Shown here in pieces: positions 1-64,000 of a DNA stretch of 64,000 bases (within the stretch, counting starts at the first letter, position 1; each line of letters begins with the position of its first letter). The notes beneath the pieces are model-generated. The model did not search any database, was not told the DNA's origin, and saw only the letters and a list, made by a program, of their open reading frames with translations. A program made the position numbers and the translations under genes. This DNA is from Elsinoe ampelina (lineage: Eukaryota), in assembly GCA_010093995.1 (NCBI GenBank), contig ML992509.1, forward strand, positions 728,178-792,177, read 5' to 3'.

Positions 1-2603
1 GGTTGGGGAGGAGTCGTTATTGGTGGTTTTGCGGGTCCAGATGTAGTCTGTCCATGGCATTGCGGGAGTCGGGGCGGTGATGGAGAGGTGTAGGGTGACT
101 ACGAGGCGGGGGAAAGATGCAATGGGTTGGACATCGGGGAAAAGGTCATGCGGTGGGTGGAGGTTGGCATGTGCCGCTAGCCGAATGGGGAAATGCTTCA
201 CATCCGGGCTCTTTTGCAGCTATTACTCTTTGCTTTTGCAGTTGCTCTTCTCACATATGTGGCTACCGGGAATAAGATCCTGGTCGGTCTATCGACACTT
301 ACAGAGATGGTGCTTCTGCAGTCTGATAGTGCTACTCTTGGCTGTTGTACGCGGTGACATCGCGCCTGCTTGGCCGCCCACCTTTGATCGAGCAGCTCTG
401 TGGAAGGTGAGGGAGCTGGTCAAAGTCTCTTCCTATCATAATTGTCAAGTGTTATCCCAGTGTATCACTGTCTGGTACAAGACATCAAGCTCTCACATTG
501 GCGTGGAATAGACTTTGACAGCATTGCTACTTTTCGGCTCGGCATCAAAGTAGAATCATGATAACGTGAACACAAACAAAACAGCAATCACGACCACATG
601 CACATCACATATCACACCACTCATCACGCCCCGCATCGATGCGAGGCTTGTCTTTGGTTAAGGTCAGCCATGAAAAGCTTGCCACCCACCATGAAGTATG
701 GGTCCTGATGAGCTTCCCTGCTTTGCTACTCTGCTTGAAAGATAGGATGGAGCAACCATAAATGACGTTGCAGGATTGCCTCGGTATCAGCGAGTCGGAT
801 GGGACGGCCACAACATTTCAGGATCTCAAGGATGAGTATCATATGGGTAAATGACCAGGATGGTCAAAGTGGATTGCCACTTGATGGTCGGGGAGGGCTT
901 TTCGCATGCAGGAGGGCTTGCATACAAAGGCAACAGCCAAGAATAGCATCAAGCAGGGCCAGGCCGTTGGAGGAAGACTTCGGGAGAGAAGTGACCGGAG
1001 ATGCATACAGCAGTAGATGCTGCTAGTACTTGCAGGCATGATTGGCGAGGATGTGAGCGTTGTACCTGAATGCTCGGATGATCAAGTCCATTCACCATCT
1101 TGCATGATTCGTTACAGATGGAGCCACTGCAGACAAACACCACCAGCAGGACTTGCATTGCTTGCAGTCCTATGATGGCTAGATGCATGCCTCAGGGTTG
1201 GTGGCTTCATCTCGCAGGGATCAAGAGCCGTCACTCAAATGTCAAATAGATGGACATGACAGCGTCGCATCGTACGCTAACAGGGATGATGAGGTAACGA
1301 GCAACAGAGCACAGCAGTGGCAAGGGGGCGGGAAGACCAGTCGCAGGCTCTGTCTCAGCATTGAGACGCCCGGGCCTTCCTTCGAGGGTTTTCCGTCCTC
1401 TTTCCAACCTCAAGCGATGCCCGCGACCTTGCTTTTTGTGTCTGGCACAACGCCGCCACAAGTTTATCCCCAAACAAAGCCTGGCCGTGAGGCCCTGGGA
1501 ATCTCCTTTTCGATGCCGCAGCCCATGCCCATCATCCAGATCTGTACCCACTTGGTGCCTCGATCACGACCCACAAGGCAGACGCCCTGTCGAGATGCCT
1601 CGGTCTATTTACGTCCTACTTAACAACGGTTCGTGCGAACGACTGCTCGTACCTGCATCTGCGGCAGAGTTACCATTCGATTAGATTGGTATGACAGGAT
1701 GTTTCCGCACGGGGCATCGTTTCTTGATCTTCAGGCCCTTGGGCGGGAGTCACCGTCTCCTGCATCCTACAGATCAAGCGCGTCGACCTGCTTCGCTGAC
1801 AGCCATCTAGCATTGGCATGCATCCTGGAGGTCAAGGACTGAGTCCGGAAGCCTCAAGCGTGCTCGGGAGGCGCCGATAGCAAGTGCTTGTCACCTTGGC
1901 AGGTCGATCTCTTGTATCCGGGAGTCTTGCCCGGACCTCTGCAGATTGTATCCCAATATATCCTCACTATGAAACACCTACTAGTCCGCTCAACCACATG
2001 AACCACTGGCTCGCTGCACCACCAGACTTGCCACCGACCGGCATCACTTGCCACACTTTTCCCTTCACGGCTACTCTGATCATCTCGGCGCATGCTTTCC
2101 GAAGCTTGTCTACCCCCAGATGGCGAGTGATCTCCCTGGCCCGATCCCTGGGATGTGCCACCGCATCGACATCTGGCATACACACCCCACACCTCAAACA
2201 GGCCCGCCCAACGGTACTACACTGCTTCCTCAAACTCTCTCTACGCCTCCTGCATTCATCACCGAGGCAATTTCTGCCCAGACCTCTACTCTGACACCAT
2301 TGCTGGCCGACAGCCACTACCGCATCTAACGTTTGACGTTTCAGAAACTTGGCGAGATGCACGCCGTCCCTGTCGAAACTGGCAGAGTCTTTACAGGATC
2401 AAAGCACCACGTGCGTCCCAAGGTGAGGAACCTATAAGTATACCCAGACCGCGAACCCTCTACCTCTTGCCTTGTCCAGTCCTATCTTTCAAGGTCCACT
2501 TCATTCATTGCATTTGCATCTCTGCCTGACTGGTTCAGCGCAAGTTTTCTCACTGCCCTTTTACATTCGTTCAATACCCAAACAAAACCTCCCTTCATCC
2601 AAA

Positions 2604-3766
2604 ATGCAGCTCAACTCCTTCGCCGCGACGGTCCTCCTGGCCTGCATGGCCACCGCCGCACCCCTCGACAAGCGTCAATTCAGCTTCCCCAGCCTCGGCG
2701 GCGGCCTACTAGGTGGCGGCAGCACCGGCGGAGGCAGCTCAGGCGGCGACGCCGGCTCCGGCGGCTGCGCAGACTACACCTTTCTCTTCGCCTGCGGCAC
2801 CACCGAATCCGGCCTGGGGACCGTAGGCGCCCCTCTCTCCCAAGGTCTCAAGCAGGCTCTCGGGTCGGTCAACACCATCCCGACAAACTATCCCGCCTCC
2901 ATCATGGGTAACGCCCAGCTCGGGGCCGCCGGCGGTCCTCAGATGGCTAGCGATGCGAAGAATGCCCTGGCAAAGTGCCCCAACACTAAGCTCATTATTG
3001 GTGGCTACAGTCAGGGTGCCATGGTCGCGACAAACGCGGTCAAGGCTCAGGGGCTGCCTGCCGACAAGGTCGTGGCTGCGCTGCTGTTCGGTAACCCATG
3101 TACGTCTTCCCCCCATACCTCATCCCGGTCCCAGATCGCCTCTCTCTCTCCCCCATCCCCTGCAGTCCCTTCCCCCTCCATCCCCTCCCCTTCAGATGGA
3201 CGTATACTGATATTTCTCCAGTCCAAAACCAAGGCGGCGGCAAAATCGGCTCCATCCCGACCCTCTCCACCTGCAACGCCGGCGACGGCGTCTGCACCAC
3301 CGGCGGCTTCGTCATCACCGCCGCCCACCTGACCTACACCTCGGACGGATCCGTGCAGAAGGCCGTCCAGTTCGCGCAGCAGAACGCCGGTTCCGCCGGC
3401 GGCGCTGGCTCGGGCGGGAGTGGGTATACGCCTGCGGCGCAGGGCACGGCGGCGGGGTCTGCTGGGTCGGGCGGCGGGACTGCCCTTGGGAGTGGGACTG
3501 GTGCGGGTGGGTTGTTCAGTGGGCTTGGTGGGTTGGGGGGAGGACTCGGAAGTCTCGGGGGATCTTCTGGGAGCGGGTTGGGCGGGCTCGGTGGTGGACT
3601 GGGCAGCCTCGGCGGGCTCGGTGGCTCGTCTGGCGGACTCGGGTCGTTCTTGGGCAAGTCTGGTATGTCTTTCCCCTCTTTTGGCGGGTTGGGAGGGAGC
3701 AGTGGTGGTGGTCTGGGGAGCTTGGGAGGGTTGGGGTCGTTCGGCAAGATGTTTGGTGGGAAGTAA
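2604..3766 (+). CDS. Secreted cutinase (CE5) with Gly/Ser-rich N- and C-terminal extensions
   Basis: Signal peptide MQLNSFAATVLLACMATA, then a KR site. GYSQG nucleophile elbow, LFGNP, CNAGDGVC (catalytic Asp) and AHLTY (catalytic His). Intron 3100-3221 (GTACGT..CAG) joins ORFs 2472 and 3098 as GNPFQN. Confidence 0.93.
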
Positions 3767-4698
3767 AGGGTCGACTTGCTTCTTTCTCCGGATGTCTGTA
3801 GGGTCATGATGAACGATTTCAGCTCTTTCGCTTTGCTCCGCTACCGACACTGGATGCTATGGCGTCGACCCGTTTCCTTTTCTTCACAACCCCAGTCATG
3901 CACCTCAGGTATTGGACAAGAGAATTCGTACCGACAGGGCGAGAGGACAACATTCGGCAGGGTTGTTGGCCGACATCAAGCACAGAAGCACTTCCAACCC
4001 TTTCCGCACAAACACATCGACCCTTCACCCACAGACAAGCTGACAATCAACCAACAGCATAAACACCCTCTCCACCAGCCTGACACTCTTCCCCCTCGGT
4101 CCGGACAACAGACGAAAGACGAAGCTGTGCTGGCTCCATAGCCTCTTTCGACGACTGGGATGGACACCTTTTTTTTTTTGGCAGAAACAGATATACATAC
4201 TTTAGCTTCTCCTCCCCCCCTCATGGCGCTCGCTGCCCAGGTAGAGGGGGTAATTTAATCCTCATTCAGGACCAACCAACCGGCCCTCTCTTCGCAGTGT
4301 GATCTCCTTCAATTCTTGATCTCCTCACCCGCCCGAGTGTGCCCTGAGTGTGCCCTGATACGAGACAGTGTCTGCCCTCAAGCGAGACCCTCTATAGGGC
4401 CAGGTCAGCTCTGGTTTGGAACGGTGCGATCGGAAACAAGCTATTCGGCGGTCATGCTTGGGGTAATATGCTGAGCTCACGGGAGACAAGGCCCTGGTCG
4501 CATGTCGAAAGCTACCAGAAACCTGTGGACACGCGAGCGGCACACAACTGCACCAGTCAGGCACAGGATGGTCGGCAAATGCGAGTGCAGAGCAAGACAT
4601 GTTTTGTATTCCCAACAAGTCAATACATCCCTCTCTTCAACTTCTACATACACAATCTGTACAAACCATTTCTTTCCCCAATCATCCAGTATGGGTTT

Positions 4699-6556
4699 CT
4701 AGCTCTGCGTCGGCATATTCACCTTCGCCTTGGTCGCCACCGCATCCTGCGCCGACCAGAAACTCGTGACGGTCTTGTACTGCGTGTAGAAATTGATGCC
4801 CGGCTTGCCGTAGAAAGTCGAGCCGCCGCCGCCAGCGACGGACTTCTTGTTGCCTGTGAAGGAGAACATGGGGAGGGGGACGGGGATGGGTCTACCATTC
4901 GGATTAGCATCGCACTGCAGGAGAGGAGGAAGGTGAAGAGACGGAGAAGGGGAGAAGGGAGAGAAGGGAGAGGAGAAAGGGGAATGGGCAGAGGGGAAAA
5001 AGAGAGAAAGATACGTACACATTCACGCCGACCTGTCCGGCTTCAATGTCCTTTGTGAACCGTCTTGCAGTAGCGCCGGAGGAGGTGAAAATGGCGACAC
5101 CGTTGCCATACTCATTCGCGTTGATGAGATCGACTGCGTCCTCGAGTGTGTCGACGTTCAAGCATACAAGGACAGGACCGAAGATCTCCTCCTTGTAGCA
5201 CTGCATGTGAGGCTTGACATTCGCGATGAGTGTTGGACCAACGAAGTTGCCGTTGGGGTACTTGGCTGGCTTGAAGCCGCGGCCGTCAAGGATAATGTCA
5301 GCGCCTTCAGCTTCGGCGCTGGCGATGAGCTCTTCGATGCGCTGCTTCGCTTGGGGGGAGATGACGGGGCCGAGGTCGGCGCCTTCTTCGAAACCACCGT
5401 TGACGTTGAGAGCCTTTGCACGTTCGGCGATTTCGGACACCCATTCCTTGGTCTCGCCTACGCAGACAATGGTGGATAGAGCCATGCAGCGCTGGCCAGC
5501 GGCTCCGAATGCAGCTCCGGCAATGGCGTTGAGAGCGTGGTTCTTGTTGCAGTCTGGGAGAAGGGCGGCGTGGTTCTTCGCTCCGAGGTTGGCCTGGCAT
5601 CGCTTCCCGTTTGCGCTGGCGCGGGAGTAAATGTACTCGCCTGCTTTGTTGGACCCGACGAAGCTGATGGCCTTGATCTCTGGCTCGTCGAGGATGAAAT
5701 CGACAGTCTTGGCCGCACCGTGGACGATGTTGATGACTCCTGGGGGAAAGCCGGCCTTCTCAGCAAGCTCTGCGAGGATCATGGTGGCACCAGGATCCCG
5801 CTCGGACGGCTTGACGATGATGGTGTTGCCAGTGACAGTCGCGATCGGGATAGACCAAAGAGGGATCATAGCGGGGAAGTTGAACGGGCAAATGGCAGCT
5901 GTGACACCAAGAGGCTCTCTGTACGAATGTGTTTCCATATCTTTCGCGACCTCGAGCAGCTCACCAGTAAGCTGAGTAGTGATACCGCATGCCGTCTCCG
6001 CCACCTGTAGACCACGGAGGACGTCACCCTTCGCATCGGCGAATGTCTTGCCCTGCTCAAGAGTGATGGAAGCAGCCAAACGATCCCAGTGCTCGCGGAT
6101 CAGCGCAACGAATTTGAACATGATCTGTTGGCGATGGAGCAGTGAAGTTTGGCGCCATGCTGGGAAGGCAGCTTTCGCAGACTCGACTGCAGCCTTGAGC
6201 TCAGCATCGGTGGACTGAGGGACACGAGTGACGAGGTTGTTGGTAGCGGGGTCGTGGAGGTCGATCCATTGCGTCGCTTTGGATTCGACAAACTTGTTGT
6301 CCAAGAAGTTCTGTGTGTTGATGACTTGCTGGACTTCGTCGTGGGTAGTAGGATACTCGGTCGGTGTGGAAGCAGCAGAGGTCGTCGCCGCAGGCCTCAA
6401 TTGAGAAGCTGTAGCGTGCAGTCTCCTGGTTGCAGTCTTGCTTGCCGAGGCCGATGACATTTTGCCTGCAGTGGCGAGTGAGAATGGTCGTACTGGAGCG
6501 GATCGCGTTGACAGTGACCGTAGCGCTCGTCCGGCAATTGCCCTTCTCGCGGCCAT
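4699..6556 (-). CDS. mmsA: Methylmalonate-semialdehyde dehydrogenase (ALDH6 family), mitochondrial
   Basis: Motifs [37 protein letters not shown]. Intron 5018-4892 restores [18 protein letters not shown]. Arg/Ser-rich presequence. Confidence 0.95.
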
Positions 6557-7120
6557 GATCTGTCAAGAATGGCCTGTGAGGTAGAATGGCGAGAAAGTCA
6601 AGATGATGTTTCAAGCGTGGAGGAAGATGCGGAGATTGGAGAAGACGTAACGGAGCTCGGCTAACCGCGGGGCAAGGGAAGGACAAAATAGAGAGCTTTT
6701 CGTGCCAATAATGGCCTCATAGTCCATTTACAGCAGACACATAATCATTCAGACATCTTCGATTCCGAAATCACCACCGACATTGCTTCATGCTATGGCA
6801 GTTCTCACGCACTTTTCGGCTCCGAGATGATGTGATCAAACGAGACAAGACATGGAGTATTTCCGCTCGAACTCCGTCCTCGGTCCTTATCACGACTCAA
6901 AGTGGGGCATCTCATTGGTTTCTGAACTTTTGCATTGAAAACCAAAATAGTCGTCCGCTATAGGGATGATACTAGAACAATTGCAGGAGCCTTGACCTCC
7001 TTGCCTACGTGACTATGTGATACAATGCGTCCTTCCTGTCTTCCCGCAACTTCGCGTCTCAATTCGCGTACCTTTTCTTCGCCTTCAGTCTGCTAGTCAA
7101 TCAAGCTCCAACTCATCTCC

Positions 7121-9068
7121 CTACGATTGAGCGGATGACCTGGTGGTCCTCTTCTTAACCTCCTCTTGGGCGGTATCGGCGCCCGACGCGACCGTCTCGG
7201 CGACCTTGTCCTTGGCCTCAGTAGCTTTTGACTTTGCGTCGGAAGCAGCTGCCTTGACCTGCTCCTTGGATGGAGCGGAGCCGCTGAAGGCACCAAGGAC
7301 CAGAGCGAGGATGGTAATGGCGAGGACAGCGATACCACCAGCGACCTCAGGTACGAACTTTGCGGCCTGGACGGGATCGGACTTGGCGATGGTGAGGAAT
7401 AGGTCGAGCTTCTCCTTGACGTAGTGGACTGGGTCGTCGAAGAACTTGAGGTCCATGGGTGACTTGGGCTTCTCAGGCTCCTTTGGCTTCTCAGCGTCCT
7501 CAATCTGTTTCTCAATCTTCCTCTTTACATCGAACGTCTCCTTCTGGAGCTTCTCGGCTTCCTCAACAGAGTGTCCAATGTAGATGTTGTCGAAGAGAAT
7601 GTCATTCTGCATGGTCCAGAGCTCAAAGCCAACCTAGTACATTGTCAGTTCTGTTTGGTGCAACATTGGTGATTTAAACTTACAGCTCCAATGGGCTCAA
7701 AGTTGGCAGGAGTCTTGTCCTCGAAGTAGTTGGGGTTGGCGATCTTGCGGGGAGCCCAGACACCCTTGTACTTCGGGTTGTCAATGTAAGGAGCGGACCA
7801 CTTGCCCTTGTAGGCCGGGTTCTTCTTCATGGGCTTCTTCCATTCACCGCAGCCAGCTGCCTCCTCGCACTTGGGGTTGGAGATAAGAGGAGCCTGCCAG
7901 TCTCCATCCTCCTCATCATCCCAGTCCTCTGGCTTCTGAGCCTCGGGGTCGGCGATCATGGCGGGCTCGTTGTCGAGCCAGTCAGCTGGCTTGGTAGCGT
8001 CCTCGTCGACGATCTCGTATGGCTCATCCTCATCCCAGTCTTCTGGCTTCTTTGCCTCGGGATCTGGAATCTTGGCCTCCTCAACCCAATCTTCCGGCTT
8101 CTTGTCAGTCTCGTCATCGATCTCCTTGTCGGGGTTGACAGCTGGAGTGAAGTCCTCGAGAAGGGTACCGTTCCGGAGTGGCTCGCCATCGATCTTGATC
8201 TGGAACGTTTGGTCGGGCCTGACGATCAAGGTGTAGAGGGAAGAAGTCTTGCCAATGCGAGCCATTGGTGTGTTCTTGAGATGCTTCTCTTCGTACTCGC
8301 CAGTCTTTGGGTTCTTGTGACGGAAGATGAAGTGGACCTTGTTGGTGGCACCGCACTTGTCGGGTCCGAACATGATGATATATGGCGAGGCATTGGAGAA
8401 CTCGTCAATCTTGAGTGCCTTGTTGTCCTGGAGGAGCTTCATATATGCACCACCGCATTCGAGACCGGCTGATGAAGATGTCAGTCAATGCCATTTCTCG
8501 CGCTTTCCTTTCAGACTTACTCTGGAACTTAGTCTCGTACTGCACAACAAGAGTGTTGGCCTTGTTGCTGATCGGCTTCCCGAACTTGGCGGAGATGGCG
8601 TGGTGAGCAGCCTTGTCCTTGAGGACCAAGCCCTTGTCACCCTCAATGGCATGGAGCTCCTTTGGCTCCTCGACCGCCCAGGTACCGGAGAACTGCCATT
8701 CCTCCTCAGTACCTTCCTTCTTCGCGTGGGACACCTTCCATCTCGACTCCCAATCATCAGTGAACTGCTCGAGGAATGGAGCCTTCAATGTGGTAGGCTA
8801 TCGAACAATCATCAGCTCGCAACCTCCACATATCCCACGAAGCTCAACTCACAGTGAAGCTCGGCTTGACAATCGGCGTCGACACAGACGCAGCAGACGA
8901 CACAGACGAAGCCGCGCCAGAAGCGACCGAAGCACCCGCCGACCCAGCCGACGCAGCAGAAGCTGACGCCGCGGAAATCGCCTGCTCGATCTCATCCGGG
9001 AGCTCCTCGCCCTGAGCTCTCGAAAGAGCAGCGCAGGCGCCCAACGCAAGGATGGTGGGGATCCTCAT
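7121..9068 (-). CDS. CNE1: Calnexin
   Basis: Signal peptide, [22 protein letters not shown]-domain repeats and a C-terminal TM helix. Introns 8852-8798, 8520-8469 and 7683-7634. Confidence 0.96.
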
Positions 9069-9943
9069 TGTGACAGGATAGGGTCAGGTACCAACAAGAG
9101 AAAAAGTCAATTGACCGTGTTGTTGGAGAGAAGGGAGGGTAGATGTGGCCTCAAGTTCTGGGATTCTTTAAAGGCGGGAGAGCTCTACCGGGGGAGGTCG
9201 AATTTGAACACGTTGTAGAAAGCCAGATCGAGGGTCAAAGCTTTGGCAGCTCCCCGCTTGTGGAAGGTGCTGGTCTCGGCATCGACGGTGCGGCGGCAAA
9301 TGGATGAGCAGGGAAGATCATGGCGAGATCGTGTATCGTGTTTTACAATACGCGCATGAGGAGAAATGAAGATTAGAGCGCTTCGAGCACAGATGCAATG
9401 CTATACTGCACGGTGGACTATAGTCCAGCATCATTCCTACCAGCTGCCCACGAGTCATGCCATATACCAAGCTCTCATTTAGCCAAAGAATCTGGTCGAA
9501 AGCTTTGGAAAACATCACATCGTCAAGATAACACTCGTGCAACCAGGCAAATACAGTGGCAAGATCAATTCTCATTCAAAGACCGCTCTACTTTTGCCCT
9601 CTGATGTGCCCATGCAAAAGTGCCAGACGCCTCGCTAAAGACCTTGATGTCACAGTCAACCCACCCTCATGCTCTCCAGACTTGCAATCAGTGCCTCCAA
9701 CGACCATACGGCACTTCCCAGTCGGTCTTCCTCCTCCTCAAGCACCCCCTGCTAAGGCTTCTTTTTCCCTTCGTGCTGTTCGCGCCTGCAGTCTGTCTCA
9801 AGCACTGTCCCATCGACCTGGAGGAAGTCATGCCTTTTCCGCATCGACTGCTGATCAGATCCCCTCTCCACTCTTTCCGCCAGATACGCCAACCTCTGCA
9901 AGTCACGACTGCATCATTCATCCTGTCTCTTCAGAACGCCTCG

Positions 9944-12900
9944 CTAAGGACTTGCAGCCGGCGGCTTCCTCGTCAATTTGAGCGTGAGCTTCTTAGCTGG
10001 CTTTGGTGGTTCTGGCCGTTCACTGCCGGTCCGGCTTGGAGCATTACTGCCAGCGTTGCTGCCAGCTTTACTCCCCGCGTTGCTCCCGCCGTTACGCTGC
10101 AGAGCTGCCACAGCCAAGGGGACGTCGTCCGGACTGCTGACCGGTAGTGCTGGTATGGAATCCTCCTCGGCTTTGACAGGAGGTCCCGCCTCCGAGCTTG
10201 CAGAGTAGCTCCTGAAACCTCCTGCGTTCCAAGTTGTCACCGGCGGGGCGCCATTTGTAGTTGGTAGAGCTGAAGCAGTAACATGTGGGAAGTAGCTGTC
10301 GTTGTTGCTCGTGCTGTCCGGTGCTTGTTTACTGACAGTAAAGGCATTTTTACTTGGGGCTTCGAGTATTTTCCGTACTGCGCCTGCCTTGGTAGGGAAG
10401 CTCAGACGGACTACGTTACTCTTCTCCTTGGGCTTGACTGGTTGTGAAGACCGTGGCGTACTATTGACTTTGATTGTTCCTGTCGGCTCAGTCGTCGCGG
10501 GCGTCTTTGGTTCCTTCTTCTTCGGGACCGTGGCAGATTTAGGAGCATGCAGCGGCGTACCAGGTACTGATCCGTTAGGTGTGGCATTCTTGGACGTCTT
10601 TGCCGCTTTCGGACTACCAGCACGCCCAGCATCAATGCTCTGTTTGCGTTTCAATGACAACTTCAAGCCGCTGCCCGTGGCACTTGCCGGTTCTGCAGGC
10701 GTAGGTACTGGTGGTGGAGACATCTTAGATGTTGCAGTGGATATGCTGATACGAGGGCCGCGCTGTGTTGCTGCTTGCTGCCTTTCGAGCTCGCGCTGGG
10801 TCTCGGCGATCTTGGCGGCAAGTATCTGCTCATCAGACAGCATCGTAGGAGCAGGTTTCGGCGCTGCTACCTCCTTGACTTCCTTCGCTTCCTTAGCAGC
10901 TTTCGCGACGGGCGCGGTGTACTTCAGGCCGTTGTCCGTAACAAGCTTGTAGTCCTTTTGAGAAAGCGGTTGATGCTTCGATGGTCGAGTCCGCACTTTG
11001 GGCGATCTCGAAAAGTGCATTTTGCCCTGACCGACATGCCTGGCTTGCCAGTGATGAGGCAATGGCAGGGTGAGAACAAGCCGCCCTTGCACGCTGCTTG
11101 GCTCGAATATCAGCGCCGCAATGTCAAGCAAAGAGTTCAGCTCTTGCAAGGACAGCGTTTGAGAAAGTGTAGCAGACCACAGGGCTTCTTTAAACACCTC
11201 ATCGTTTTCAAGCTGCTGCTTAAGAGCATTGAGTACTCCTTCTGGAGAAGACTTTCGAGCAATCTCAAGAGCGCGATTGTCGGTCGGGGCTTCCTGTTCC
11301 AGCACGAGTCCGGAGTCAATGTCCATGGAAACGCCATTATCCTTGTTCTCGTCCTCCTCGCCGATTGCAACAGCGCCCAGTGCCTTTCCGAGTATACGCA
11401 CAAGCTGCTCGCGCACATGTGGTGATGGATCGTCGCCGAGTGTGCTCAGCATATACTTCATAATGGGGGCTCGTGTGGTGAGCTTGAGATTGACGAGAGC
11501 TTCAAATGCACGCAGCCTAACGTTCTCGGCAATTTCCGGCTTTGTGTACATCAAGATATCAGGTGTCCGATCTTTGCCAATTCCGGACGCAACTAAGCGC
11601 TCGAGACATTGTATTGCCGTGATTGTGGTGATGTTTTGGAATGATGGTGTCCATTCATCCGAATTGCGATACCTTTCCAGCTCATTCAGCGCCTCTGTAC
11701 GGAACAGATCGCCTTCAGTCTGTGCGGGCTGTTCGTCTTCGTCGAATGCGAAAGAATAATTGTTCACCGGCTTTGCCATGGATGCTACCGCTTCGAAGAG
11801 ACAGTTGACCAGAGTAGCGATGTAGAAATTGTCCGAGATGTTCTCGTTATTCTCGTTATAGGTGTTGTCGTTGAACTTGATTTTGTCAAATAGGAACTTC
11901 CTGACTTGCACCGGTACTCTGCCCTCAGGATCACGGACGATGGCCATGGCTCGAGGTATTGTGCACTGTACCAGATAGCTCGCCCTGTCGGAGAAGTCAT
12001 TCGGTCGTGGCATTGTTGGATTATCAGGGAAGCAGTACAATTCCGAGAAAGCCTTGTCCAGATGGAACAGACCCAAGTATTTTATAGCTGGTACCGCCAG
12101 TCTCGTCAAGCCCATGGCTGCAGTGGTCCTGATGCCATGAAAGTATCTCCGGTCCATCAGTGTCCGAATGAGGATAGTCGAACCCATTGGATGGGGTTCC
12201 TGCTGCATAATTCTCTGAACGGACTCAAATTGCGCAACGACGTCCCTATCCTGTTGAAGCTGACTGACGTACATGTAGATGGGCATGTTGAGGTTCATGC
12301 GACCGATCCACTCAAAATCAGCGTCCATGCGGATCCATTCATAACTCTCTTGCCCCATCTGATTTTCTTGCTGCTCAGTCCAGTCGACCAGAAACCAGTC
12401 CTTGACCTCTTGTTCGCTTTGCAGGGTGTCACCCAAGCAGTACAAGAGAACATCATCTTGTGAATCGCCGACCTGCTCTGGTCCATTGATGGCTATTGAT
12501 CGCTCTTTGGCCCTTTTCGAACGCTTAAGTCGTTTGTACTTGGTGTTGTAGGGAATTTCAAACCTGGTGGTCACGTCTTTGATTTCGATGATGTGCTCAT
12601 AAGGTGTACCGTCCGCCTCGTGAATGCGAATCGTCATCGGTCCAACAAAAGCTGGTTGTGTCTCTGGTGCGTACGCTTCCGACACTTGCTCTTTGGCTTC
12701 TCGCATGAACGTTGATGTTTCAAGTTCCAACTTTCGTGGCCGAGTGCTCTGCATTTGCTGTATTGTCATCTCTACCACCAGCTTCTTCTTGTTGAACTTT
12801 TGAGTGATCATGAAATCGGGACATCCTGCGTTGTAGACCCATTGTTTGAAGAAGGAGTCCAACTTCGCATGCCCAAGCTTCTCACAAGTTCGAAGAAAGT

Positions 12901-14660
12901 ACTCAGTAGTGAGCTCACCGTTCTGCAGGTCGCCTGTCTTTGCGTTGAGAAAAACCCTGGTAATGATTCGATTCATACCAGTCGATCCGCTCTGCTTGGT
13001 CAATCGCCGATCCAGGATGAATAAGATTAGTGCAGACTTCAGCTGCATGAAGTCGTACTCTGATGGGTCAATGTCCAGTTGCCCACCCAGCTGATGTAAC
13101 GAATATCGGGCAACGTCCTGCTCAAAGACCTTGTCTGACGCCAGCTTTTGTCGGAAACGATACTCATTGTTTCCTGCCAATTTCTTCATGAACATGTCGC
13201 TCATGAAGCCAGCAATTCCAACGACAGCCCACAAGTCTGATGGTTCCTTTGGAATGATATTGACGCCGCAGTACTGGCTAGCGAGCGCCTGCATCAGCGT
13301 CCGTGTGTGGGAGTCGAGTGTATCGATAATGCTCTCAGGGAAAAGTAGTCGAGTGCTACAGATCGACAGGCCCGCTGTGTCTGCAACATCCCGCACAAGA
13401 TCGTCCACAAAGCACAACTTGTAGTTGGGAAAGGGGAAAGATCCGTAGGTAACAGTGAAATAGTCGATGGCTTTGGACATTGGAAGGCAGGTATTTCGTA
13501 ATTCGTCCGCTCGTCCAGGTAGGCAGTGTCCTAGTACCTTGACAGCATTCTGACCAAGCTTGTCGTCCTCATCTGCGTGTCGGAACTCGGCCGAAAGATC
13601 GATCTGCTCGAATGGGCCAATGGCGAATCCGATATGGCGAGCGGCTACAGGGACTGCGCACGCAAAAGAGACCGTCCGCCTTGATGTATCCACCGCGTCC
13701 ATGACCTGGTATCATGTCAGTAAACTTCGATACAGGAATCACATAGTTGCGACTCACATCATCAGTCATTTCGCCCGAGCAGACGATGTTGAGATCTAAC
13801 GCCTTCTCATCTTCGCTCAGGACGATAGAATATTCGTCTGACTTTTTCGCCGCCGCATCAACACCATTGACCATGGGCTCATCCTCTTTGCCTCCGCCCT
13901 GAATTGCCGGCACCTCTGGCGCAGCCCTCTCTTTTCGGAAAGCATCCCCGAGCGTTTTCGGACACGTTATCGATAGCTCCCACATATACCGACTATTCAC
14001 GTCGTCCACGCATGGGAAGATGGATGAGACCGCGCCAGGAGAGATGCTGTTCGTCGTGTATACGTGCGGAAACCTTCCATCCCCATCGCCGGTCCCTACC
14101 CAATGTAGACCATCTCGGAAACTTTCCACCCGAAATTCCAGGTAGATCTTCATCGGCGCAAACTTCGGTCCTTGGTCTAGTTCTGCCTGCAGCGTGGGTG
14201 TATCCAGCGGTCCCATGGTATCGCTCTCCTTACGCTTCAGACTTGGCCGCGGCGCCGAATATCCCCCATCATTATCAAGCTCCTTCACAGCGACCTTGGG
14301 TGGAAGTCCAAGCTTGAGTTCTGGCTCTGGCTTATCTCCAACATGTGCGGCGATCTTGCTCTTCAGGTAATCGTGCTGATGTATGCTTGAGGCTCCTTTC
14401 CGAATCCTGAGCTTGTCGTACGGATCATGGTGAGTGACTATCGCTGGCTTTCCTTCGATCGTTGCGCGCGATATCCGACATTGTCGCGCATTGAAGCGGA
14501 AAGCTTTGAGATCCTTGACCAGTGGCTGTGCCACTATCTGTGTCGATCCGGTGATTGTCTGCTTTAAGAAATCCACTTCGAGGTCGACCCGTTGCTGGAT
14601 GACTGTGAAGTCGGATCCAGATGATACCTCCACACCGGCGCCATCCTCGAGACTAGGCAT
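9944..14660 (-). CDS. TAF2: TFIID subunit 2 (aminopeptidase-like fold)
   Basis: Motifs GPMTIRIHEADGTPYEH, WIRMDADFEW and QLQQDRDVVAQ. Intron 13757-13706 joins the two ORFs. Confidence 0.95.
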
Positions 14661-15122
14661 GGCGCCTGTCGCGCGCACAATGTGGGGATCGCGATGACCG
14701 TGTGACCATCGCCTTGCGGTTTATTCGAGCATCAAATCCTTGTCGCAGTATGATCCTGACCAGAAGGCAAGTCAGGCGTCAGTCTCGGATGACGACTGTC
14801 GTGGTGAATCGCACGGTCCTGATGGCGGGATTGTAGGAAGACCTGTAGGAATGAGGAAGAGTAGCGATCGGGGCAGCGGCAGGAATTCGAGTGAGCTTTC
14901 TTTTGTCGTGACTTCTCGGACTACTGCGCTGGTGAAGTTGCAGCGTGAAGTTGGGTCTCGCGGCCGCAAAGCTGCATGACTCGCAAACAATCTCAAAGCT
15001 GGGGCAGAATTCACCTCAGTCGAGGCACGGCACAGAACGAGACATGTGAAGATGGATGTCATCCAGAATGTCAAGTAGTGATCTATTCGGGTATCATCGG
15101 TTATTAATCATGTCATGAGAAT

Positions 15123-16633
15123 CTAACGAGTCTTTGAAGCCCCGTCAATAAGGCTCTCTCGCTTCATCCGCCGTCGTCTCCTGGCACTCTCCTTGAGATT
15201 CTCTGGCGAGATAAAGTCTGGAGGAAGCTCAAATTCCACCTCATCTCCCTCGGGAATTGGATGCCCGAATGCAAGGATGGTCCGTCCGTGCCTGGCCTTG
15301 CCAAGTGCTGCTGTCCTCAGGTGCGGCTTGTCGAAGAAGCTTAGGAAGGGACCTTGAGGCGTTGGTGGCCTATAGACAATATGAATGGCAGGTGGTCGAG
15401 CTTTCTGCTTCGTCTTTGGCTTGACACTGCCGGAAGCCTCGAGTTGTAATTGTCGTGCAGCCGAGGCGTCGATCTCGCTAGAAGATGGTTCCCGACTTGC
15501 TCTGTCAGAATCATCCTCCGCTTCGTCTCCCTCGTCCTCCGTGCGGTTCGCTGCTGCGTCCTTCTCGGACTTCAACCGCTTCTCCTCTTCTCTCCATTGT
15601 TTGAACTTTCGAACAAGGGCTTGTACTTCCGAAATGAAGTACTCTCTCTTCGGTTGATACTTTTGTGCTTCTGTATCTGTGACGCCAGTGATACCCATAA
15701 CACGCAGCCAGTCATGTCCCTGTAGGCCGTCCAGCAACCGCTCTAGCTGTACCTTTTCGTGCATCGCTCGTTCTCTTTCAATGTTACGAAGCTGTTTCTC
15801 TTTACGCTCAGCTCGTTTGTGTGCCTTCAGAAACACCGCATCTGCAAGCGGATCTTGCGGGTGGTGAAGGACGCTCTTTTCAATTATTGAGAAGTCGACG
15901 ATTTGTGATCCATTGTATGCAAGGGCAGGAGATGCTTGTATGGAGGCAACCGATGATCTCCGGCGTTGTGTGTCCGTGGCATTAGTTGAAGTCCCGTTTG
16001 TCACATCGTGCCTGGACCTGCCAGTCGCACCCTTTCCAGCTCCATCTTTTATTATCAGCACCGTGTCCGCCGTGAGGAATTCTGCAAAGAGTAAGCACGT
16101 GAGGTCGTATGTATTACGTGTCCGACCTTACCAGGCTCTTTCGGAACGTCATTAATGACATCCTCATAGTCCGGGAAGTACAGGGCCAATTCGCTCTTTA
16201 GTCGTCCTCCATCATCGTGTGACCGTAGTGTTCTTTTGTCCTCGCTCTTGACCTCTGCTTCATGCACTCGTTTCTGGTAAGCATCATAAACACTCAATGC
16301 AGGCTGCTCTTGCTCGCTTTGCTCGTCGCTGGAGGATGCGGTAAAGTACCTTTCTATGGTGTTTACACGCTGTAAAGGAAGTGGTAGTGACGCTTTCGCG
16401 GCGGAGGGTCTTGGCGTCGAGCTGCGGCTCTTCGGTGTCGGTCGCGTGGTGGGTGAGGTTGTCGAGATCTTGCTCGCCAATTTGCGTCTCTTCGGGGCTC
16501 GATCATCATTCTGATGAGGTACCCTGCGCGTCGAGGTACTGTGCAACAATGACCTGTCGTCCGAGGTCGAGGGCGTGGGGTGTTCGGAGTCAAAGTCAGG
16601 CCTTGATCGCTTCGCGGGCTGAAGGGAAAGCAT
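15123..16633 (-). CDS. SAS4: SAS complex subunit Sas4-like protein
   Basis: DPLADAVFLKAHKRAERKEKQLRNIERERAMHEKVQLERLL..HDWLRVMG block. Intron 16131-16082. The start codon is uncertain. Confidence 0.8.
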
Positions 16634-17250
16634 CCCAGCGAAGATCGAAGACCATGGCTCACTTTCGTGTGCCCTTGCAAATATGCTGATCGTCATTAAT
16701 GCTGTGTCATGCTGAACCTGCTGATGAGAGCGTCTGCCACCTCTACGAGCTGTGTGTCCGACTTTGAAAACCTCGATGAACCGTGACCGAGACGAGACAG
16801 ATTCCCCTTTCTGGGGATGGGCGTTCGTTCCACTCTTGTTTACCGCGAACAGACGCCAGTGCGTCATACGCTGATCCAGAGCCCCAATTTTAGGTACATT
16901 TGTCCTGTGCACTTCCTGCAATTGTTCAACCTTGATGCTCGTACGTTCACATGTGCAGGCATGGTCTTTCTCGGAACCATTCCTCGTTGGCTTGGAAGAG
17001 GGAGCTCTGCCTGCGAAGCACGGTCACCATAAGCACACCCACGCACATGACAGAATGACGAAGTACAAGTTGATACGATGGACTCCATTCGCTTGCTGAA
17101 CTCCTCGATTACCGCCCTGAAATCGAGCAACTGACTCTAGAATACACTTTACTTTGAGGACTTAAGAAACGCTCGCTTGCTCGCTATGCCGAAAATGCTG
17201 GAATGCTGGAATGCTTGAATGAGAGGGAGGGTCGTAAGGATAGATCGTGT

Positions 17251-17896
17251 CTAGAGGAGAAGAGCGAGGCCACCAACAATGCCAGAAGCAACGATGACAA
17301 AGCCGAACTTGTTGCCAATAGAGGCGACTTGTGCTGTATATTTGGCGGACGCAATGCTAGAAGACGAGGCCGAGCCAAAAGCACCGAATGTTTGAGTAGC
17401 TCCTCCTGATCCAGTGGTGGAGCCAGTGGCCGCCATGGTTGAGGCAGTGGTCGAGTTGACCCTGGTAGGGTTCCTAGCTCCGCAAGGGTGCTTGGTACGG
17501 CAATCGTCTGCACATGAGCTGGATCCAGCGCATGCAGTCACGCATTGGTTGCCCCATTCGGTGCAAACAAAGTACGGGAGAGTCTGAGAGTACTCGGAGG
17601 CATTTGGGCTGATTCCTGTGGAGCAGACACACTCATATGAGAGGTTGCTAGAATCACAGTCGTTGGCAATGGCACCAGTTGATCCGTTGTATTGCAAGCA
17701 GATCAAAGGGCATTGGGTGATCTGAGAATCACACCAGTATTCTACCACTCGTGTCAGAAAATGTATCCAACTCTTTGTACCCATCCATCCACTTACGTCT
17801 CAACGATTGTGGGACCGAGTTAGGGTTGATGCTGTACTGGGCGGAGACTAGTCCGGAGAAAGCACCTAGGGCAAGGAGGCTGGCGGAGAACTGCAT
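17251..17896 (-). CDS. Secreted Cys-rich, probably GPI-anchored cell-surface protein
   Basis: Signal peptide MQFSASLLALGAFSGLVSA. Intron 17796-17742. Cys-rich domain, Ser/Thr linker and hydrophobic C-terminus. Confidence 0.85.
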
Positions 17897-18732
17897 GATG
17901 GACTTGATCGAGTGGGTATCCTGGTGGGTGCGGTGGGAAGAAAAATGGGTTCTGGGTTATGCAGAGAAGCTAACATGGAAGTCAGCTTTGCTTTGTATGT
18001 CAACATTCCAACCGCCGTTGAGACTGACCTGAGGTGAACGGTGAGGATTAAAGTCGGATAGTGACAACTTTGTCTCGTATTTGAGACGAGCAAGAAACGA
18101 AGGGATGATTCGAGAAAGTAACAATGACGCCTCGTTGGTCGAGATGCAGATGGCAAGGGATCTTTAGCTATCGAGGAAGAGCACCGTGATCTGTGAGGGA
18201 CTTTTGTGCTTTAAAGCTGCTGCAAGACGCATGCAAAGATTACGGAGGGCCAGTGCACTCCCGGCTGGCTAGCCACATCTCAACTGCTCTGCTCGTGCCG
18301 GCGCTCGAGCTTTCTGCATCAGATGCATGATCAACTCTCGAAGAACGGTAGCTTACCACTAGTCGACTGCGCAAGTCAGCACAAGCTTCATGGTCTACCA
18401 TACCGTGGGGCCATTTGATTTGATGGTGTCTGTGGAGAGCCGCATGGTATGGCCCAGAAATCCAAAGGTTTCGGCTCCAAAGCTGTGAACCCTGCCCGTG
18501 TTGTCGACCCATCAGGCCTAGCGTACGAGATTGACTTTCTGGGCTGCAGCCAGCCGGGAGGCGATCACCGTCCTTCTGCATATTACGAGACTCAACCCAC
18601 TCCGACCTCCTTCCGTTTCTACGTTGGCCATACGCATTCTACCCCGCTCGCTCGTTGAGCTTCAGATATTCACTAGGTCTCGACGGACATCGAAGCGGCA
18701 TTCGAACGATACCAGACACACCCTACCCATGG

Positions 18733-19437
18733 ATGGAGGCAGAAGGTGACAGATCTGTCGCCGCCACTGCCGAGCCTGCAGCAGCTCGAGACAACGAAAC
18801 CGCTCCTCTGCACTCCCCTCCCTTCTGGAACCGTCATGGCCGGAGTGTATCCGAAGCTAGCTCCATCCTAAAGCCCGCGGCCATATCCTTAGAAGACCAC
18901 ACGGACGAAGATGATCATTCAGGCTGCTGGGCCAAACACGTATCCATCGATGATTATGTCGTTATCAGCGGCAGCACTGGCATAGGAGCATATGTCGTGT
19001 GGAGCTGCACTGTCGACACTCTTAAGGGAGCTTCCTTCACTATCAGAAAGAGGTAAGGTTGTGGGGACGAGCTGTGTCGTGAAGTCAATCTAAACATGGC
19101 TCAGGTTTTCCGAGTTTGACAAGCTTCGTACAGACCTCGTACGAGCGTTTCCCCACGCAGAAGCATCCATCCCGCCGCTCCCGAGGAAGAGCGTGATCTG
19201 TATGATGATTAGCCATCCGCTTTGCTCCAAGGACGAGATACTGATTTTCTGCTCAGCACGGTTTAGACCCAAATTTCTTGACGCTCGGAAGGCTGGGTTA
19301 TCGCATTTTCTCAAGTAGGTTTCTCCACTCCATCTACACCAAACACATGGCTGACTCGCCGGCGCTCCAACAGCTGCATCCTCCTCAACCCTGAATTTGC
19401 CGGCTCACCCATCTTGAGAGATTTTATATTTTCATGA
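18733..19437 (+). CDS. YPT35: Small PX-domain protein (Ypt35-like)
   Basis: YVVWSC..IRKRFSEFDKLR..IPPLP.K..RFRPKFLDARKAGL..CILLNPEFAGSP, assembled across three short GT-AG introns (~19053-19105, ~19200-19257, ~19316-19373). Confidence 0.8.
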
Positions 19438-19825
19438 CGATCGCAATAGCATAGCGTTAGATCAGGCTGTACAGCTTTACTTCTTCTACACTTGCAACAA
19501 CCGAAATTACCTCGTTGATGTCTTGTTTCTGTGACCTTTGGATCTATCAAGCTGAAGCTGTGCACGGCCCAAGTTGGATTTATTCCTGTGCCACTGAAGA
19601 GATGCCTGGTTCACAGCACAACCCACTTCAGCTGAACCACGTTCCCTTCTTCAACGCGAGCTCTTTGACACTCGCTTCCCATCGTGGCCACCATACAACA
19701 GGTTTGTAATTCCTCTTCTCAATTGATGAAACCCATCCCCGCACACTTTACTCTGAAGCGCAACCAAGACTGTTCAAGAAGGGGTCGAGAGCCAGAAAAA
19801 CAGGTTGAATAGCAGGAACATCAGC

Positions 19826-21421
19826 ATGTCAGGCCTGGATCACGTCCCTCATGTCGTGTATCGGTATAATGACAGTCGTGCCGAGATGACGCAGTATGCC
19901 TCCGGGAGCTGGCTACACCGTAACGACATTCAAATGCAAGCTCGCAGGATACCGTACAACATGAGTGCATTGAGAGAGAAGATCATCACACTTGACGGTG
20001 GCGGCAGCACGATAAACCGTACCATCATGAAAGAAGGTTTGAGCAACAAGGGTTTTCTATTCATCCTCGCCAACGGACATCAATACTTCGCTCGCATGCC
20101 ATTCTCCACGGCTGGTCCTGTCTCGCTCACGACTCAATCAGAGGTTGCCACCATGGCCTACTGTAAGTTCACATCAGACACGCGAATTGCAAGAGTAAAT
20201 CTGACTCAATCAGTGAAGCAACACACGAACATTCCACTGCCAAAAGTTCTTGATTGGAGCGCCGACTCGAACAATCCGATCGGCGCAGAATACATCATCT
20301 CGGAGAAAATGCCAGGGGTCTCACTGTACTCCATGTGGGAAAGTATGAGCGTCGCACAGCATCTCCGAGTGGTGCAAAAAGTCGCACAGATCTGCAAACA
20401 GACTTACGATCTATCATTCCCAGGATATGGTAGCATCTTTCCAAGCGATTGCTCGCTCAACGATGACGAGAAGATTGATCTGGGCAACGGATACTGCTTA
20501 GGACCTAATGTCGGCAGAGATTGGTGGAACTCTGATGCAGGTGAAGCCGAGCTCTTCCAAAACATCGGTTTTGACCACGGCCCATGGAAGGACATGCAAG
20601 CATTCCAAGATGCTTACTTTGCTTCTGCCTTCTCACGGCTGCCTCCACTCGAACACGACTGCTCCAAGCAACCGTCATTCCAAGGAACGGTCTCGGAGCA
20701 CTACGAATTGATCGGGCAGATTCAAGCGCTTTTCAACGACTTCCACCGCTTTCCAGAAGATATGCGGAGACCAACACTGCTTCACCCAAACCTCCGACTG
20801 AAGCAAATCCTGGTCTCCGAATCCAACCCAACCGAGATCACTGGAGTCATTGACTGGCAATCAGCTGCCGTCGAGCCTGCAGTGATATATGCTATGACCT
20901 TGCGTCCAGAATTACAAATGAGGCCAACAGAAAGTGTCATGGCCAATCCACCTGAAGTGGTCGACGACATGCTCGCCACCTGCAATGCCTTTGATGCTCA
21001 CCTGCGGCAAGATATGCCTGCCATATCCGAAGCGCGGACCGCGTTTGAGAACATCCCACAGCTATTCTACTGGTCAAGGCTCACTTGGAGAAGAGGGGTG
21101 GCTGAAGTCAGAGAAGACCTCTTGAGCCTGATCAGACTCGTCGGCACACGGAAACCAGAAATACACGCCTACTCCCCAGCTCCTGACGAGATAGCCTTGC
21201 ACGCAAAGGAGATGGAAGATTTCAATCTTTCTCTTGGTGTGAGGAACAAAGTCATAGCGGGAACGATGTGTAGTCCCGAGGGACATGTTCGGCGTCCATG
21301 GTGGGAATTGTCTTTGGGAAAATACAGAGAGCTGTTCGGCTTTTGGATGCAAATGGCATGTGGACAACAGGGAATGTCGAGGGAGAAAGCGGAGCAGCTC
21401 TGGCTGTTCGATGCCAGATGA
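19826..21421 (+). CDS. APH/choline-kinase-like phosphotransferase-fold protein with a degenerate catalytic loop
   Basis: Motifs EGLSNK, SEVATMAYL, PKVLDW, IGAEYII.EK.PGVSL, YGSI, GPW, IDWQ. Probable in-frame 51-nt intron at 20163-20213. Confidence 0.8.
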   Translation: MSGLDHVPHVVYRYNDSRAEMTQYASGSWLHRNDIQMQARRIPYNMSALREKIITLDGGGSTINRTIMKEGLSNKGFLFILANGHQYFARMPFSTAGPVSLTTQSEVATMAYCKFTSDTRIARVNLTQSVKQHTNIPLPKVLDWSADSNNPIGAEYIISEKMPGVSLYSMWESMSVAQHLRVVQKVAQICKQTYDLSFPGYGSIFPSDCSLNDDEKIDLGNGYCLGPNVGRDWWNSDAGEAELFQNIGFDHGPWKDMQAFQDAYFASAFSRLPPLEHDCSKQPSFQGTVSEHYELIGQIQALFNDFHRFPEDMRRPTLLHPNLRLKQILVSESNPTEITGVIDWQSAAVEPAVIYAMTLRPELQMRPTESVMANPPEVVDDMLATCNAFDAHLRQDMPAISEARTAFENIPQLFYWSRLTWRRGVAEVREDLLSLIRLVGTRKPEIHAYSPAPDEIALHAKEMEDFNLSLGVRNKVIAGTMCSPEGHVRRPWWELSLGKYRELFGFWMQMACGQQGMSREKAEQLWLFDAR

Positions 21422-22074
21422 CCACCGATGTTTTCAGATCAGCGATCTGCTCTCTATGCTGCCCGAAAATCAGGAGTGGGCATCGCTCTCGGCGGCGCTC
21501 CGAGAGGCTCTCAACTCTTGACAGACCAAGGACTGGGATTCGCCATATCTAGTAGCAGCGAAAATCCGGCGAATCTACGAAGCGCGAACGTATATCTCCA
21601 ACCACCGACTGGATGAACGACGACTTCGTTGTTACCCTTGCCAGTTCAGGAGCTTCACGATGGATTGAAGGAGGGGGTCGAGATTGTGATATGAGCAGTC
21701 AAACACCCAGGAGTGGCACACGTCCAATACCAGCGGTTGTGGGATGAAGGAAAGGGAGATACAGCAAGAGACAGCGGGCACATATCGTAAAGCAAAAATG
21801 CTAGAATCCTTTCCGAGACCGCGCATCTCGGGTCCAGCAGTTGTGCTTGAGTGAGTATCGGATGACGTCATGGTCGAGACGATGGGATGCATCTCGCACG
21901 ACCACACGAGGCGAAGATCACCCCACCTCGCGATCTTGATGTTTTGGACGCGTCCAAACTCGTGTTACAACACTGTGTACCTTGCGTGACTGGACCATCT
22001 GTAAGCCTGCCACATTGATATATCGTGATCGATCTGGAGGTATACAGAACTCCACGGTGACTGCATCCGACATC

Positions 22075-23019
22075 ATGAACGACTACGAGCTTCGGCGCCA
22101 GGAGAAGATCAAGCAAAACCAAGCCCTTCTCAACACCCTAGGCATAGAGAAAAAGGAAGCATCCAAACCCTCTCGACCTCCTCCGAAGAAACGCAAATTC
22201 ATCACCACCATCCCCACCGCACCCACTCGCTCCTCCGCCCGTATCGCCACAGCCCCAAAGCCCAGCTACAACGACCCCTCGGACCCCTCGGGCCCTCCCC
22301 AAAAACGCACCAAATCAACAACAAGAACAACCACCTCTACCCTCCCCACTCCCTCCCCACCCCCTCCCACTGCCAAACTCGACATCACCACCCTCACCCC
22401 CAACTGGTACACCTGGACCCCCTCCGCGCCCCCACCCACACGCTCCCCCTCGGGCACCTTCCACTTCCCCACCCACCCCCGCTTCACGCCCAACAAATCC
22501 CCCCTCGAGATCCTCACCGAAGGCGCCTTCGGCGGCACCTACTACCACCCGTTGTACTCCCGCACCCTGGGCACCACCATCTCCGACGACTGGGAACACC
22601 TCCCCGCCGACTGGCTGGCCCAACTCAACGTCCCCACACAGCTCACCTCCGAGACGTACGATCCGGAAGTCAACAAATTCGGCGTCAAGTGCGGGCAGTC
22701 GATCGAGGAGTGGGAGGCGAGTGGGTGGATCAATGCCGAGTGGGACGTGAGGGGGTGGTTCCAGTGGTATGAGCGGTTTTTCCGCGGGAGGCGAGGGGAG
22801 GATGACGAGAGGCAGGTGGGGAGGTGGGAGAGGTGTTGTGGGGAGAGGGGGAGGTGGAGGCGGGCGTTGGTGAAGGGGTACCTGCGGAAGGGGATTAGGG
22901 ATGTGGCGGACGAGGGGGGAGAGGAGGAGGTGAGTCCCGTGCTGTGTCAGACTGCGCATCATTGGGCTTGGGAGATGAGGCAGGAGGAGTTGGATAGGGT
23001 GTGGGCTGAGGGGTTGTAG
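22075..23019 (+). CDS. Uncharacterised protein with a Trp-rich GAFGGTY / GWFQWY domain
   Basis: Intronless ORF. N-terminal YELRRQEKIKQNQALL helix and basic NLS-like PPKKRK. C-terminal domain FTPNKSP..GAFGGTYY..NKFGVKCGQS.EEW..GWFQWY..DDERQV.RW. Confidence 0.8.
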   Translation: MNDYELRRQEKIKQNQALLNTLGIEKKEASKPSRPPPKKRKFITTIPTAPTRSSARIATAPKPSYNDPSDPSGPPQKRTKSTTRTTTSTLPTPSPPPPTAKLDITTLTPNWYTWTPSAPPPTRSPSGTFHFPTHPRFTPNKSPLEILTEGAFGGTYYHPLYSRTLGTTISDDWEHLPADWLAQLNVPTQLTSETYDPEVNKFGVKCGQSIEEWEASGWINAEWDVRGWFQWYERFFRGRRGEDDERQVGRWERCCGERGRWRRALVKGYLRKGIRDVADEGGEEEVSPVLCQTAHHWAWEMRQEELDRVWAEGL

Positions 23020-23138
23020 GGGATGTAGGGTGTGTGTAGTGTACATCTTTCATGGCGCGAGAACTATTTACGATACCCGTGGCGCTCACGAGCTTCATGC
23101 AATGCAATACAAGACATCCACCAGTCTTTGTCTAAAGT

Positions 23139-24614
23139 CTAGCGATCGACTTCTCCAAAAACTAGGTCCATCGTTCCGATAATGGCCACAGCATCTGCCA
23201 ACAAGTGTCCTCGTGAGATCTGGTCGAAGCAGCTCAAGTGAGCAAATCCTGGTGCTCGAATCTTGCACCTATATGGCCTCTCGCTGCCATCACTGACGAC
23301 GTATACCCCCATCTCACCCTTGGGCGCCTCGATGGCGCTGTAGGTCTCCCCAGGGGGTACGGCGTAACCTTTGCTGTAGAGCAGGAAGTGATGAATGAGT
23401 GCCTCCATGTTCTCCTTCATGGCAGCCCTTGGTGGTGGGGCGATCTTGTAGTCCTCGACCTTGATGGGACCAGCCGGCATCTTGTTCAAGCACTGGTGGA
23501 TGATGCGGAGAGACTGTCTGAATTCCTCCATACGGCAGAGATATCGATCGTAGCAGTCACCGTTGACGCCAACAGGTACGTCAAACTCGACCTGGTCGTA
23601 GGCATCGTATGGCTGCGACTTGCGCACGTCCCATGGGATGCCGGAACCTCGAAGCATGACACCGGAGAAAGAGTAGTTGAGAGCGTCTGCTGCGGAGACA
23701 ACACCGACGCCCTTGGTTCGGCCAATCCAGATACGATTGTCAGTGAGCAGCTCCTCGGTCTCGTCTATCCGGTCGCCGAATTGTGTGGCCCACTGGTAGA
23801 TATCATCAAGCAGCCCGACGGGGAGATCCTGTGATACACCACCTGGTCGGACGTATGCAGCGTGGAGACGAGCTCCAGAGACACGCTCGTAGAATTCCTG
23901 CAAAGCGGGTTAGCATAGATGAAAGTACCAGACGATAAATGAGCTTACCATCAGCTTCTCACGCTCCTCGAAACCCCAAAGGAAAGGTGTCAAAGCACCA
24001 ACATCCATGGCGTGACTGAGAATCGACATCAAGTGGTTGAGGATTCTGGTTATTTCTCCGAACATCGTCCTGATCCACTTTGCTCTTTCTGGCACCTCAA
24101 TGTTGAGGAGCTTCTCGACCGCCAAACTGAAACATTGCTCGTTCGTCATCATCGAAACATAGTCCAGACGATCGAAGTATGGTAGGGCTTGTAGGTATGT
24201 CTTGTACTCGATAAGCTTCTCCGTACCTCTGTGTAAAAGACCGACATGAGGATCTGCTCGGATAATTTCCTCGCCGTTGAGCTCGAGAATCAGACGAAGC
24301 ACACCGTGTGCTGCAGGATGTTGAGGTCCGAAGTTGACAGTGTAGTGGCGGATCTTCCTCTGGTTCGGATCCTCCGTGTCTTCACCTGGCACATTGTATC
24401 GCTGTGTATCAAGCGCATTGGCGGGGTTCTCGAAATTGGGGTCGACCGGGATCAATCGTGTGGCGTTGTGATTCTCGACTGGTGCTGCATGGTGGCGAGC
24501 CAGGGAGGTTGAGAGGGGACGAGCAGCGCCGAGAGATCCAGCGCGCACATACGAGTTGCGCAGGCATGCTCTTCGTGAGGCCTGTGTAGCCAGACGCGCG
24601 AAAGGAGCCGCCAT
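23139..24614 (-). CDS. NDUFS2: NADH:ubiquinone oxidoreductase 49 kDa subunit
   Basis: Motifs [24 protein letters not shown] and C-terminal VFGEVDR. Intron 23948-23898. Confidence 0.97.
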
Positions 24615-24861
24615 GGTGAGTGGAGATGTGTTGCTGACGAGCTGATTGTCGACGGTGACTTTTTGGACGTCGTAGCTAAATCGTCGGCGTCACAGTGATA
24701 TAGTGCACCGTGATAGGTCGCAGCTTCCCGTTGTCAGATCGCCAAGATCTCTCGTGCGGCTCATTCAGATCTGCATGCCCGCTTTCACACCGCTGTGGCA
24801 GAAAAGCGACCTGGTATGCAAAAGTTCGGGATGACATGCGACTTGACTACCACGACTAAAC

Positions 24862-26103
24862 ATGCCCGGCGCAGTGCGACAGCCGAGTGCTGACGAAGTT
24901 CAGCAACGGAGGGTGAGAGGCACCGCCGATTCCTTATCTACCATCACTGAAATTCATAGACAATTGGGATCAACCCCGAAACAGTCACAGATGTTACCTC
25001 GACTGATTTCCCCCTCCACCATCTGGGTGAAGATCACTCATGGAGCCTGGAGAAATTCGAAGATGTCAGTGGACCTGTAGATTCAGGCGCTGACTCCGTC
25101 TAACCGAATTTAGAATCTGAAAGTCGACTTCCACAAGAATGACCCGCATGATTCTGTCTTCTCACTGGTTGGAGTCGATGCATCGATAGCAAATGCCTTT
25201 AGGAGGATTATGATCGCCGAAATCCCGACTCTCGCCATAGAAGAAGTTTACGTCTACAACAACACTTCCATCATACAAGACGAAGTCCTCTGCCACAGAC
25301 TAGGACTCATCCCGCTCACCGGCTCGGCAGAAGGACTAAACTGGATGGGATTTTACAAGAAACCACCACCCGAGGACGACCCAGCAGCTAAAGCGGCTGC
25401 CATAAAGGCCGGCGAATATGACCCAGCGCAGTCCGTACCCAATGACAACAACACTGTAATCATGGATCTAAAAGTGGAGTGCGAATGGGCAGAAAATGGA
25501 AAGGCTCTGGCGAAGAAGGGAGAGCGAGATCCGGAGAAGCTCTACGTCAACAGCGCAGTCTATGCTCACCAGATGAAGTTCGAGCCAGTCGGAAAACAGA
25601 CGGAATACTTCGCAGAACCAAACCACATTCGACCAATGAACCCGGACATCCTGATCGCCAAATTACGACCCGGGCAGATTATCCATGTGCGGTGCCACTG
25701 TGTCAAGGGTGTTGGAAGCGATCATGCCAAATTCTCCCCAGTCGCTACGGCCAGCTACCGGCTTCTTCCTTCAATCCACATTAAGGAGCCCATCCTTGGT
25801 GCAGACGCGAAAAAGTTTGCTCGCTGCTTTCCACGTGGTGTGATCGAGCTTGAAGACGACGTAGAGACAGGTCAGAAGAAGGCTGTCGTCAAAAACACGA
25901 TGAAGGACACAGTCTCGAGGGAGTGCTTACGGCATGATGAATTCAAGAACAAAGTTCAGCTTGGGAGGATAAGAGACCATTTTATCTTCAGTGTGGAAAG
26001 TACAGGCCAATTCGAGAGCGACGAGATCTTCTTGGAGAGTGTCAAGGTCCTCAAGGAAAAGGCAATGAGATTCAAGAGAAACTTGACCGAGTTGACGAAC
26101 TGA
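24862..26103 (+). CDS. RPC40: RNA polymerase I/III subunit AC40
   Basis: Motifs ANAFRRIMIAEIPT, DEVLCHRLGLIP, AKLRPGQ, DHAKFSPV, DHFIFSVES. Two 5' introns (~24913-24959, ~25064-25113). Confidence 0.95.
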
Positions 26104-26522
26104 TGAGAGTCATGTCGAGGCATTCCGTACGGTGAGCAGAAGCGCCACTTGGTCGGATAACCCCAACTACCATCGATGAAGCATGAGGACTCGATCACGT
26201 CAAGAGTTCGACGAACGGTGGACGCCATCTGCACAGAAGAGCTCTAGCAGAGGGAAAGTCGCCCACTTGCCTGCCGACGCAATCCGGGAAGAGGAGCAGA
26301 CAGGATCGGAGGAGTCAACCAAGGATGTAGCAGGGTGGTTGAACTAGCATATCCGAATAGATACCCAAAGGTCGAGGACAATGAAAATGCTTTATGACAA
26401 CCTCACCTAATTGAGTCCCCCATGACAACCCCAAGCGTGTACCTGTGATTTCATCGCGAAGTCGCATCTCGGGGCACAATCACCTCCGTGACCACCTCCG
26501 GTTTCTTCTTTCACTACCTTTC

Positions 26523-27075
26523 ATGTCTGAAAATACCGCAGACGAAACAACACCTCTATTACAGGAATCTCGACCTAGAATCACAACGGCCATGGTATTC
26601 TGGACAATCGGCTGCATCTACGGCGCCAGCGCCGTCACACTGGGAGCTTTCGGAGCCCACGGCTTGAAGAAGAGGATCTCGGATCCGTCCAAGCTTGCGA
26701 ACTGGAACACGGCGGCTCAGTATCAGGTACCTCCAAACGGCTTGAGTGATGACTATATGCGCGATCAACAAGGCTGATACAATCATGTAGCTGATTCATT
26801 CCGGTGTTCTTCTCTTGTCGACTGCCGTGGCGCCGAAGAATAGGGTATGATACGTAACGCGGCAGTGAGGGCAGGCGAGCTGATTAAGATTTTAGGTGGC
26901 TGCCGGGCTTTTCACGGCTGGTATCACGATGTTTAGTGGGAGTCTGTATCTGCTCGTACTCGATCCTCAGCGATTCAAGGCTTTGGGGCCGGTCACGCCG
27001 CTTGGAGGACTGTGTTTGATCGGTGGATGGGCAGCTCTGGCGTTTGGCTCAAGGGGGAGGATCGTGCCTCGATAG
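26523..27075 (+). CDS. DUF423/TMEM256-family membrane protein
   Basis: GAFGAHGL..W.TAAQYQLIH..MFSGSLY..LGPVTPLGG across two introns. The start may instead be the ATG at 26592. Confidence 0.88.
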
Positions 27076-27217
27076 ATTGGCCATGGGCGTTGGATAGCTT
27101 GTACAGTATTTGATCACTTCTCAACTCAAACATCACTTGGTACCGTGCATATACAGAGACCGCCCCTCGGGGTTTCGATTCCTCTACTACATACAAACGA
27201 GCTCTACTGCCTCATAT

Positions 27218-28235
27218 CTAGAGATCTTCCGAGGCAGTGGCACCAGTGATGATCTCCACCAGTTCTCCGGTAATGACGGCTTGACGGGTACGGTTGAAAA
27301 GAATCTGAAACCTGTTGATCATGTCGCCGGCGTTCTTGGAGGCGTTGTCCATGGCGTTGCGGCGGGCGGACTGCTCACAAGCGTGACCCTCGGCAAGAGC
27401 CCAGAAGATGGAGTTAGACAGGGCGTATTCGCGGAGATGGCCAAGAGCCTCGTCGTCAATCTCGAAGGCAGCGAAGTTGGCTGAACGGAGTTAGTAACTG
27501 ACAGGTTGCAAATTATGATAAGGTGGTCACGTACGTGAAGCGGCAATGGCCTCTTCCGAGAAGGCCTCAATGATGGTTGGCTCGTAGGCTTGAGCGTTGA
27601 GAAACTTGTTGTAGAGGATCTTGATGCTGCCGTAATCGCCAGGCAAGAGAGTGATCTGGTCCGCAATTGCCTGCGCATCAGCGAAGGTAGGGACATCCTT
27701 GCCAACGCCAGCGAAGCTTAGGACCATGTTCTTGCCGTTGCTCCTACCAAGCTGAGCCTTGCACTTCTCACCGAGAATGGCCAGATCGATGTTGGGGTTC
27801 TCAGCCAAAGCCCTCCTGGTGTAACGGGAGAGACCTGAGTGAATACCACCGCAGAGACCCTTGTCGGATGAGCAGATTATCCAAAGGTCCTTCTTTCCTT
27901 CTGTTTCCGTGGGCTTGGTCTCGGCTTCCTTGAAGACGGTGTTGGAGGTTTGACCATAGCTTCGCGATTCGGTCATGGCACGTTGAGCGCGGGTCAACTT
28001 GGTGGATGCTACAATCTTCATGGTCTTGGTGATCTTCTCGATGTTCTTGATCGACTTGAGACGTCCCTCAATCTCACGAAGGGTGGCATAGTTGGCGGCA
28101 TTTGGAGCAACTGCTGGCCTGTGTTCATCTTCATCAGTTTTTCCCTTCTTCTCTTCACAGCCATTGAAGCTCGACTCACCGGGCAATTGCCGTCGCAGCA
28201 GCGCGAGTGGCCGGTCGTACAGCTCTTGACAGCAT
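27218..28235 (-). CDS. ATP3: Mitochondrial ATP synthase F1 gamma subunit
   Basis: Motifs ATLREIEGRLKSIKNIEKITKTMK, SSDKGLCG and AMDNASKNAG..RQAVITGELVEI. Introns 28179-28119 and 27534-27481. Confidence 0.96.
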
Positions 28236-28662
28236 TTTGATACCGTCGGAGAGCTTTGTGTGGTCTGGAGGTGATTGTTGTCGCTATTCTTCTTCTCTCC
28301 TTCATCATCTCAGCGAGTTTACCGGAGGACGTCAAAGTCAAGATCTTGGCAAAAATCACGTGTTTCTCGGGAACCTTTTCTGAGCAGGGCTCTGCCTTCT
28401 TCCTCACCATTGCAACTTCATCGTGCCTTTATCTCTCCTTTGTACAGCATCACCGTCGAGTCAATCTTCACTGGCATCACGCAAGACATTCACTTGGTCT
28501 TTGCGACTATTCACGAGCTCAACAACTCGAGTTTTATCAACCATCTCCGAAGCGTACAAACCAAAGCACTTTGATACGCGCATCTTCGCCAACAAGACGC
28601 GCCTTCTCTTGCTTTTGTCTCGAGCAGCAAGCAGATCTGCCTTGACTGGCACATCCTTCACC

Positions 28663-31524
28663 ATGTCAGACTCAGAGGACGATAAACCTCTATTGAAGGG
28701 TGAGTGATTAGGCTATTGTCATGCCCCTCGATTCCTCCAAACTTTCATCGATCACGCACATGAGAGTTTGCCGGGTTTCTTTATCTCTTCACATTTCAGC
28801 ATCTGGCTATCACCACTCATCAACATGGATCAATTACTGACAAGTATAGTCAAAACACCTCAAGTCGTACCCGCAGCCGACCGTTCCAAAGATGAGAAGG
28901 GCAACTCGGCGCATGCAGAACCAGGTGTTGTGCTCGCCAATGGCATCACGAATGGCAACTCTAAGGCACAGAGTAATGGTACACAGAAGCGCAAGGCCTC
29001 GATGGGCAAGACATACCAGCAGCAGAGTGACTCCGACGATGAACCTCTGAACAAGCGCCAGCGAACATCTGCAAAGCCTGGAGCCGAGGACTCGGACGAT
29101 GATGTCCCTCTATCGAGAAGCAAGAAAGCGAAGCCAGCAATCAAGGACGAGTCAGACTCTGACGCACCCCTAGGTGCCCGTCTGCCGAAAGACACAGCCG
29201 AGAAGCTACAAAAGGAAAAGGCCCGGATCGAGGCTACAACTGAACAGCAGGGACGTGCCTCGCTCACGAACGGATCTGCGAAGAAGGGCAAAAAGCGGGT
29301 TGCCAGCGACAGTGACGACGAGCCGATCGCATCAAAAAAGGCACCGGCCAAGGCCAAGGCAGCGAAGAAGAGCAATGGTGTCAAAAAGGAAGAGTCTGAT
29401 GATGATGCACCTTTGAGCAAGAAGGCCCCAGCAAAGAAGCTCAAGACCGAAAAGTCACAATCTTCTACACCGGTCAAGAAGGGAAAGGTGAAGAAGGAGG
29501 AGACTCAAGAACCCGATGAGGAAGAAGAGGAGCAGTACAAGTGGTGGGAGGATACAGCCAAAGGTGACGGCACCCGGAAGTGGGAGACGTTGGAGCATAA
29601 TGGTGTTGTGTTTCCCCCCGACTATCAGGTTCTACCCATGAACGTCAAGCTCAAGTACGACGGTGTGCCTGTGTCACTCCCGCCAGAGTCAGAGGAGATC
29701 GCAAATTTCTATGGCAGCATGCTCAACTCGACGGTCAATGTGGAGAATCCGACCTTCAACAAGAATTTCTTCGCCGACTTCAAAGATATGCTGGATCGGA
29801 CTGGCCATGGCAAAGGACCTAATGGAGAAAAGGTTAAGATTCTCAAGTTCGAGAAATGCGACTTCAAGCCTATCTTCGAGTACGTGGATGCAGAACGACA
29901 GAAGAAGAAGGGTCTTTCTGCGGCAGAGAAGAAAGCCGCCAAGGCTGCAAAGGATGAGCTCGAAGCTCCTTATCAATTCTGCATGTGGGATGGACGCAAG
30001 CAGAAAGTTGGCAACTTCCGTGTTGAACCTCCTGGTCTTTTCCGTGGACGTGGCGAACATCCAAAGACTGGCAAGGTGAAGCAGCGTGTTCAGCCCGAGC
30101 AGGTTACGATCAACATTGGAGAGAAAGCTACTGTGCCTGCACCACCTCCAGGTCACAATTGGAAGGAAGTGAAGCACGACCATGAGGGTACCTGGCTTGC
30201 CATGTGGCAAGAGAACATCAACGGCAACTACAAATACGTCATGCTCGCAGCCAGCTCAGACGTCAAGGGACAATCCGACCACAAGAAATTTGAGAAGGCC
30301 CGAACACTCAAGAAACACATCGGCAGGATCAGGAAGGATTACCAGAAGAGCTTGAAGTCTGAGATGATGGCTGACCGACAGATGGCTACTGCTATGTATC
30401 TCATTGACCAGTTTGCTTTGCGTGCTGGCAATGAAAAGGGAGAGGACGAAGCCGACACCGTTGGGTGCTGCTCACTCAAGTTTGAGCACATCACGTTGGA
30501 ACCACCCGACAAGGTCATCTTCGACTTCCTGGGCAAGGATTCTATTCGCTTTCACGAGGAGTTCAAAGTCGATCACCAAGTTTTCAAGAATCTGAAGATC
30601 TTCAAGAAGGCACCAAAGAAAGACGGAGACGAGATCTTCGACCGCCTCACGACCAGCAGTTTGAACAAGCATTTGTCCAGCTACATGGAGGGTCTTACCG
30701 CCAAGGTGTTCCGTACCTACAACGCGTCCGCCACCTTTGCAAGTCTGATCAAGGAAATCAAGCCTGGCGGAACTATCATCGAAAAGATCAAGGAGTACAA
30801 CGATGCCAATCGCAAGGTTGCCATTCTTTGCAACCACAGACGCACAGTCGCTGCTAGCCACGGTGCTCAAATGGAGAAGCTCCAGGACAAGATCGACGCC
30901 CTTCGATATCAGCAGTACCGCACGAAGCTGATGATGATCGATATCGAGCCCAAGATGAAGAAGAAGAAGGGCGCTGAGTTCTTTGAGCTGCCCGAAGGGA
31001 TGGACAGAGAGTGGCAGGAAGAGCACCACAAGCAGCTCGTCGAGGCCGAACGGGAGAAGATCAAGAAGAAGTTTGCCAAGGACAACGAGAAGCTGGTCGC
31101 CGAGGGTGAGAAAGAGATGAAGGCTAAGGAGCTCGATGAGAGACTCAAGGTCGCCGATGAGCTTCAGAAGAAGCTGGCCACTGAGCTTAAGAGGGGCAAG
31201 GTTGAGGTCGAGGGCAAGAGCATGGATGTCGACAAGCTGCAGGAGAAGGTCGACAAACTTCAGCAGCGTATCGACACCATGAAGATTCAAGGGGAGGACA
31301 AGAAGAACACCAGCGATGTGGCGCTGTCCACCTCCAAGATCGTGAGTATGCTGCCCCAATCAGTCGACGTCGTTGCTAATCAGACCCAGAACTATATCGA
31401 CCCTCGCTTGACTGTGGTGTTCTGCAAGAAGTTCGACGTTCCTATTGAGAAGTTGTTCTCTGCATCACTGCGCCAGAAATTCCAGTGGGCCATCGAGTCT
31501 ACTCCTGAAGACTGGGAATTCTAG
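28663..31524 (+). CDS. TOP1: DNA topoisomerase I (type IB)
   Basis: Motifs KWETLEHNGV, EPPGLFRGRG, LRAGNEK, AKVFRTYNAS. SKINY (catalytic Tyr) appears after removing intron 31342-31389. First intron 28700-28849. Confidence 0.97.
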
Positions 31525-32007
31525 ATTCGTGCCGACTACATACCTTGAAAGGAGAAGCAAAGAAGGGGACCGAGAGCACTGCCCCATGGCGTGCCTATTT
31601 GCTTGAATGCTTGAAGCATTATTCTTGAAGTATCTAGTAGAACACTTAGCTCAAGCACAATACCAGGAACAGTTCAGATACGACGACATCACCGTCGCCC
31701 GCTTTGAGAAAACCTGGACATCATATGCACATGCAACGTGATCATCAGCCGCTTCGTCAAATATGCTCTATGTACTTTGAATGACGAACCTCGCTCAAAT
31801 ACCAAACAACTTGCGCTACATCAATGTCTGCCGTCATGTCATATCGAGCTGACCCCTGCTCGCTTTATGCACAATACTCTTACCCGATCGATGCCACCGA
31901 TGCCACCACGATGCTTCCCCCTTCTATGCCTCCCCATCCCACACCCCAACCGAATGATCCACAAGCCTCTCTATCATCTCTTGCACCGCGATGCCCTCCC
32001 TCTCGTT

Positions 32008-33340
32008 TCACGGCCACCACTTCATCCGCTTATAACTCTCTATTACATCCTCGCACTCCTGCCTCGTGATCTTCGGATGCTCGTACCTAGCGACATTAGC
32101 CCCTGTCCTTACGTCGTCCCTCACAAAACCCTTCCAACCCCCCTTTCCCCCTTTCCCCCCGTCCCCCGTCCCCTCTTCCCACCAGAAACAGCAGAAAAAT
32201 GGTAAGTACTCACCTGAACCCCACGACCTTGACGAACCTCCCCCCGTCCACACTAAGGTCCACGTCCTTCAACAACTCCTTCTCCATGAACGGCGTCAGC
32301 GGCCCACTCCCCGCGTCGATCCCCGCCTGCTGCTGCAGTTCCGCCCACACATCCAGCGTCTCATCGTTGACGTCGTCGACGACGTGTTCCAGATTGAGGC
32401 GCGCGAAAGTGTTGATGAGTGTGTTCTGGAAACCGGTGTCGATCTTGAACAGGTCTTGGATGATGCTCGCCATGGTGCCTTGGCTGGTCTGGCCGGGGTC
32501 GACGATGTTGAAGACGCCGGAGGTGGGGGAGGAGGGGGAGGGGTTGGTGGCGCGCCACTGGGCGGCGGACCAGCATGCGCGGACGACGTCGGTGACGTGG
32601 ACGGTGTTGGTGCGTAGGTCGGACGACCACAGGTATTTGAGCTCTTTCTCGAGGTCTTGGTAGACGCGCGCGAGGGCGAGTTGGGTGCCGAGCCATTTAC
32701 CGGTGTAGGGCCCGTAGACGTGGGCGAGGCGGAGGACTGCGAGGTTGAGGCCTGGTATGCGACCGAGGTCTTCTTCGGCTTGGAGCTTCCATTTTGCCTG
32801 CCGTGAGGTGGGTTTGGTCTTGTCGGTTTCGCGGCGGGGTTCGCGTTTGGGTTCGTAGACGTGGGCGGTGCTGAGCTCGATGTAGGCTTTTACTTTGCGG
32901 CGGGCGGCTTCGCGGCCGATGTTGAGGGAGAGGGCGTGGGAGCGGGCTTTGTAGACTTCGTCTTCTTGGCTGTAGCGAGTCTCGCCGCCGCAATTGAAGA
33001 CGTAGTCGAACTGTTGGTCGGGAGAGGGGAGGTCGAAGATGCGAGGGAGGGCTTGTGGGCGTGAGGCGTCTGCTTGGAGGAAGTTGGGTTCGGAGCAGGC
33101 GGGCAGGTGTTCAGGGGAGAGGAGGGCGAGTTGGGGGAGTTGCTTGTCGACGATGCGGAGGGTGGATGCGAGGTGGTTGGTGTGGATGTGGTGAGCAAGG
33201 AAGCGACCTATGTAGCCTGGAGAGGAGGTCAGGACAATGGTCCATCAGATGTGGTGAACGAACATACCTAGACCGCCAATGATGAGGACATTGGGTTTGG
33301 AGGAGTTGGCGGGGGCCGATTGCCCCGCGGCGTCACTCAT
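32008..33340 (-). CDS. NAD-dependent epimerase/dehydratase-family protein
   Basis: Rossmann motif VLIIGGLGYIG across intron 33267-33217. Also FNCGGETRYSQ, LRLAHVYG, NTVHVTDVVRA. Last exon ends in WWP after intron 32213-32087. Confidence 0.88.
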
Positions 33341-34165
33341 TTTGGCGCAGAAGAGGTGGATTGAGGGAGTGATTCTCTTTCAATGTTGTGCGAGTAGAGT
33401 TGATGGCGGTGTAGTTGTCCGGGAAGAAGGACGGAACTCCGGAGTCGCGAATTATCGTGCAGCGAGGTCGCAAGGCATGTCAGAAGCGAGCAAAGAGTGC
33501 AAGTGGTGTAGACGCACGAACACAACGTGTCCAAGGGCCAAATGCCCCACTGCCGGAACCCTCGTCTGCTCGGATCCTTTTCATGACCAAGCACGCCCGG
33601 TCCGACTGTGGCTCAGGCACGGCGCTCTGCCGATTGAGCGACTAGTGAGTGCCATGCAGACCATGCATGAGGTCAGAGCTCGTAGGATATGCAGCCAATT
33701 TCGACAAGTGGAGTCCTCGGGGAGGGATAGATTGACCGAGCGTCATCGGGGTCGTCTTGTGACCTGATGAGCGGCTGCATCCGACTACATTGTTGCACCA
33801 GAACAGTAATCGGTAAAGATGATCAACCAGACGGACTCCAACTTTGATTCTGGCAATATGGCGTCTGTGGTGTGGCTGTCCGAAGACAGACCGTGGTAGT
33901 GGAACTTGCAGTGCACATCATTCTGTCTTCCAAAACGATAACTCAGTCTTCGGACTTCCACTCTCACAATCCAGGGGTGTTGCAAAGGGATCGCTTGAAT
34001 TTGATGCCATCTATGATATTTGCTCGACGGGCTACCAACGCGTGCGTATTGCCTTCTAACCACAGTTGACACCTAATTGGTTCTAGCAACTCTTGCTGTT
34101 GCCTCCGAATGCAAGACGCCAGAAGGGAGGATTTGTCTGCAATCATAGCGTAGACAGACAATGGA

Positions 34166-34507
34166 TCATTCACTCAGAGTAGGTGTGAGCTGGGAACCCA
34201 CGGGGCTCTGAAAAAAAATGCTCTTCTTCTTCTCCTCATCTGTCATCATCTGGCCAGAAGGCGCCTTGGTAGAAGCTTTGGGTGGAACAACGTTTGCGGA
34301 ATCTTCTTTGTCGGGTTCGGCATCACCAGGCCCTAGTCGGAGATTCGGCGTTAGATGTGGAACATCAGACCGACCACAGCAATTCGGCCCTACACAGCCG
34401 CACATGCCGGGTGGGAATCCCTCAAAAGGTTTGGAAAGGGGGATGGGCGAGGCGTAGATGTTCGCCGCGAGGGCCACCAGGGCCAGAGTGAAGGTCATGT
34501 TAACCAT
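34166..34507 (-). CDS. Small secreted protein, candidate effector
   Basis: Hydrophobic signal peptide (TFTLALVALAANIYA-SPIP), a CGCVGPNCC cluster and 113 aa length. A TATA-like sequence lies upstream near 34630. Confidence 0.6.
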   Translation of the reverse strand: MVNMTFTLALVALAANIYASPIPLSKPFEGFPPGMCGCVGPNCCGRSDVPHLTPNLRLGPGDAEPDKEDSANVVPPKASTKAPSGQMMTDEEKKKSIFFQSPVGSQLTPTLSE

Positions 34508-35839
34508 GTTTGAGATGATAGTGTAGAAAACAAGCGAACCGGGCTATGTATGTGAGAATTGAGATGTTGCCATGTATGCGAGACTTGAGATGTTCATGGC
34601 AACTTCTCGTGCAGAGGCAGAGGGCATTCTTATAGAACTGGATGCGCTCGCTTCTCTCGGCTGAGGATTCTTTCGAGTAGAAGAGGAGTGCATGCAAAAA
34701 TATCAATACCCCTCATCCTTCTAAGACCCAGTAAGTGGTCTGACAGGAGTATCTTGGCATACGGCTGGCGTTGTGCTTCAAGGTCGTATGAAACTACCAA
34801 GCGTGAGAAAGACGACTCCTTACCTATTTGACAGCGTGCTAGAGGTGTCACGATTCAATCATTAACAATATCAGAAGTGTATCGACTTGCTTGCACTCTC
34901 GAGATCCGTGTTGTTGTCGTAGCGCAGGTTGAAAAAAAAAAAGAAGAACTTCACCCAAGATTACCATGCAGGCAACGATGATAGTCACGGCAGCCCGCAG
35001 GAATGGTTCTTCCACGAGCCCAGTTCCATGGCTCAGATAGCTAGCTCGTAAAGACATGCGGCCATCGCTGTCTGATCGGAAAGGCAAGCGGCTAGAGCAG
35101 ATCCTCGGCGATGCAAGGCCGTCCCGCAAGCTGTCCTCGTCGAGATTGTGGGCTCGTGGCCATGTGGCATGGGGTTTACGCGATCAGTGGTTCCTGGCGC
35201 TGCAATTGTCCTAATCGGTCAAAGACTGGTGCCTCAATTGGTGGTGTGAAGACATACTGATTGTGACCGGAAAATTGAATGAGAGGTCGGAGTGGAGAAA
35301 GCGAAGAAGCTATCTGGCATTCTTAATCGCGAAGAACTCACGTGACCATTTGCGATTGACAGACATCATTACATGCTCTTATTTGCTTCACTCGACTGCT
35401 AGTCGTTGAGGTGCTGATTGTTAGGCATTTGAATGATTGGTATTTGTTTCATTGCGCTATTGGCTGCATCCCACCTCTCCAGCTGAATCCTCCACCCTGG
35501 CCCTGTACAGTGTTGCTTGGGTATCTAGAATCAGCAATGACTCCTTGCTAAAGTGACGGCTAATGCTACAATCTGCGAGGTCATGGTCCTCGTAATGATG
35601 TCCGTGTCTACCGGTGAGGATGCCCCCTCACGCTCATGCCCTCCTTGTACCTCCATGCATGAGCACCTTCGTCTCGCCGATCAAGACATCCACCAGTGAT
35701 TCTCAATGTATCGACCGGTTCTTGCGTCGGTACTCGTGGACACTGAATTCGACGTCTACCTGTTTGGAGATACACCTCGTGGGCCATGCCGCATGAGGTT
35801 GCCGTAGATGCGGGTGTAGTAGTCTGATGCACTGTGGCA

Positions 35840-37084
35840 CTACTGCTTTACATCCACTTCAGCACCAGAGTCTCCTTCCAGGGCCTTCTCGCATAGAAGG
35901 CATGTGGGTTCCAGCTCATGTTTGGACTCTTCCCCTTGTCGATTGTCTGTGATCTCGATCATCACTTTACCCTTCCCGTCCTTGCCGGCTGTCAGGGTAG
36001 CATGAACGCCTTGTGCATCGGTCTTTTTGGGCGTAGCAGCTCCTTTCGAGGCGCGTCCTTTCTTCGGCTTCTGTTTCGCTGGTTTAGTACCGTTCGAGGC
36101 CGCGCCATTAGTTTCCGAAGGGGTCCCCGCTAGGTACTGTTCGAGTCCTTGTTCCTCAAGGCACTTTGCATGCTGCCAGTCGTTGCAGTTTGAGCATTGG
36201 ACGATTTGTTGGTCGGGATTCTGCGGTTGCGCGCAACTGCATATCGTACGTAGTGACTGTCGTGGGTTAGCCGAGACGACACACTTGACGATCCGACACA
36301 TACTGATAAAGTCGAGGAAAGATGATCTATGCTCTGCCGCCAGAAGTACTCCGTAGGACCATGTACATCGTCATCCTTGTACTCGTCCCAGTACTTGACT
36401 TTCAGCGCTCCATTGATAGTCTTCGCATCGATGATGGCCATTTCCGTCGACGGTATAAGCTCATATTTGCCATGGTACGGTCTCGGGCCGCCCGTCAGAT
36501 CGCGCGCTGGACGATAGAGCCAGGAGACACGCAGATATACATGATTCTCGTCCAATGCTCTTACTTCGTGTAGTTGTGCTTTCCATTGCGCGAGGGTGCC
36601 ATCATCGTCATTGCCATCGCTCGAATCATCTTCATCGCTGCGGACAAAGACACACTCCCCAATGCCAAAGGTCTGTTCACTAACTTCACATGGTCAGTCG
36701 TGGGCAATCTTTGTGCCAGGCTCAGAGCTTACCAGTGCATCTCCGGTACTTTGTCAATTGCTCCCACTTGGGTTTGTTGGCGACAGCGAACGAGACGTCG
36801 CCATACTCGCGCCCATCCAAGAACAAACGTTCACCCTTTGGCCTTGGTGTGCCCTTCTTGCCTTTGCCCGCTCCTCCAGGGTATGTGATTTTGAATATCT
36901 CATCGTTTGCCTTCTTGTCAAGCCACTGGCCCAGCTTGATCCTTTCGTCCGCTGTCAAGACAGGTTGCTGTCGCGCATGTCCAGGAGACTCGATATTTGG
37001 GGTCGCAGAATCTGATTTGGCTCGCTTCACACCATTGGTACCGTTTGCTGCAGGCGATCCGTCCGCGCCTCGTTTGATGGCCAT
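35840..37084 (-). CDS. BAH-PHD chromatin reader (EBS/SHL-type; fungal EPR-1/BP1-like)
   Basis: BAH: IGECVFV..WKAQL.EVRA..HVYLRVSWLYRP..HGKYELIPS..YFWRQ. PHD: CSC..PQNPD..QCSNCNDWQHAKC with a distant CLLC. Introns 36732-36684 and 36303-36257. Confidence 0.85.
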
Positions 37085-38831
37085 GGTGTGAAGGAGTAGA
37101 AGTTCAAATAGACGTTGTCGTGAAAGCTCCGCGGAGGTGTATGCAAGATGAGGTGAGCACGGCAGCACCGCAGCTGTCAAAAGCCACGCGCCTAGTCGGG
37201 GTCGCGTTTCTTCTCAAGCTTCACAGAGCGCGACGCCTGGTGTCCCCAAAGCAACTTTTGTGGGGTTGTGGGTAGCCAAGATCACTCTCCCGAATCGGCT
37301 CCGATGTGGACAGGTTCCGAAGGTCGCTGGCATCGTTTCTACTGCACCGACGTCGTCTTTGTGGTGGCAGAAGGATCACTGTTGGTCACGCTGTGCCGCT
37401 GACTGACCGACTTCTTGCCAGCCATCTGGCTTTAATGTTCATCACCGGCACACGGCCTGCCTCGATGCGGCCCGTGGAGTGAGACATGCACATGCAAGAT
37501 CCTTCTTCAATACGTGAGAATTACGAGCTTCTCTGAAACGGTCACAATTTTTGTGGTCGACCTCGTGGTCAAGGCCGAATTGGCTTCAAAACGTCGCGTC
37601 CACGAGGACATGTACAGTAGGACCTCTATATACCGTTAGCTGCGTGAATCGGCCGATTAACGGTATAGCCAAGATATCGGTGTGTCAAATAAGGTGGTGT
37701 AACTACTTTAAAACCTCTTAATTCTGTAGTCTATTACCTTATAAAGAACTTATAAATAGCTAGCTGCCTTATAGAGGCTCTTAAGTATACTTAAATAATC
37801 TTATAATACTTCTCTACCTCCTTTAGTAGCTTAAAGTTATACTCCTCCGACTGCTCCTTATATAGCTAAAGCTATGCTAGTGTAGTTAAAGCCTCTAAGT
37901 GCTTTATACACTAGAGTACCTCTACTGTCTTATTCTCTTCTTTATACTCTAGTATAGGTGTATATTACTTAGTAATAGAGAGAAGAAAGGCCTCTCTAAT
38001 CTCTTTATAAGTATCTTTAACCTCCTCTTTCTCCGGCTATAGTAGGCTAGCGATAGTTATTGCTAGATAGATAGTATTTCTAAGCTATAGAGTATATAGC
38101 TACTATTATACTTCTACTTCTATCTTCTAATTAATAGGCTTTAGTAGAGGAGCTTAGTTCTACTAGTGGAGTTACTCTCTTTACTACGCTTTAAAGGTAA
38201 GAAGGCCTTTAACCTTACTAAGAAGAGTTAAATAAAGCTAGTAATTAGTAATAGAAGTTACTAATACTTTATTCTAAGCCTAGAGAGTATTATAGATAGC
38301 CTTTAGTATATTAATTATTTTTATAGAATTATATAAGAGTTTAATCTTCTCTAGTATATAAGTAAGCTAGCGCTTCTAATAGTAGGCCTTAAAGTAGTAA
38401 ATAACCTCTTAATCTAGAGGCTAGTACTTACTTATAGAGTTTACTAGTAGCTAGATAATCTTAATATTAGTAACTTTATATTAAATTACTATAACTATAT
38501 ACTTATATACTAAGAAGTTATTAAGAAGAAGAGTAATCTAGAGGAGCAAATTTAGTATATATAGCTTATATAATATAAAATTGCTACTTACCTTCCTACT
38601 ACTTACCTTCTTATTTAACTACCTTAAGTACTCTTTAAAGATTAAACTAGTTATCTAAGATGTCTTATTTGCTTACTAGAATATATTCTAGCGCTTAATA
38701 TCGACTCTAGTAGCTTTAAAACACTATAGTACTTTAGTATTACTAATAATCTAAGGCTTTAGCTTATAGTTACTAGAGACATTATAAGTAAAAAGTACTA
38801 AGAGCCTCTTCTTACTACGCTTAGTACTAGG

Positions 38832-39034
38832 TAATACGAGATAGATACGAACTAGATTTAGTTAGGATCTAGTTTAGATTAGTTACGTAATCTTAGTATT
38901 ATAGTCTAAGCTTCTAGCCGCTTTACTCTCGATATTATATATACTTTATATACTAGCTTTTCTTCTTCTTCTTCTAAGTCTCGATATCTTAACGAATAGA
39001 CGTAATTAACCTCTTGTCTTACTAGTTGTAATTA
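38832..39034 (+). repeat. Gypsy 5' LTR
   Basis: Direct repeat of 44883-45085. The TA..TA termini are consistent with RIP-mutated TG..CA. Confidence 0.92.
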
Positions 39035-42000
39035 CTATATTAAGACTTTAAAGAAGCTATAACTAAGTAATAGAGCTATTAAACTATCTAGTTATTCTAC
39101 TACTTACGTAACTACTAATAACTACCACTTATAAAGAATTAAAAAAGAAGCTATTATAACTATAGTTCCTACGTACACTGTAATAGATCCTCGCTACTAC
39201 TATATAGGTTAATACTATAAACTCTAAAGATATAAGAAAAAGGTAATAAGTCGAGTTATAGACGACTCTTAAAGGAAGTAGGCTACTAGCTAAAAATTTT
39301 AATATTTTCTTTATTATGTATTAACTTTTTATATTGTTCTATTTACGACTAACTACGCTAAGTATAGCTCGATCTAACTATAGCGACGAAGAGCGCTACT
39401 AAAGTAAGCTACCTTAACCTATCCTCGATAATAATAACACCTCTATCTACTCTCTCTACTATAATCTTTTTACTCTCTTTAACGCTATACTCCTTAAGAA
39501 GCTATAGAAAGAGTATAGTATATAGGCACTAAGAGACGTATTTAACTATATTAAGTCCTTCTATAATAAGTAAACTACGTAGGTAAAAGGCGCTTATACC
39601 GACGCTCTCTACTATTACTATAAGTTAAATACTACTTAGGCCTAGCTTAGTAACCTCTAATCTAAACTAGACGTATCTTAGTCCTATACTAATAGCGTTA
39701 CTACCTAAGCTACTCGCTACCTAGACAAAATCTAAGAGCTTAAGGCTAAGGTAGACTAACTAAAAAACGAAATAGAGTATAGTATACTAGCTCTTTCTAT
39801 ACGTAGCTCTACCTTATTAGAAAAGATACTAGACTCTACTATCTTTAGTATAGGTACACTAGAGTAGTTTAAGGTCTTTAAGCACTAGATAAGGAATAAG
39901 ATACGCACTAACGTAGATCGTTTCTCTATAAGAGATACCTAGTTTACCTATCTATACTTATATCTCTCTAGAGAAGCTTATACCCTTATTATAGACTTAG
40001 CCGGTAACGATATTATTAGCGTTAAAGAGGTTCTTACTCTTCTAGCCTAGCGCTTCGAGGATCCTAACTATAGAGCTACTATATATACTTAGTTTACTAA
40101 TCTCTTCTAGCGTAATAGCACGTTTAACTCCTTTATTAGCGAGTTTAATAAGTACGCTCTTTACGCTAAGATTACTAAAGAGAAGTAGCTATACTAGATC
40201 TATTAGAAGATATCTAATAAGCTATATAATGCTCTAGTTAACTACGATACTAATAACCTTACTGCCTTTATTACTAAGGCCTACGCTACTAACTATAACA
40301 TCTAATAGAATAACCTTATGACTAAGTGCACTTAGGCTTTACGTTCTATACTAGCTATAAGCTACGCTACTACTATACCTACTCGCATACCTTATTCTAC
40401 CTCCGCGCCTATAGCTCTATCTACCTTTTACTCTATCGCTAAAGGTGCTCTATAGCCTTTTCGTCTAGCTCTAGTACTTATCTATTATATATGTAGTAAG
40501 CCTAGATATATCTCTACTAAGTGTATAGCTAGCGCCTTAGAGAAGGCTACTTACGCTACTATATACCTCGTACGTATTAGCGCTATAGAGGAGATATAGT
40601 AGCTCTAGAATCGCTTAGCCGAGTTAAGTAACTAGGTCGATACTAGTTCGGCTTACGAACTAGATTTAGTTAAGCCTTAGTTCGACCCCGAAATAGACTA
40701 TAAGCCTACTCGTTTCTCTAGCTAGAGAAACGAGTAGCCGGAGGACAAGTTCTATTCTCTAGCGAAATAAGAGTAATTCGAGATAAATCTAGAGATATAT
40801 AGTTACTAAATAGTGTTATTAGCTACTATATCCCTACTATTATAACTCCTATTACTATTTATAACCTCTATAACCGCTCGTGCACTATTATACTTTAAGC
40901 CTTTATCGACACTAGCGCGCTTATTAGCGCCGTAGTTAATTATAATATTCTTAATAAGCTAAAGAGCTTCGGCTACTCTATAGTACTAGCTAGTTCTATT
41001 TAGCTTTAAGCCTATAACGGTGTTCTAATAGAGTAAGTTATATATAGTATTCCCCTTACTACTACCGTTTCTAGTAAGCTAAATAACCTTACTACCTTTC
41101 GTATTATAGATATTAGCTAATTTAACATTATTCTTAGCCTCGGCTAGCTTAAGGCTAATAGGGCTACTATCGACTATAAGTATAGCTAAGTTATATATAA
41201 AGAAGAGTTTTCGCCGATAGTTGTTAAGTAAGAGCTACTATAGCTAATTAAAAGGCTAGAATCTAGATCTAAGCCTAGCTTAGATCTAGGAACCTAGCTC
41301 GGCAAAGCTACTATTTTAGTTTAGAATTAGTTCGGTCCTAGTTTAACACGTAAACTAGGTCCTAGCTCGGCTACTAAGATAGAGCGAACTAGACTATATC
41401 GACTACTAGCTCTTAGGTTGAACTTTAAGCTAAATTAGAGAGAGTTTAAGCTAATCTCCTATAGTACTTAGTTAATGTATAAGTTCTTCTACGTACTTAC
41501 CTATATAAGTAACACTAAGTAAGAAGAGCTAACTATCGCTTTTATTAGCGCTACTACCTTTATATTAGTAGCTAAATACTAAGAGAATAAGGTATTTATA
41601 ATCTTAGTAAAGAATATTAAAGACTACTACTAGATAGTCTCCAAGCTAGAACTAGATTCTATAGTAGTCCTCCTAGAGGAGTTATAGAAGTTTACTAATA
41701 TCTTCTCTAAAGAATAATCTAATATACTTCCTTAGTATCGGCCGGATTTTAACAACTGTATTATACTTAAAGATAGCGCTAAGCTACTACGTATAGAGCC
41801 TTTATACTACCTATCGCTAGAAGAACTTAATATAGTAGAATAATTCATCTAAGAATATCTTAATAAAGGCTTTATTACACTAAGTTCCGCTAGCTATTCC
41901 TTACCTATTCTCTTTATTCGTAAGCTAGGTAAAGGACTCTATCTCTACGTTAACTACTATAGCCTTAACAAGGTAACTAAGCGAGACATCTATCCTCTAC

Positions 42001-44882
42001 CTCTTATTAAAGAAACACTTACGCGCGTAAGTAAGGCTAAATAGTTTAGTAAGATCGACATCTATTAAGCCTTCTACTACCTCTATAACTCCGTCGATAG
42101 TAAAGATCTTACTATATTCTCTATATATATAGGCAACTTTAAGTAGCTAGTAATACTATTTAGCCTTACTAATGCCTCTATAGTCTAGTAGAGGTTTATA
42201 AATTATAACTTTGTTAATATACTAGAGTACTTCGTATCGATCTACCTAGATAATATTCTTATTTATATAAACGGCTCCTACTGAAAGTACGCTAAGTATA
42301 TTAAGCTAGTACTCTAGAGGCTCTACGAATTAGACCTAAACGCTAACATTAAGAAGAGTAAGTTCTACCTAATAGAGGTAAAGTATCTTAGTATTATTAT
42401 TGGCCGAGATAGAGTTAAAATAGATCTAAAGAAGATAGAAGCTATACGAGCCTAGAAATAGCTAGCTCCTAGTAATACTACTTAGGTAAGAAGCTTTATT
42501 AGTTTCTATAGCTACTATCGCCACTTTATTAAGGAATTTAGCACTATCACTAAGCCACTAAATAATCTCCTTAAGAAGGACACTATACTATAGAACGATA
42601 AGTGTACTACTATATTTAACTATATAAAGTATACTATTATAAGTGTACCTATCCTTATGTATTTTAATCGCTCGAAGTAGATAGTTCTTAAGACTAACGT
42701 CTCTAATACTACTACTGCTAGAATTCTATTATAATACGATAAGTCTAACGTTCTCTAGCCTATTACCTTTTTTAGTAAATCTATAAATAAAGCTAAATAT
42801 AACTACGCTATCTACGATAAGAAACTACTAGTAATTATCTAAGCCTTCGAGGAATAAGCCTTTAAGCTTATAAGCACTTAATCCGATAAGGCTATCTACG
42901 TCCTTACTAACTACTAATTCTTAATACACTTTATAAAGACTTAGAAGCTGTTACGCTACTAAGTACGCTAGGCTCTTTACCTTATGTAGTTTAACTTTAA
43001 GATTATATATAGGCCTAGCGCTACTAACGGTAAGGTCGATACACTTATAAGAAGAAATAGAGATATACTATATTCGAGAGAAGACTCTAATCTATACTAG
43101 ACGCTACTACTATATAAGGTGCTAGATTAGCGTATTATTAACGAACTAAATCTAGGTCGTATTCGAACTAGATTACTAATCTAAGCCGAACTAAGATCTA
43201 GTTTAGTATCTAGTTCGTAGACTAGTTTACTATCTAGTTTACTACCGATTTTACCTTCTATTTCGCTACCTATATTAGCGCCTATTTCGGCCGCTAAACT
43301 AGGTATCTACGTAGTACCTATCTTAGCTACGAAAGAACCTTTACTCCTTTTCGAAGAAGTAGCTAAAGCTAACTTACGAGACGCTAAGTGCGAAATAGTT
43401 AGAGGCATCTACTATATAATAGAGGCCTTTCTAAAGAGGAAATAGCTACTATCGAGCGATATTACTATTAATAAAGGAGTGTTATAGGTCGCCGGCTAAC
43501 TATTCGTACTATAGTTAATAGCTATAAAGGTTATCTAAGAAGTCTATATATCGAAGAACTATATATATAAAGGAGCTACTAAAACGGCTACTATAATTAA
43601 GACTACCTTTTATATCCTAAGCTATAATAACTTTATTAAGAGGTTCGTAGCTAACTATTATAACTATAAGCGCTTAAAGGCTTACTATAGCTTACTAGCT
43701 AGCCTCCTATTGCTATTACCTATTCCGGTAAGACCTTAGTAATATATTACTATAGACTTCGTTACTAGCCTACCTCTAGTAGATAGCTATAATATAGTAC
43801 TATATATTGTCGATTACTTGTCTAAGGAGCGACACTTAATCTCTTATCTCTAGAGAGAAGAAGAAACCTCTACGTTCGAGATAGCTAAGCTATTATTCTT
43901 CTATATATAGAAACTATATAGCCTACTAGATAGTATTACCTCTAACTACGGCTCTTAGTTCGTTAGCGACGTATAGAAGAGACTCTACTAGATCCTAAAG
44001 ATTATAGCTAAGCTATCTACTACTAGCTACCCTTAAATAGATAGCTAATTAGAAGTTATAAACCGAGAGTTTAAATAAGTTATTTAATTCTATATAATAT
44101 AGTTTAGTAATTAGACTCTTATTCTACTAGTTATAGAGTTCTCTATAAATGCTAACTCCTCGGAAAGTACTAAGCTATTACTATTTAAGGTAACTAGAGG
44201 ATATAAGCTAAGAATAAGCTTCTAGCCCCCTACTAACTTACTATTAATAAGAGCTAAGCTTAATAAGGCCGAAATTTACGCGCTTACTAAACAACTAGAA
44301 GAAGCTTTTACTATTACTAAAGCTAACCTTACTATTACTTAGTTACGAATAGTAGAGTAAGCTAATAAACACCGCTAGCTAATAGAGTTCGAAGCTAGCG
44401 ATTTAGTGTAGTTATTAACGAAAAACCTTCGGCTATAAGGCAATCTAAAGCTACTACTAAAGTATGTTAGTCCTTATAAGATCCTTAAAAAATAGTTGCT
44501 ATTAGTGTATAAGCTTAATCTACTAGCTACTCTATAAAGGATTTACTTTATATTCTATACTAACCTCCTTACTAAGTACTTAAATAACTCTCTACTAGGC
44601 TAAGCCTTTAAGGAACTACCTCTAGTAGAGATCGATAGTAAGAAAGAGTATAAGGTAGACAACGTAATTAATATATATATACTATAAGGGAAGCTAGTTA
44701 CTTATATAAGCTAGAAGAGCTATCTAGAGAATCTTACCTAGTAGCTAATCGACAACCTTAAAGGAGTAGCTAACGTGCTATATAACTATCTAGACTCTTA
44801 TATAAATAAGCTAAGGCCGAAATAAATTAATAAATAATATATAATAGTGTTTAAGAGTAAATATACTTAAGAGAGAGAGTAG

Positions 44883-45085
44883 TAATACGAGATAGATACG
44901 AACTAGATTTAGTTAGAATCTAGTTTAGATTAGTTACGTAATCTTAGTATTATAGCCTAGGCTTCTAGCCGCTCTACTCTCGATATTATATATACTTTAT
45001 ATACTAGCTTTTCTTCTTCTTCTTCTAAGTCTCGATATCTTAACGAATAGACGCAATTAACCTCTTATCTTACTAGTTGTAATTA
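44883..45085 (+). repeat. Gypsy 3' LTR
   Basis: Direct repeat of 38832-39034, followed by TSD CTAGG. Confidence 0.92.
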
Positions 45086-45390
45086 CTAGGTAGTAGTTAT
45101 AAGGCTAGAGAGTAATTAGGTATTATTATATAATAGAGACTAGTCTTATTAGTGTTATACTAATTATCTAAATAGTAGTACGATAAGTGCTCTTTTACCT
45201 TTATAAGCTCTTTAGTATACTTCTCTTTATTAATATTACTAGCCTTACTATAATAGATCCTCTACTTAATATTATATCTACTCTTAAAGCTAGTAAGCTA
45301 GCTATTAAAGAACTTTAGTATCTCTTAGTCTTTATACTAAGGTATTACCTTAAATAACCTCTTAGCTTACTCCTTTAAGAGAGCGCTAGT

Positions 45391-45590
45391 TAATACGAGA
45401 TAAATACGAACTAGATTTAGTTAGGATCTAGTTTAGATTAGTTATGTAATTTTAGTATTATAGCCTAGGCTTCTAGCTACTTTACTCTTAATATTATATA
45501 TGCTTTATATACTAGCTTTTCTTCTTCTTCTTCTAAGTCTCGATATCTTAACGAATAGACGTAATTCTCTTGTCTTACTAGTCGTAATTA
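45391..45590 (+). mobile_element. Solo LTR of the same Gypsy family
   Basis: Third LTR copy (200 bp, 3-bp deletion) with its own TSD CTAGT at 45386-45390 and 45591-45595. Confidence 0.92.
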
Positions 45591-47076
45591 CTAGTTACTA
45601 GTATTAGCTACTTAATTTTTAGCTACTACTAGAAGAGTATAGTCTCTAGCTCTAGAAGGTACTCTATTCTTCTTCTTTTACTATTAGGCTTAGCCTTATC
45701 TCTAGCCTTATAGTACTTCTAGCGGATAATATCGGAGATAGTAGATTAATAGATAGTATAACTCTAGAGGCAGCTAAAGTAATTAGCTAGCTACTACTAG
45801 CTATAGTAAGAATACTCTTTATAGCGCTAGATAACTACTACCTTCTAGCTAGCGGTAATAGTATTCCTTAGAGGCATAACGACTAACAATTAAATAGGCT
45901 GTTAGTACTAAAATTAGCACTTTATATATTAATAAAGAGCTTAGTTAACAAACGGATTAGTATAACAAGAGAGTAGCTTATTTGGTAGTAAAAAAAACAG
46001 TAAATTGTAACTCTAACGGAATAACCAAGATAACGGTATATAAACTAACGGTATATGCAGGTCCTACTGTAACACTGAAAATTGACTGGACACGAGGACT
46101 ATTCTCGCACGTCAAGAAGTGTGGTCTTGATGCCAGACCAAGTGCTCCTGCCACTCCGATTGGTCAACCGGCTGAAGTGGCAGAGAAGCAGGAGCGCGCA
46201 GGTGCGCGGTTGCTGTTTTTGGGCTTGCGGGTTCCACTTTGTTTGAGAGACACATCGATGAGATCAGTCCATCCAGATTCCGCGACAGCAAACGACACGC
46301 AATGCTAGCCAGTTCCCGTCCCGTAGATGCACTTTCGGAAAGCTTGGCTCACTGGTAGTTTGATCATAATGTTGTCTCGCCTACCAAAAATACAAGAAGT
46401 CTATGCCTGCCCATCTGCTTTGCCAATTGACCGCCAATTCTCACCACCCCCACTGCCCTACTCCTCGTACTACGGGCTAACAACCTGCCCGAGTGAGATT
46501 CGCTTTCTCACTTCAACTGGGCGCCAAGCAGACAATAGAGGCTGAGGGGATCGATTACGCACACGAGATCCCGCGCGAACTGACCTCCTGGGCTCCTGGG
46601 CTCAAAAAGATCAAGCTGATCATCCCCAGCGGCGCCAAAAGGCACCGAACGCTGCAACGTGGATCACCCGCATCTCCGTCGTCATCCGCGTATTTCCACT
46701 TCGGCCATAGACTAAAGTAGTCCAAAGGTCTTTACACCAGCCTCCTGCGACTATTCTCTCCTCCTTGGAATCGTCTCATTCGTGGTGGTTGATCTGTCCA
46801 GCACTGCACATTCGTTTCTCCGTCTGGATCCGCGTTACAAACACATCACCGCAAGTCCTTTAGGATCGTTGCGGCTCAACGTAATTCTGGCTTCATCTGC
46901 ACGAAACGTCTAGCATAGGATACAATCTCCGAGAAGGATTCTGGCTGAGCCGATACTTGACATAAATCTCTTGAACAAAGACAAGCCATCAGAGGCCGTG
47001 CAAGATAGCCACGCTGGCGCTTACAGAAAATTGAAGAGAAGTCACTTCCGCGAGAGCCGCGGGCCGTTTTGTCACG

Positions 47077-50000
47077 ATGCCACGACCAAGGGGTGAGTTG
47101 CGACACATCCAACACATACCTCTGTTCCGTCCGGACTCTAAGCTGACCACGTAACCTTCAGTTCTCAGTTTCGGCCTATTTGGTCAACCCAAATCTCCAG
47201 AGGTCGGACCATCCCCCACTTCTCCAACGTTCCCATCTCTCAGCAACCACCGTCGAAAACTCACGCTCGAAACCACGTCACCACAAGCACATGCCAGCGT
47301 AGACGACCTCACGCGGGGCTCGCCTTCTCCAAGTTCTGCACTGCAACAAAGAAATAGATCAGAATCAAGAGCATCGAGACCAACGTCCATGATACAGACC
47401 TACGCACCAACAACAATGGATACAGGAGATACGATACCTGAGTTACAGCCCATTTTCACGTTCTTGAACAGCCATAGCAACAAGCTGTACCAGGAGGGGT
47501 ACTTTCTGAAGCTCCATGATTTGGATTCGCGTACGTGATTCTGGAAACACATCCAAAATGCTGCTAACAACACATGTAGGTGGACGTCCCAGCGGAGACA
47601 GAACATGGACAGAATGCTTCGCTCAACTCGTCGGCACAGTCTTGTCCCTCTGGGATGCAGCTGCGCTCGATGCTGCAGGCGAGGAAGGTGAGGTTCTCCC
47701 AACTTTCATCAACTTGAGCGACGCGTCAATCAAGATGATCGAGTCCCTTCCAATCAACGGATCCAACAGCGGCAATCTTCAGAACGTACTCAGCATTTCC
47801 ACCGCGGCCAACAATCGTTACCTGCTTCATTTCAATTCCCTCAACTCTCTAACACAATGGACCGCGGGCATCCGGTTGGCCATGTATGAGCAGGCCACCT
47901 TGCAAGAGGCATATACGGGAGCTTTGATTGCCGGCAAAGGCAGACTTCTCAACAACATCAAGTCAATCATGGAAAGATCTAGGTTCAAATCGGAAGACTG
48001 GGCAAGAGTCCGGTTTGGCGCGGGTACACCATGGCGCAGATGCTGGTGCGTCATCTCACCTCCAGATCAGAAAGAGTACGAGAAGATGCAGAAAGAATCA
48101 AAGAAGAACAAGTACGAGAAGCCCAGGTTCCCAAAGGGTAACATCAAGTTCTACGATACAAGACGAGTCACGAAGAAGACGCAACCAATTGCGACCATTT
48201 CTGACGCATACGCCGCCTATGCCATCTATCCACAATCAAAGCCTCTCATTGATCAGTCGACCCTGGTCAAGCTCGAAGGCTTGGTCACAATCCACTCGTC
48301 GCCAGAGACGACTGCTGAGGGCTTCCTCTTTGTCATGCCGGAAGTACATCCTATGGTCACCGGATTTGAGATGATGCTCCGCTGGCTCTTCCCGGTATGG
48401 GACACATTCTGTCTTTACGGCAGGCCAAATCGTCTAATCTCAGACACGCTAGACCAGCGCGGTCTGATGTTCGGTCTTCCACAAAACCGCCGATATGGCT
48501 ATCTCGACATACTAGACATTTCTGGTTTAATCCACACCGAAGGCAGCCAGGCCTGGAGCGAGCGACAATGGAGATCTGAACTCAAGAAACTCACTTCGCA
48601 TCGGATGAACGCGACCGATTCGGAACCAGGCACGCCTTTGCGGCAGCGTCGTAACACTACAAGTCGGACTAGTTTGCCCGGCATGAACCGTGCCGGAGTC
48701 CGGTTTGATGACGACGGCGCGTCGCAATCCTCTCCAGTATCCCGCAAGGGCTCCCCGGCCCCACCAAACGACGACATCATTCAGCAAGGTCCTCGCAGAG
48801 CAGGTACCGCACCAGTCAATGGTAATACTCAAGGTCATAGACGATCAGTGTCCGACGCTCTCAACTACAAGAATCATCAGACCTCGACGCCATCGAGACT
48901 TTCGATTGATTCAAGTCGAGAAGACTTTGACCAAGCACCACGACCGCCAACCCACGGTGTTCCAGTCGGCAATCGTTTCGAGCCTGGACAGCTTGAACGT
49001 GTCAACTCCGAGCAGGAGCCACTCAACGACTCCTTTGAAGGGTTAAGCGTCAAAGCTGGTAGGCAGCCACTAACCCCAGTGGCTCATCCTCCTGCTTTCA
49101 TCCACCCTCCAAGCTCAAAGCCTCCTTCCAAACCATACCAAGCTCCTGAACTTCGTAGGGCGACGTCGGAGATGGACGCAGCTACGCTGCACCAAATGCA
49201 GGAAGCGACTCACGCGGAGAACCATAACGGATCAGGACCCTCCTACAACGGCAATGGTCCTCCAAATGAGGTAGCTATTCATGCAAGAAACAATTCTGGT
49301 GCACGTGCTGACGTTTCTCCCCGCAAAGAGATGGTAGGTCAGTTCAGACAGCAACAACTGCCCACCATTCCTGGCTCGCCACTCCCGCAACAGCCTCAAT
49401 TCCAACGACCCCTGACACCCAATGATGGGCCCCCTCCACCCCCTCAGCACACGTCACCTCGGATCGGCGGCACTCTCGAACGAAAGGCGGTACCTCTACG
49501 AACCCCAAGCTCCGAACAAGCTCCACAACGTAAGCCCGTGCCATCTCCGTTGCAGTCACCAGCGATTGAACGTCCTTCGTCACGATCGTCCACTACACCT
49601 TCGAGTGTGGGTGGCTTCAGCGACCAAATTATCGATGATCAAGCCCTCGAAGAGATCCTTCAAAACGATCGTACGTCTACTATGCAAAGCAGCGTCCCCG
49701 ACTACGACTCGGTCGACGGTGCCAGCATTCGAAGTACTCGCAAGCAGAATGTGGAGAAGCCAAGAACTGGCAGGCTGAAGACAGTTGGAGACACAACCAT
49801 GGCACCCGTCGTTGAGGAAAATCGAGCAAGAAGTAGGAGTGCAGGACGTTTGGATACTTTCTTCCAAGAGCAAGAGGCCGAGAAGAATGGTGATATGCCT
49901 GCGGTAAATTTCGGCCCGACCTATACGTACAAACCGTCTGGTCGACCAGGATCCCATGGAGCCTTGACTGCTGGAATGATTGACGGTCAGACTCCCTCTG

Positions 50001-51088
50001 GACGCAGCTCAGCATCTGGCAACAGAAACTCCTACTTTAGCGCTCGCGGCACACCAAGCCCTGGGGCTATCACTCCCATCGATAGTGCAGGGCCGGGAGA
50101 ACAGAAACGCAGAAGCATGGTGTGGCAACCCACTGTCCAGACAGACCAAAATGCACGTCAGTCCTTGACGCCGGAGCAATGGGTCCAGCATCGAGCATCG
50201 ATCGCATCACAACCAATGGCTTTGCGATCCACACCCAATCTGACTGGCGAGCGACGCAACTCAACCACGAAACGTCGCTCTTCAACAAACATCACTCCAC
50301 CACTCAGCCGACACACCTCTGGGGACTGGACAAATCATGCCCAAAGGACTTCTCCACAGCCTCCATCGCGACCCGGATCTCGTAACGCAGGACTGTATCT
50401 GCAATCCCAGAGCACGACCAACTTGCTCGAAAGCAATCAGTCCAAGAACCTGACTGCTCGAGAGCAGATGCACGTGTCGCGGGCTACTGGTGCGCCTTTG
50501 GTCGATCTCGAGAGGAAGGATCCCAAAAGAAAGGAGGTCGATCCCAATGCCGGGCTCTATGGTGCTCTCAACGCTCGTGAGAAGGAGAAGGCTGCAATCA
50601 AGAAAGGTTACAGCAGCACAACAATCCAGCAAGCCATCAACAATACTCAACATCAGCAGTATCAGAAACATCAGGAACAGCAATATAGATTGCAACAACA
50701 ATTCCAGATGCAACAGGCACATGCCATCCAGGCGGCCCAGGCGGCTCAATATCAAGCGCATATGCAGCAGCAGCAAGTCTATCAGAATGCTGTTCAGCAG
50801 CAATTGCAATATGGCCACCAGCAGCAGCAAAACCAGCAAATGCGGCCCGGCATGGGAAGTCAGAGATCTTCGATGATTCTCGATCAATATCAAGGTCAAG
50901 GTCAGGGTCAAGCGCAACCCGGAGCTTGGACCCAAGGCCCACAACAGCAACACTCTCAATATGCACAGTCTCAGTATGCTCCGACACAGTATGCACAAAC
51001 GAATAGAGGGTCGATCTATGGTGGATTAGCTCCGTCCATGTACGGCGGCTATGCTCCATCCACGCACACAAGACCTTCTCCTAGATAG
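47077..51088 (+). CDS. Skg3/Caf120-like PH-domain protein with a Gln-rich C-terminus
   Basis: Start MPRPRVLSF via intron 47093-47161. NKLYQEGYFLKL via intron 47531-47579. Motifs STAANNRYLLHF, WARVRFGAGTPW, DTFCLYGRP. Confidence 0.87.
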
Positions 51089-51390
51089 TTATGATGGATT
51101 AATGAATGAGGCGCGGCGGATGCCTACTACCCACGCGACTTCGTTACATGTGAATTACTCATGATTCTCCTCAAAGTGACTCCGCCTGCTTGATTCAACC
51201 ATGACTCGAGTGATGACGGGGATGTTCGGTACAACCGCCGTTACGCCAAGATTTCACGCGCGACCCACTTCACCTCATTGACATTCTCCACCCAAATTTT
51301 TCCCTCTCAAAGCCGCCCACCTCACACGACCACTCCGACCACTCCACCTCTTCTTGCACTCACCTATGCCCTCTCTCAAACCTCCCTAAC

Positions 51391-53524
51391 ATGGTTTCCC
51401 TCATCCTCCCAAAGACCAACATGCCACCCACCACCCCTCCCCCCTCCACCACCCGCCCCAAACACCTCAAGCGAGACAGCACCCACCTCGCCGCCCCCTC
51501 AGGCTCGCTGAGCCCCTCGAAACGCATGCGCGTCGCTTTCAACGACGACATTGACGTGCGCATACTGGATGAATGGACGCCGCGGCCGCAGGATCTGGTG
51601 CAGGAGGAGGTGCGCGCGGCTATCGATGGGCATTTGCGAGGGGCCAACAAGGGCGGGGACGATAGCGCTTATGAAGCGCTGAGAACGATTTTTGCTTCTG
51701 CGGCGGTGGGGGAGCAGAGAGGTGGGGGCGAGGAGGGGCAGAGGCAGGATGATCTGGAGAGGCCGAGTGGGGCGTTGTTGAAGCAGTATCTTGTTGCGTT
51801 GTTGAGGCGGGTGGGGGATTTGAAGGGGTGTGGGGGGTTGGTGTATGCCGTGTTGGACGTGAATTGGTTTGGGAGGGAGGAAGGGTTTGTGGCGCTGTAT
51901 ATGAAGTTCTTGGGGGCGCTGGGGAGTGTGGTGCCGGGGTTTTTGAGGGGGGTGATGGAGAAGACGGTGAGGCATTTTGTGAATTGTGAGTACTTTCGGA
52001 GGTTTCTACAGTCAGGGACGCTGATACATCGCAGTGCCGTCTTCGTACGGGAGGCTACCAGGTGAGCCGGTCGTGAGAAAGAGACAGATGCTGGCGAACT
52101 TGCACTCTGCACTCCGGTACTTGCTACAACTCATACCTTCGGCTGGCGACGCTCTCTCGGATGCTTTGAAGACGCAATTTCCAAATCACCGCATGACCGA
52201 TCTCAAGGAGTACCTCTCATACGTTCGACAGATCTTCAGAATAGCCTCTTACTCGCCAGAGCTGCAACCGGACATCCTCACGCTGGTCACGGAGCGGCTC
52301 ATCAAGATCGACGTTGAGATTCAAGAAGAGATTGAAGATCTGGATGAGGATATGGAAGAAGATCTCATGGATATAACGGAGAAGGCGGACAACTACTTCT
52401 TGGATGACGACACATCCGACTCTAGCGACGCAGAATCGGACGTCTCATCAGACCTGGAGGATACTGCGGAGGAGCGCCAGCTCAAGAGCTTGACAGATAA
52501 GACTGCAAAGCTGGATGCTGGTATGGACTTTCTTTTCCGACACTATGCCGCGACTTTTCGGCCGGACAACGCCACACACGACTTCGATGCTCTCCTCTCG
52601 CTCTTCACAACTTTCGTACTCCCGACATACCGCTCCCGACATGTACAATTTCTCATCTTCCACGTGGCGCAGCTGGATTCAGCCAAGTCTGCACGCTTCG
52701 TATCGAAACTCTTGTCCATCTTACAGACATCACCCGCCTCTTCTCCTGCCTCGACAATCTCCGCAGCATACCTGTCCTCCTTCGTCGCTCGCGGCGCTCG
52801 TCTCCCCAAACAACTCATCCGAGACGTCACCGCCTTCCTCATCGCGCGCATCACCACCCTCCGAGCCACCTACGACTCCACCTGCCGCGGCCCGGACATC
52901 GGCCGGTACCTCGCCTTCTACGCATCCGTCCAATCCCTCCTGTACATCTTCTGCTTCCGCTGGCGCGAGATCCTCTTCAACGTCTCCCCCACCTCCCCCA
53001 ACGCCATCCCCGACTCCGATCTCGACTGGAACCACACCCCGCACCACAACTGCGTCCCCGGCCTAAAAGAATGCCTCCACCTCTCCATCTTCTCCCAACT
53101 CAACCCCCTCAAGGTCTGCGCACAGCCTATAGTGAAGCAATTCGCGGCCATCTCCACGCACCTCAATTTCGTCTTCGTAGCGAGCCTGATGGAGACGAAC
53201 AAGAAGGTGCGGCTGAGCAGTTTCAGGACGTACGGGGGCAGTACACAGGGGACAGGGGCGGTTGCGAAGAGGGATAATGCGCTTATGGCCAAGGGAGGGG
53301 AGGGGCACCATCAGCTTGATGCGTTCTTTCCGTTTGATCCGTATAGGTTGCAGAGGAGCGAGAGGTGGTTGGAGGGGGATTATAATGAGTGGAGAGCGCC
53401 TGAGGGATTGGGGACGAGGAGGGCGGTGCGGAAGGCGCCTGAGACGGTAGTGGAGGAGAGTGAGGAGAGTGAGCAGGATGAGAGTGAGGGGGAGGACAGT
53501 GATGCGGGGAGCGAGAGCAGTTAG
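51391..53524 (+). CDS. RRN3: RNA polymerase I initiation factor Rrn3
   Basis: Motifs ERLIKIDVEIQ, KLDAGMDFLF, VLPTYRSRHVQF, AAYLSSFVARG, YIFCFRW, LNPLKVC, FFPFDPY. Intron 51986-52034. Confidence 0.95.
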
Positions 53525-53700
53525 GTGGGATCTTGGGGGTGAGGGTGATATTGCTGGTTGTAAATTATGGGTATATGGTGATGAATTATGAAGCCAATGA
53601 TCTTTGCTGTCGTGTTTCTCGTGTTTTTCGCTAAGTTCAGTCTTCCCTTCCGCCATCCATAGTCCTTGCATTGTCCGTCATGGCCGTTCATATCCTTCCT

Positions 53701-54141
53701 TTATTTCTTGCCCAGCCCCAATGGATCCTTCGCTGTCCCCGGTCTTGCTACCGGTTTTGTGGTCTTCACGTTCCCCTTCACCGCCGTAGTCGTCTTCTTC
53801 ACGGGCGGTAGTCCCTTGCTGCTCCCTGCCCCGCTCAACCCCAATGGGTTGCCAGCAGTCGCCACTCTTGGTCCGCCTGCTTTGGAAGCGTCTTTGATGT
53901 CGTTGCCGTAGCCTGAAACGCCTTGACCCCAGTAGCGGGTTTGGTTGGAGATGCTGCAGCGGGTTAGTAAAGTGTGACAAGCAAGTGAAGTTAAGAGAGG
54001 GAGAGGGAAGCCTTACTTGTCACCGATGCCTTTGCCCACGGTGTTGACCCCGTTGCCTACGCCTTGAATAGCACCGCCGACGTAATTGCCTGCGCCAGAG
54101 ACGTAGCCCTGGACTTTCTTGGAGATCCAATTGTCACCCAT
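53701..54141 (-). CDS. Small Gly-rich basic protein of unknown function
   Basis: MGDNWISKKVQGYVSGAGNYVGGAIQGVGNGV..., spliced via GTAAG..CAG intron 54016-53954 into ISNQTRYWG..NPLGL..DPLGLGKK. Confidence 0.7.
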
Positions 54142-54871
54142 GTTGAGTATGTTGTGGTAGATCTGGTGGTTGTACTTGAGGAGATCTGTAGTGTGGTCGT
54201 TTCGAAAGAAGCTAGTGGTAGATCGGAATGGGTTGTTTCTGAATCGATTCAGAGAAGAAAAGATTGGAAAGGGATTGCTAAGGTGGTTAAGGTGGCATGC
54301 TGCTGCAACCAGGTTTTGTGGGTATGAGGTCACTCTGCAGCTCTGCTTGTGGGGAAGGTGCGGACCCTGATGTTCCTTGCTGGCCAATCGGTGCGGTCCG
54401 TCGCTGGCGCAGACTTCGGGACTGAGATGCGCGCTAGGCTAAGGTAGACATTTGATATCTAGGAAAGAAGCTGTCGACAAAACCGAGACGAGCATCAACT
54501 GGGCTACCAAGGTACTCACCGGAACCGGGGACTGACTTCACTGGACTACCTACGGCGATACTACACGCGCGGCCAGATCGTGTGACACGTGAGAGACGAG
54601 AGCATGGGCCTCTTTCGTGTCACACATCCTCGATAGGAAGTGGTCTCAGTAGAGTTCATACCTCATAACAACATCAACAAGGCGGTGCTATCAGTCGCTC
54701 GATTGCTACTGGAAGTTTGTCGCAGTATCTGACAACCAGAGCTGCGTCGCTGTCGCCTCCAGACGCATCAGGCAAACGCAGTCATCCTTGTGCAACATTA
54801 CCGAACAAGGTTGATACGAACTCCACTCTCCACATGTCTTTACTTCTTTGAACCAGGCATTTACTTCAGCT

Positions 54872-57772
54872 ATGGATCCGTCTCATCTTGACCCGTTCTC
54901 TGCGGCTGGCTCGCGGACCAAACAGATCCAAGATGCAAAGGACATGCAGCACATCGTGCTCGAGCGAGCTAGTCGGGCCGGCACCACGGCACCACCGTAT
55001 GAGTTCCTCGAGCTAATCGGCAAAGGTTCGTTTGGTCGTGTGTATAAAGCGAGACACCGTGCCACACGAGAAATAGTGGCGATCAAGATCATCGACGTGG
55101 ATGAGCTTGATTACAAACTTGAGAACAATCTCAAGGACGAAGCTATCGAGGATTTTATCAAAGAAGTCAACACACTCAAGCAGGTCAAAGACAGCAATGC
55201 CAGGAACATCAACCACATCCGGGAGGCTTTTGACCTGCATTCGCAGCTATGGATTGTCAGCGACTATTGCTCCGGGGGAAGCGTGCACACTTTGATGAAG
55301 CCGAGCGATGAGCCGGGGCTTGAAGAGGAGTATATTATTCCAATCGCACGTGAACTTGCCATTGCTCTCAAGCATGTTCACGAAGCGGGAGTGATACATC
55401 GAGACATCAAGTGTGGCAATGTCCTTGTGTCCGAGGATGGCAACCTGCAGCTCTGCGACTTTGGTGTTGCGGCAGTCATCGAGAACGATGTCTCAAAGCG
55501 ATCTACCATCATTGGAACGCCTTACTGGATGGCACCGGAAATGCACGCTGATCTTGAACAAGGCTATGGACAGGAGATCGACTGCTGGGCTTACGGCTGC
55601 ACGTTATTCGAAATGGCCACCGGCATGCCGCCATACCACAACTTCCATCCATCCTATCTTCGCTCGGTGCTCAAGTCTGTACCGCGACTAGAAGGCGACA
55701 AGTATTCAGACGAACTGAAAGACTTTGTCGCTTTTTGCCTGCAGGAACGTCCGGAGGATCGGCCGAAGGCTGCACAGATCGTGGAGCACCCGTTCATTGC
55801 TGGTACCGAGGAAAGATATCCTACGTCAATGCTGCGAGATCTTATTGATAGATACATACAGTGGGAGCGGAAAGGTGGACAGCGAATGTCTCTTTTCAAT
55901 GCAATGGGTGCTGCAGCTCCTCAGCTCGGTTCAAGGAACGGTCCGGACGAGACATGGACCTTCAGCACTACTGACGACTTCGACAAGGGTTATGAACAAC
56001 GATATAGCCGAATGCTTGGCGGCATTGCATCCATGGATTTCGCTGAGAAGGATCCTCAAAGTCTTCCAGCAGAGATCGACCTGCCTACGGGACCGGTCAA
56101 GAAGCTCACTCCTCTGGAAGCCGCGAAGGAAGAACAAAAGGCACAGCGCGGAGAAAGATTTTTGGAGAGGCTTTTCGACCAAGATAAAGACTCGTACGAT
56201 TACGACAAAACCAAAATGGAGGATGAAGTGCAACCAATGTCCGACCTGCCCCTTCGAAACCTGTCGAGTGATCGATCGGCGAATCGAGAGACACTCATCG
56301 ATCTGGACACGTCTGGTCTTGATATGCCTCCGACCTTTAGCTTTGACTTCAGCGATATACCGACTCTGCGAGCGAACAGGAAAAGCAGCATGCCTCAAAT
56401 GGATGAGCTTGGGGACGAATACTACAGTCGAGACGGCCAAGCCATGAAACGGGCTACTAAAGACTGGAAGTTCCCATCATCCAACACCGGCGATGATCGA
56501 TTTTCCAAGCGAGCGACGAAGGATTGGAAGTTTCCGGCATTTGGGTCTGACGGAGAGGTGTCTAAGCGGGCGACGAAAGATTGGAAGTTCCCAACATTGG
56601 CCGCCGGAGACGACAATCATGACTTGAAACGTGTCACGAAGGATTGGAAATTTCCCATGGCAACTGACAATATACCTGAAGATCCGGGGAGTGCCAACAG
56701 GCGGACGATGGATTGGACATTTCCATCTTTCAATGCGGTCCCTGAGGCTGAGTCAGACCCAGAATACACATTGTCTTCACGACCGACCGATCCGGAGCCT
56801 TTCAGACCAAGTCTCCTCCGCACAGCTACAGAGCCAGTAACTACCGCGTCCGAGAATGATGGGCCTCGGCAGCTGTCTGTCGAAGCTGCGATCGCTGCAC
56901 AGCGAGAGTCGAAACCAATGATCGACCTGGACTTTGGCGAGGAGTACCAGCCAGCGGTCAATTTTGATGATCCTGTCAATCCTGCAGAGATCGTCCGCTC
57001 AACGACTCCCCTCAGTGCTACAGCATCTCTCCACTCACTAGACCCATTTGCGCTCGAATCAGAATACACATCGAAGCCTGAAAGTCTTAGGCGGTACAAT
57101 TCAAGACGACTTCAGGGGTCGGATGAGAGCGTCGTGGATAAGCGAATCACAAGAGCGCAGCAACCTCGACAATCGAGCTACGGCCAACACCTGACTCCAC
57201 GCACACGCAACGCATCCATCGACTCGACTGCATCCTCACTCGTGGATGAAGCGGCCGAAGCTTCCGCGTACGGCCGACAGTATAACCGCAGCATTGGAGT
57301 CAAGATGCGCGACCAACTTCGAGTAGGTCTTCAGCGATCGGCTTCCCAGGACCATCGACACTCGCGTAACCTGACGGACGAATCGTACGGAGATGCCGAC
57401 ACTGATGGCCCATACATGACGAATGGCAACCACGGTCACCGCGTAAACAAGAGCAACAACAGCGCATTGAGCTACGACACGGATAGCAGCCTACAAGATG
57501 AGCCAATGTTCGCACGCACCCCGACGACATTCCCACAGCTCAATGGACCACACCTAAGTAGCCTGATGGAAGGCGCCAATCAGGAGAAGCTACTGGAGGA
57601 GCTTGACAGACTCCTCGATACAGCAGAGCAGGCATTGGGCTACACGGGGAGTATCCTACGAAGACGGGAAATAGAGCTTGAGGGAGGTGATTTGGTTGAT
57701 AGCGCGACGGAGAGTGGTGGGCCGATCGACATGACCAGCGAAGAGGAGCGAGAGTTGGCGAGTTTCTCTTAG
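54872..57772 (+). CDS. STE20/GCK-family Ser/Thr kinase (Nak1/Kic1-like)
   Basis: Motifs IGKGSFG, VAIK, HRDIKCGN, LCDFGVA, GTPYWMAPE, followed by a long C-terminal regulatory tail. Confidence 0.93.
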   Translation: MDPSHLDPFSAAGSRTKQIQDAKDMQHIVLERASRAGTTAPPYEFLELIGKGSFGRVYKARHRATREIVAIKIIDVDELDYKLENNLKDEAIEDFIKEVNTLKQVKDSNARNINHIREAFDLHSQLWIVSDYCSGGSVHTLMKPSDEPGLEEEYIIPIARELAIALKHVHEAGVIHRDIKCGNVLVSEDGNLQLCDFGVAAVIENDVSKRSTIIGTPYWMAPEMHADLEQGYGQEIDCWAYGCTLFEMATGMPPYHNFHPSYLRSVLKSVPRLEGDKYSDELKDFVAFCLQERPEDRPKAAQIVEHPFIAGTEERYPTSMLRDLIDRYIQWERKGGQRMSLFNAMGAAAPQLGSRNGPDETWTFSTTDDFDKGYEQRYSRMLGGIASMDFAEKDPQSLPAEIDLPTGPVKKLTPLEAAKEEQKAQRGERFLERLFDQDKDSYDYDKTKMEDEVQPMSDLPLRNLSSDRSANRETLIDLDTSGLDMPPTFSFDFSDIPTLRANRKSSMPQMDELGDEYYSRDGQAMKRATKDWKFPSSNTGDDRFSKRATKDWKFPAFGSDGEVSKRATKDWKFPTLAAGDDNHDLKRVTKDWKFPMATDNIPEDPGSANRRTMDWTFPSFNAVPEAESDPEYTLSSRPTDPEPFRPSLLRTATEPVTTASENDGPRQLSVEAAIAAQRESKPMIDLDFGEEYQPAVNFDDPVNPAEIVRSTTPLSATASLHSLDPFALESEYTSKPESLRRYNSRRLQGSDESVVDKRITRAQQPRQSSYGQHLTPRTRNASIDSTASSLVDEAAEASAYGRQYNRSIGVKMRDQLRVGLQRSASQDHRHSRNLTDESYGDADTDGPYMTNGNHGHRVNKSNNSALSYDTDSSLQDEPMFARTPTTFPQLNGPHLSSLMEGANQEKLLEELDRLLDTAEQALGYTGSILRRREIELEGGDLVDSATESGGPIDMTSEEERELASFS

Positions 57773-57920
57773 GCGGGGTGTATCATACTTGCGGCGCATG
57801 GAAGGACTGGAGGGTCATGATATGCGATACCCGGACGATCAATGCGGCGTATATACTTGTAGTCTAAGATGAGAGAGAATGCATTGAGGTCATGAAATTT
57901 ATCCAGCTCGTAACGGAATC

Positions 57921-60900
57921 TGTCAACCGAGGTATAAGCTAGAGCGCCAAGAAGGACCCTGATTCAGTTCATCCCTTGGTGGAACTAAACACTTATCCAC
58001 TACTCTACCAATTCATAATTAAATTAGATAGTTATTGTCTTAATCTGTTGTTACTTAGGAGTTCTATTGATTTATCTATCTCTTAGTTTATTAGGTTAAG
58101 TATTTATGTAGTTATAATCTACCTTAGTTTAGTAGATTAGGCAGTAATTAATCCTTTTTCCTCCCCTATACAAGTTAACAGTTATAAGCCCGGTATAACT
58201 ACCCCTATACAAGCACATTACTTAGTTGCTTTCCTACTCTATTTATTAGTCAATTCTCTACTATCTTGCTTTTTAAGTATTAGAATCTATTAAGAACTGC
58301 CTTAACTATAACTATAGGATTTAGGTATTAATAAGGAGATAAATAACTATAGATACTAATACCTTAATAGCTAGAACACCTATTATTCTTACTACATTAG
58401 CTAAATAGGCTAGCTAGCTATATATTATTAAGACAAGAGCATTAAATACTAAGATATAGGACCTTATTAATCCCTAGAAGACTATTAAACTAGAAGGGCT
58501 CCCTAAGCCTTAAAGGCTAGAAGTAGTAAATGTTAACTTCTTAGCACTCTTCTAGATATATAAGAAGGAACAAGCATAGTATAATAAATAGCTTAAGGCC
58601 TTAGCAGATCTTATAAGCCTTATTTAGTTATTAATTACACTATAAGTTCTTACTATTATCTAACTAGAAGAGGATCCTTACCTATAGACTATTCTTCGAG
58701 CCTTAAAAAACAGATTTGCTCTATCTAATATAGCTATTTAGCTCGAGGTTAAGGCACTCTAGAGGAAGTAGCTATCTAGCTCTTCCTTATAGAATATAGA
58801 CTATTAGCTTTAGTAATAGAAAGAGGTTATAGACAAGGCTAGGAACTATAATCTACTAGAAGCTTAAGGCTTAAGGCTATAGAGAGACTTCTTACTTTCT
58901 ATCTTAAAAACTAAACTAGTATTTACTAATAAATACCTTATTAATCTAGATTTACTAACTCTACTAACTATGCTTAAACTAATTACTAAGTTTAGATAGT
59001 TTTATAAACTCTATAAGCTATATAGTACTATAAAGGCTAGTAAGGGGGCTACGGTCTTCCCTATAGCTACTAAGAATATTCTTTATAAGAAACCTAGTTC
59101 CCTTAGAGAGCCTAAATGTATATACTAAGGCCGGCATAAGTAAATTAAGTACTATTACTTAAATAAGTATCTAAGGCTAGAAGGATAGACACTAAACTAG
59201 TAGACTATAAAGGAGGTTAAATAAAGGCTAAATAATAAGACTCTTAAAGAGAGAATTAAGGCTTCTATTACTAAGGAAGTATAACATTAGAAGGGGTTAA
59301 CCCTACTAGTGTTAATTAACATAGCTATTACTATTAGATTACACTTAGTATTTATCTTAGCTACTACTAACATCTTAAGCTTATAGATACTAGATTCTAG
59401 AGTAACTAATTATATCTATAATTATACTATAAAGGACAGATATAAGGTTACTAGAATTATAGAACCTTATAAGAAGCTATTCTATAGTAATACCTTACTT
59501 AGTATTAAGAGTTAGAGAACTATTAATATTATAGCTCTTTATAAAGAAAAGCCTATAACTATCTATCTTATAAAGGTAGCCTATATACTATTAATTATAA
59601 CTAATCTAGTTAGCCTTAGGAGGTTTATTAATAGTAGAGTCTACTAGAATACTTAAACTATAGAGATTAGCTATAAAGGAAAAGTACTCTTCTTAGTTAT
59701 ACTAAAGCATAACTAATATATTCTTAAGGATAACTCTAAAGCTCCTAATGTTACTACTATAGTATTAAGAGATAATAATAATTGTCTACTATTAGTATTT
59801 ACTATAGTTACTACAAGGACTAATTAATCTTAGTATAAAGTTATAGGCTATCTAAGTCTAGAGTCTGTTAATTACCTTCTAACTACTATAGTTAGTAGTA
59901 AACTAACTCTAACTAAGCCTAGTTTAGCTTAACTAATTTATCTTAGGTCTCTATATTAGACTTGTAAGCTATTAAATACTTAGTAGATTATATTAAGGAG
60001 TCTTAACAATAAACTTGCTATATTAAAGCTATTTAAGAGAACTACCTTTAATATTATTATTAACAGATTTACTAGCTATAATAAGGTAAGATATATAAGC
60101 TACTTTACTTATAGAACTACTAACTATTAACTAGTTACTACCTATACTTATAGATATAAGATTAATAAAAATCTGCATTAAGATAATTACTTATATTAAA
60201 AGCAATCTTAGCTTTAAAATTAGATTCCTTAGGAGTAACAATAAGAGGGCCTTTAGCCTTAAATTTACTATCTTTCTAGATAGTAAAGAAATCTATTATA
60301 AGCTATCTACTCTCTATACTTAAGCTTAGAATAGTTATAATAAAAGGATAGGAGCTATACTATTAAGAAGAGTAAGGGCAATTACTATCTTTACTAATCT
60401 ACTAAGGGAATTATACTCTAAACTATATAGATTAGTAGCCTATCTAATTAATAGAACACCTCTTAAGAAGCTAGACTAGAAGACTCCCTTTAAGCTAGTT
60501 TATAGATACCCTCTATTAGTTGCTTATCTTAGGCTACTTAGATATAAAGCTTATACTTTAGATAAGCTAATTATAAATAGTAACAAGCTTACACTAAGAG
60601 CTTACATTAGCTATCTAGTTAGCTATAACTTAACTAACATCTTTAGGATCTTTATACTAGCCTCTAAGAAGGTTATTAGAATAAGAGATGTTAGATTTAA
60701 TAAAACTTAGTTCTATAAGCTAGAGGAATAACCTTAGCTAAAACTAATTAGATTACTTAATCTACTAAGGCTTCTATAGGAGGTTAATAAATCTAAAGAG
60801 GTACATAAAGTAGAGGGAATAACTAAACTAAATCTAGTCTAGAATCTAGTTTAGTATCTAGTTTAGAATCTAGTTTAGAATCTAGTTTAGTAGCCGAACT

Positions 60901-63301
60901 AGATACTATCTTAGACTCTAAGTTAGAGCAATCTAGATTAAGAGCTAAGCCTATCTTAGTAGCCTAATAAGGGTTACCCTATTACACTAGATTAGTTACT
61001 ACCTCTATTAGACTAATTAGATAAGGCTATTCTAGATCTAAACCTAGCTTAGATCTAGGAATCTTTACTAAATAAATAGTTCTTTAATGCTCTAGCCTTA
61101 CTACTATCTATAGTAGTATAGCTATCTCCTCTACTACTAGGAGGAGATAAAGCTAAAGGAGATAAGATAGAAGTTTAGACTAAAGGGATAGTTAAAGCTT
61201 AGCCTAAGTAACTCCCTTAAAGAATTACTATAAGGTTAGCTAACCTTTTTCCTAAATATATCTTTATAATAAAGAGAATAAGAAAACTAAGAAGGTAAGT
61301 ATATATTACTACTCTTATATAAACTAATAAGGCTCCTAGATATTACTAAGCCTTTAATGCTTATCTATTAATAACACTAACTTAGCCTAAGCTAGAATTA
61401 AGAGATAATCTTCTACTACTACTAGCTAATATTAGAGAACTTAAGGCTTATTCTTATAAGAAGCAATTTTAAGAGGCTATAAAGGTTAAATTACTTACTT
61501 TACACTTAAAACATATATAGACTATTATACTAGTAGCTTAAGCTACTAATAAGCCTGTCTCTTTAATATAGATATTTACCTATAAAGTTAATAATAAAGA
61601 AGAGATTATAAAGTATAAAGTAAAAGTCTATATAAGAGATAATCTCTAATTAATAGAATCTAAGACTTATATAGCAACTCTAGTAGCTAAGATCTTTAGA
61701 ATGCTTATAGCATTACTTACTTATAAAGACATAGAGGCTATCTAGATAGATGTTATTAATGCCTATATTAATAGTCCTATTAATAAGACTATCTACTATA
61801 CTATCCTTACTAGATTTAAGCTAGTTATAGAGGATCTTATAAAGGACTATCCTAGCATTACTCTATTAGATGTACTTCTACTGCTTAATAAGGCACTATA
61901 TAGCCTAAAGTAAGCCCTAGCTCTCTAGTATACTAAATTCACTACTACTCTAAAGGGCATTAGATTTACTTAAGCCTCTAAGGCTCTATGCCTCTAAATA
62001 ACACCTAAAGTAATAATCTTCTTCTTTGTAAATAACATTACTATTATATATCTTAAGAAGCACAAGGAGAAAGCTAATACTATTATTATAGCCCTCTATA
62101 CTAAATATAAGATAAAGGTACTTAGAGATCTAAGCTAGTTTCTAGCTATCTAAGTTATAAGGGATAGACTAATAAAGAGACTCTAGCTTAGCTAAGCCTA
62201 GTATATACAACAGATATATAGTAAGTTTATTATAGAACTAATAAGGCTAGTATTAATACTACTACTAATTAAGATACTTTAACCTTATAAAGGCTAAGTA
62301 TTACTATAAGAGATCTACCTATATTAGTAAAAGATAAAATCTATTAACTTTATAGCAGTTATTATAAGGCCTAATATAGCCTTTGCTACTTCTAGATTAT
62401 TAGAGTATCTAATAAATCTATTACTAACTTACTAGAGAATAGTAAATAGAGTAATCTAATATCTCTATAAAACTAAGAATTTAGCTCTTACCTTTAATAG
62501 CTTAATACTACTAATCTTTTAAGCTTTATTAGATACTAGCTTTAGTAGCCACCTAACAAGGAAGAGCCTTTAAGGCTATCTCTTTAAGATGTTTTAAGGA
62601 TTAATTAACTAGAAGGCTATAAAGCAACTAATAGTTACAACATTAACTATAGAGGCTAAGCTACTTACTCTTATAAAGACTACTAAGTAAGCTATGTAGT
62701 AGAGGAGGCTAATAGCCTCTATCTATCCCCTTAAGTATATTAGTATTTAGTGTAATAATTAGTAAACAATTAGCCTTATTACTAGTCTAATTAAGAAGCT
62801 TAATATACGCCTTTATTATATTAATATCTATTATTACTAGCTAAGACAAGAGATTAATCTAGCTAGAGATCTATCTAGCCCTATCTTAGTAACATAGACA
62901 CTATTAGTAGACACCTTAGCTAATAGATTAACTAAGTTATTGCTACCTAGAAGGTATAAGGCCTTCTTATAATAGCTATCTCTCGAGTTAGTAGTTCACT
63001 AACTAGCTATAACAGCCTTATAGCTATTTAGTGAAGGGGTGTGTCAACCGAGGTATAAGCTAGAGCGCTAAGAAGGACCCTAATTTAGTTTATCCCTTAG
63101 TAGAACTAAACACTTATCTACTACTCTACCAATTCATAATTAAATTAGATAGTTATTGTCTTAATCTATTATTACTCAGGAGTTCTATTAATTTATCTAT
63201 CTCTTAGTTTATCAGGTTAAGTATTTATATAGTTACAATCCACCTCAGTTTGGTGGATCAGGCAGTAATCAATCCTTTTTCCTCCCCTACACAAGTCAAC
63301 A
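57921..63301 (+). mobile_element. Full-length Ty1/Copia LTR retrotransposon, RIP-inactivated
   Basis: 260-bp TG..CA LTRs at 57921-58180 and 63042-63301, with TSD GAATC (57916-57920, 63302-63306). PBS-like GTTATAAGCCC and PPT GAAGGGG. De-RIPed order is PR WILDSG (~59385), IN RSDNE (~60230), RT FVDD (~62025), RNaseH ADGLTK (~62920). Confidence 0.94.
60832..60891 (+). repeat. Five tandem 12-bp units (ATCTAGTYTAGW) in the Copia IN-RT linker
   Basis: Read directly from the sequence; followed by an inverted copy CCGAACTAGAT at 60894-60904. Confidence 0.9.
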
Positions 63302-64000
63302 GAATCACTTCCGCCATTTGCGGATCTGCAGACGGCAATTCCCGTGATCCACTCGCGTCACAGGTTTGGAGCTGGGGAAACCGGCTGTATTCTTCTTCTC
63401 TTGCATCGACACATTGCACCTCAAACACTTATTCATCCATGCCGAGCGGGGACACAGAGTCGCCTCATCTTTGGCGAAATTGACTCCTCAATTTGGAGCG
63501 GTTCAACTGCTCAAATTCTCACGGACACTTGACCCTTGCAGGACCCCGAGATCGCGTTCCTGAAAGCTCGGTTTTTGAAGGTCTTCCTACCGAGCAGCCG
63601 ACCCCTGGCGAGCCACAACGATAGCTCCAACAAGGCCGCAGAGTGAGGGCAGAGCTCGGAGACAGAATACGAGAGGACAGTTCAGAGCGCCGACATCATA
63701 GGAGCGAACTTTGGCCGAAATGAACCCCTCACACAGGGAATGGCCTCGTCCGCCCGCGAGCGCCAACAACATTCACCGAGAAGGTGAACAATCGCACTCT
63801 CAACCTCACAGGCCTGGTGCTGGATATGGGTAAGTTCGCCTTCACCAAGCTTGCCTGCTTCTACCGGCGCGACACTGGCAAGAAAGAATTTCAGACTGAC
63901 GCCATCACTAGACCGAGCCCCTCACAAGCTTCACCTCATGCGCCAGCAAGCAGTCTACCGCCATCGTCGGGTAAGTGGGACGCATAAACACAATTCTACA

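Follow-up and report, generated by a model that had tools for sequence, protein, structure and literature searches.

A CCAAT-like box and a 27-bp dyad shared by Gypsy and Copia retrotransposons of Elsinoe ampelina: a candidate composite DNA site

Two RIP-killed retrotransposons and the segment they share

The window considered here, a stretch of 64,000 nucleotides from the fungus Elsinoe ampelina, holds two LTR retrotransposons of different superfamilies, Gypsy-A and Copia-A (Table 1), both with a RIP composite index of about 2, which marks them as heavily RIP-mutated DNA. In Gypsy-A, pol lies in the -1 frame to gag; gag ends at 40706-40737, and the junction from which pol continues reads GGGAAA or GAAAC depending on the copy and resembles a slippery site. 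A third copy of the Gypsy-A LTR (93% alike) is found at 45386-45593, 300 bp past the element, which is itself nested in other RIPed DNA of unassigned type (37651-38826). Short repeats of the CTAGTTYRG type, which look like one half of the dyad described below, occur in the Copia-A linker (60819-60897), in the linker between RNase H and integrase of Gypsy-A (43172-43248), and in the Gypsy-A LTR (44901-44928), the first of these being a 12-bp tandem array whose length varies by copy (anchor-to-core distance, 315-480 bp). Copia-A and a second Copia family of the genome, Copia-B, carry primer-site-like sequences matching the complement of the anticodon arm in the host initiator tRNA-Met; the gene for this tRNA, which ARAGORN did not detect, seems to have a D-arm intron.

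The initial annotation had singled out a pair of 31-mers, at 41262-41292 in the Gypsy element and at 61031-61061 in the Copia element, and both are indeed present there, with one G/A difference as the sole departure from identity (30/31). The Gypsy copy is the perfect 12-bp inverted repeat that it had been taken for, the Copia copy consists of 10-bp arms around a 7-nt centre, and the heptamer AAGGCTA, described as preceding both, does so, but at a distance of 3 nt in Gypsy and 1 nt in Copia. Protein searches with X at stops, together with reading of the frames, bear out the element types and the linker positions given for the two copies. The likeness extends well upstream, in that Gypsy 41244-41295 aligns to Copia-A 61013-61064 over 54 columns at 85%; this extension to a CCAAT-like box had been missed, as had two further families with the motif and the probable origin of part of the perfect symmetry in RIP.

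Table 1. Retrotransposons, shared segment, and associated features (positions in the window unless a locus is named)
Feature	Position	Strand	Basis or remark
Gypsy-A, RIP-killed Ty3/Gypsy retrotransposon	38831..45088	+	protein searches, alignment
Gypsy-A LTRs	about 38831-39037 and 44882-45088	+	97% alike
CCAAT-like box, Gypsy-A, RIPed GCTAATTA	41243..41250	+	C at -19 from core; letters only compatible with CCAAT
Whole shared segment, Gypsy-A	41244..41295	+	alignment to Copia-A
27-bp dyad core, Gypsy-A protease-RT linker	41263..41289	+	arms 12 bp, centre 3 nt; first motif base on codon position 2
Copia-A, RIP-killed Ty1/Copia retrotransposon	57921..63301	+	5-bp target duplication GAATC
CCAAT-like box, Copia-A, RIPed ACTAATTA	61012..61019	+	C at -19 from core; letters only compatible with CCAAT
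27-bp dyad core, Copia-A integrase-RT linker	61032..61058	+	position 11 is A; first motif base on codon position 1
Primer-site-like sequences	58180-58200; locus L109 2815-2835; locus L126 1469-1580		

Recurrence of the dyad across families

The dyad core spans 27 bp, with the observed range CYRGATCYRARC-CYR-GCTYRRWTCYRG, and occupies eight non-homologous sites, seven of them spread over two Gypsy and two Copia LTR families and one in a probable Gypsy-B leader. Gypsy-A and Copia-A have one site each; Copia-B (about 40 copies, RVT_2 by Pfam) has one in the protease-integrase linker and another, 1135 bp away, in the integrase-RT linker; and Gypsy-B (2 copies, RT_RNaseH by Pfam) has two sites 60 bp apart before RT and one in the 3' region, the eighth site, upstream of a gag-like stretch without Pfam typing, probably belonging to this family as well. 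All eight sites share one orientation, which in the four typed families corresponds to the sense strand. Genome-wide, 119 matches are found at up to 3 mismatches and none with the reversed control, and host unique DNA yields two weak non-RIPed matches among 100 listed of 110, compared with one for the control. Protein relatives of the elements are 31-38% identical at best, and no motif-like linker peptide was seen by eye in 10 of the 102 proteins.

Several local peculiarities accompany this distribution. The centre base (position 14) is reversed from C to G in three copies (L062 ~5010, L069 ~5019, L143 ~300), either by micro-inversion or by recurrent transversion, and one Copia-B subfamily has a diverged site-2 dyad with another centre between the same CCAAT-like flanks (L083 6105, L089 9222, L092 3847). 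In the Copia-B copy at L109 5805-8654 a 1420-bp block is doubled at 99.5% across an N run, which is likely an assembly artefact. Pfam typing of two other repeat pieces in the control set gave one blank and one weak match to a Plavaka transposase (E 0.006), the latter in motif-free RIPed DNA beside a Copia-A fragment (L070 1-2100).

RIP lowers the bar for coincidence, and the likeness might in principle be a chance resemblance of low-complexity linkers brought about by RIP or by similar peptides. RIP does create chance palindromes: a perfect one of 32 bp lies at 40706-40737, over the end of the Gypsy-A gag, and can be recognized as a RIP-made accident because no more than a single one of 37 Gypsy-A copies has it in perfect form. 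Moreover, BLAST among Gypsy-A, Gypsy-B, Copia-A, and Copia-B returns just two matches, both between Gypsy-A and Copia-A, and the second, of equal E-value, stems from short tandem repeats. Against coincidence stand the surrogate sequences drawn from Markov-2 and Markov-5 models trained on RIPed DNA of the same genome (60 pairs each), in which the longest match with at most one mismatch was 17-22 and 18-24, respectively, as compared with 31 between the real elements; a dinucleotide-shuffle null run on the window gave no such match at all, in agreement with the initial view that the match exceeds what RIP would produce. A non-redundant RIPed set of 56 pieces (99,351 bp), gathered from loci fetched around motif matches, over-represents motif-carrying families and so speaks to the uniqueness of the 27-mer, not to the prevalence of families; in it the Gypsy 27-mer, with TA read as YR, finds 2, 5, 7, 8, and 8 distinct sites as the permitted mismatches rise from 1 to 5. 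Among 2491 control 27-mers from the same elements, 2294 have no other site at 4 mismatches and 4 have at least three sites, three of these four (those printed) overlapping the motif itself. The codon phases, moreover, differ between families, and the central CCCGG is un-RIPed in three of the four. The recurrence at eight sites set against the 2491 controls refutes the coincidence reading, which retains hardly any probability.

How the sites came to be alike is a separate matter. Convergence, one of the two origins that had been proposed, is unlikely, and exchange between families is the likely one, since point mutation will not produce eight separate 27-bp sites by convergence. Template switching during reverse transcription is a known route to LTR chimeras, as described in PMC1950507, and would keep the sites in a common orientation.

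Effect of RIP and level of constraint

All copies seen are CpA-saturated, and a genome search for an un-RIPed copy with a purine/pyrimidine-only pattern gave 125 matches, with no intact CpA site among the 100 listed. The pre-RIP state can nevertheless be read in part from surviving letters. Core positions 19-20 are CG in 11/58 AAGC-type matches and in 0/27 AAAC-type matches; this CG is seen in some Gypsy copies and in no Copia-A copy, including a Copia-A subfamily that keeps CG at positions 14-15 in 8/9 copies and has it at 19-20 in 0/9, and Copia-B has CA there. At positions 8-9, Copia-B site 2 has CG, a single Copia-A copy has TG, and 38 Gypsy-A copies have nothing but TA. The surviving CG letters lead us to infer at least one additional difference between the two reported copies before RIP. 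RIP inflates the identity between Gypsy and Copia, and the arms of Gypsy-A were probably imperfect until RIP perfected the palindrome; three TA pairs in the core remain uninformative on the earlier state. As for the CGG triplets at fixed spacing that serve as the criterion for Zn(II)2Cys6 proteins, the central CCCGG is common and the outer CCG/CGG are present in some families only.

The dyad is read in different codon phases by the different families: motif position 1 falls on codon position 1 in Copia-A (37 copies with anchor), on codon position 2 in Gypsy-A, in Copia-B site 1, and in both Gypsy-B linker sites, and on codon position 3 in Copia-B site 2 (12 copies with anchor), the phase being constant within the anchored copies of each Copia family. 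Since all three phases are used, the constraint acts on nucleotides. Between Copia-A subfamilies of 80-89% identity, the core window differs by 1 transversion and the adjacent windows by 2-8 plus gaps, so that the core forms a conserved island. The Gypsy-A core is likewise kept in subfamilies at 73% identity, which is no evidence by itself because the neighbouring windows are conserved too. The proposal of a common cis-element is thus supported at the nucleotide level, with a site for a dimeric factor or an RNA hairpin as its putative role, the core offering no covariation for the latter.

A transferred cassette may nonetheless have been kept as a stem-loop, or as a protein-bound single-stranded RNA or DNA signal in genomic RNA, antisense RNA, or minus-strand cDNA, with a part in packaging, dimerisation, localisation, or translation control, a possibility that we regard as doubtful. 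The single orientation of all eight sites would suit such a signal, yet it is explicable by template switching alone. The fixed mismatches at 11/17, 7/21, 8/20, and 5/23, which are A.C on the sense strand, become G.U on the antisense strand, with T7.G21 in Gypsy-B as a counter-example, whereas those at 6/22 are true mismatches and tell against an obligatory stem. One Copia-A subfamily has a new 8-bp flanking stem of its own (p 0.04, uncorrected), but flank pairing reaches p<0.05 in only 6/17 related contexts, two of which are Copia-B site 2; there the core folds at just -2 to -5 kcal/mol, and the flanks, being direct repeats of CCAATCA type, pair only once RIP has acted. Among 16 distinct representative cores, covariation of the 12-pair stem is 0.076 as against 0.094 in shuffled data (451/500 shuffles as high), and two-sided change is confined to 1 pair, in the RIP direction, in a test of low power because RIP erased 5 dinucleotides. 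The folding energies of the sense and antisense strands give no steady winner, and Rfam returns no match at gathering score, the best reaching 19-22 bits where the cut-offs are 77-176.

Beyond this genome, the degenerate 27-mer is found neither in viral contigs (0) nor in prokaryote genomes (0), and its 11 matches in metagenome contigs all fall in one orthologous leader, with no retroelement among them. The leader belongs to an intron-bearing fungal gene identified from its DEAD-box translation, which we take to be eIF4A, and holds the 27-mer in reverse orientation about 27 nt before the start codon. In such leaders of other filamentous fungi, the 27-mer fitting the pattern is a 15-bp hairpin with two G.U pairs, which favours a stem-loop; the motif is absent from the host's own eIF4A leader, which does not. 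An exact-pattern scan selects invariant cases, and the eIF4A match could be one chance event; we keep it as a lead because this single match is both fungal and conserved. The eIF4A-like leaders of several filamentous fungi contain, about 27 nt ahead of the start codon, an invariant hairpin of 33-34 nt (L113-L123, e.g., L116 4999-5031) that has no Rfam match and is possibly an autoregulatory leader element.

The upstream box and a candidate composite site

Upstream of 113/142 core sites there is an R-C-YR-AT-YR box, which within 25 bases is confined to the offsets -19 (58), -18 (38), and -17 (17), with a background of 0.00057 per position; these counts stand for four independent contexts, in which the spacer between box end and core is 14, 14, 13, and 12 bp and differs in sequence. 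A further such box lies at +34 in 57 Copia-B sites. Real CCAAT letters survive only in Copia-B, where CCAAT and CCAATCA stand on both sides of the core as direct repeats and where site 1, with CA at -17 in 2/37 copies and at -13 in 5/37, agrees with the consensus CCAATVR. Gypsy-A (38/38) and Copia-A (20/20) show only RIPed CTAAT, and one Gypsy-A copy has TG where that consensus excludes T. No box is present at the -19 to -17 offset in two Copia-A subfamilies and in the Gypsy-B sites.

The fungal CCAAT complex is described as covering 13 nt downstream of a box with the consensus CCAATVR (PMC7144946), and Yap5 sites as lying 10-14 bp from a CCAAT box (PMC5471220); the 12-14-bp spacer fits both the footprint and the spacing reported in these sources. 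The CBC:HapX and CBC:Yap5 composites, as described there, resemble the cassette in joining a CCAAT box to another site that follows 10-14 bp downstream, immediately after the 13-nt footprint. They differ in that their second site is RWT/TKAN or TTACTAA and not a 27-bp dyad, and in that they lie in host promoters, the cassette lying inside transposon ORFs. Identity with either was considered and rejected: under the CBC:HapX rule CSAAT-N12-RWT (as given in PMC7144946), RWT stands at N12 in 0/4 contexts, with AAT/ATT at N11, N11, and N10 in three of the four, and for CBC:Yap5 the spacing of 12-14 bp fits but the partner sequence is not the YRE TTACTAA.

On the strength of these sequence patterns, the explanation that we favour, with a probability of about 0.4, is that a cassette of about 50 bp, made up of the CCAAT-like box, a 12-14-bp spacer, and the 27-bp dyad, spread by template switching and was kept as a candidate composite DNA site for the CCAAT complex and a dimeric factor. 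The cassette would have been copied between co-resident LTR retrotransposon families while these were active, most likely by reverse-transcriptase switching between co-packaged RNAs, and would have landed where a few arbitrary residues are tolerated, in polyprotein linkers and non-coding parts. It may have been retained as double-stranded DNA, the box being bound by the CCAAT-binding complex and the dyad, immediately past the footprint of that complex, by a dimeric factor, and may have acted as an internal enhancer or promoter; RIP would later have erased some of the differences between copies. Variation of the arms without compensation counts for a DNA site. Counted against it are the absence of the box at its offset in some contexts, the failure of the HapX rule in all four, and the fact that a shared box is also expected from passive co-transfer. 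Furthermore, the fixed asymmetry is one-sided (A11 in 33 sites, its mirror T17 in 1), which is not what a symmetric homodimer predicts and speaks for a single-stranded role, and host unique DNA lacks the dyad, which would leave a host factor without obvious targets in the host.

A further proposition is that the cassette has no function and that its dyad stalls reverse transcriptase or promotes recombination, spreading and re-homogenising through switching or gene conversion, which we consider unlikely. Box and AAGGCTA are common to Gypsy-A and the Copia-A subfamily of the window but not to the sister subfamilies of the latter, a pattern that suggests renewed exchange about a core both already had; a further 14 upstream bases are shared by Gypsy-A with Copia-B site 1; and the reversed centre base is as expected from micro-inversion. 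The motif is absent from at least two other Gypsy fragments that take in the region upstream of RT and is therefore dispensable for some families. On the other hand, box and core are kept in four contexts while the spacer between them has diverged, and two families carry the cassette more than once. Inspection of 30 Gypsy-A and 30 Copia-A loci (30 of 119 and 30 of 100 first-look candidates) for MITE-like insertion revealed no target-site duplication or empty site, although RIP and age could hide them.

A more far-reaching form of the composite-site explanation, which we hold to be quite improbable, is a cross-superfamily regulon, in which Gypsy and Copia elements would have captured the CCAAT-plus-dyad module in their ORFs to answer one factor with almost no host targets, possibly a zinc-cluster protein encoded by a retrotransposon or a factor that also reads the eIF4A-leader likeness. 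Two other candidates were rejected. The TFIIIC B box has a GTTCRA core with invariant T and A; the half-sites of the dyad read GGYTCRRWTC, most of them with C in place of the first T and G in place of the A, letters that RIP cannot create, and no core variant reads GGTTCRA. The core also resembles the complement of the host tRNA-iMet over 10 bases, but this likeness needs an unseen TG and is broken by the A11 variant.

The nearest known case is the GalEa elements' Conserved Hairpin Site, or CHS (PMC5445492), which, as presented in that source, is likewise a short palindrome or hairpin conserved between retrotransposon families of one fungal species, with its function inferred from conservation. 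The CHS is described there as having 9+9 bp, with CTGATCAGT/CTAATTAGT plus complement, as replacing the primer-binding site right after the 5' LTR, and as belonging to one Copia clade, whereas the present dyad lies 2-4 kb inside the elements, chiefly within coding linkers, and occurs across Gypsy and Copia; identity of the two was rejected since the dyad is internal in all families and since in Copia-A and Copia-B the LTR is followed by a site complementary to tRNA-iMet. With the template-switch chimeras of LTR elements described in PMC1950507 the cassette shares the movement of sequence between retroelements in reverse transcription or recombination, but those chimeras fuse two whole parents, whereas here an internal cassette of about 50 bp crosses superfamilies and recurs at unrelated positions. 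Pattern scans of the genome and of viral, prokaryote, and metagenome sequences found no natural un-RIPed retroelement with the motif, and a literature search thin on subscription journals found no report of it.

Gypsy and Copia are treated as independent lineages with only protein ancestry in common, and sequence is reportedly moved between retroelements in the mosaic cis-regulatory evolution of HERVH. A cassette handed on among four families and retained in three frames would show exchange between superfamilies together with a shared control input hidden in coding DNA. It also provides a short, testable probe for the switching-on or packaging of fungal retrotransposons and, when set beside the palindrome at the end of the Gypsy-A gag, an example of how palindromes made by RIP can be told from real ones.
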